From Deinococcus radiodurans R1 = ATCC 13939 = DSM 20539 (lineage in GTDB: Bacteria; Deinococcota; Deinococci; Deinococcales; Deinococcaceae), in assembly GCF_000008565.1 (NCBI RefSeq), contig NC_001263.1, positions 2,162,956-2,194,955 of the forward strand: a stretch of DNA of 32,000 bases, in the 5' to 3' direction. Shown piece by piece: positions 1 to 32,000 of the stretch. Positions within the stretch are counted from its first letter, which is position 1. The number at the start of each line of letters is the position of its first letter. The notes beneath the pieces are model-generated. The model was not told the DNA's origin and made no database searches. It was given only the letters and a program-made list of their open reading frames with translations. The translations under genes were made by a program, and so were the position numbers.

Positions 1-699
1 GAAAAAGGCCAGATTGCCGAAACCGTCCTGCTGCCGGGCGACCCCCTGCGGGCGCGGCACATCGCCGAAACCTTTCTGGAAAACCCCGTGCAGCACAACA
101 CCGTGCGCGGGATGCTGGGCTTTACCGGCACCTACAAGGGCGAGCGCGTCAGCGTGCAGGGCACCGGCATGGGCATTCCGAGCTGCATGATTTATGTCAA
201 CGAACTGATTCAGGACTACGGCTGCAAGAACCTGATTCGTGTGGGCACGGCGGGCAGCTATCAGGAAGGCGTGCACGTGCGCGACCTCGTGCTGGCGCAG
301 GCGGCGTGCACCGACAGCAACATCAACCGCGTCCGCTTCGGCGAGCGCACCTTCGCGCCCATCGCCGACTTCGAGCTGCTGCTGCGGGCGTACCAGATTG
401 CCCAGGAGCGCGGCTTCAGCGCCCACGTCGGCAACATCATGAGCAGCGACACCTTCTACAACGACAACCCGACCGAGTTTCAGCGCTGGGCCGAGTTCGG
501 CGTGCTGGCGGTGGAAATGGAAGCCGCCGGGCTCTACACCCTCGCCGCCAAATACGGCGTGCGGGCGCTGACCATCCTCACCATCAGCGACCACCTCGTG
601 ACCCACGAAGTCACCTCCGCTGAGGAGCGTCAGCTCACCTTCAACGGCATGATTGAAGTCGCGCTCGACGCGGCGCTCGGGCTGGAAAAGAAAGCTTAG
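1..699 (+). CDS. deoD: purine nucleoside phosphorylase, DeoD type (5' end cut by window edge)
   Basis: Frame 1 is open from base 1 ([29 protein letters not shown] precedes the first listed Met at 88) to TAG 697-699. The translation carries PNP/UDP-phosphorylase family strings [15 protein letters not shown] and VEMEAAGLY. Confidence 0.9.
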
Positions 700-820
700 A
701 GCGTTTGATGGGATGAGGGATTCGTCAGGGTTGGTCTGGACGCCCCCTCACCCCTTGCTTCGCAAGGCCCTCTCCCACGAGGGTAGAGGGTCGACAGCAC
801 GAAATATTTTTCGTTAAATG
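697..820. repeat. Repeat family R1, copy A (degenerate ends); MITE-like small noncoding repeat
   Basis: Core CCCTCACCCCTTGCTTCGCAAGGCCCTCTCCCACGAGGGTAGAGGGTCGACAGC aligns with the copies at 1302, 2766 and 22261. The left end TAGAGCGTTTGAT matches TAGAGCATTTGAC of copy D and includes the deoD stop codon. Confidence 0.6.
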
Positions 821-831
821 TTCCAAGTTCT

Positions 832-860
832 CCTCCCCCCGCTGTGGGGGAGGTTTTTTT
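832..860 (+). terminator. rho-independent terminator downstream of deoD
   Basis: Stem CCTCCCCC (832-839) pairs with GGGGGAGG (846-853) around a 6-nt loop, followed by a T7 run (854-860). Confidence 0.7.
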
Positions 861-920
861 GACTCCCGCCTGACGCATCCCCTCAGCCAGTTCACTCACG
901 GGCACGCTAGAACGCGCCGC

Positions 921-1271
921 ATGAAGCGAGTTTTTGCCCTTTTCCTGACCCTCGGCCTCGGCAGTTCGGCCCTGGCCTGTACGCCCGCACAGTCGGCGCA
1001 AAATGTCCGCGCGGCGGCCCAGGCGACGGTCAGCCAGCGAATGAACACAGCGGCCCTCGTCTACGGCTTCATGTACAGCAACGTGCGCCACGACGTACAC
1101 ATCGGCACGCCGACCATCCGGGGTCAGACCGCCACCGTGCGCGGCACCCTGAACATCCGGGCCACCGAGCGCGCCAGCGGTAAGGCGGTGCAAGGGAGCT
1201 ATCCCGGCACGGTCACGCTGAACAAAGTCGGGACGTGCGGCTGGCGGGTGACGGGGTACAAGCAGGACTGA
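921..1271 (+). CDS. small hypothetical lipoprotein/secreted protein
   Basis: ATG start. The N-terminus MKRVFALFLTLGLGSSALAC looks like a lipoprotein-type signal peptide ending in Cys. GC3-rich coding pattern. No family recognised. Confidence 0.55.
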   Translation: MKRVFALFLTLGLGSSALACTPAQSAQNVRAAAQATVSQRMNTAALVYGFMYSNVRHDVHIGTPTIRGQTATVRGTLNIRATERASGKAVQGSYPGTVTLNKVGTCGWRVTGYKQD

Positions 1272-1301
1272 GGGGGGGTATGGGAGGCTCAAGGTCTCAA
1301 G

Positions 1302-1397
1302 CATTTGACAGAAAAAACACCCTCACCCCTCGCTGCGCGAGGCCCTCTCCCATCAAGGTAGAGGGTCAAAAAAAGCAGGACATTCTTGTGTCAAATG
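1302..1397. repeat. Repeat family R1, copy B (complete)
   Basis: Perfect 9-bp terminal inverted repeats CATTTGACA (1302-1310) and TGTCAAATG (1389-1397). The core CCCTCACCCCT..GGCCCTCTCCC..GGTAGAGGGTCAAA is shared with copies A, C and D. Confidence 0.75.
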
Positions 1398-1455
1398 AAT
1401 GTCGAACCGTCTCATCTCACGTCCAGCAGCGGTTAGACGAGTTGACGGTCAGCGT

Positions 1456-2706
1456 TTAGACCCCCTTCCGCAGTCGGGCAATGAAAAACCCGTCCACCCC
1501 ACCAAGCGGCACTGTCAGCACGCCCGCGCCCGCCGCGACGTGGGGCACGTCCAACTCCGGCACGCTTTCAGGCTGAAATTCGGGGTGCGCGGCGAGAAAG
1601 TCGGCCACCACGCCCGGCCCCTCCTGCTTTGTGACCGAGCAGACCGAATAGACGAGCACGCCACCCGGCGCCACCAGCGCGGCGGCGTTGGGGAGCATCT
1701 GAGCCTGCAACGCCGCCGCCTCGGCCACCGCGTCCGGCGTCAGGCGCAGCTTGATTTCGGGGTGCGAGCGCAGGGTGCCGCTGCCGGTGCAGGGGGCGTC
1801 GAGCAGCACGGCAGGGGCGGGCGGCAGGTCCAGCGGGGTGGTCAGGTCGTGGGTCAGGAACTCGGCGTGCAGACCCAGCCGCTTCAGGTTGGCGCGGGCG
1901 GCGTCGTGTTTGCGGGCGACCACGTCCACGCTCGTGACCTCGGCCCCGCGTGTCGCCAGCATCGCCGCCTTGATGCCCATGCCCCCGGCGAGGTCGAGCA
2001 CCCGCACGCCCGCCACGTCGCCGAGCGCGTCCACGCAGGCGAGGCTGGCAGGGTTGATGGGCTGCGCCTGCCCCTGCATAAAGGCGCGGGTGGCCCGCAG
2101 CGACTGGGCGAGTTCGACCCGCTCGGTGCCCTGAATGCCGGGATGCACGACGTTGCCGTCTTCTTCGAGCATTCGCACGCCAGCGTCCGACAGGCTCAGC
2201 CACAGCGGTTGTGGGGTCAGCAGGTCAGCCAGCACGGCGCTCGCCTGCTCGCCGTAGGCCCCCCGGTACACGTCGGCCAACCACTTGGGCACGTCGGGTA
2301 CGTCGGCTTTTTCCACCCGGCGCAGCACCGCGTTGACCAGTCCGGGCGGGGCGAGCCGGGCGTCGCGGGCGAGGTTGACATATTCGTTGACCACCGCGTG
2401 CAGCGGCGTGTCCAGATGCAGTTTTTCAAACGCCCCGGCGAGCAGCAGCGCCCGCGCCTTGGGGTGGGTCTTGCCGGTCAGCAGAGGAGAAAGGGCCGCA
2501 TCTAGCGAGGGAAAATGCCGCAGCGTGCCGTAGACGATGTGAGTCGCCAGCCCGGCGTCCCGCCCCGGCAGCCGTGCCGACTGGAGAGCACTGTCGAGCG
2601 CCGTCGCCGCGAAGCCCTCGCCCGCCAGCACCCGAATCAGGACGCGCACGGCGACCTCGCGGGCGGGGTTGAAGGGCTGGGGACGGCGGTCAGGGGGGCG
2701 AGTCAT
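1456..2706 (-). CDS. rsmB: 16S rRNA (cytosine-C5)-methyltransferase RsmB/Sun family
   Basis: NusB-like N-terminus ([13 protein letters not shown]) and a SAM m5C methyltransferase C-terminus with DAPCTGSGT and VYSVCS motifs. Start placed at ATG 2704-2706 ([10 protein letters not shown]). The longer track ORF to 2949 would read through repeat copy C. Confidence 0.85.
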
Positions 2707-2765
2707 CGGGGGCAGGATAGCGGGGGAAGGGGAATGGGGTTGGTGTACTGGCTTGGCGTGCGAAA

Positions 2766-2822
2766 GACCCCTCACCCTTCCGCCGCGCTGCGGCTCCTTC
2801 CCTCTCCCCCTGGTAGAGGGCT
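2766..2822. repeat. Repeat family R1, copy C (core only, no recognisable termini)
   Basis: GACCCCTCACCCTTCCGCCGCGCTGCGGCTCCTTCCCTCTCCCCCTGGTAGAGGGC aligns with the cores of copies A, B and D in the same orientation. Confidence 0.55.
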
Positions 2823-2858
2823 TGATTGAGCTTCTGACTTTCTGCCGCCCACCGTCCC

Positions 2859-2890
2859 AAAAAAAACTCCCCCACCCGCAGGCAGGGGAG
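2859..2890 (-). terminator. rho-independent terminator of the MFS gene
   Basis: On the minus strand: CTCCCC stem, 12-nt loop, GGGGAG stem, then a T8 run (plus-strand A8 at 2859-2866). It lies just after the stop at 2909. Confidence 0.6.
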
Positions 2891-2908
2891 GCACGCAACC
2901 GGGCGTCT

Positions 2909-4162
2909 TCAGGCTGCCGGGGTCTGGGGCTGCACCTGGGGGCGCGCAATCAGCATCACCACGAAGAGGACCGCGAGGATGCTGCCGCTGGCGATGTAAG
3001 GCGCGCCGTGGCCGACATGCTGGTACAGGTTGGTGCCGAGCAGCGGCCCGACCATGCGGCCCAGCGCCAGCGCCGAGGAGTTCAGGCCCGCGACGGCGCC
3101 CTGCCCGTCCTTGCCGACGCTCAGGCTCAGGGCGGCGCTCAGGGTGGGGCTCAGAATCGCGCTGCCGACGCCGATCAGGGCGAGCGCGGCGGTGATGGGC
3201 CAGTAGGTCGCCATCTGCGGCAGCAGGAACATCCCGGCGGCCATGATGACCAGGCCGACCAGAATCAGCGGGGTGGGGGGCAGTTTCTTGCTCAGGGGCC
3301 GAATGGCGCCGCCCTGCACGAGGGCCGCCAGAATCCCGAAGATGGCGAGCATCTTGCCGACCGTCTTGGCCGTTTCGCCGGGGTCGAGCTTCATCACGTC
3401 CTGCACGTAAAAGGAGATGGTCTGCTCCATGCCCACGCTCGCCAGAGTGGTCAGGGCGCTGGCGGCCAGGAACAGCGGAATGCCTCCCCGACTCAGCAGA
3501 CTGCGGCGGTCTACGGTCGCCGTGCGCGTCTGACCGGGATGACGGGTTTCCGGCACCATGAAGTACGCCAGCGCCGCCGTGAACAGGCCCAGGCCCGCGC
3601 TGAAGTACACCGGAGCCACCAGGCTGATGCCGCTGAGCAGGCCGCCGATGGCCGGGCCGAACACCACACCGAGGCCGAACGCCGCGCCGATGAGGCCCAT
3701 GCTCGCGGCGCGGTCGTCTTCACTGCTGATGTCGGCCATCATCGCCTGCGCGGTGGGCAGGGTGGCGCTGGAGAAAATGCCGCCGATGATGCGGGTGCCG
3801 ACCAGCAGGGCAAACAGCGTGCCGAGGGCCAGACCGCCGTTCATGCCCAGCTGAGCAAACAGGCCGAACAGCCCGAAGCTCACCGAGAAGCCGACGAGGC
3901 CCATCAGCAGGGTGGGACGGCGGCCGTGATGCTCGCTGCGGTTGCCCCAGATGGGGCTGAAGATGAACTGCATCAACGAGTAAGAGGTGGAAAACCAGCC
4001 GATTTGCGCCGGGGTCAGCCCCAGTTGCCGGCCCAGCGGCCCGATGATGGGAAACAGCACGCTCAGGCCCAGCATGGCGATGAAAATGGTCAAAAACAGG
4101 ATGATTTTGGTGCGCCCTTTGGTGCTGGCATCCGGCTCTGGAGCAGGAGAAGTCGCGGTCAT
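2909..4162 (-). CDS. MFS transporter (drug:H+ antiporter / tetracycline-efflux-like)
   Basis: About 12 hydrophobic segments and an MFS motif-A-like [14 protein letters not shown] between TM2 and TM3. Start chosen at ATG 4160-4162 ([10 protein letters not shown]). Confidence 0.85.
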
Positions 4163-4176
4163 GCCAAAAGTATACA

Positions 4177-4206
4177 CCTCCAACTTACCGCTCGGTAAGT
4201 TAGAGG
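4177..4206. promoter_or_regulatory. 30-bp near-perfect palindrome upstream of the MFS gene (candidate operator)
   Basis: CCTCCAACTTACCG (4177-4190), CT, CGGTAAGTTAGAGG (4193-4206). The arms are 14 bp with one mismatch, and the palindrome lies 15-44 nt upstream of the ATG at 4162. Confidence 0.4.
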
Positions 4207-4302
4207 TTTTCATAAGGAGGGAGGGCCCCACCATCGGCGGCGCAGGTCAAAGGGAAATGAAATCTGCCGCCAGAGGTTAGAGATGGTAAGCGATTTGGGA
4301 GC

Positions 4303-4776
4303 CTACTCGTCGTGCGGCGGCGGGGCGTCCGGGTCGCAGTAGTCCAGGGCCGCCGCCTGAAAATCGCCGGTGACGACTTCGCGTTTGAAGGGGTAGCCGA
4401 CGCGGGTGCCTTCGGGCGCGCACTCGATGGTGAAGCTCTGCCCGGCACGAATGGCGGTGTCGCCCACGACGATGGGCCGCACCGCCTCGTAGATGGCGGC
4501 GTAGGGGGCGCAGAAGTAGTAGCCGACGAGTCGGCCTCCCGGCCCCCGGGCGTAGCGCACGTCGCCGCGCCGCTCGGCGGCCTGAATGTCGGCCCACCAG
4601 CGGAGACTGACGGCAGGCTGCGGGTCGAGCGCCCACATGTCCCGAATGACCTTCACCACGCCGGGGTCGCGCTTGAGGGCGGCGACATTGTTGGGGTCGG
4701 TCATCAGCCAGGGGTCGAAGCCGAGTTGACCGGGCAGCGCGAATGAGCCCAGGCCAGTCGGGGCGCTCGCAGGCAC
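4303..4776 (-). CDS. hypothetical protein (start uncertain: GTG 4776 or ATG 4704)
   Basis: GC3-rich ORF with a protein-like translation and no recognised family. It is in the same frame as the upstream ORF 4807-5520. Confidence 0.5.
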   Translation of the reverse strand: MPASAPTGLGSFALPGQLGFDPWLMTDPNNVAALKRDPGVVKVIRDMWALDPQPAVSLRWWADIQAAERRGDVRYARGPGGRLVGYYFCAPYAAIYEAVRPIVVGDTAIRAGQSFTIECAPEGTRVGYPFKREVVTGDFQAAALDYCDPDAPPPHDE

Positions 4777-4806
4777 CTGGGCCCCGCCCGTGAGCAGCAG
4801 GTCGGG

Positions 4807-5520
4807 TTAGCTGAGGTACTGCCCCACCCGGTAGAGGTCCTCGGTGGCCTGCTTGGCGAGGGTTTCCACCTGCTCGTGCAGCGCCTGCGACGCGCCGGGC
4901 ACGTACATGTTGCAGGCGTAGTCGGCGGCCCCGACTGCCTGCGCGAAGTGCCCGCGCAGTTGCCCCAGCTTGAGCGCATCGGCCTCGGGGGTGCTTTTTT
5001 CCAGTTCGAGCATCGCCGCTTCCAGGTGCAGCCGCATGGCGCCGAGCGCGGCCATCATCGCGTCGAGGTGGGCGCGGGGGCACGGCTCCACTGGCGACCA
5101 GTCGGGCAGCGGGGCCGGGAGGGTGCCGCGCGGGAGAGAAAAGCCGGGGTCGTGCTCGGCGCGGTTGGCGTAGGCGAGCCAGCGCTGCACCTCGGCGTAG
5201 TAGGCGTGCACCTGTGTAAAAGTCACCGGCGGCACGAAGCCCACGCTGTCGGGGTCGCCCGCCTCGTCGGCCTGCAACATCTCGTCGCCCAGGGTTTGCA
5301 GGGCGAAGGCATTCCAGGTGCAGGCGAGTTCGGTGCCCACCCCCGCCGAGAGGGCAAAGGGGCTTTTTCCCCCAGCGGCCAGCCCGAAGCGGCGGCGTTC
5401 GGCGGCGTCGAGCTGGGCGTGGACGCCCGCCCCAGCGCGTTTGTAGGCGTAGAGTGTCTCGGCGTCCTGTTCCCCACGGGTAAAGGCCTTGACCCGCGCC
5501 CAGATTCCTGGTCTGTCCAT
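4807..5520 (-). CDS. hypothetical protein
   Basis: ATG start at 5518-5520 and a 237-aa GC3-rich ORF. No recognised family. Confidence 0.6.
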   Translation of the reverse strand: MDRPGIWARVKAFTRGEQDAETLYAYKRAGAGVHAQLDAAERRRFGLAAGGKSPFALSAGVGTELACTWNAFALQTLGDEMLQADEAGDPDSVGFVPPVTFTQVHAYYAEVQRWLAYANRAEHDPGFSLPRGTLPAPLPDWSPVEPCPRAHLDAMMAALGAMRLHLEAAMLELEKSTPEADALKLGQLRGHFAQAVGAADYACNMYVPGASQALHEQVETLAKQATEDLYRVGQYLS

Positions 5521-5598
5521 GGTGCGGGGTACGCCGCTGGGCTGCGGAGCGTTCCCAGGGGCACTCGCCGGAGGTCAGGGGCCGCTAAGCTGCTGCCC

Positions 5599-6018
5599 AT
5601 GCGCTTTGCCCTTCCGCTGCTGCTGGTTGCCGCTCTCCTGCTCGCGGTGGGAATCTGGTTCGCCCGCGAGTCGCGCTGGCAGCGGCCCCTGTACTGTTTT
5701 GCGGTGCCCGGTCAGGTCTGGGGCGTGGCCCCGCAGCCTGCCGCAGCGCAGCCCACTTGTCCCGATTCCAACACGGTTCGCAGCGAGGTCAGGCGCGGTG
5801 ACACACGTATCGAGCAGTTCACGCTGCCCGCCGGCGAAACGGAAACGCTGCTGCGGCTGATGCAGAGCGCCGGCTACGCGGTGGTCAGCCGCAAGCCCGA
5901 CGACGGCATTCAACTCGAAGCCATCCTCAGAAAGGGCGACGACCAGGTGATGTACTTCGCCGAGCACCACCCCCAGAGCACCTTCGTGACGCTGACGGGG
6001 TTCGGGCACACGGACTGA
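5599..6018 (+). CDS. hypothetical membrane-anchored/secreted protein
   Basis: Internal ATG 5599 of the long track ORF 4876-6018. MRFALPLLLVAALLLAVGIWFA is a signal peptide or TM anchor. The upstream part of that track ORF is antisense to 4807-5520. Confidence 0.5.
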   Translation: MRFALPLLLVAALLLAVGIWFARESRWQRPLYCFAVPGQVWGVAPQPAAAQPTCPDSNTVRSEVRRGDTRIEQFTLPAGETETLLRLMQSAGYAVVSRKPDDGIQLEAILRKGDDQVMYFAEHHPQSTFVTLTGFGHTD

Positions 6019-6021
6019 GGC

Positions 6022-7071
6022 TCAGGTACAGTCCCAGTTGTAGGCCACCCGGGAGAAGTCCCACCGGGCGAGGTCGTCCGGGTCAATAAAGAAGTTGGCG
6101 ATGCCTACGTCGCCCCACGTGATTTTTCCGGCCTCCGAATCCAGTTGGAACAGCAGAATCCGGGGGTCGTCAGCGGTGCGGGGGTCCTCCTGCGTGAAAG
6201 AGGGATAGCCGCCCACCTGATGCCCATAAGTGGCAAGCTCGTCGTATTTTTCCTGCCGCCACTCGCCCAGGGCCCTGCCCTCCGGCCCCTCGGAATTGTC
6301 GCAGAGGTCAAGTCCGATGGCCTGCTCAAAATGGCAATCACACCAGGACATTGGCTGCTCAACCTGCTGACCACGCAGACCAAAGCCCCGCAGCGTTTCT
6401 AGCGGTGAGAAGCCGTCATCATCAAAATCAGGCGTTTCTACGTCCAGCTGCGACAGGTCCATCTGTGGCTCGGGACTCCAGCGCACTTCAAAACTGGCAG
6501 GATTGCCCTCCTCAGGCCGCATGAAATCGCAACCGTAGAGGTCGTCGCGCCCGATGAAAAATTGCAGAATGCCGTTTTCCGGGTAGCCTTCCAGCGGCGG
6601 CAGGTCCGCAAAATTGAGCTGCGCGAGGAAAGTCAGGGGCCTGCCCTCCGTGTCCGTGGGCCACGCCTCGCCCTGCACCCGGTAAGGCACGCCGCCCACC
6701 TTGCTGCCCAGTGGCCCCGGTTCCTCCTCCAGCACTTCCAGCAACAGCACTGGCCGCAGCGTGGCTTCGATGCGCTCGCGGTAGGGCTCGAACTTCCTGG
6801 GCAGTTTGAGGCGTGGCTGCTCCACGGCTTTTTTCTCGGTCTGTCCCCTTACCGCGTCGCCGTATCCTTTCTTGCGCTTCTCCACCAGTTTCTTCTCAGC
6901 TTCCGCCTGCGCTCCGGCAGAGTCGGCAAACGACTTTCGCTGTGTCTGTCCCTCGGTGCCGATGCGCCCATAGCGGATGGTCAGCTCGGCTCCCTCCACC
7001 GTCACCTCATAGAACTTGTGCTCACGTTCCGCGCTGAGTTCAAGGTAGACACAGTGTGATTCGGGTTTCAT
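6022..7071 (-). CDS. WGR domain - DUF1963 (YwqG-like) fusion protein
   Basis: The N-terminus (HKFYEVTVEGAELTIRYGRIGTEGQTQRKSF ... EKRKKGY) fits the WGR pattern. The C-terminal ~250 aa (GGVPY, LTFLAQLNF, GILQFF, HQVGGYP, LLFQLDSE, WGDVGIANFFI) fits the YwqG/DUF1963 pattern. Many A/T-ending codons. Confidence 0.75.
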   Translation of the reverse strand: MKPESHCVYLELSAEREHKFYEVTVEGAELTIRYGRIGTEGQTQRKSFADSAGAQAEAEKKLVEKRKKGYGDAVRGQTEKKAVEQPRLKLPRKFEPYRERIEATLRPVLLLEVLEEEPGPLGSKVGGVPYRVQGEAWPTDTEGRPLTFLAQLNFADLPPLEGYPENGILQFFIGRDDLYGCDFMRPEEGNPASFEVRWSPEPQMDLSQLDVETPDFDDDGFSPLETLRGFGLRGQQVEQPMSWCDCHFEQAIGLDLCDNSEGPEGRALGEWRQEKYDELATYGHQVGGYPSFTQEDPRTADDPRILLFQLDSEAGKITWGDVGIANFFIDPDDLARWDFSRVAYNWDCT

Positions 7072-7137
7072 ATGTCATGAGCATAACACGGAGCAAAAGT
7101 TAGCCTCCCGGCTCTCCACAATCCTGCCCTCATCCGC

Positions 7138-7246
7138 TACACTCTCAGGCATGATCCGCTCTGCGCTTACCCACCGGGGACGTTTCGCCTAGCCAAAAGC
7201 TCGTGCGAAAGGTCCCCGGTTGCGTTTGCGCCGGGGCGATTTTTTT
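7138..7246 (+). promoter_or_regulatory. leuS leader: candidate -10, long hairpin and overlapping terminator hairpin with T-run
   Basis: TACACT at 7138-7143, with TCCACA 17 nt upstream. Hairpin 7174-7188/7205-7219 has 14 of 15 pairs. An alternative hairpin CCCCGG 7214-7219 / CCGGGG 7231-7236 is followed by T7 at 7240-7246. Confidence 0.4.
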
Positions 7247-7355
7247 GTTGATGGTTGAGAGACCAGCGCCAGCAAAAGCCACAGCCACAGCTCTTGTTCC
7301 ATCACCCATCAGCGAAGCGGAACCCTCCCCCATCAACCTACAAAGGAGCCACCTC

Positions 7356-9823
<2,468 letters not shown>

Positions 9824-9827
<4 letters not shown>

Positions 9828-9960
9828 GACGGACTGCGATTGAGTCCCCCAGTTTGGGGACTTAATCCGAGCGGAGTGAGTAGCAGCCCAGACGGATATT
9901 GGGAAATGGACCCGCAGCCGGTGCCGTTCCGGATGTGGGGGAATTGGACGAAATCCGCAA
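9824..9960. repeat. Repeat family R2, copy E (hairpin module plus second module)
   Basis: GTAAGACGGACTGCGATTGAGTCCCC...GGGGACTTAATCCGAGCGGAGTGAGTAGCAGCCCAGACG aligns with 14098-14170. The distal part (ATGGACCCGCAGCCGGTGCCGTTCCGGATGTGGGGGAATTGGACGAAATCCG) aligns with 28393-28445. The leuS TAA lies inside the aligned block. Confidence 0.6.
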
Positions 9961-10051
9961 AAGAATTCAAGCAGCGGGGGCCCCCACTTCCTAAGAGCGG
10001 GGAGCCTCCTCTTTTCATCTAGCCGTGGGGTGATGCTTTCAGACTGCGGCC

Positions 10052-10318
10052 ATGCATAAAACTTTGACTGCTTTGCTCAGCGTCCTCGTGCTCAGTGCCG
10101 CTGCCGCGCAGACGACGGCACCCAAGCAGACGACCCCCACCCCAGCGCAGGCGCAAAAGGCCACGGCGGTCACGCAGGAGAACGCGCGCAAGGCGCAGGC
10201 CAAGAAGACCAACAACCTCAGCCGCTACCAGCGCACCGAGTGTGCTCGCAAGCACGGCAACATCGTGAAAAATCCCCAGGGCAAACTGGTGTGCATCGTG
10301 CCCAAGCCCAAGAAATAA
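10052..10318 (+). CDS. small secreted basic protein, hypothetical
   Basis: ATG start and signal-like MHKTLTALLSVLVLSAAAAQ. The mature part is Lys/Gln/Thr-rich with 2 Cys. A terminator follows. Confidence 0.55.
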   Translation: MHKTLTALLSVLVLSAAAAQTTAPKQTTPTPAQAQKATAVTQENARKAQAKKTNNLSRYQRTECARKHGNIVKNPQGKLVCIVPKPKK

Positions 10319-10335
10319 CGAAGTGCCATTCCATG

Positions 10336-10362
10336 CCGTTCCCTGACCGGGAGCGGTTTTTT
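10336..10362 (+). terminator. rho-independent terminator
   Basis: CCGTTCCC (10336-10343), TGAC loop, CGGGAGCGG, then T6 (10357-10362). Confidence 0.55.
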
Positions 10363-10375
10363 ATGCCCCCACCGC

Positions 10376-10402
10376 AAAAAGCCCCCGCCGTGAAGCAGGG
10401 GC
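10376..10402 (-). terminator. rho-independent terminator (minus strand)
   Basis: Minus-strand GCCCCTGC-TTCACG-GCGGGGGC with one mismatch, followed by T5 (plus-strand A5 at 10376-10380). It lies downstream of the stop at 10420. Confidence 0.45.
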
Positions 10403-10419
10403 CAGAGAAAACAGCAGGT

Positions 10420-10611
10420 TTATTCGTTGTCGAGCGCGGTGTACTTGGTGTTGCCGGTTTCCACGTTCTCGTCCAGCGTCTCTTCACTCATGTTCGCGCC
10501 GGGTTCCTGGCGGGCGCCGCGACCGGGCTCCATGTTCATGTCACGGGCCTGACCTTCCTCGACAGCGGTGGAGTTGGCGGGGTTGGGGTTCTGGGCATCG
10601 TCTTTGGTCAT
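10420..10611 (-). CDS. small acidic hydrophilic protein (63 aa), hypothetical
   Basis: ATG at 10609-10611 (MTKDDAQNPNPANSTAVEEGQ...). No hydrophobic core. GC3-rich. A terminator follows. The longer track start at 10689 is unsupported. Confidence 0.45.
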   Translation of the reverse strand: MTKDDAQNPNPANSTAVEEGQARDMNMEPGRGARQEPGANMSEETLDENVETGNTKYTALDNE

Positions 10612-10763
10612 GGGCCTATGCTGCGGGGCCGGCCTCGCCGCAAAGTGAGAGGAGAGACTACTTTCCTTTCGGCGCACTGGCGAAGCCACAAACTATGAAT
10701 AAACCCCGAAGGCCAGGGCCGCCGGGCAGGTCAGTCAGCACTGACATTTGGCAAACAGGGGCA

Positions 10764-10847
10764 TGGTATAGTCCGCTCTGCTATGGAGCCTCCCAGTTCT
10801 GGCTCTTCCCGAGCGCCCAGGGACACCCGCCCGCAGGCGGTTTTTTT
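10764..10847 (+). promoter_or_regulatory. orphan promoter-terminator unit (candidate ~70-nt sRNA or terminating leader of the CorC-type gene)
   Basis: Extended -10 TGGTATAGT (10764-10772). Terminator CCGCC (10827-10831), CGCA loop, GGCGG (10836-10840), then T7 (10841-10847). No plus-strand gene lies upstream that it could terminate. Confidence 0.35.
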
Positions 10848-10970
10848 ACTGTGGCTGACCCCCCTTACCGGCCACCGACGCCGCTTCGCTCCGCTGACTC
10901 GGCGGGTGCGGGCGGCGGGCAGCATGTGCCAGGCGGATGACCGGGACGCGAACACGGAGCGCGTCACTGC

Positions 10971-12303
<1,333 letters not shown>

Positions 12304-12311
<8 letters not shown>

Positions 12312-12777
12312 ACAGAATGCTGAATCTATTGCTTCCCACCCGGACGGCAACGCCCTGCACCTGACGCCCGACCCGCAACTGCTCGCCGGGGCTCAGGCCG
12401 CGTTCAAGCAGGCGTATGCGCCCTACAGCAAGTTCCGGGTCGGCGCCGCGCTCCGCACCCCCGACGGGCAGGTCTTTTTCGGGGCCAACGTCGAAAACTC
12501 CAGCTTCGGTCTTACCCGCTGCGCCGAGCAGTCGGCGGTGCAGGCCCTGGCGACGGCGGGCGGACGGACCTTCACCGACCTGGTGGTCTACACCGAGGCC
12601 AGCCCGCCCGCGACTCCCTGCGGGGCCTGCCGCCAGATTCTGTTCGAGTTCGCGCCCGACGCCCGTGTGGTCTGCACCAACGCGCAGGGCGAGGTCATCA
12701 GCGGCCTGGTGCGCGACTTTCTGCCGCACGGCTTTCGGCTGGCGCAGGAAGAGGAAGAGCCCGGAGCAGGCGGGTGA
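12304..12777 (+). CDS. cdd: cytidine deaminase
   Basis: Zinc-deaminase motifs CAEQSAV and PCGACRQILFEF, plus AYAPYSKFRVGAAL. GTG start at 12304 overlaps the upstream stop (GTGACTGA). The start is not certain. Confidence 0.85.
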
Positions 12778-12793
12778 GCTACGCTGAGCGGCG

Positions 12794-14101
12794 ATGATTG
12801 ACCGCTACCTGACCCCCGAAATGAAGGTTCTCTGGAGCGAGGCGAACAAGTACCGCGCCTGGCTGAAGGTCGAGCTGAGTGCCCTGCAGGCGCAGGCCCG
12901 GCACGGCGAGGTGCCCGCCGAAGCGCATGCCGCGCTGGTACAAAAGAGTGAAGCCGACCCCCTCGACGACGCCTTCGCGCAGCAGGTGGCCGAAATCGAG
13001 GCCGTGACCCGGCACGACATCGTGGCCTTTACCCGCGCCCTGACCGAGCGTTACGGCGAGGAGGCCCGCTTTATCCACCACGGCCTGACGAGCACCGACG
13101 TGGTGGACACCGCGCAAAACCTGCTGCTTGACGAGGCCATGGGGCTCATCATCACCGACGTGCAGACGCTGCGCGAGGTGTGCCGCATGCAGGCCGCCGC
13201 GCACAAGCACACGCCGGTCGTGGGCCGCACCCACGGCATCCACGCCGAGCCGATGACCTTCGGCCTCAAGTTCCTGAACTGGATGGCGACGCTCGACCGC
13301 GATCTGGAACGGTTGCAGGCCGCGCGGGGCCGCGTGCAGGTGGTCATGCTCTCAGGCTCGGTGGGCACCTACGCGCACGTCTCACCCAAAATCGAGGAAG
13401 AAGTCGCCGAGAGCTGGGGCTGGCACGCCGCGCCCGTCACCAACCAGACGCTTGCCCGTGACCGCCACGCCGAGGTGCTCGCCGCGCTCGCCATCCTGGG
13501 CACCACGCTGGAGAAAATCGCCGTGGAAATCCGCCACCTGCAACGCAGCGAGGTGCGCGAGGCGATGGAACCCTTCGGCAAGGGGCAGACCGGCAGCAGT
13601 TCGATGCCCCACAAGAAAAACCCCATCCTGACCGAGAACGTGACCGGCTTTGCCCGTTTGCTGCGCGGCTTTCTGGCGACGGGCCTGGAGAACGTGGCAC
13701 TGTGGCACGAGCGCGACATCAGCCACTCCAGCGCCGAGCGCGTCATCTTGCCCGACGCCACCGCCAGCGCGAGCTACGCGACCCGCCGCCTGACCGGGGT
13801 GCTGCGCGACCTGGTGGTCTTCCCCGAGCGGATGCTCAAAAATCTGGACGACCTCGGCGGTCTGGTGTTCAGCCAGCGCGTGCTGCACGCCCTGATCGAC
13901 GATAAGGGAATGATGCGCGAGGCGGCTTACGGCATCGTGCAGCGCAACGCCCTGAAGTCCTGGGAAACCGGCGAGGGCCTGCGCGACCTGCTGAAGGCCG
14001 ACCCAGAAAACCCGCTGAGTGACGCGGAACTCGACGCCGCCTTCGACTTGCAGTGGTACCTGCGGCACGTGGACGACATCTACGCCCGGTTTGGGATGTA
14101 A
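12794..14101 (+). CDS. purB: adenylosuccinate lyase
   Basis: Fumarate-lyase signature [11 protein letters not shown]. Overall PurB-like translation ([10 protein letters not shown]...HGLTSTDV...). ATG start at 12794. Confidence 0.95.
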
Positions 14102-14180
14102 GACAGACTGCGATTGCAGCCCCTGGTGCTGGGGATGCAATCCGAACGGAGTGAGCAGCAGCCCAGACGATTTCGTCCAG
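14098..14180. repeat. Repeat family R2, copy F (hairpin module)
   Basis: GTAAGACAGACTGCGATTGCAGCCCC...GGGGATGCAATCCGAACGGAGTGAGCAGCAGCCCAGACG aligns with copy E. The purB TAA (14099-14101) lies inside the aligned block. Confidence 0.6.
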
Positions 14181-14191
14181 GTAAAACGAAA

Positions 14192-14233
14192 GAGGGGCAC
14201 GTCCAAGTTACGGACGCGCCCCTCTTTTCTTTC
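14192..14233. terminator. bidirectional terminator between purB and the V4R-like gene
   Basis: 13-bp stem GAGGGGCACGTCC (14192-14204) / GGACGCGCCCCTC (14212-14224) with one mismatch. TTTTCTTTC follows on the plus strand and TTTCGTTTT on the minus strand. Confidence 0.6.
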
Positions 14234-14244
14234 TGCCGTCAGCT

Positions 14245-14709
14245 TTACAGCGGGCTGAACACGAAGCGGTCGTACTCGCCGCCGCGCAGCACGCTTTCGG
14301 TGTGCTCGCCGAGGAAGGTCTGGCCGGTGATGGCTTCCAGCGCGCCCCACACCGCACCCAGGGTAAAGGTGCACTTGCGGTCGCTGCCCTGCTCCTCGCC
14401 CGCGCTGCACACGGTGTCGAAGCAGTCGACGATGTAGTTGTCGCCGTCCTTGACCACGCTGTGCACGCCGGTCAGGCGGGTGCCGTCCTTGCCGATGGCG
14501 CCATTGAGCAGCTCGGCGAGTTGTTCGGTGGGCACGTTGGCGCCGGTCACGCCGAGTTCACCGGCGAGGTTGTGGCCGCGCACCTTGCCGGCGCGGGTAA
14601 AGACCACGGCGGCGCCGTCGGGGCCGAGGGTGTCCTCGATCCCGGTAATCACAGCTTTGAAGCAGACGACAGAGTTGAAGTCACCGAGGGTGGGTCGCAG
14701 TTCGGACAT
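14245..14709 (-). CDS. V4R-like (4-vinyl-reductase-type small-molecule-binding) domain protein, last gene of the GTPase module
   Basis: ATG start with AAGGAG SD. The C-terminal half KCTFTLGAVWGALEAITGQTFLGEHTESVLRGGEYDRFVF fits my recollection of the V4R pattern (C.F..G...G....G......E......G.....F). The family call is tentative. Confidence 0.55.
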   Translation of the reverse strand: MSELRPTLGDFNSVVCFKAVITGIEDTLGPDGAAVVFTRAGKVRGHNLAGELGVTGANVPTEQLAELLNGAIGKDGTRLTGVHSVVKDGDNYIVDCFDTVCSAGEEQGSDRKCTFTLGAVWGALEAITGQTFLGEHTESVLRGGEYDRFVFSPL

Positions 14710-14766
14710 TGAGGTACTCCTTGAGGGGGAAAGAAGTCAGAAGGACAGGGCGGGAAGGGCAGAAGC

Positions 14767-15144
14767 TCAGAGCACCAGCGCGACGGTGCGCGCGGCGTCA
14801 CGGGCTTCCATGTGCAGCAGGCCGAGGTTCATGCCGGTGGGGGTCACGACGGCGAGCACGCCCTTGCGGCCCGTGGCGTACACGTACACCTGACCGTCGG
14901 CGCCGCTCACCGACATCTCGGTCAGTTCGCCGGTGCCCAGCGTGTCGTTGATGCGCTTGCCCAGACCCAGGGCGGTGGCGGCCATCGCGGCCACGCGGTT
15001 GGAGTCGGTGGTGTCGCTGAACGACTGCGCAATCGGCAGGCCGTCGGTGGTCGCCACCAGGGCGCCGCGAAGTTCGGGGAGAGACGTGCGCAGGCTCTGG
15101 AGGGTGGCCTGGAGTTGTTGCTGTTTGCTGGCGGGGGCGGTCAT
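14767..15144 (-). CDS. Roadblock/LC7 (MglB/CvnB-like) domain protein
   Basis: 125 aa. LPELRGALVATTDGLPIA ... GQVYVYATGRKGVLAVVT is the typical Roadblock/LC7 pattern. The ATG overlaps the upstream stop (ATGA at 15141-15144). Confidence 0.8.
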   Translation of the reverse strand: MTAPASKQQQLQATLQSLRTSLPELRGALVATTDGLPIAQSFSDTTDSNRVAAMAATALGLGKRINDTLGTGELTEMSVSGADGQVYVYATGRKGVLAVVTPTGMNLGLLHMEARDAARTVALVL

Positions 15145-15695
15145 GCGGTCTCCTTTTCAGTCTGGGTTCCGGATTCGGACTGAGTCTCGGGGGTGAGTTG
15201 CGATTCGAGCAGGTGGATCAGCACCTGCCGGGCGCTGTCGGGTTCGGTGGCCTGAAGGCCAATCACCTGTTCGGTCGGCAGGTCAAAGTAGCTGGCAATG
15301 TCCTGCGGGCTCCAGACGTCCTCGAGGTCCTGGCGGGTGACGCCGACCACGAAGGGCACCGGGTTCCGGCTGGTGATGAATTCGAGAATGTGCCGGGCGT
15401 GCAAAAAGTCCTGCGGGCGGTTGCCGGCGACCAGAAGAACCAGCCCCAGCGCGCCTTCACACAGCACGTCCCACATGAAGTCGAAGCGGTCTTGGCCCGG
15501 CGTGCCGTAGAGGTGCAGCTCGGTGCCGTCGAGAATGAGCGTGCCGAAGTCGAAGGCGACGGTGGTGGTGGCCTTGCCGATGTCCTCGCTGGCATCGGCC
15601 TCGGTGCTGACGACCGGGGTTTCGGACAGGGTCTGGACAAAGGTGGTCTTGCCCGCCCCAACCGGGCCGGAGACGACGAGTTTCATAGGAATCAT
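15141..15695 (-). CDS. small P-loop GTPase (MglA/CvnD-like, COG2229-type)
   Basis: G1 GPVGAGKTT, G2 region TTTVAFDF and G3 LYGTPGQDRF. The G4 position reads TRQD instead of NKxD. The ATG overlaps the upstream stop (ATGA at 15692-15695). Confidence 0.85.
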   Translation of the reverse strand: MIPMKLVVSGPVGAGKTTFVQTLSETPVVSTEADASEDIGKATTTVAFDFGTLILDGTELHLYGTPGQDRFDFMWDVLCEGALGLVLLVAGNRPQDFLHARHILEFITSRNPVPFVVGVTRQDLEDVWSPQDIASYFDLPTEQVIGLQATEPDSARQVLIHLLESQLTPETQSESGTQTEKETA

Positions 15696-16327
15696 GCAGA
15701 ACTTCCTCCAGTCAGGCGTCGCAGGGCGCTCAGCAACCTGCGAACAGGACCAGCGGGCTGGGCGCTGACCTGGGCCTGCGCGGCGGCCCGTTGCGGGGCA
15801 ATCAGGCCAGCGGCGCGCAGACGGTAGAGCTCGGCTCGGGCTTCGGGCAGGCTGACCCGCAACTGGCCTGACAGGTCCGTCGCCGAGGCCCCGTGCTGAA
15901 GCAGCGGCGAGAGCGACGCCCAGCTCGCCCGCAGCGCTTCGGGCAGCGCCACCGAGCGCGCCGACGGCACGACCTCGAAGCGAGTGTCGGGGTGCGGGAG
16001 CTGCTGCTCGGGAATCGCGCTGCCGCTCAGGGCTTCACGAATCAGCTCGTTCACGGGCAGCGCAAAGTGGTACTCGGTCGGGCCAGCCTCAAAGCTGTAC
16101 TCGCCGCGCGCTCCATTCACGAGTTGCGCCACCGTGTCGCGGACGCGCAGCGGCTCGCTCACGGGAAAGCCGTCGATAAAGATTGCTTGCAAGGTGCCCT
16201 GTTGCAGGTGCAGCTCCACGCTGCGGCCCGCCAGAGCGGTGCGCATAAACAGCACGCCGGTATGGCGCTGGAGCACCTTCATGATGTCGTTGAATGCGTG
16301 GTACTCGAAGTCACCGTAAATGGCCAA
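15692..16327 (-). CDS. DUF4388-like N-terminal domain with DUF742/CvnC-like wHTH C-terminus, first gene of the GTPase module
   Basis: The only possible start is TTG 16325-16327, because an in-frame TAG lies two codons upstream; AGAGG serves as SD. N-terminal YGDFEYHAFNDIMKVLQRHTGVLFM and C-terminal SATDLSGQLRVSLPEARAELYRLRAAGLI. Family calls are from memory. Confidence 0.6.
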   Translation of the reverse strand: MAIYGDFEYHAFNDIMKVLQRHTGVLFMRTALAGRSVELHLQQGTLQAIFIDGFPVSEPLRVRDTVAQLVNGARGEYSFEAGPTEYHFALPVNELIREALSGSAIPEQQLPHPDTRFEVVPSARSVALPEALRASWASLSPLLQHGASATDLSGQLRVSLPEARAELYRLRAAGLIAPQRAAAQAQVSAQPAGPVRRLLSALRRLTGGSSA

Positions 16328-16600
16328 GGTCTATCATCCGCCTCTTTGCCTGAATCTGGGGCCGGTCGGCTGAACTCTCGCGCTCCCTTGGGCACCCGGC
16401 AAGGACTGTAGGCGCGGAGTTCTTACACTTGTCTCACCCTGATCGGCACCCTGATCTCACAGCCGACTCTTTCACCGTCAGCCGTGGCAAATCAGGGCGA
16501 TGCCGCGCCCCAGCATACCTGTCCCAGGTACGCTTTTTCTGGGCTTTTCTTAGCCCTTGGAGCGACAAATGAGACTTCACTTCGTTAACAAAAGGTCGGC

Positions 16601-17233
16601 TCAGACGCCGCCGTTCGACTCTTCCCCCAGCTCGTAGGGCGCGGGCGGCAGGTCCGTCAGCAGCGGCCCGAAGGTCACGTCGCCATGAGCCGACACCGCC
16701 AGCACCCGGCGCTCGGCAAGGCTCCAGATGGCGCGGTGCACCGCCATTTCGCGCTCGGCGTGGCCTCCGGGGGCCAGAGCGTCAAGCAGCGCGGTGTAAC
16801 GCGGGACGGGCGGCTGGCCCCCGGTGAGCGGGCTGGCATCGGCCACGCGGGTCAGCACCCGGCGCTCCTCGGGGGTGGTCGCGTGGCTCAGCGCCTGCGC
16901 CCGCAGCTGCTGCTGCGCGGCCCGCTGTTCGCGTGCGTGACGGCGGGCGGCCAGGGCGGCGTCCACCTCCGGCGACAGCGGTTGCCCCCGCTCCTGCCGG
17001 CGCTGCTCGATCAAGTGTTCCAGACGCTCCTCAGCCCGGTTGCGCACCTGGCCGCGCAGGTCCTCGCCGCGCCCGCGCAAGTTGCCGGTCACGTCCTGCA
17101 CGCGGGGGTCGGTCAGCGCCCGCCCGGCGAGCTGCGACGCCAGCGCCCGCACCCGCACGCGCCCCGGCAGCTTCTGGCCCGGCGTGTCCGCTTCCGGCGG
17201 ATGGCTTTGCCTCTTCGCTGAGGGTTTGAACAT
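16601..17233 (-). CDS. hypothetical protein (Arg/Gln-rich, probably helical)
   Basis: ATG start and a GC3-rich 210-aa ORF. No family recognised. Confidence 0.5.
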   Translation of the reverse strand: MFKPSAKRQSHPPEADTPGQKLPGRVRVRALASQLAGRALTDPRVQDVTGNLRGRGEDLRGQVRNRAEERLEHLIEQRRQERGQPLSPEVDAALAARRHAREQRAAQQQLRAQALSHATTPEERRVLTRVADASPLTGGQPPVPRYTALLDALAPGGHAEREMAVHRAIWSLAERRVLAVSAHGDVTFGPLLTDLPPAPYELGEESNGGV

Positions 17234-17313
17234 GCCCCCTACGCTGTCACGTCCTGACTGCCTCTGAATGTGAGGCGAGGGGCAAGTGAGGCGGGGGCCG
17301 CTAGCATCAGGGC

Positions 17314-18609
17314 ATGTCCGGCTCCGCCCCGTCTGGTCCCGCGCCTGTCCGCCGCTTTCGCGCTGTCGCCGTGCAGCCCCAGTGGTCGGCGCAGGATTTC
17401 GGGAGTGCCCCGGCGTTCCGGCGCTGGCTGCGCTCGCAACTGGAAGCGGCGCGGCCCCACCTGGCTGCGGACCGGCCCACCCTGGTCGTGCTGACCGAAC
17501 TCAACGGCCTGCCGCTGGTGCTGCGTGGCGACGGCTGGGCAGCGCGGCTGGGCACCTTCGAGCGGGCGGCGGCGGCGCTGTTCGTGCGGCGTCTGGGACG
17601 GGTGTTGCCGGTGCTGCTGCGCGAGCGCGTCTCCCCCATCCGTGCCCTGCAACTGGCCGGGAGTGACGAGAACGCGGCGCTGTACCTCGCAACCTGCCGT
17701 GACCTGGCGCGCGAATACGGCGTTTACCTCTGCTCAGGCTCCACGCCGCTGCCGCGCTACCGCCTGACCTCGCGTGGCGTAGAGCGCGAGGCGGGCACGC
17801 TGACCAACCAGACGGTCATTTTTGGGCCGCAGGGCGAACTCATCGGCTGCACCGACAAAGTGCACCTCACGCCCGACGAGGAGGCGGGCGGGGTGGACCT
17901 GACGCCGGGCCGCCTGGACGAGCTGCGGGTCTTCCCCACCCCGGTCGGGGACCTGGGCGTGGCGATCAGCCTGGACGCCTTCCGCGCCGACGTGATCGAG
18001 CGCCTGGAAGCTCAGGGCTGCACGGTGCTGCTGCAACCCGACGCCAACGCCGCGCCCTGGACCTCGCTCGAAGGCTTGCCGCCTGACCCGGCGCACGTGC
18101 GCGACCAACCGCTCGCCTGGCTGGAATCGAGCTGGCAGGTGACGCAGCGCACGCGCATTCCCTACGCCGTCAACCCGATGGTGGTCGGCAACCTGCTTGA
18201 CCTGACCTTTGACGGCCAGAGCGCGATCGCTGGACCCGCTGCCGAGGCGCCGCAGCCGCGCAGTTACGTGCTCACCGACCCGCGCCCCGGTTTTCTGGCG
18301 CTGGCGCCCTGGGTGGCCCCGGACACGACAGCGCCCGAGGAGCTGCGCGAGATCGGGCAACAGCTCGCGGCCCGCAGCGGTCACCCCCGCGAAAACCAGT
18401 ACCTGACGACAGTCCTGCACGCCGATCTGGAACTGCCGCCCACCACCTGCCCGGTGCCGCCCGCCACACCACACGAGGACGCCCTGCGCGCCTGGCTGGC
18501 GGGAGAGGCCACACTGGGACGCTCCCCAAAGGCCCGATTGGGCGGATGGGCGCTCGTCGGCGTGGGCGTGCTGGCGCTGGCCCTCCTCGGGCGCAAACGC
18601 AACCGTTGA
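17314..18609 (+). CDS. carbon-nitrogen hydrolase (nitrilase superfamily)-like protein with C-terminal TM anchor
   Basis: FRAVAVQP, LVVLTELNG (Glu), DKVHLTPDEE (Lys) and GVAISLDAF at the position of the usual G..IC.D Cys motif. C-terminal LGGWALVGVGVLALALLGRKRNR. Confidence 0.7.
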   Translation: MSGSAPSGPAPVRRFRAVAVQPQWSAQDFGSAPAFRRWLRSQLEAARPHLAADRPTLVVLTELNGLPLVLRGDGWAARLGTFERAAAALFVRRLGRVLPVLLRERVSPIRALQLAGSDENAALYLATCRDLAREYGVYLCSGSTPLPRYRLTSRGVEREAGTLTNQTVIFGPQGELIGCTDKVHLTPDEEAGGVDLTPGRLDELRVFPTPVGDLGVAISLDAFRADVIERLEAQGCTVLLQPDANAAPWTSLEGLPPDPAHVRDQPLAWLESSWQVTQRTRIPYAVNPMVVGNLLDLTFDGQSAIAGPAAEAPQPRSYVLTDPRPGFLALAPWVAPDTTAPEELREIGQQLAARSGHPRENQYLTTVLHADLELPPTTCPVPPATPHEDALRAWLAGEATLGRSPKARLGGWALVGVGVLALALLGRKRNR

Positions 18610-18673
18610 CAAGTTTGGGGGCCGCCCGTATACTTCCTCTCGCGCTTGAGACAGGCAGCGCACCCGCCGAGTC

Positions 18674-18763
<90 letters not shown>

Positions 18764-18790
18764 AAGCTTCGCAAGGAGCACATGACAATC

Positions 18791-18885
<95 letters not shown>

Positions 18886-18909
18886 AGCAGTACCCGAGTA
18901 ACACCCGAG

Positions 18910-18988
<79 letters not shown>

Positions 18989-18993
18989 CCAAG

Positions 18994-19021
18994 CCTCCGC
19001 GCAAGCGGGGGTTCTTCTTTT
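18994..19021 (+). terminator. terminator of the tRNA cluster
   Basis: 7-bp stem CCTCCGC/GCGGGGG (one G-U pair) closed by a GCAA tetraloop, followed by TTCTTCTTTT. Confidence 0.7.
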
Positions 19022-19056
19022 GCTTTGTGGCGCTTTCCCAGAGATGATGGAGGCAG

Positions 19057-19503
19057 ATGACCCCCGACCTCTCCCGACAGGCCTTGCAGACCATCGCTGC
19101 CTATCTCCCCATCTTCGGGGCACCGAACTTTCACTTCACCGATGGAGCCTCTCCTGTCTGCCCGATGGCGGACGGCTCCCTGCACCTGTTGGGCTACAGG
19201 TATGAAGAACAGGTCTTGAATCTCGTCCACACCGCCGATCAGCTCGGCTGGATCTACCAGGACGAGCATTTTCAGTGGTCCGAATGGCTGCAAACCGCAC
19301 AGGCCCAGGCCCTTCGCAACGATCCGGCAGCTCTGGCACAGGCCACCCCGAGGCAGCTGGCCCAGCTCCTGACCGTCTTCGCCCGCCAGGAACGCTTCTG
19401 CGAAGGAACACAACTGGCGTTCTGGGAAAGTGGGCTGCTGCTCGGCCTTCTGCGGCGTGCCGATGTGCTGGCGCGGCAAGGTGAGACGTCACCCCTACGC
19501 TGA
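19057..19503 (+). CDS. hypothetical protein with atypical codon usage
   Basis: ATG start, 148 aa. Noticeably more A/T-ending codons than neighbours (GCT, TAT, GCA, TTT, GAT, GGA, TCT, CCT). Family not recognised with confidence. Confidence 0.6.
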   Translation: MTPDLSRQALQTIAAYLPIFGAPNFHFTDGASPVCPMADGSLHLLGYRYEEQVLNLVHTADQLGWIYQDEHFQWSEWLQTAQAQALRNDPAALAQATPRQLAQLLTVFARQERFCEGTQLAFWESGLLLGLLRRADVLARQGETSPLR

Positions 19504-19578
19504 GCGGCCTACGCGCCAGCGACCGAAAAGTTAAGCAGGGCTGGCCTTTCCGCTTCCTGCTCGGCATAGGGTGAGGCC

Positions 19579-20835
19579 ATGACCAACACCCCTTCTTCCC
19601 CCAATGACGCGTCCTGGAGCTACGACACGGCGGCGGTGCAGAGCGGGATTCCGCGCGGCCTGGGCGAAACCATCGGCTTTCCGATTCACGCGGCGGCGGC
19701 CTTTCAGTTCGACACGCTGGAGCAGGCGCAAGACGAGTTTCAATACAACGGAGGCCTGAGCTACGCCCGCATTCAGAACCCCACCGTGCGGGCGCTGGAG
19801 GAGCGTCTCACGGTGCTCGAAGGCGGCGCGGCGACGGTGGCCCTCGCCAGCGGGCAGGCCGCCAGCCTCACCGCCATTCTGAGCGTGTGCCGGGCCGGGG
19901 ACCACGTGGTGTCGAGTGCCAGCCTGTTTGGCGGCAGCACCGGGATGCTGACCAATATTTTGCCGCTGATGGGCATCACGGCGACGCTGGTGGAGGGCCA
20001 CCCCGAGCAGATTCGCGCTGCTATGCAGGACAATACCCGGCTGGTGTGGGCCGAGATGATTTCCAACCCCTCGGGCGCGGTGGCCGATGTCGAGGCGCTG
20101 GCTGGGGTTGCCCACGAGCGCGGCGCCCTGCTCGCCATCGACAACACCTGCGGCGGCGTGGGGTACCTGTGTCGGCCCCTCGACCACGGCGCCGACATCG
20201 TGAGCCAGTCGCTCACCAAGTGGGCGGGCGGGCACGGCAGCGTCATGGGCGGCAGCGTGACGGTGGGCACGCAGCACGACCTGAGCCGCAACCCGATTTA
20301 TGCGGGCGGCGAAAACAGCCTGCTCGAGCAGCGCGGCGCGGACGCCCTCGCGTGGCGGCAGCGGTGGTTTGGGGCGCATCAGCTCGGCATGACGCTCGCG
20401 CCGCACAGCGCGTTCCTGATCGCGCAGGGCCTGGAAACCCTGGGGCTGCGGCTGCAACGCGAATCCGACTCGGCGCTGGCGCTGGCGCGCTGGCTGGGGC
20501 AGCATCCCCGCGTCGGCGGCGTGAGCTACGCGGGCCTGCCGGGGCACCCGAGCTTCCCACTGGTTCAGAAGTACCTGCCGCGCGGCGCGGGCGCGGTCCT
20601 CACCTTCGAGGTGGACGACCCCTCGCGCTTCCTCTCGCGGTTGCGGGTGCTGCGCATGGCCCCCAACCTCGGCGACGTGCGGACCCTCGTCGTCCACCCC
20701 TGGACCACCACCCACGGGCGGGTGCCCGAGGCGGCCCGGCACGCGGCGGGCGTGACCCCCGGCACCATTCGCATGAGCGTGGGCGTGGAAGACGTGATGG
20801 ACTTGCAGGCCGACATCGAGCAAGCGCTGAATTGA
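19579..20835 (+). CDS. Cys/Met-metabolism PLP-dependent enzyme, O-acetylhomoserine/O-acetylserine sulfhydrylase-like
   Basis: SQSLTKWAGGHG (PLP-Lys region), YARIQNPT, NPSGAVADVEALA and GDVRTLVVHPWTTTH are typical of the MetY/MetC/MetB family. Confidence 0.85.
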   Translation: MTNTPSSPNDASWSYDTAAVQSGIPRGLGETIGFPIHAAAAFQFDTLEQAQDEFQYNGGLSYARIQNPTVRALEERLTVLEGGAATVALASGQAASLTAILSVCRAGDHVVSSASLFGGSTGMLTNILPLMGITATLVEGHPEQIRAAMQDNTRLVWAEMISNPSGAVADVEALAGVAHERGALLAIDNTCGGVGYLCRPLDHGADIVSQSLTKWAGGHGSVMGGSVTVGTQHDLSRNPIYAGGENSLLEQRGADALAWRQRWFGAHQLGMTLAPHSAFLIAQGLETLGLRLQRESDSALALARWLGQHPRVGGVSYAGLPGHPSFPLVQKYLPRGAGAVLTFEVDDPSRFLSRLRVLRMAPNLGDVRTLVVHPWTTTHGRVPEAARHAAGVTPGTIRMSVGVEDVMDLQADIEQALN

Positions 20836-20874
20836 GGCGCGGTGGAATACCCCCGGCTCCGCTAGGCTGAGGCC

Positions 20875-22260
<1,386 letters not shown>

Positions 22261-22263
<3 letters not shown>

Positions 22264-22365
22264 AGCATTTGACATAATAAAGACCCCTCACCCCTGCCTT
22301 TGGCAGGCCCTCTCCCCTTGGTAGAGGGTCAAACAGCGCAAGGCAATTCTTTTGTCAAATCTCTA
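22261..22365. repeat. Repeat family R1, copy D (complete)
   Basis: TAGAGCATTTGACA (22261-22274) and TGTCAAATCTCTA (22353-22365) form extended terminal inverted repeats. The core is nearly identical to copy B. The stop codon of the Cfa-family gene is the first 3 nt. Confidence 0.75.
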
Positions 22366-22425
22366 GGGAACAACGAAAAAAGGGGCCATACCCAGCGGGC
22401 GGCCCCTTTTTCTTGTCTCCTGACT

Positions 22426-23667
22426 TTAAATGACGAACTCGCCCGCCCGCATCACCGGTTCGCGGTTGCCGTCCTTGGTGATGCCGTCCACGTCGATCTG
22501 GTCACTGCCGACCATCCAGTCCACGTGGGTCAGGCTGTCGTTGCCGCCCTTTTGCGCGAACTGCTCGGCGTCCATGTCGATGCCGCCCTTGACGTTGAAG
22601 CGGTAAGCGCTGCCGATGGCGATGTGCGAGGCGGCATTCTCGTCGTACAGGGTGTTGTAGAAAAACAGGCCCGAACGCGAAATGGGGCTGGAGTGCGGCA
22701 CCAGCGCGACTTCGCCGAGGCGGTGGCTGCCCTCATCGGTGTCGATCATCTTGAGCAGCGCGGCCTCGCCTTGCTTGGCGCTCGCGCCCGTGATGCGCCC
22801 GTCCTTGAACTCGATCCGGATGCCGTCGATCAGCGTGCCCGCGTAGGAGAGCGGCTTGGTGCTGACGACCACGCCGTCTACCCGCTCACGGTGCGGGGCG
22901 GTCCAGACTTCCTCGGTGGGGATGTTGGCGGTAAAGGTCACGCCGCTGGGGGTGTCCGCTGCGCCGCCGCCCCAGATGTGGTCGTCGGCGAGGCCCACGG
23001 TGAGGTCGGTGTCGCCGCCCCGGAAGTGCAGGGCGTGGTACTGCTTGCCAGTCAGAATTTCACGGCGGCGCTTGAGGTTGGCGAGGTGCTCTTCCCAGAG
23101 AGCCACCGGGTCGGGCTGATCGGCACGGACGGCGGCGAAGATGGCGTCCCACTGCTGCTCGACGGCCTGCTCGCTGCTCGCCTCGGGGAACATCAGGGTG
23201 GCCCAACCGGGAATCGGGGCACTCACCAGGTTCCAGTTCAGGCGGTTGGTCATGACCTGGAGGGAGTAGGGCTTGCGGTAGGTCGCGTTCGCCCGCTGCC
23301 AGGTCGCCACACGCTCGGGGTCCACCTTCGCCAGCAGGTTGGGGTCGGTGGCGCGAATGGCAATCACGGCGCCGCCCGCATTGGCGGTTTCAAGTTCAGC
23401 GTCCACCCGCCACTGGCTGATTTCCTCAAAGGTGCCGTCAGGCGCGAGCTCGAAACGGGCGAGCTGCACGTCGTCGTCGTCCCAGCGCACGTCCACGAAC
23501 CGTGCCCCCGCTGCATACGCCTCACGCACGATCAGGCGGGCAAGCGGCGCGGCGTCCACTGGCGACTGCACCAGCACGCGCTGACCGGGCTTGACCCCCA
23601 GCCCCACCCGCACGGCGAGGCGGGCATAGTTTTGCAACTTCTGCTCGAAACTCAAATCTGAAGTCAT
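22426..23667 (-). CDS. aminopeptidase, M29 (AmpS/PepS, aminopeptidase T) family
   Basis: [56 protein letters not shown] and HVDWMV fit thermophilic metalloprotease M29. Start at ATG 23667 or ATG 23679. Confidence 0.85.
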
Positions 23668-23729
23668 AGGCCGCAGCATACCGGCATAGGCAAGTGCAGG
23701 GCGAAAAATCGCTGCCGGACCCGCGCCCC

Positions 23730-23758
23730 TTGACGCGCCGCGCGAGAACCCCTATGAT
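23730..23758 (+). promoter_or_regulatory. sigma-70-type promoter for tRNA-Pro
   Basis: TTGACG (23730-23735), 17-nt spacer, TATGAT (23753-23758), 18 nt upstream of the tRNA 5' end. Confidence 0.5.
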
Positions 23759-23775
23759 TCTTCCCGCTGGTGTGA

Positions 23776-23855
<80 letters not shown>

Positions 23856-23862
23856 AAGAACT

Positions 23863-23887
23863 CCCTCTCCGTGAGGGGGTTTTTTTT
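23863..23887 (+). terminator. rho-independent terminator after tRNA-Pro
   Basis: CCCTC, TCCGT loop, GAGGG, then GG and a T8 run (23880-23887). Confidence 0.6.
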
Positions 23888-24095
23888 GGCCTCCTCCCGA
23901 TTTGGAGGTGGTCCCTCAACCGGAAAAGTGCTTCTCCCCCGCCCAACTCGGTAAGCAGGCGCACAAAATACCCCCGGGGGGCAGGTCAGAAGGTGGGGCA
24001 GCCGGCAGAAGTGCCCGGCAGGACGCGGAATCGTAAGCAGCGGCGGTGAGCGGGCGCCGCCCCGAAGCGTAGATTGGTCTCCCCGCTTGCCGTTT

Positions 24096-24728
24096 ATGCC
24101 GACTCTTTCGCTGCCCCTCTTTCCCCTGCCGACGGTGCTGTTTCCGGGACAGGCGCTGCCGCTCTACGTCTTCGAAGAGCGGTACCGCGCCCTCTTGCGG
24201 CGCGTGCAGGCGAGTGGCGAGCCGTTCGGCGTGGTGTGGATTGAGCGGGGCCGCGACAGCACCTTGCCGTTGCATGAGCGGCTCTCGCTGGTGGGAACGC
24301 TGGCCCACCTGACCGAGGCGGAAGTCCACGAGGACGGCACGAGTTCGATTCTGGTGGTCGGCGGCGAGCGCTTCCGGCTGCGCGGGATGATGTTCGACGA
24401 GCCTTTCTTGACCGCCGGGGCCGAGCTGTGGCCGCTGCCTGACTCAGACCCGCCGGAGGCCCAGGCTATCAAGCAAAGGGGCGCCGACCTGCTGAGTGGG
24501 ATGCAGCGTTCCTGGCCCGAGCGCGCCGCCGTGCTGCGGCAGGAAGCACCCGCCGAGCCGTTGCTGCTCGCCAGTTACGCCGCCAGCTTGCTGTGTGCCC
24601 TGAGCCTGGACCGCGCCGCGCCCGCCTGCAACGCAGCGCTGGCGGCCCCGACACTGCTCGACCGGCTGGAGCTGCTGCTGGCGGCCCTTCCCGCAGAGGC
24701 GAGCGGCGACGGGGCGGCGTTGCACTGA
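24096..24728 (+). CDS. Lon N-terminal (LON substrate-binding) domain protein
   Basis: LPLFPLPTVLFPGQALPLYVFEERYRALL is the classic start of the LON N-domain. ATG 24096 is preferred over the TTG at 24087. Confidence 0.75.
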   Translation: MPTLSLPLFPLPTVLFPGQALPLYVFEERYRALLRRVQASGEPFGVVWIERGRDSTLPLHERLSLVGTLAHLTEAEVHEDGTSSILVVGGERFRLRGMMFDEPFLTAGAELWPLPDSDPPEAQAIKQRGADLLSGMQRSWPERAAVLRQEAPAEPLLLASYAASLLCALSLDRAAPACNAALAAPTLLDRLELLLAALPAEASGDGAALH

Positions 24729-24825
24729 GCAGGCTCCCGCCCTCGGCTTCGTCATTCCTCGCTTTTTTTCTCACTCGGGTATCCCTTCCCTGTTCAGGGG
24801 GCGGCGCAGCCCTTAGATTTCGGCC

Positions 24826-25938
<1,113 letters not shown>

Positions 25939-25972
25939 GCGCAGGCCAGGACAAGCAGCCGTGAGCGGGCGG

Positions 25973-26005
25973 GGGAGGGCAACCAGGCCTGGCCCCCTCC
26001 CTTTT
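25973..26005 (+). terminator. terminator-like hairpin between convergent genes
   Basis: GGGAGGG (25973-25979) pairs with CCCTCCC (25995-26001). The loop contains the palindrome CCAGGCCTGG. TTTT follows. Confidence 0.45.
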
Positions 26006-26006
26006 G

Positions 26007-26690
26007 TCAGCGCGTCCCGTCCTCCTCCAGCTGCCCGTCGAGCAGGTGCAGCGTCCGGTCGGCGCGCGCCGCCAGCCGTTCGTCGTGGGTCACGAGCAGC
26101 ACCCCGGCGCCGTCCTCGCGGGCCAGGGTCAGCAGCAACTCGGCCACCCGCTCGGCCCCGGCGCGGTCGAGGCTGCCGGTGGGTTCGTCGGCGAGCACGG
26201 CGGCGGGGCGCACCGCCAGGGCGCGGGCCAGAGCGACGCGCTGCCGTTCGCCGCCGCTGAGGACGCCGGGAAAGTCGCCGCCGCGCGGTCCCAGACCCAC
26301 CCGGTCGAGGAGCAGCTGGGCGCGGCCCTCGTCCGGCACGCCCGCGAGCATCCCTGGCACCTGCACGTTTTGCAGCAGCGTCAGATCTTCGAGCAGGTAG
26401 TGGTGCTGAAACACCAGCCCCAGCCGCCCGGCGCGGCGCTGCGAGCGGGTCTGGGTGCCGAGGGTGTCCACCCGCTCGCCCGCCCACCACACTTCGCCCT
26501 CGGTGGGCGCGTCGAGACCGCCGAGCAGGTGCAGCAGGGTGCTTTTGCCGCTGCCCGAGGGGCCGCTGACGGCCACCACTTCGCCCGGCGCGACGGCCAG
26601 CGACACGCCGTGCAGGATGGTGGCGGCGCCGTAGCGCTGCACGACGTGCCGGGCTTCGAGGGCCGGGGGAGCGGAAGTCACGCGGGGCAT
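26007..26690 (-). CDS. ABC transporter ATP-binding protein (LolD/MacB/FtsE-like), no adjacent permease
   Basis: Walker A GPSGSGKST, signature LSGGERQRVALARAL and Walker B LLADEPTGSLD. Start at ATG 26688-26690 (MPRVTSAPP). Confidence 0.85.
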   Translation of the reverse strand: MPRVTSAPPALEARHVVQRYGAATILHGVSLAVAPGEVVAVSGPSGSGKSTLLHLLGGLDAPTEGEVWWAGERVDTLGTQTRSQRRAGRLGLVFQHHYLLEDLTLLQNVQVPGMLAGVPDEGRAQLLLDRVGLGPRGGDFPGVLSGGERQRVALARALAVRPAAVLADEPTGSLDRAGAERVAELLLTLAREDGAGVLLVTHDERLAARADRTLHLLDGQLEEDGTR

Positions 26691-26752
26691 TGTAAGCGCA
26701 GAGCGTCTGCCAGGAACACGAGAACAAAGGCTGCCCACTAGAATCAGGTGTT

Positions 26753-27112
26753 ATGGCGACCCTGGAAATCGATTGCCCCATCTGCGGCGAAGTTCTCGAA
26801 CTCACCGAGCAGGACCGCGCCGAGCTGCAAGTCGGCGACGTGCTCGTGTGCGACTCGTGCAACGCCGAAATGGAAGTGACCCGCAACGGCGGCGGCGAAG
26901 ACTTCGAACTCGAACTGCTCGGCATCCTGACGGTGTGCCCGGCGTGCAGCGAGGAATTCGAGGTCACCGAAGACATGCTGCTCACCGCCCCCGTCATCGA
27001 GAGCGTGGACGGCGTGAGCGTGAGCCTCGTGGACTGCCCGCACTGCCACGCCCGCATCGAACTCGAACTGACCGACGAGACGCCGCCCGACGAGGAACAA
27101 CCGCGCCGCTGA
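26753..27112 (+). CDS. LysW-like double zinc-ribbon protein lacking the EDWGE tail
   Basis: The first ~45 aa MATLEIDCPICGEVLELT...GDVLVCDSCNAEMEV align with the downstream LysW peptide but retain CxxC...CxxC. A second ribbon has CPAC...CPHC. The acidic tail ends DETPPDEEQPRR. Confidence 0.65.
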   Translation: MATLEIDCPICGEVLELTEQDRAELQVGDVLVCDSCNAEMEVTRNGGGEDFELELLGILTVCPACSEEFEVTEDMLLTAPVIESVDGVSVSLVDCPHCHARIELELTDETPPDEEQPRR

Positions 27113-27176
27113 GTGTCTAGTCAATTGCAAATGTAAAAATTGAAAGCAGTTAGCCTATCAAACGCAAGGAGTGATT

Positions 27177-27350
27177 ATGGCGACTGTTCAATTTGAAAAT
27201 CCCGAAACCGGCGCGACCATCGAACTGACCAACCCCGAACTGGGCGAACTGGTGATCGACGACGAAACCGGTGTGGAATACGAGGTCGTGTCCATCGACC
27301 CGCCCCGCCTCGAAGCCGCCCCGCAGGAAGCGGAGGACTGGGGGGAGTAA
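27177..27350 (+). CDS. lysW: alpha-aminoadipate/amino-group carrier protein LysW (57 aa, no Cys)
   Basis: Hand-translated; the ORF is below the track's length cut-off. ATG 27177 with SD AAGGAG 27166-27171. MATVQFENPETGATIELTNPELGELVIDDETGVEYEVVSIDPPRLEAAPQEAEDWGE, then TAA 27348-27350. C-terminal EDWGE and an adjacent lysX. Confidence 0.8.
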   Translation: MATVQFENPETGATIELTNPELGELVIDDETGVEYEVVSIDPPRLEAAPQEAEDWGE

Positions 27351-27356
27351 GGTCGG

Positions 27357-27418
27357 AGGGTCTAGAGTCCGAGGGTCTAAGTGCTCCGTCCGCTTAGACC
27401 CTCAGACCTTTAGACCCT
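27357..27418. repeat. nested inverted repeat in the lysW-lysX spacer
   Basis: Inner stem GAGGGTCTAAG (27371-27381) / CTTAGACCCTC (27393-27403). Outer stem AGGGTCTA (27357-27364) / TAGACCCT (27411-27418). Confidence 0.55.
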
Positions 27419-27439
27419 TTGACCTGCCCCCAGGCAGCT

Positions 27440-28306
27440 ATGGCCGACCTCGCTGTTCTCTATGACCGCGTCCGCCCCGACGAAAAGATGCTGTTCGGGG
27501 CGCTCGACGAGCTGGGCGTGCCCTACGACAAGGTGTACACGCCGCAGCTCACCGTGACTTTCGACGATGAGGGCCGCGCCCGCGTGCCGTGGAAAGTCGC
27601 TATCGAGCGCTGCGTGAGCCAGAGCCGGGGCCACGCCGTGACCCGTGCGCTGGAAGGCTTTGGCGTCAAGGTCATTAACCCCTCGCACGTCATCGAGCTG
27701 TGCGGCGACAAGCTGGCGACCAATGCGCGCCTCGCCGCCGCTGGGCTGCCCACCCCGCGCACCGGGGTCGCCTTCGACGGCGAGAGTGCCCTGGGCCTCA
27801 TCGAGGAAATGGGCTACCCGGTGGTGCTCAAGCCCACCGTCGGCTCGTGGGGCCGCATGGTCAGCCGCCTGAACGACCGCGACGCCGCCGAAGCCGTCAT
27901 CGAGCACAAGGAAGTGCTCGGCGGGCCGCAACACGGCGTGTTTTACGTGCAGGAACTCATCAACAAGCCGGGGCGCGACATCCGGGCGTTCGTGGTCGGC
28001 GGGCAGGGCATCGGCGCGATTTACCGCACCAGCGAGCACTGGATCACCAACACGGCGCGCGGGGCCAAGGCGAGCAACTGCGAAGTGACCCCCGCCATCG
28101 CCGACCTCGCGCAGCGGGCCGCCGCCGCCGTGGACGGGCAAATCGTGGCGATTGACCTGGTGGAAGACCCGGCGCGCCAGAACGACTGGGACGGCCTGGT
28201 GATTATCGAAATCAACCACACGATGGAGTTCAAGAACTCGGTGAGCACCACGGGCGTGAACATCCCGCGCCTGATGGGCGAGTACGCGGTCAGTCTGCTG
28301 GGCTGA
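27440..28306 (+). CDS. lysX: LysX, RimK-family ATP-grasp ligase (alpha-aminoadipate--LysW ligase)
   Basis: [18 protein letters not shown]..., [43 protein letters not shown] and AIDLVE...[10 protein letters not shown] fit the RimK/LysX ATP-grasp pattern. It directly follows lysW. Confidence 0.85.
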
Positions 28307-28313
28307 TGGGCTG

Positions 28314-28448
28314 ATACGGTTTCAAATTGAGTCCCGGACATGTCCGGGCGCAATTTTGCGCGGAGCCCATGGAAAAAATACGGTTTTAAGGAGATGGACG
28401 GGCATCCGGCGCCTTTCCGGATGTTCGGGAATCGGATTAAAACCGTAT
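28314..28448. repeat. Repeat family R2, copy G (MITE-like, with terminal inverted repeats)
   Basis: ATACGGTTT (28314-22) and AAACCGTAT (28440-48) are perfect 9-bp TIRs, with a third ATACGGTTT internally (28378-86). The hairpin AATTG..CCCGGA-CATG-TCCGGG..CAATT resembles the hairpins of copies E and F. The distal half aligns with 9905-9960. Confidence 0.6.
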
Positions 28449-28557
28449 GAGAGAAAAAGTAACGGAGGCGGGGGCAAAGGCTTCTGCCTTTTTCGTTGGC
28501 CGGGTTCACAATGGGCCATGTCTGCGCCCGACTGGTCGTGCGGATCTGAGCGAAACC

Positions 28558-28802
28558 GACCTGCGCCCGCACGACCCGGAGCACGGCTGGCTGCACGCGC
28601 TGGCCCACGGCGCCGACGCCGCCCTCTGTTTTGCGCTGCGCTGCATCCTGCCCTTACCCGCGACGACGACCGCCCCGCGCCTGACGCCGACCCCCGGGCA
28701 GCCGCGCCCGGCGGCCAGGTCATCCCGGCCCCGGCGCGGGAGGGGTGGCCGGCTGAGCTGCTTACAGTGCTGCGGCTGGCGTTTCCGGCCTCCCCGGAGT
28801 GA
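28558..28802 (+). pseudogene. possible frameshifted C-terminal gene remnant
   Basis: One frame reads DLRPHDPEHGWLHALAHGADAA. A neighbouring frame continues plausibly: LFCAALHPALT...EGWPAELLTVLRLAFPASPE, then stop at 28800-28802. No intact ORF with a credible start; the upstream part is occupied by repeat G. Confidence 0.25.
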
Positions 28803-28865
28803 CCCCGGCGCGGCGCCAAGTCCCTTCACGCACCCTGTGAGAGCCTCGTGTAAGCTGCCCGGCAT

Positions 28866-31382
28866 ATGAACGTCATCGGCAAGGTCACGGTGCTGCCGCA
28901 GCTACCCGCAGAAATCGCGCGGCTGTCCGAACTCGCGTACAACCTCTACTGGTCGTGGACGCCCCGCGCGCAGGCCCTGTACCGCGACCTGTCGCCGGAA
29001 CTTTGGGAGCGCTTCCAGCACAACCCGGTGCGGCTGCTGCTGGAAGCGGACCAGGACCGCCTGAACGCGGCGGCGCAGGACCCCGCCTACCTGGGGCGTT
29101 ACGCGCAGGTGATGGCCGATTTCGACGCGTACATGGGCAAAAAAGACACCTGGGCGGCAAGGCACGCCCCGCAGATGAAGCCGGTGGCCTACTTCAGCAT
29201 GGAGTACGCCTTCCACGAGTCGCTGCCCATCTACTCAGGCGGCCTCGGCGTGCTGGCGGGCGACCACTGCAAGAGTGCGTCCGACCTCGGCCTGCCCTTC
29301 ACCGCCGTGGGGATGCTGTTTTCGCAGGGGTATTTCCGGCAACTGTTCGACAAGGACGGCTGGCAAAACGAGGCGTATGACGAACTCGACCTGACCACCC
29401 TGCCGATACAGCCCGCCCAGAGCGCGGCGGGCGAGGACATCCGCGTGTCGGTGCGGATTGCCGGGCGCGAGGTGGCGGTCAAGGTCTGGACGCTGCAAGT
29501 CGGGCGCGTCCGGGTGCTGCTGCTCGACAGCAACGTACCGGACAACAGCGAGGACGACCGCAAGCTGACCGCGCGGCTCTACGGCGGCAACCAGGAACTG
29601 CGGGTGCAGCAGTACGTGCTGCTCGGCGTGGCGGGCATCCGGGCGCTGCGGGCGCTGGACGTGCCGGCGAGCGTCTATCACATGAACGAGGGGCACGCCG
29701 CCCTGATGGCACTGGAACGGATGCGCGAGTACGTGGCGGCGGGCCAGGACTTCCGCACCGCCGCCGAACTCGCCGCAAGCAGCACCCTGTTCACCACCCA
29801 CACCCCCGTCGCAGCGGGCAACGACGCTTTCACCTATGAGCTGATGGACAAATACATCGGTGAGTGGCCGGGGCTGCTGCACGCCGGGCGCGACGAACTG
29901 TACGCGCTGGCACGGCACGACCAGCAGTGGGACGGCCACACGGTCCCGGCCTTTTCCATGACGGTCTTCGCGCTGAGCATGAGCCGGGCGGCCAACGGCG
30001 TCTCCGAACTGCACGGCGAGGTCAGCCGGGGCATGTGGAATTTCCTCTACCCCGGCGCCGAGGAAAACGAGGTGCCTATCGGCCACGTGACCAACGGGGC
30101 GCACAACCTGACCTTCACCAGCCAGCGGATGCGCGACCTGCTGTCCACCGTGCTGCCGGAGGACTGGACCGAGCGGCTGGAAGACGAAACGATGTGGCAG
30201 GCGGTCGAGCAGCTCACCGAGGAGCAACTGAGCAACGTGCAGCGCGAGATGAAGCGCGAGATGATCACCTTCGTGCGGGGCCGGGTGCGCGAGCAACTGC
30301 TGCGCAACGGGGCGAGCGCCGCCGACGTGGCCGCGACCGACAACCTGCTCGACGAGGGCACGCTCACCATCGGCTTTGCCCGCCGCTTTGCGACCTACAA
30401 GCGCGCCACCTTGCTGCTGCGCGACAAACCGCGCCTCGCCGCCATCGTGAACAACCCCGAGCGCCCGGTGCAGTTCGTCTTCGCGGGCAAGGCGCACCCC
30501 GCCGACAACCCCGGCAAGGCGTTTATTCAGGAGATCTACCGCACCAGCCAGGAACCCGAGTTCCGGGGCAAAATCGTGATTCTGGAAAATTACGACATGA
30601 ACGTGGCGCGCCACCTCGTGCAGGGGGTGGACATCTGGCTCAACAACCCCCGCCGCCCACTGGAAGCCTCGGGCACATCCGGCATGAAGGCGAGTTTCAA
30701 CGGCTCGCCCAACTTCTCCGTTCTGGACGGCTGGTGGCGCGAAGGGTATGACGGCACCAACGGCTGGCCGATTGGCGAGGAGCGCGAATACGCCGACCTG
30801 AACGTGCAGGACGACGCCGACGCCTTCGATCTGTACCAGCGGCTCGAACACGAAATCGCGCCGCGCTACTACGGCCACGCGCAGGGCAACGCGAGCTGGG
30901 CGCACACCGTGCGCGACGCCATCGAGACTGTCAGCCCGCGCTTTTCCATGCAGCGGCAGGTGCTCGACTACGTGCAGCAGTACTACCTCCCGCTGGGGCA
31001 GCGCGGCACGCAACTCGCCGACCACGGCGGCGCCCGTGCCCGCGACCTCGCCGCCTGGAAAGCCTGGGTCCGGCAGCAGTGGCCGCACACCAGCATCTCG
31101 GCGCAGGCGAACCTGCCCGCCACTGCCCGCCCCGGCGAGCAGGTCACGGTGTCGGCGCAGGTCAATCCTGCCGGCATCCGCCCCGAGGAACTGCGGGTCG
31201 AAGCGGTCCTCAAGCGCGGCGACGAAGTGCAGCGCTACCCACTCGCGCCGGGCGAAGGCGGGCAGTACAGCGCCGAGATTCCGCTCGACGACAGCGGTCT
31301 GTACTCGGTGGGCGTGCGGATGCTGCCGCTGATAGACGGCCTGAGCAACGACCTCGAAGCGGGCCTCATCAAGTGGGCCTGA
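28866..31382 (+). CDS. glgP: alpha-glucan phosphorylase (GT35, GlgP/maltodextrin phosphorylase type)
   Basis: YFSMEYAFHESLPIYSGGLGVLAGDH, YHMNEGHAA, FARRFATYKR and EASGTSGMKA (PLP-Lys region), 838 aa. Confidence 0.9.
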   Translation: MNVIGKVTVLPQLPAEIARLSELAYNLYWSWTPRAQALYRDLSPELWERFQHNPVRLLLEADQDRLNAAAQDPAYLGRYAQVMADFDAYMGKKDTWAARHAPQMKPVAYFSMEYAFHESLPIYSGGLGVLAGDHCKSASDLGLPFTAVGMLFSQGYFRQLFDKDGWQNEAYDELDLTTLPIQPAQSAAGEDIRVSVRIAGREVAVKVWTLQVGRVRVLLLDSNVPDNSEDDRKLTARLYGGNQELRVQQYVLLGVAGIRALRALDVPASVYHMNEGHAALMALERMREYVAAGQDFRTAAELAASSTLFTTHTPVAAGNDAFTYELMDKYIGEWPGLLHAGRDELYALARHDQQWDGHTVPAFSMTVFALSMSRAANGVSELHGEVSRGMWNFLYPGAEENEVPIGHVTNGAHNLTFTSQRMRDLLSTVLPEDWTERLEDETMWQAVEQLTEEQLSNVQREMKREMITFVRGRVREQLLRNGASAADVAATDNLLDEGTLTIGFARRFATYKRATLLLRDKPRLAAIVNNPERPVQFVFAGKAHPADNPGKAFIQEIYRTSQEPEFRGKIVILENYDMNVARHLVQGVDIWLNNPRRPLEASGTSGMKASFNGSPNFSVLDGWWREGYDGTNGWPIGEEREYADLNVQDDADAFDLYQRLEHEIAPRYYGHAQGNASWAHTVRDAIETVSPRFSMQRQVLDYVQQYYLPLGQRGTQLADHGGARARDLAAWKAWVRQQWPHTSISAQANLPATARPGEQVTVSAQVNPAGIRPEELRVEAVLKRGDEVQRYPLAPGEGGQYSAEIPLDDSGLYSVGVRMLPLIDGLSNDLEAGLIKWA

Positions 31383-31389
31383 GCTGAGG

Positions 31390-31440
31390 GCCAAAGAGAA
31401 GGGGCGTCGGACTTGTTCTCCGGCGCGCCTTTTCTTTGGC
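31390..31440. terminator. long hairpin between convergent genes (probable bidirectional terminator)
   Basis: GCCAAAGAGAAGG (31390-31402) pairs with CCTTTTCTTTGGC (31428-31440), including one G-U pair. Confidence 0.5.
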
Positions 31441-31448
31441 CGATGGGT

Positions 31449-32000
31449 TTACTGCACCGGCTGCCCGTTCATCAGCATTTGCCCGTCCTTGAAGCTGAAG
31501 GTCGCCACGAGCTTGTTGCCCTCGCGTTTCAGGGTGCCGCTGTCCACCAGGGTCTGCACGTCGGCGGCCTGACCCTGGCCGAGGGTCGCGGCGAGGTCGC
31601 GTAGCCCGGCTTCGCTGGTGCTGAGCTTGAAATCGGCGCTGACCATACTCATCAGCTCGGCGGGCGCGAGGGTGTTCCAGTTCTCGGCGGTCAGGCGGCT
31701 CGCCCCCGGCAGGGTGGCTTGCCCCGACACCTGCACGTCGCGGCCCGGCTGGCCGAGGCTCAGGCGGCTCAGCCGCAGCACCGGCTGACCACGCAGCAGC
31801 GCCAGCACGTCGGTTTCGAGCTGCTTTTCCTGGGCCGGGGTGAGGTCGGCGGGCGACTTGCTGCTCGCCTGCGTGGCCTGAAGGTCCTGCGCGAAGCGGG
31901 CCAGACGTTGCAGTGGCTCACGGGCGAGGTGGTCGAAGCTGAGCGCGAGCTCAAGGTTCTTGAGGTTCCTGCCGGCGGCGCTCACGTCGGCGACCGCGTA
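31449..32000 (-). CDS. hypothetical protein, C-terminal part (runs off the window); possibly YdgA/DUF945-like
   Basis: The frame stays open from 31985 to the window edge (YAVADV precedes the listed start). GC3-rich. The family guess is weak. Confidence 0.5.
   Translation of the reverse strand, partial: YAVADVSAAGRNLKNLELALSFDHLAREPLQRLARFAQDLQATQASSKSPADLTPAQEKQLETDVLALLRGQPVLRLSRLSLGQPGRDVQVSGQATLPGASRLTAENWNTLAPAELMSMVSADFKLSTSEAGLRDLAATLGQGQAADVQTLVDSGTLKREGNKLVATFSFKDGQMLMNGQPVQ

Follow-up and report, generated by a model that had tools for sequence, protein, structure and literature searches.

Four adjacent genes on chromosome 1 of Deinococcus radiodurans, DR2182-DR2179, constitute a real four-gene operon. 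They encode, in order, a PATAN-wHTH protein, a small GTPase placed in the MglA family, a Roadblock/LC7 protein and a stand-alone protein with a predicted V4R/Bet3 fold. The genes lie within a window of 32,000 nucleotides, which is the whole stretch of DNA that was analysed. Linkage of the four genes extends across phyla, and the pairing of the Roadblock gene with the V4R-like gene is near-obligate. Three of the genes have been catalogued together before; no description was found in the searchable literature of the pairing of Roadblock and V4R-fold genes across several bacterial phyla, of the four-gene loci with permuted order or of the variable slot that follows Roadblock. With respect to function, it is an evenly balanced proposition that the operon specifies a co-transcribed, soluble GTPase switch of the MglA Group 5/MglB/PATAN type together with a V4R-fold sensor protein.

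Every sequence feature given in the sequence-only reading for the four tightly packed minus-strand open reading frames is confirmed. DR2182 (15692..16327) starts at TTG and comprises 211 amino acids. It is followed on the same strand by the GTPase gene DR2181 (15141..15695, 184 amino acids), the MglB-type Roadblock gene DR2180 (14767..15144, 125 amino acids) and the V4R-like gene DR2179 (14245..14709, 154 amino acids). ATGA stop/start overlaps join DR2182 to DR2181 at 15692-15695 and DR2181 to DR2180 at 15141-15144. After a 57-nt gap (14710-14766), DR2179 has its own AAGGAG ribosome-binding site, read directly at 14717..14722 of the minus strand, seven bases 5′ of the ATG at 14709. The frame 5′ of the DR2182 start reads TGA TAG ACC TTG, which agrees with the earlier placement of the start at 16327. 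An internal ATG at codon 16 is a possible alternative start judging by sequence alone; the TTG start is favoured by an MA[IL][YF]GD N-terminus kept in all full-length orthologues and by the database entry AAF11733.1, which has the same 211 amino acids.

An intrinsic terminator, with a 17-bp stem containing 10 G-C pairs and a T-rich tail, marks the operon end at 14189..14227 of the minus strand, and no internal terminator of comparable strength is present within the four-gene unit. A TGTAAGA box at 16421..16427 of the same strand, 100 nt 5′ of the DR2182 TTG, is a candidate promoter or operator element. Of 18 Deinococcus-type upstream regions, 7 contain a TGTAAG[AT] box, in five cases at 100-106 nt, against a mean of 1.0 in shuffled sequences; two locus pairs are near-duplicates, so that the independent cases number about five. 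The genes around the module are of the housekeeping type (purB, cytidine deaminase, CNNM and tRNAs).

Published expression data complement the operon-like packing and the terminator. In a microarray study of a droxyR mutant, which accumulates ROS, all four genes are among the 36 of the top induced list, with increases of 5.3x for DR2181, 4.9x for DR2179, 3.9x for DR2182 and 3.8x for DR2180 (Chen, 2008). DR2179 is also 2.3x up after H2O2 (Chen, 2008). The induction in the mutant could be indirect. Overlaps, short gap, terminator and co-induction together bear out the earlier view of the four genes as one unit. The locus has appeared in the literature in parts. DR2179 and its paralogue DR1611 were labelled V4R proteins by Omelchenko (2005; PMC1274311), and Table S2 of Wuichet and Søgaard-Andersen (2014; PMC4316618) lists DR_2180 under MglA Group 5 as <MglB<MglA<PATAN, 184 aa; Makarova et al. 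(2006) is cited there on MglA-MglB-PATAN clusters. The earlier statement that no functional description exists for Deinococcus is thus essentially right, with the qualification that the V4R call, the PATAN-MglA-MglB listing and the expression data were already published.

The GTPase and Roadblock assignments hold at high significance. DR2181 matches the Pfam family ATP_bind_1 (PF03029) with an E value of 8.6e-22, with additional Arf and Ras matches, and by the placement of the family's authors it is an MglA-family Group 5 small GTPase (PMC4316618). In keeping with the Group 5 criterion of an mglB within four genes, DR2180 overlaps the stop codon of DR2181 at the ATGA. All motifs read earlier from the translation are present, namely G1 GPVGAGKT, G3 YGTPGQ and a G4 that is TRQD rather than NKxD; switch I is TTTV. 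Among 49 module GTPases, 48 have GPVGAGKT, TTTV and [YF]GTPGQ, the G3 carrying the glutamine and lacking the aspartate. The G4 is TRQD in 19, TH-x-D in 24 and TYTD in 1 of the 44 variants tallied in this set, with Thr and Asp kept and no lysine-bearing canonical form among them. The deviation thus characterizes the family and is not accidental; the canonical [NT]KxD stated for Groups 1, 4 and 5 (PMC4316618) does not occur among the tallied variants.

With a score of 76 bits (E 1.9e-21), DR2180 is well above the gathering score of 23 for Pfam Robl_LC7 (PF03259), a family of established partners of MglA-family GTPases (PMC4316618), and its sequence matches in the PDB include Roadblock proteins, CvnB5 (3leq, E 4e-4) among them. 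The MglB equivalog model NF052242 of NCBIfam has a cut-off of 200 bits, and DR2180 reaches 14. These profiles identify DR2180 as a Roadblock protein that is not orthologous to the Thermus-type MglB.

DR2182 consists of a PATAN/DUF4388 N-terminal domain, a wHTH-like three-helix domain and, after a short linker, an amphipathic helix at the C-terminus (PVRRLLSALRRL) that is kept across phyla; the AF2 model has a pLDDT of 85.6. The protein itself matches no Pfam family at E <= 1, DUF4388 (PF14332) included. Twelve of 23 orthologues match DUF4388 (best E 1.3e-5) and 6 of 23 match HTH_20. PF14332 is also precomputed for a relative at locus L003 and matched by another at locus L113 at 1.5e-7, and the NCBI and UniRef names agree with this assignment. 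The DUF4388 plus wHTH architecture proposed earlier consequently holds at the family level only. A likeness to DUF742, also proposed, is not supported. The CvnC model PF05331 gives no match to DR2182 and matches a single one of the 23 orthologues, at E 0.024; an hhalign comparison with six DUF742 proteins gives a probability of 17% (E 0.0015) over 60 columns, which span just the wHTH core together with the C-terminal helix.

A direct Pfam match is likewise missing for DR2179: neither this protein nor 25 Deinococcus orthologues match V4R (PF02830) at E <= 10. The model matches 5 of 33 diverse distant members of the family, with a best E of 1.3e-11, and the top PDB matches of the family profile are MJ1460 (E 0.0027), PoxR and MopR. 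The AF2 model (pLDDT 94.1, pTM 0.89) retrieves 47 PDB chains with Foldseek at E <= 1e-3 and TM of about 0.6-0.68. All matches listed are V4R sensor domains or entries containing Bet3/TRAPPC3, with PoxR, MopR and DmpR ranked first (E ~2e-6, TM ~0.66) and Bet3/TRAPPC3 next. On the predicted structure, DR2179 is assigned the V4R/Bet3 two-layer alpha/beta fold. The V4R-like call of the sequence-only reading is therefore borne out by fold and transitive homology, not by direct Pfam match. Profile searches with the single window sequences do fail for V4R, DUF742 and DUF4388, an outcome that the sequence-only reading had named as counting against it; the deeper methods overturn this failure for V4R and DUF4388.

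Conserved residues of DR2179 differ from those of the PoxR/MopR-type site. Cys16, Cys101 and Glu105 are conserved in essentially all of the approximately 94 sequences examined, and Cys113 in most. Cys113 is the sole cysteine aligned with a V4R cysteine. The Zn site of the PoxR/MopR type, a helix Cys with C-terminal Glu/Cys/Cys, is not found in DR2179, which has SVLRGG..D.F in place of the C-terminal C..C..C that marks the Pfam-positive subgroup. V4R domains of PoxR, MopR and DmpR bind phenols and Zn, and the V4R cysteines of MsvR form a redox switch (PMC3729527). A HAMP-V4R-like fusion also exists. The phrase 'no clear function' has been applied to stand-alone V4R proteins (PMC3791482).

Gene linkage was counted from the V4R-like gene in 63 loci with at least 3 kb of flanking sequence. 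This gene adjoins a Roadblock gene in 55 of them. All four families occur on one strand in 39 of the 63, distributed over Deinococcota, Verrucomicrobiota and Cyanobacteria; their order is permuted between phyla (P-G-R-V, V-R-G-P, V-R-P-G and P-R-V-G, where P is PATAN, G GTPase, R Roadblock and V V4R-like). Together with the published co-induction, this co-occurrence in three phyla is beyond chance. D. radiodurans itself carries a second copy of the whole R-V unit, made up of DR1611 and another Roadblock gene (70% and 76% identical to their V4R and Roadblock counterparts, respectively); DR1611 sits between genes for aconitase-family subunits. In 24 of 72 cases, R-V pairs have no GTPase nearby, and the pair may therefore have a role independent of the GTPase.

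Viewed from the GTPase, the module has a PATAN-GTPase-Roadblock core, and the slot after Roadblock either is empty or holds a V4R-like or a protoglobin gene. As an accessory component, the V4R-like gene is present in only about 5 of 80 GTPase-centred metagenome loci; D. proteolyticus has P-G-R with no V4R-like gene. A Thermus plasmid carries P-G with protoglobin and no annotated Roadblock or V4R gene, and locus L004 has only R-V-protoglobin. Among the well-flanked close relatives in the GTPase-centred set, 13 of 18 have a protoglobin gene immediately after Roadblock; the protoglobin loci stem mostly from a single sample series and do not count as independent. Protoglobin is also present in 11 of 86 V4R-centred loci. 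Some copies of the module are plasmid-borne, and the module is conserved within lineages. The absence of an adjacent kinase, remarked on earlier, stands: none is found in the window, and kinases occur within 1 kb in only 5 of 86 related loci, in unrelated architectures.

In the proposed switch, the Roadblock dimer would set the nucleotide state of the GTPase, as a GAP and/or an exchange platform, as MglB does for MglA. The V4R-fold protein DR2179 would bind the Roadblock protein DR2180 and tune its activity according to a stimulus, which may be a redox change, a metal or a small hydrophobic ligand. Cys16, Cys101 and Glu105, with Cys113 and an internal cavity, form the putative sensing site. 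GTP-bound DR2181 may then be read by DR2182, which could bind DNA or serve as an adaptor, with docking via its conserved C-terminal amphipathic helix. That the V4R protein serves as the input, as first suggested from the sequence, has comparative support: a protoglobin, a known sensor domain, replaces it in the same position after Roadblock in sister modules, which would make this slot the sensory input. Physical contact between Roadblock/longin and V4R proteins is plausible by analogy, as in the TRAPP core Bet3-family subunits flank a longin dimer and a Heimdall archaeal protein has a longin domain fused to a TRAPPC3 domain (PMC10933270). A further extension is doubtful: the Roadblock and V4R-fold proteins would correspond, in bacteria, to the longin and Bet3 subunits of the TRAPP core, as a hetero-oligomeric platform that sets the nucleotide state of an MglA-family GTPase and is gated by redox state, metal or hydrophobic ligand through Cys16/Cys101/Glu105.

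A TRAPP-like scaffold that does no sensing, in which the V4R/Bet3-fold subunit and the Roadblock dimer act as a constitutive GEF for the GTPase, is unlikely. The tight R-V gene pair, the Foldseek matches to Bet3/TRAPPC3 in TRAPP-Rab complexes and to Thor-TRAPPC3, and the pairing of longin and Bet3-family subunits in a TRAPP core that contacts Rab in the MglA/MglB geometry (PMC10933270) are all consistent with it. Ligand-binding sensor domains nevertheless rank ahead of Bet3 among the structural matches, the position of DR2179 is interchangeable with protoglobin, the conserved cysteines and the HAMP fusion point to signalling, and most P-G-R modules lack the V4R-like gene. Two independent units might also share one promoter. 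The R-V pair would then be self-contained, a metabolite- or redox-binding regulator with no connection to the GTPase, which would form a separate switch with PATAN. R-V pairs that lack a neighbouring GTPase, such as that of DR1611, would fit this arrangement, as would the Thermus plasmid and L004. It is rendered distinctly unlikely by the standing of Roadblock as MglA-family partner, the dominance of the P-G-R triad, the translational coupling of GTPase and Roadblock through the ATGA overlap and the persistence of all four genes together through permutations of order in three phyla.

The operon was initially framed as conservon-like. It is very improbable that it is a degenerate, kinase-less conservon, in which DR2180, DR2182 and DR2181 would be the equivalents of CvnB, CvnC and CvnD, CvnA would have been lost, and the products would work like the membrane-associated heterocomplex of Streptomyces. 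Resemblances do exist: DR2181 has the PF03029 match, 35-41% identity to Streptomyces CvnD-type proteins and the PGAP name 'ATP/GTP-binding protein' in common with them, DR2180 belongs to the Roadblock Pfam family of CvnB5, and hhalign aligns the DR2182 wHTH core and C-terminal helix with DUF742. These are outweighed by the Group 5 placement of the locus, as conservons are Group 2 and actinobacterial (PMC4316618), by the order P-G-R-V rather than A-B-C-D, by a G4 of T[RH]xD versus NxFD, by the poor DUF742 scores and by the lack of a CvnA-type gene nearby. An anti-phage or other mobile defence module is scarcely credible. DR2182 has a weak PADLOC match to Csa3 (E 1.5e-4, 19.9 bits), probably via the wHTH, and plasmid copies occur, but the other three proteins have no defence-family matches, the neighbourhood is a housekeeping one and the module is conserved within lineages.

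The soluble GTPase switch with a V4R-fold sensor would touch on two groups without an assigned function, the Group 5 MglA-type GTPases and the stand-alone V4R proteins. In Asgard archaea, GTPases cannot be matched to Roadblock or TRAPPC3 partners because the genes are unlinked; in DR2182-DR2179, unlike in Asgard, the GTPase-Roadblock-V4R linkage is explicit. Linkage kept across phyla, a genetically tractable host and an expression cue, de-repression in the droxyR mutant, make the system usable. If the mechanism is true, it would show how a Ras-like switch can take its input from a soluble sensor domain (V4R, or protoglobin in sister modules) with no kinase involved, and the operon would provide a bacterial model of the contacts among Roadblock/longin, Bet3 and GTPase on which TRAPP is built. 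Should the counterpart reading also apply, the trio of GTPase, Roadblock/longin and Bet3-fold protein would be a linked, experimentally tractable unit in bacteria and not solely a eukaryotic or Asgard invention, and the stand-alone V4R proteins would gain a first defined function. For Deinococcus, the operon suggests that the response to oxidative stress includes a regulatory module so far unexplored.

With the Group 1 MglA/MglB polarity switch known from Myxococcus xanthus and Thermus thermophilus, the operon has in common a Ras-like GTPase that lacks the G3 aspartate and has the catalytic Gln, and a Roadblock-dimer partner encoded next to it. It differs in that DR2180 fails the MglB equivalog model and that no motility link is known. 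An intrinsic switch-I arginine, as in MglA, is not evident in DR2181. D. radiodurans has a separate Group 1 MglA/MglB pair, DR_0853 (PMC4316618). The published MglA Group 5-MglB-PATAN clusters comprise the same locus with the same three families in the same adjacency (PMC4316618). The row for DR_2180 in that work contains only MglB, MglA and PATAN, with neither the fourth gene nor protoglobin; V4R is absent from the main text, which describes the Group 1, 4 and 5 neighbourhoods as varying widely and the Group 5 G4 as canonical, in contrast to T[RH]xD in the DR2181 subgroup.

Conservons (CvnA-D; MfpB/MfpA in mycobacteria) likewise combine Roadblock with a small wHTH protein that has a C-terminal helix, and their PF03029-type GTPase also lacks the G4 lysine. 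In those compared, accessory sensor-like genes (GAF, P450) lie 3′ of the GTPase gene, and the CvnA position is annotated as 'ATP-binding protein' in four loci and 'hypothetical protein' in two. DR2182-DR2179 lacks CvnA, has PATAN-wHTH in place of DUF742, is non-actinobacterial and differs in gene order, MglA group and G4.

Among V4R sensors, the phenol- and Zn-binding PoxR, MopR and DmpR are the best structural matches of DR2179, one conserved Cys of which is aligned with a V4R Cys, and the redox-sensitive cysteines of MsvR are a precedent for cysteine-based redox sensing. DR2179 lacks the CxxC...C zinc ligands that canonical V4R domains carry at the C-terminus and has a helix-1 Cys (C16) instead; it also differs in being a stand-alone protein with a Roadblock protein as its putative partner, not fused to an AAA+ or HTH output. 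With the TRAPP core and the Asgard proteins (Tran et al., 2024; PMC10933270), the operon has in common the joint occurrence of small GTPase, Roadblock/longin and V4R/Bet3 folds. The identity of DR2179 to Bet3 is only 10-16%, and no membrane or vesicle context is known for DR2182-DR2179. Asgard GTPase, Roadblock and TRAPPC3 genes are generally not in operons in the genome studied, whereas those of D. radiodurans are in one operon.

The genes DR2182 to DR2179 form one tight minus-strand unit, and the sequence-only reading that had proposed it agrees with the coordinates and with an intrinsic terminator (minus strand, 14227-14189, 17-bp stem) just 3' of DR2179. No terminator of comparable strength is seen inside the four-gene unit. 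DR2182 (15692-16327, minus strand, 211 aa), a PATAN/DUF4388-winged-helix (wHTH) protein, has a TTG start, and ATG starts are found in the GTPase DR2181 (15141-15695, minus, 184 aa), the Roadblock protein DR2180 (14767-15144, minus, 125 aa) and the V4R-like protein DR2179 (14245-14709, minus, 154 aa). The accessions of the four proteins are AAF11732, AAF11728, AAF11729 and AAF11733, and the product of the fourth gene matches a D. radiodurans protein at 100% identity. As had been described, ATGA stop/start overlaps couple DR2182 to DR2181 and DR2181 to DR2180, and DR2179 follows after 57 nt with its own AAGGAG, 7 bases 5' of the ATG. The TAG upstream of TTG 16327 is also present, in the frame TGA TAG ACC TTG. 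The TTG start is supported by an N-terminus, MA[IL][YF]GD, that is kept across all full-length DR2182 orthologues and by the identical 211-aa product of GenBank AAF11733.1.

Upstream of the unit, a TGTAAG[AT] box (window 16421-16427) lies ~100 nt 5' of the PATAN start and is also present in related loci L008, L009, L014, L016, L026 and L039. The box occurs in 7/18 Deinococcus-type loci vs a shuffle mean of 1.0. It is a candidate −10-like or operator element, which would imply a leader of ~100 nt. A 10-bp direct repeat, CACCCTGATC, is found in two copies with 12-bp spacing (window 16435-16456), with a 90% inverted copy 47 nt off (16491-16500); all copies are 110-170 nt 5' of the DR2182 start, and the repeat was not found in the closest related loci, L008 and L009. 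Further upstream on the same strand, 273 nt 5' of DR2182, is a gene for a DR2183-like hypothetical protein of 210 aa (window 16601-17233, minus) that has no match in Pfam or NCBIfam. Its cluster consists of D. radiodurans and one close Deinococcus relative, and the gene is neither a recurrent module neighbour nor in the list of the 36 most induced genes of the droxyR mutant. The plus strand carries a tRNA cluster, Ser-TGA, Ser-GCT and Arg-ACG (window 18675-18988), and a separate tRNA-Pro-GGG (23776-23852).

Part of this architecture is on record. Prokaryotic MglA-family GTPases fall into five groups, of which Group 2 comprises the actinobacterial conservons (Wuichet and Søgaard-Andersen, 2014; PMC4316618). 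Table S2 of that paper lists 'MglA Group 5', Deinococcus radiodurans R1, DR_2180, '<MglB<MglA<PATAN', 184; a separate Group 1 pair of D. radiodurans is DR_0853, and the main text makes no mention of V4R. The literature already covers three quarters of the architecture, and the V4R assignment of DR2179, along with that of DR1611, was published by Omelchenko et al. (2005; PMC1274311). Experimental support for co-regulation comes from the droxyR mutant, which accumulates ROS and in which all four genes are within the 36 most induced: DR2181 5.3-fold, DR2179 4.9-fold, DR2182 3.9-fold and DR2180 3.8-fold (Chen et al., 2008). In that study DR2179 and DR2182 are entered as 'predicted proteins', and with H2O2 DR2179 is up 2.3-fold (p = 0.064). 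A description of the Roadblock-V4R gene pair or of the four-gene unit was not found in the open-access text that was searched, where the papers linking Roadblock and Deinococcus all used the word in the sense of 'transcription roadblock'. Likewise not found described there are a conserved Roadblock + V4R/Bet3-fold pair on Group 5 MglA modules, the interchangeability of the V4R slot with protoglobin, and the conserved cysteine site.

The domain assignments made from sequence alone are largely right. The GTPase and Roadblock are recovered directly in Pfam scans: DR2181 matches PF03029 (E 8.6e-22) as well as Arf and Ras, and DR2180 matches PF03259 (E 1.9e-21), although it scores below the NCBIfam MglB equivalog cut-off (14 bits vs 200). 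DUF4388 with a wHTH and the V4R-like domain are recovered only among family members, and DUF742 is not upheld. The G1, G3 and G4 motifs of the GTPase are as first read. Among 49 module GTPases G1 is intact, switch I has TTV and G3 is [YF]GTPGQ, with the Gln kept and no Asp, a likeness to MglA. The tally of G4 is TRQD in 19, TH-x-D in 24 and TYTD in 1; none of these variants bears lysine. The Asp of G4 is a determinant of nucleotide specificity in GTPases, and its retention suggests from the motif that the module GTPases still use guanine nucleotides.

DR2182 and DR2179 could be identified only from scans at the family level, a profile search of the PDB and predicted structures. DR2182 alone has no match in direct Pfam or NCBIfam scans; among 23 orthologues, 12 match DUF4388/PatA_N (best E 1.3e-5) and 6 match HTH_20. 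In the AF2 model (pLDDT 85.6), the N-terminal domain is rich in beta structure and is followed by a wHTH-like domain of three helices, a disordered linker and a helix at the C-terminus. Foldseek gives no significant match in the PDB, which indicates a PATAN fold without a solved relative. In PATAN proteins of all module lineages, the wHTH is joined by a variable linker to an amphipathic helix at the C-terminus, which reads PVRRLLxALRRL in Deinococcus, SFLxNLVGFLK in Cyanobacteria and SLLLRLIAGVRGL in a group of ~45% identity with the order Roadblock-PATAN-GTPase. Giant PATAN proteins of 1090-1220 aa are encoded in Roadblock-PATAN-GTPase loci of metagenomes (L139 860-4126, L147 1299-4967, L159 782-4219); in these proteins a repetitive and extremely acidic linker separates the wHTH from a basic C-terminal tail.

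The unit had been proposed to be a conservon lacking its kinase, but the conservon frame points to the wrong family, as the locus is a Group 5 MglA with MglB and PATAN, and conservons are in Group 2 (PMC4316618). DUF742 is matched by just 1 of the 23 DR2182 orthologues (E 0.024). Profile-profile comparison of DR2182 with six conservon DUF742 (CvnC) proteins finds weak similarity (probability 17%, E 0.0015), and the alignment is confined to the wHTH core and C-terminal helix. Streptomyces CvnD-type proteins are 35-41% identical to DR2181. The proposal of a kinase-less conservon fails most tests of membership; its observation that no cognate kinase is present stands. Just 5/86 V4R-centred loci have a kinase gene no more than 1 kb away, and the kinases encoded near these loci are of unrelated build (GAF-HK, PAS hybrid and ETR1_N-GAF hybrid). 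HisKA_3 and LuxR RR genes of Nostocales are slightly beyond 1 kb. In D. rufus (L014 7490-10789) and on a D. yunweiensis plasmid (L042 7554-10790) the V4R-like gene is followed after 31-95 nt by a same-strand gene for a ~1100-aa GAF-GAF-HisKA-HATPase kinase, an arrangement rare among Deinococcus.

DR2179 and 25 Deinococcus orthologues have no Pfam match, and a direct NCBIfam scan of DR2179 is also without match. The family is small: a search of 1.84 billion proteins gave 106 representatives at E <= 1e-3. Pfam V4R is matched by 5 of 33 diverse members (best E 1.3e-11), and the diverse-family profile finds MJ1460 (E 0.0027), PoxR and MopR as best matches in the PDB; a Deinococcus-only profile gave TEAD matches alone, which are spurious. 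AF2 models DR2179 with confidence (pLDDT 94.1, pTM 0.89), and Foldseek ranks the sensor domains of PoxR, MopR and DmpR first (E ~2e-6, TM ~0.66), followed by many Bet3/TRAPPC3 chains, including Thorarchaeota TRAPPC3. On these distant-member, profile and model matches, DR2179 is a stand-alone V4R/Bet3-fold protein. It differs from canonical V4R zinc sites in that their C-terminal cysteines are missing. C16, C101 and E105 are kept in essentially all of ~94 family sequences, and C113 is kept apart from about a third of cyanobacterial copies. In one representative (P0179, 210 aa) a HAMP domain precedes the V4R-like domain in a fusion, which suggests that the family has a signalling form close to the membrane. 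Apparent V4R-like repeats or fusions in P0239 (1140 aa) and P0276 are TPR or low-complexity artefacts.

A genome scan with the V4R-like gene yields 80 loci from Deinococcus, other Deinococcales, Verrucomicrobiota, many Cyanobacteria and Myxococcota; lineages are those of the database record labels, and some loci are near-duplicates. Families were called with HMMs of the four proteins of the unit and with longest-ORF calls, whose starts are often over-extended and give negative gene gaps. The core of these loci is the Roadblock-V4R pair: among 63 V4R-like genes flanked by 3 kb or more on each side, 55 have a same-strand Roadblock gene no further than 400 bp away. All four families are on one strand in 39/63, namely in 18/20 loci of Cyanobacteria, 12/25 of Deinococcus, 4/4 of other Deinococcales and 4/7 of Verrucomicrobiota. 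Neighbourhood conservation holds with the order permuted between lineages: PATAN-GTPase-Roadblock-V4R (P-G-R-V) in Deinococcota and Verrucomicrobiota, and V-R-G-P, V-R-P-G or P-R-V-G in Cyanobacteria. Linkage that persists despite rearrangement argues for function, and the four-gene finding is real.

A second D. radiodurans Roadblock-V4R pair, a Roadblock gene with DR1611 (L001 5567-6474, chromosome 1, CP150840.1), has no GTPase or PATAN gene with it and separates the gene for the small subunit of an aconitase-family (Fe-S) enzyme from that for the large one. An ArsR-type HTH gene is just 5' of this pair on the opposite strand. Between the two D. radiodurans pairs, identity is 70% for V4R and 76% for Roadblock. 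Four-gene-type and pair-type copies of Deinococcus form no separate clades by mean distance, so a history of one simple duplication cannot be asserted. A mirror-tree comparison of Roadblock with V4R gives r = 0.84, a value confounded by shared phylogeny from which no evidence of co-evolution is drawn.

Other genes adjoin the V4R-like gene. An HD_5 (HD-GYP-like) gene is directly 3' of it in L025 (7494-8153), and three further Deinococcus loci (L021, L022, L037) have HD_5 homologues no more than 5 kb from the module. A gene for a MerR + pentapeptide-repeat protein is near it in L078, L081, L085, L087 (Pseudanabaena), L054 and L060, and directly 5' in L081, L085 and L087. The pentapeptide protein MfpA is a partner of the mycobacterial conservon GTPase MfpB, which this neighbour recalls; the resemblance may be coincidence, pentapeptide proteins being abundant in cyanobacteria.

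A metagenome scan with DR2181 gives another 80 loci. Their common core is PATAN-GTPase-Roadblock, with Roadblock-PATAN-GTPase in the more distant ~45%-identity group, and a V4R-like gene is found in about 5 of the 80 only. Protoglobin is encoded 10-19 nt after Roadblock in 13 of 18 close relatives with enough flank, loci that are mostly from one sample series and not independent; the L113 assignment is confirmed by Pfam. D. proteolyticus has P-G-R alone. These loci make the V4R-like protein an accessory in a slot otherwise filled by a recognised sensor domain. Protoglobin genes also accompany 11/86 V4R-centred loci, and Thermus brockianus plasmid pTbrSNM4-1b (L088 2590-8337) displays IclR-DUF4388-GTPase-protoglobin-EAL-HD-GYP. 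Protoglobin (PF11563) is beside modules in L003, L004, L041, L059, L065-L068, L070, L074, L083, L088 and L112-L128; it directly follows Roadblock in a thermophile-like metagenome series, the position of the V4R-like gene in Deinococcus. Genes of c-di-GMP turnover adjoin some modules (EAL and HD-GYP in Thermus, HD_5 in L025).

It is hypothesized that the Roadblock dimer controls the GTPase in the way MglB controls MglA, that the V4R-fold protein would bind Roadblock and pass on a redox, metal or ligand signal, and that the PATAN-wHTH protein might be an effector or adaptor docking via its C-terminal helix. A sensor role of the V4R-fold protein is suggested by protoglobin being interchangeable in the slot, the HAMP fusion, the conserved cysteines, the response of the operon to OxyR loss and the precedent of MsvR, where V4R cysteines can work as a redox switch (PMC3729527). 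One rival is a constitutive TRAPP-like scaffold, with the Bet3 matches of the DR2179 model in its favour and the protoglobin slot, HAMP fusion and cysteines against it. Another rival is two independent sub-modules; the solitary DR1611 pair speaks for it and the four-family linkage across phyla against it. A defence system has essentially no support; it has in its favour only a weak PADLOC match of DR2182 (residues 25-180, E 1.5e-4) to Csa3, a CARF + wHTH CRISPR-associated regulator, and that match is probably driven by the wHTH, though part of the PATAN domain is also covered.

For the sensor reading, physical contact of Roadblock with the V4R-fold protein is conceivable by analogy only: the TRAPP core combines longin and Bet3-family subunits, and longin is fused to TRAPPC3 in one protein of a Heimdall archaeon (PMC10933270). 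DR2182-DR2179 represents a tractable bacterial system for such a GTPase-Roadblock-Bet3-fold partnership.

Follow-up and report, generated by a model that had tools for sequence, protein, structure and literature searches.

A Cys-less LysW and its double zinc-ribbon paralogue at a lysine biosynthesis locus of Deinococcus radiodurans

LysW, the founding case in primary metabolism of a protein employed as a carrier and protecting group, is encoded in Deinococcus radiodurans as a 57-aa protein without a single Cys, next to a paralogue that carries the zinc ligands twice and has no acceptor tail. Here, we describe the locus that holds this pair, located at positions 26739-28306 of the window, i.e. 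of the whole 32,000-nt stretch of DNA that was analysed, together with its counterparts within and outside the Deinococcus-Thermus phylum. The locus consists of three genes on the same (+) strand, namely dz (encoding the 119-aa double zinc-ribbon protein), lysW (57 aa) and lysX (288 aa). Our best explanation, which taken as a whole we consider somewhat more credible than its negation, is that dz-lysW-lysX is a three-gene remnant of the ancestral Deinococcus-Thermus cluster for lysine synthesis via alpha-aminoadipate. Gene identities, paralogy, phyletic pattern and synteny were observed directly, and in the overall description of the identity, paralogy and history of the genes we have high confidence. 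The specific mechanism by which dz may act is put forward far more tentatively.

The first gene, dz, spans positions 26753-27112 and was delimited as an ORF and characterised by PF21344, hhalign, its eight invariant Cys and an AF2 model. It is followed by a 64-nt AT-rich spacer (27113-27176), with a GC content of 38-43% compared to about 65-70% in the surroundings, which carries the Shine-Dalgarno sequence AAGGAG of lysW (27163-27168), 6 nt 5' of the ATG. A strong AAGGAG or AAAGGAG was present 5' of lysW in all Deinococcus and Meiothermus loci that were inspected. The lysW gene (27177-27350), recognised by TIGR01206 and PF21344, encodes the Cys-less alpha-aminoadipate carrier with an intact EDWGE end. 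The third gene, lysX (27440-28306), starts 89 nt 3' of lysW and encodes an alpha-aminoadipate-LysW ligase of the RimK-type ATP-grasp group, with 422 bits to TIGR02144 (LysX_arch; cut-off 275.6), 108 bits to LysX_preATP_grasp and 78 bits to RimK; its product is 288 aa long in public gene calls. An earlier note on this DNA, made from the letters alone, had placed a 57-aa ORF at 27177-27350 behind an AAGGAG Shine-Dalgarno sequence and in front of a LysX gene, and all of this was recovered when the sequence was read again, with LysX assigned by TIGR02144. The same note had regarded the 57-aa ORF as uncalled, which holds for its own ORF track only: the public gene calls for the same contig include a 57-aa gene, and NCBI names it LysW.

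The 57-aa protein matched TIGR01206 over its full length with 113.3 bits (equivalog cut-off 53.2) and PF21344 (Zn_ribbon_LysW) with 43.1 bits (gathering score 27), and a PDB profile search related it to Thermus thermophilus LysW (TtLysW; 3WWL) at E = 1.8e-16. Its C-terminus reads QEAEDWGE, the terminal Glu being the attachment site of the family. The translation confirmed that the protein contains neither Cys nor His (0 of each), as had been noticed before, and N8, T11, D28 and T31 stand at the positions of the four zinc-ligand Cys, so that the CxxC...CxxC pattern is missing. Since the TIGR01206 score is nevertheless far above the cut-off, the zinc site is not needed for membership of the LysW family as this model defines it. 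The AF2 model of the protein (pLDDT 86.6) superposed on the crystal structure of TtLysW with a TM of 0.80-0.93, and the LysW fold is thus predicted to be kept despite the loss of the Cys. Compared to TtLysW (PDB 3WWL, 3WWN and 5EIO), the protein can be aligned from end to end, with an identical C-terminal EAEDWGE, and both are acidic, share the same predicted fold (TM 0.8-0.9) and are encoded directly 5' of lysX. Unlike TtLysW, it has Asn8, Thr11, Asp28 and Thr31 in place of the zinc-binding Cys, as well as a 3-residue N-terminal extension.

The four Cys have been called conserved in LysW-like proteins and are zinc ligands in the crystal structures of TtLysW and TkLysW (PMC10433800), and it could on this ground be argued that the 57-aa ORF represents a LysW in decay or without function, the real carrier being encoded elsewhere. 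We consider this highly improbable, as an alignment of 34 diverse sequences shows 15 columns without any variation, among them the whole EDWGE (E53, D54, W55, G56 and E57), the TIGR01206 score reaches 113 bits, the strong Shine-Dalgarno sequence 5' of lysW is conserved, and all named Deinococcus LysW recovered are Cys-less. Further, both T. thermophilus and D. radiodurans have been described as being without the DAP route (PMC10433800). Given that the acceptor tail and the neighbouring lysX are intact and that purifying selection acts across the whole family, the 57-aa protein would be a working carrier, and LysX is predicted to use it as substrate by ligating alpha-aminoadipate to its C-terminal Glu.

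A LysW without Cys is the rule in Deinococcus, related Deinococcales and some Meiothermus. In about 100 homologue clusters (90% identity) from Deinococcus, Deinococcales MAGs and Meiothermus, the 57-aa LysW part holds no Cys at all, EDWGE is present in all but one of the clusters, and identities range from 72 to 96%. The question raised in the earlier note, whether Cys-less LysW is general in Deinococcus, is thereby answered in the affirmative, and the 57-aa ORF is conserved in relatives. The few clusters that do contain Cys are longer gene calls, in which the Cys stem from a frameshift or an extension beyond the LysW portion. Among the LysW relatives, there were also four-Cys forms (P0224 and P0226) and one two-Cys intermediate having the first CxxC alone (P0221). 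As a gene, the Cys-less LysW is already known and not peculiar to this contig: in addition to the name LysW at NCBI, a proteogenomic study of D. deserti from 2009 recognised lysW in three genomes, as Deide_13440, Dgeo_1152 and an unannotated 57-aa ORF upstream of DR_2194 (PMC2669436). No remark on the missing Cys of LysW in Deinococcus was found in the literature searched.

The zinc site has been lost at least twice, through different residues. In the alignment, the Cys of the Trueperaceae LysW have given way to Thr, Ser and a one-residue deletion, and the Trueperaceae proteins are 61-66% identical to Thermus LysW versus 49-55% to the Deinococcus form. These different replacements and the closer identity to Thermus LysW indicate that the Cys loss in Trueperaceae was independent. 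Whole genera run their lysine pathway on Cys-less LysW, and this, together with the at least two losses of the site, points to a zinc ion that is structural and dispensable in LysW. The Deinococcus LysW itself would be zinc-independent, judging from its sequence and from the AF2 model, a type of model that does not represent metal dependence. Presumably, the ribbon is held together without zinc by hydrogen bonds from the Asn, Thr, Asp and Thr that have taken the place of the Cys.

A similar situation exists for the zinc-ribbon ribosomal proteins L31, L33, L36 and S14, which occur in Cys-containing (C+) and Cys-less (C-) forms, the fold and function surviving the replacement of all four ligand Cys and the loss recurring across lineages. 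Like these, LysW is a small zinc ribbon that outlives the loss of its four Cys. The C+ and C- ribosomal forms are, however, interchangeable paralogues under the control of zinc supply, whereas the Cys-less LysW is the only carrier here, and the neighbouring Cys-rich dz is, unlike the members of the ribosomal pairs, not a functional equivalent, because it is without the acceptor tail. From an applied point of view, Cys-less LysW proteins may serve as natural zinc-free and oxidation-resistant carriers for engineering.

The relationship between dz and LysW was evident from several comparisons. When the LysW HMM was run against 603 six-frame fragments of the window, the two small ORFs were the sole matches (1.5e-38 and 1.8e-7), and PF21344 matched residues 7-45 of dz with 30.8 bits (GA 27). 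In MAG and Meiothermus orthologues of dz, PF21344 was the top Pfam match and covered two stretches (58.3 and 46 bits). By hhalign, the family of the N-terminal ribbon of dz matched the LysW family with a probability of 96.9% (E = 1.6e-10), the C-terminal ribbon matched LysW with 74.9%, and the two ribbons matched each other with 97.1%; additionally, a PDB profile search with dz recovered both TtLysW and TkLysW. The significant profile comparison bears out the earlier proposal that the two proteins are paralogues sharing the LysW globular domain. The proposal had also described their alignment as residue for residue, and this stood only in part: BLASTP did place C8, C11, C33 and C36 of dz opposite N8, T11, D28 and T31 of LysW, but the alignment (31% identity, E = 5e-5) extends over 42 aa and includes one 5-residue gap, and is hence not strict. 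In Thermus, dz reads LEVVSLDPLEVE where LysW reads LEVVGLDPLRLE. In addition, a 103-aa metagenomic protein (P0284) was found to consist of two LysW domains in tandem that have hardly diverged.

In its architecture, dz combines a LysW globular domain and the first part of the linker with a second LysW-like ribbon, which stands where LysW has its acceptor tail. Its N-terminus is MATLEIDCPIC, the first ribbon is of the form CPIC...CDSC and the second of the form CPAC...CPHC, and the protein terminates with DETPPDEEQPRR (ending EEQPRR); the second ribbon and the missing EDWGE tail had both been pointed out beforehand and were found as described, C-terminus included. The contrast drawn at that time between a short protein that is a LysW without metal ligands and a long one that holds the ligands twice and has no EDWGE acceptor is likewise correct. 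The dz-type family comprises acidic proteins of about 95-125 aa with two CPxC...CxxC ribbons and eight invariant Cys, and the 119-aa ORF fits this description. Its C8, C11, C33, C36, C62, C65, C95 and C98 were invariant in 12 to 45 homologues. As these eight Cys have remained invariant from Thermus to Deinococcus, dz very probably binds two zinc ions. The last strand of ribbon 1 keeps the LysW signature CxxC-x-A-E-x-E-V, and ribbon 2 has a looser E-x-E-hydrophobic form (CPHCHARIELEL). In the AF2 model (pLDDT 80.5), a strand-strand-helix-strand-strand module is predicted twice, with a disordered C-terminus. A Foldseek search with the whole model returned no significant E-value, the match with the highest probability (0.96) being LysW of S. 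tokodaii.

Both dz and LysW consist of 25-31% Asp plus Glu, and the net charge of dz is -25, an acidity that makes DNA or RNA binding unlikely. An EDWGE C-terminus was found in none of the ~140 dz homologues (0/~140), and TIGR01206 scored dz at 27.7 bits, below the cut-off of 53.2, which is why we do not file dz as a LysW carrier. The globular domain of TtLysW is present twice in dz, and the first copy is followed, as in TtLysW, by an LDP-type start of the linker. Unlike TtLysW, dz is without the EDWGE acceptor and the flexible tail, and thus cannot act as a carrier of the known kind.

The distribution of the two genes was surveyed by a scan with TtLysW covering one genome per species, after which 55 loci were searched with HMMs of both families, complemented by context look-ups. 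A dz gene adjoins a four-Cys lysW in Thermus (2 species), in two Oceanithermus-like loci and in a MAG lineage (L004 and L014). It also adjoins a lysW without Cys in Meiothermus granaticius, D. maricopensis, a D. peraridilitoris-like contig, a Deinococcales MAG and the Deinococcus window, where it lies 64 nt upstream. Seven Trueperaceae-type loci have a Cys-less LysW and no dz in the flanks, and in Chloroflexota, Halobacteria and other phyla LysW has four Cys and no dz was found adjoining lysW. Matches to the dz family at E <= 1e-3 numbered 51 among 1.84 billion cluster representatives, and all of the named ones belong to Deinococcales. In the dz profile search, the best 120 matches listed were all from Deinococcus, and the distant members were found by other routes. 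In Acidobacteriota, four-Cys LysW-like proteins with non-EDWGE tails were encountered.

The gene order hcs-lysT-lysU-dz-lysW-lysX-lysY is shared by Thermus, Meiothermus, the L004 MAG lineage, D. maricopensis, the D. peraridilitoris-like contig and the Deinococcales MAG, and the order lysU-dz-lysW-lysX-lysY occurs in Oceanithermus too. In the lineage of the window, the lysine cluster has been broken up and just dz-lysW-lysX are still together. One Trueperaceae locus has contiguous lysT-lysU-lysW-lysX, and another has a lysW-lysX-lysY-lysZ-lysJ-lysK operon with lysW first. As the pathway exists in Trueperaceae without a neighbouring dz, dz seems to be dispensable there at least.

These patterns bear directly on the model in the earlier note, according to which a duplicated carrier diverged by complementary losses, one copy keeping the metal site without the tail and the other the tail without the metal site. 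In a stricter form of this model the losses would be linked, for example if the pair now depended on the ribbon protein for a function that needs zinc. In its favour, true paralogy holds for the two proteins, and both states do co-occur in the window, across Deinococcus and in Meiothermus granaticius. However, dz stands beside a four-Cys LysW in Thermus, Oceanithermus and L004/L014, which indicates that the tail-less copy is older than the loss of the LysW zinc site, and the seven Trueperaceae-type loci, having a Cys-less LysW and no dz nearby, indicate that LysW can lose zinc without dz. Together with the at least two Cys losses by different substitutions, these loci contradict the coupling of the losses, and we judge the model very unlikely. 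The duplication instead predates the loss of the zinc site and is not coupled to it, and the pair is ancient and widespread in the Deinococcus-Thermus phylum.

In T. thermophilus HB8, the operon order is TTHA1911-1910-1909-1908, and TTHA1909 is labelled 'hypothetical protein' (PMC7662524). By synteny, the Thermus orthologue of dz is TTHA1909, the ORF between lysU and lysW. We take it to be the historical 'orfE', next to the 'OrfF' that corresponds to LysW; the entry PDB 3WWL still labels LysW 'OrfF'. The Thermus sequences from this position (L009 and L010) have the eight Cys in equal spacing and are acidic, as in dz of the window. Identity between the dz of the window and its Thermus and Meiothermus counterparts is about 27-39%, and these counterparts differ from it in being without the 10-residue insertion in ribbon 2 and in having a PDWSEV motif and a poly-acidic end. 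In the literature searched, which did not contain the primary T. thermophilus papers, we came across no account of either the double-ribbon protein or a Cys-less LysW.

With regard to the role of dz, it is of particular interest how LysW is handled by its partners. The acidic residues of LysW bind electrostatically to each of the pathway enzymes, and the acidic globular domain is the part that the enzymes recognise, as established for T. thermophilus (restated in 10.1101/2021.12.28.474397). Because it is this domain that is recognised, a non-substrate mimic of LysW is the best-supported reading of dz; the EDWGE acceptor never seen on dz argues against a carrier, and its LysW-like acidity and last-strand signature suggest docking on the enzymes that bind LysW. 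We therefore favour a role as decoy, scaffold or regulator, and, tentatively and with clearly less than even confidence in the specific mechanism, propose that dz mimics LysW without being a carrier and docks on pathway enzymes as scaffold or competitor. The protein would dock on the basic LysW-binding surfaces of LysX, LysZ, LysY, LysJ or LysK and, without being a substrate, serve as an adaptor that either bridges two enzymes as a scaffold or tunes flux by competition. A fuller version, which we likewise regard as no better than a tentative suggestion, would make dz a dedicated part of the lysine pathway in Deinococcus-Thermus, including T. thermophilus, that fills the LysW docking sites of two enzymes at once and thereby forms a LysX/LysZ/LysY-type metabolon or puts a competitive brake on flux. 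In that case, its eight zinc-thiolate Cys might add sensitivity to oxidative stress or zinc supply, the carrier being zinc-independent and oxidation-proof in Deinococcus. Docking of dz on pathway enzymes, if true, would add a new level of regulation or scaffolding to carrier-protein pathways.

The presence of eight invariant Cys in a genus known for its oxidative-stress biology could also be explained if dz were a generic zinc or redox protein hitch-hiking in the operon, such as a thiol-zinc redox switch, a zinc buffer, or a translation or assembly factor, and the weak matches of dz to many generic zinc-ribbon Pfam models, as well as weak profile matches that reach the zinc-finger region of HypF, agree with such a role. 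Yet dz resembles the LysW domain in particular and not zinc ribbons in general, its extreme acidity mirrors that of LysW, and it is found beside lysW in both orders of the phylum and was kept with lysW-lysX after the cluster had been broken up. A hitch-hiking zinc protein is consequently a possibility that we regard as rather unlikely.

More improbable still is that dz is itself a carrier or acceptor for another ATP-grasp ligase or pathway, for example an ornithine/arginine branch or a secondary metabolite, through an internal or alternative C-terminal acidic residue. The acidic tails of the family would be in line with this, as would the non-EDWGE tails of the LysW-like proteins in Acidobacteriota and the W-containing acidic motifs after ribbon 2, i.e. 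PDW[SG][ED]V in Thermaceae, the end ELEWED in Deinobacterium and the end EEDEEW in T. thalpophilus (L009). However, the C-terminus is unconserved even inside Deinococcus, with EEQPRR ending the window copy, AF2 predicts the W/F position to form part of the last beta-strand instead of a flexible tail, and neither the window nor the orthologous clusters contained a second ATP-grasp ligase. The suggestion, raised along with the complementary losses, that dz might serve as a carrier for another pathway is thus unlikely. The W motif after ribbon 2 was also considered as a vestigial EDWGE, a view that we do not favour; the motif lies on the last strand of the model, and other members have F, L, Y or Q at this position.

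Finally, the locus was inspected for non-coding signals. A -10-like hexamer, TAGAAT, was read from the sequence at positions 26739-26744 (+), 8 nt 5' of the dz ATG, and TAGACT/TAGAAT is found 6 nt 5' of the ATG of orthologous dz in D. maricopensis (L064) and in the D. peraridilitoris-like contig (L065). The position of these hexamers, 6-8 nt 5' of the dz ATG in three Deinococcus loci, suggests a leaderless dz start, and TAGAAT is possibly the promoter of a dz-lysW-lysX transcript that has no leader or almost none. As a consensus scan of positions 26500-28500 found neither a sigma-70 promoter nor an intrinsic terminator, this promoter can only be inferred. A riboswitch or leader in the AT-rich spacer between dz and lysW was considered and rejected, since the spacer has no Rfam match and is not conserved in D. 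maricopensis.

The most prominent non-coding feature is a long, near-perfect hairpin of 96 nt at positions 27338-27433 (+), built of nested inverted repeats, which starts inside lysW, in the four sense codons (DWGE) that precede the stop codon, crosses that stop codon and occupies most of the lysW-lysX spacer. An Rfam search of positions 26000-29000 at E <= 1 returned just sub-threshold eukaryotic miRNA/lncRNA noise, located on the hairpin, and the hairpin is not conserved in the lysW-lysX spacer of D. maricopensis. Its RNA fold has a free energy of -71.5 kcal/mol (z = -6.35 versus shuffles), and it could be a repeat element or a structure that stabilises or attenuates the mRNA.

Forms of LysW that lack all or part of the zinc site are found beyond the 57-aa Cys-less carrier of D. 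radiodurans (27177-27350, plus strand). Clusters of the Trueperaceae type (L022 from Truepera sp., and L067 and L068) encode a Cys-less LysW of 54-55 aa with the pattern TPxG...SDDG, which is derived independently. In these clusters, lysW is located either directly after lysU or as the first gene of a lysW-X-Y-Z-J-K operon, and they include no double-ribbon gene. Additionally, a metagenomic LysW of 55 aa (P0221) shares 72% identity with the Deinococcus form and likewise with the Thermus form. It keeps the first CxxC (CPEC), has the second replaced by DEDTG, and has the appearance of a transitional state in the loss of the zinc site.

Variation at the C-terminus is also found among relatives of the 119-aa double-ribbon protein (26753-27112, plus strand) and among other LysW-like ORFs. 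A JGI metagenome protein of 103 aa (P0284) consists of two nearly undiverged LysW globular domains in tandem, each followed by an LDPL linker, and terminates in IEEEK. In the Thermaceae double-ribbon proteins (L009-L012), ribbon 2 is followed by PDW[SG][ED]V. The protein of Deinobacterium chartae (P0245) ends in ELEWED, which resembles the EDWGE tail of LysW, yet sits on the last strand. Further, Acidobacteriota (Terriglobia) MAGs (L059-L063, at about 3001-3180) feature four-Cys LysW-like zinc-ribbon ORFs with tails other than EDWGE (...DDEDGFV, ...GEGSW, ...KGSW, ...EAEDEW and ...DAEEL), and these may serve another ligase or pathway as carrier proteins. Public names for the 119-aa family disagree with each other and some are wrong, including 'Zinc finger motif protein', 'DPH-type MB domain', 'YbaR (Trm112 family)', 'Elf1', 'RPC12/RpoP', 'phage terminase large subunit family protein' and, once, 'LysW'. 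The protein in the window also narrowly passes the NCBIfam YnfU model (38 bits against a cut-off of 36), an identity that looks spurious.

In three Deinococcus lineages, TAGAAT or TAGACT is located 6-8 nt upstream of the double-ribbon ATG (window, 26739-26744; D. maricopensis, L064, 7989-7994; D. peraridilitoris-like, L065, 3989-3994), which, together with an SD-like AGGTG just 2 nt from the ATG in the window, suggests a leaderless transcript. In the Thermales, the L004 MAG lineage and the L066 lineage, the equivalent hexamer is TAAACT, with the lysU stop codon inside it. The 27113-27176 spacer, which separates lysW from the double-ribbon gene, has 38-43% GC, compared with about 65-70% in the surrounding region, and includes the palindrome CAATTGCAA; it gave no Rfam match or consensus promoter and is not conserved in D. 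maricopensis. Most of the following spacer, between lysW and lysX (27440-28306, plus strand), is occupied by a near-perfect 96-nt hairpin with nested GGTCTA/TAGACC repeats (27338-27433), starting within the last four sense codons of lysW (DWGE), crossing its stop codon and folding at -71.5 kcal/mol (z = -6.35 against shuffles). This hairpin is missing between lysW and lysX in D. maricopensis, and it may be either an intergenic repeat element of Deinococcus or a structure in the mRNA that governs the LysW:LysX expression ratio.
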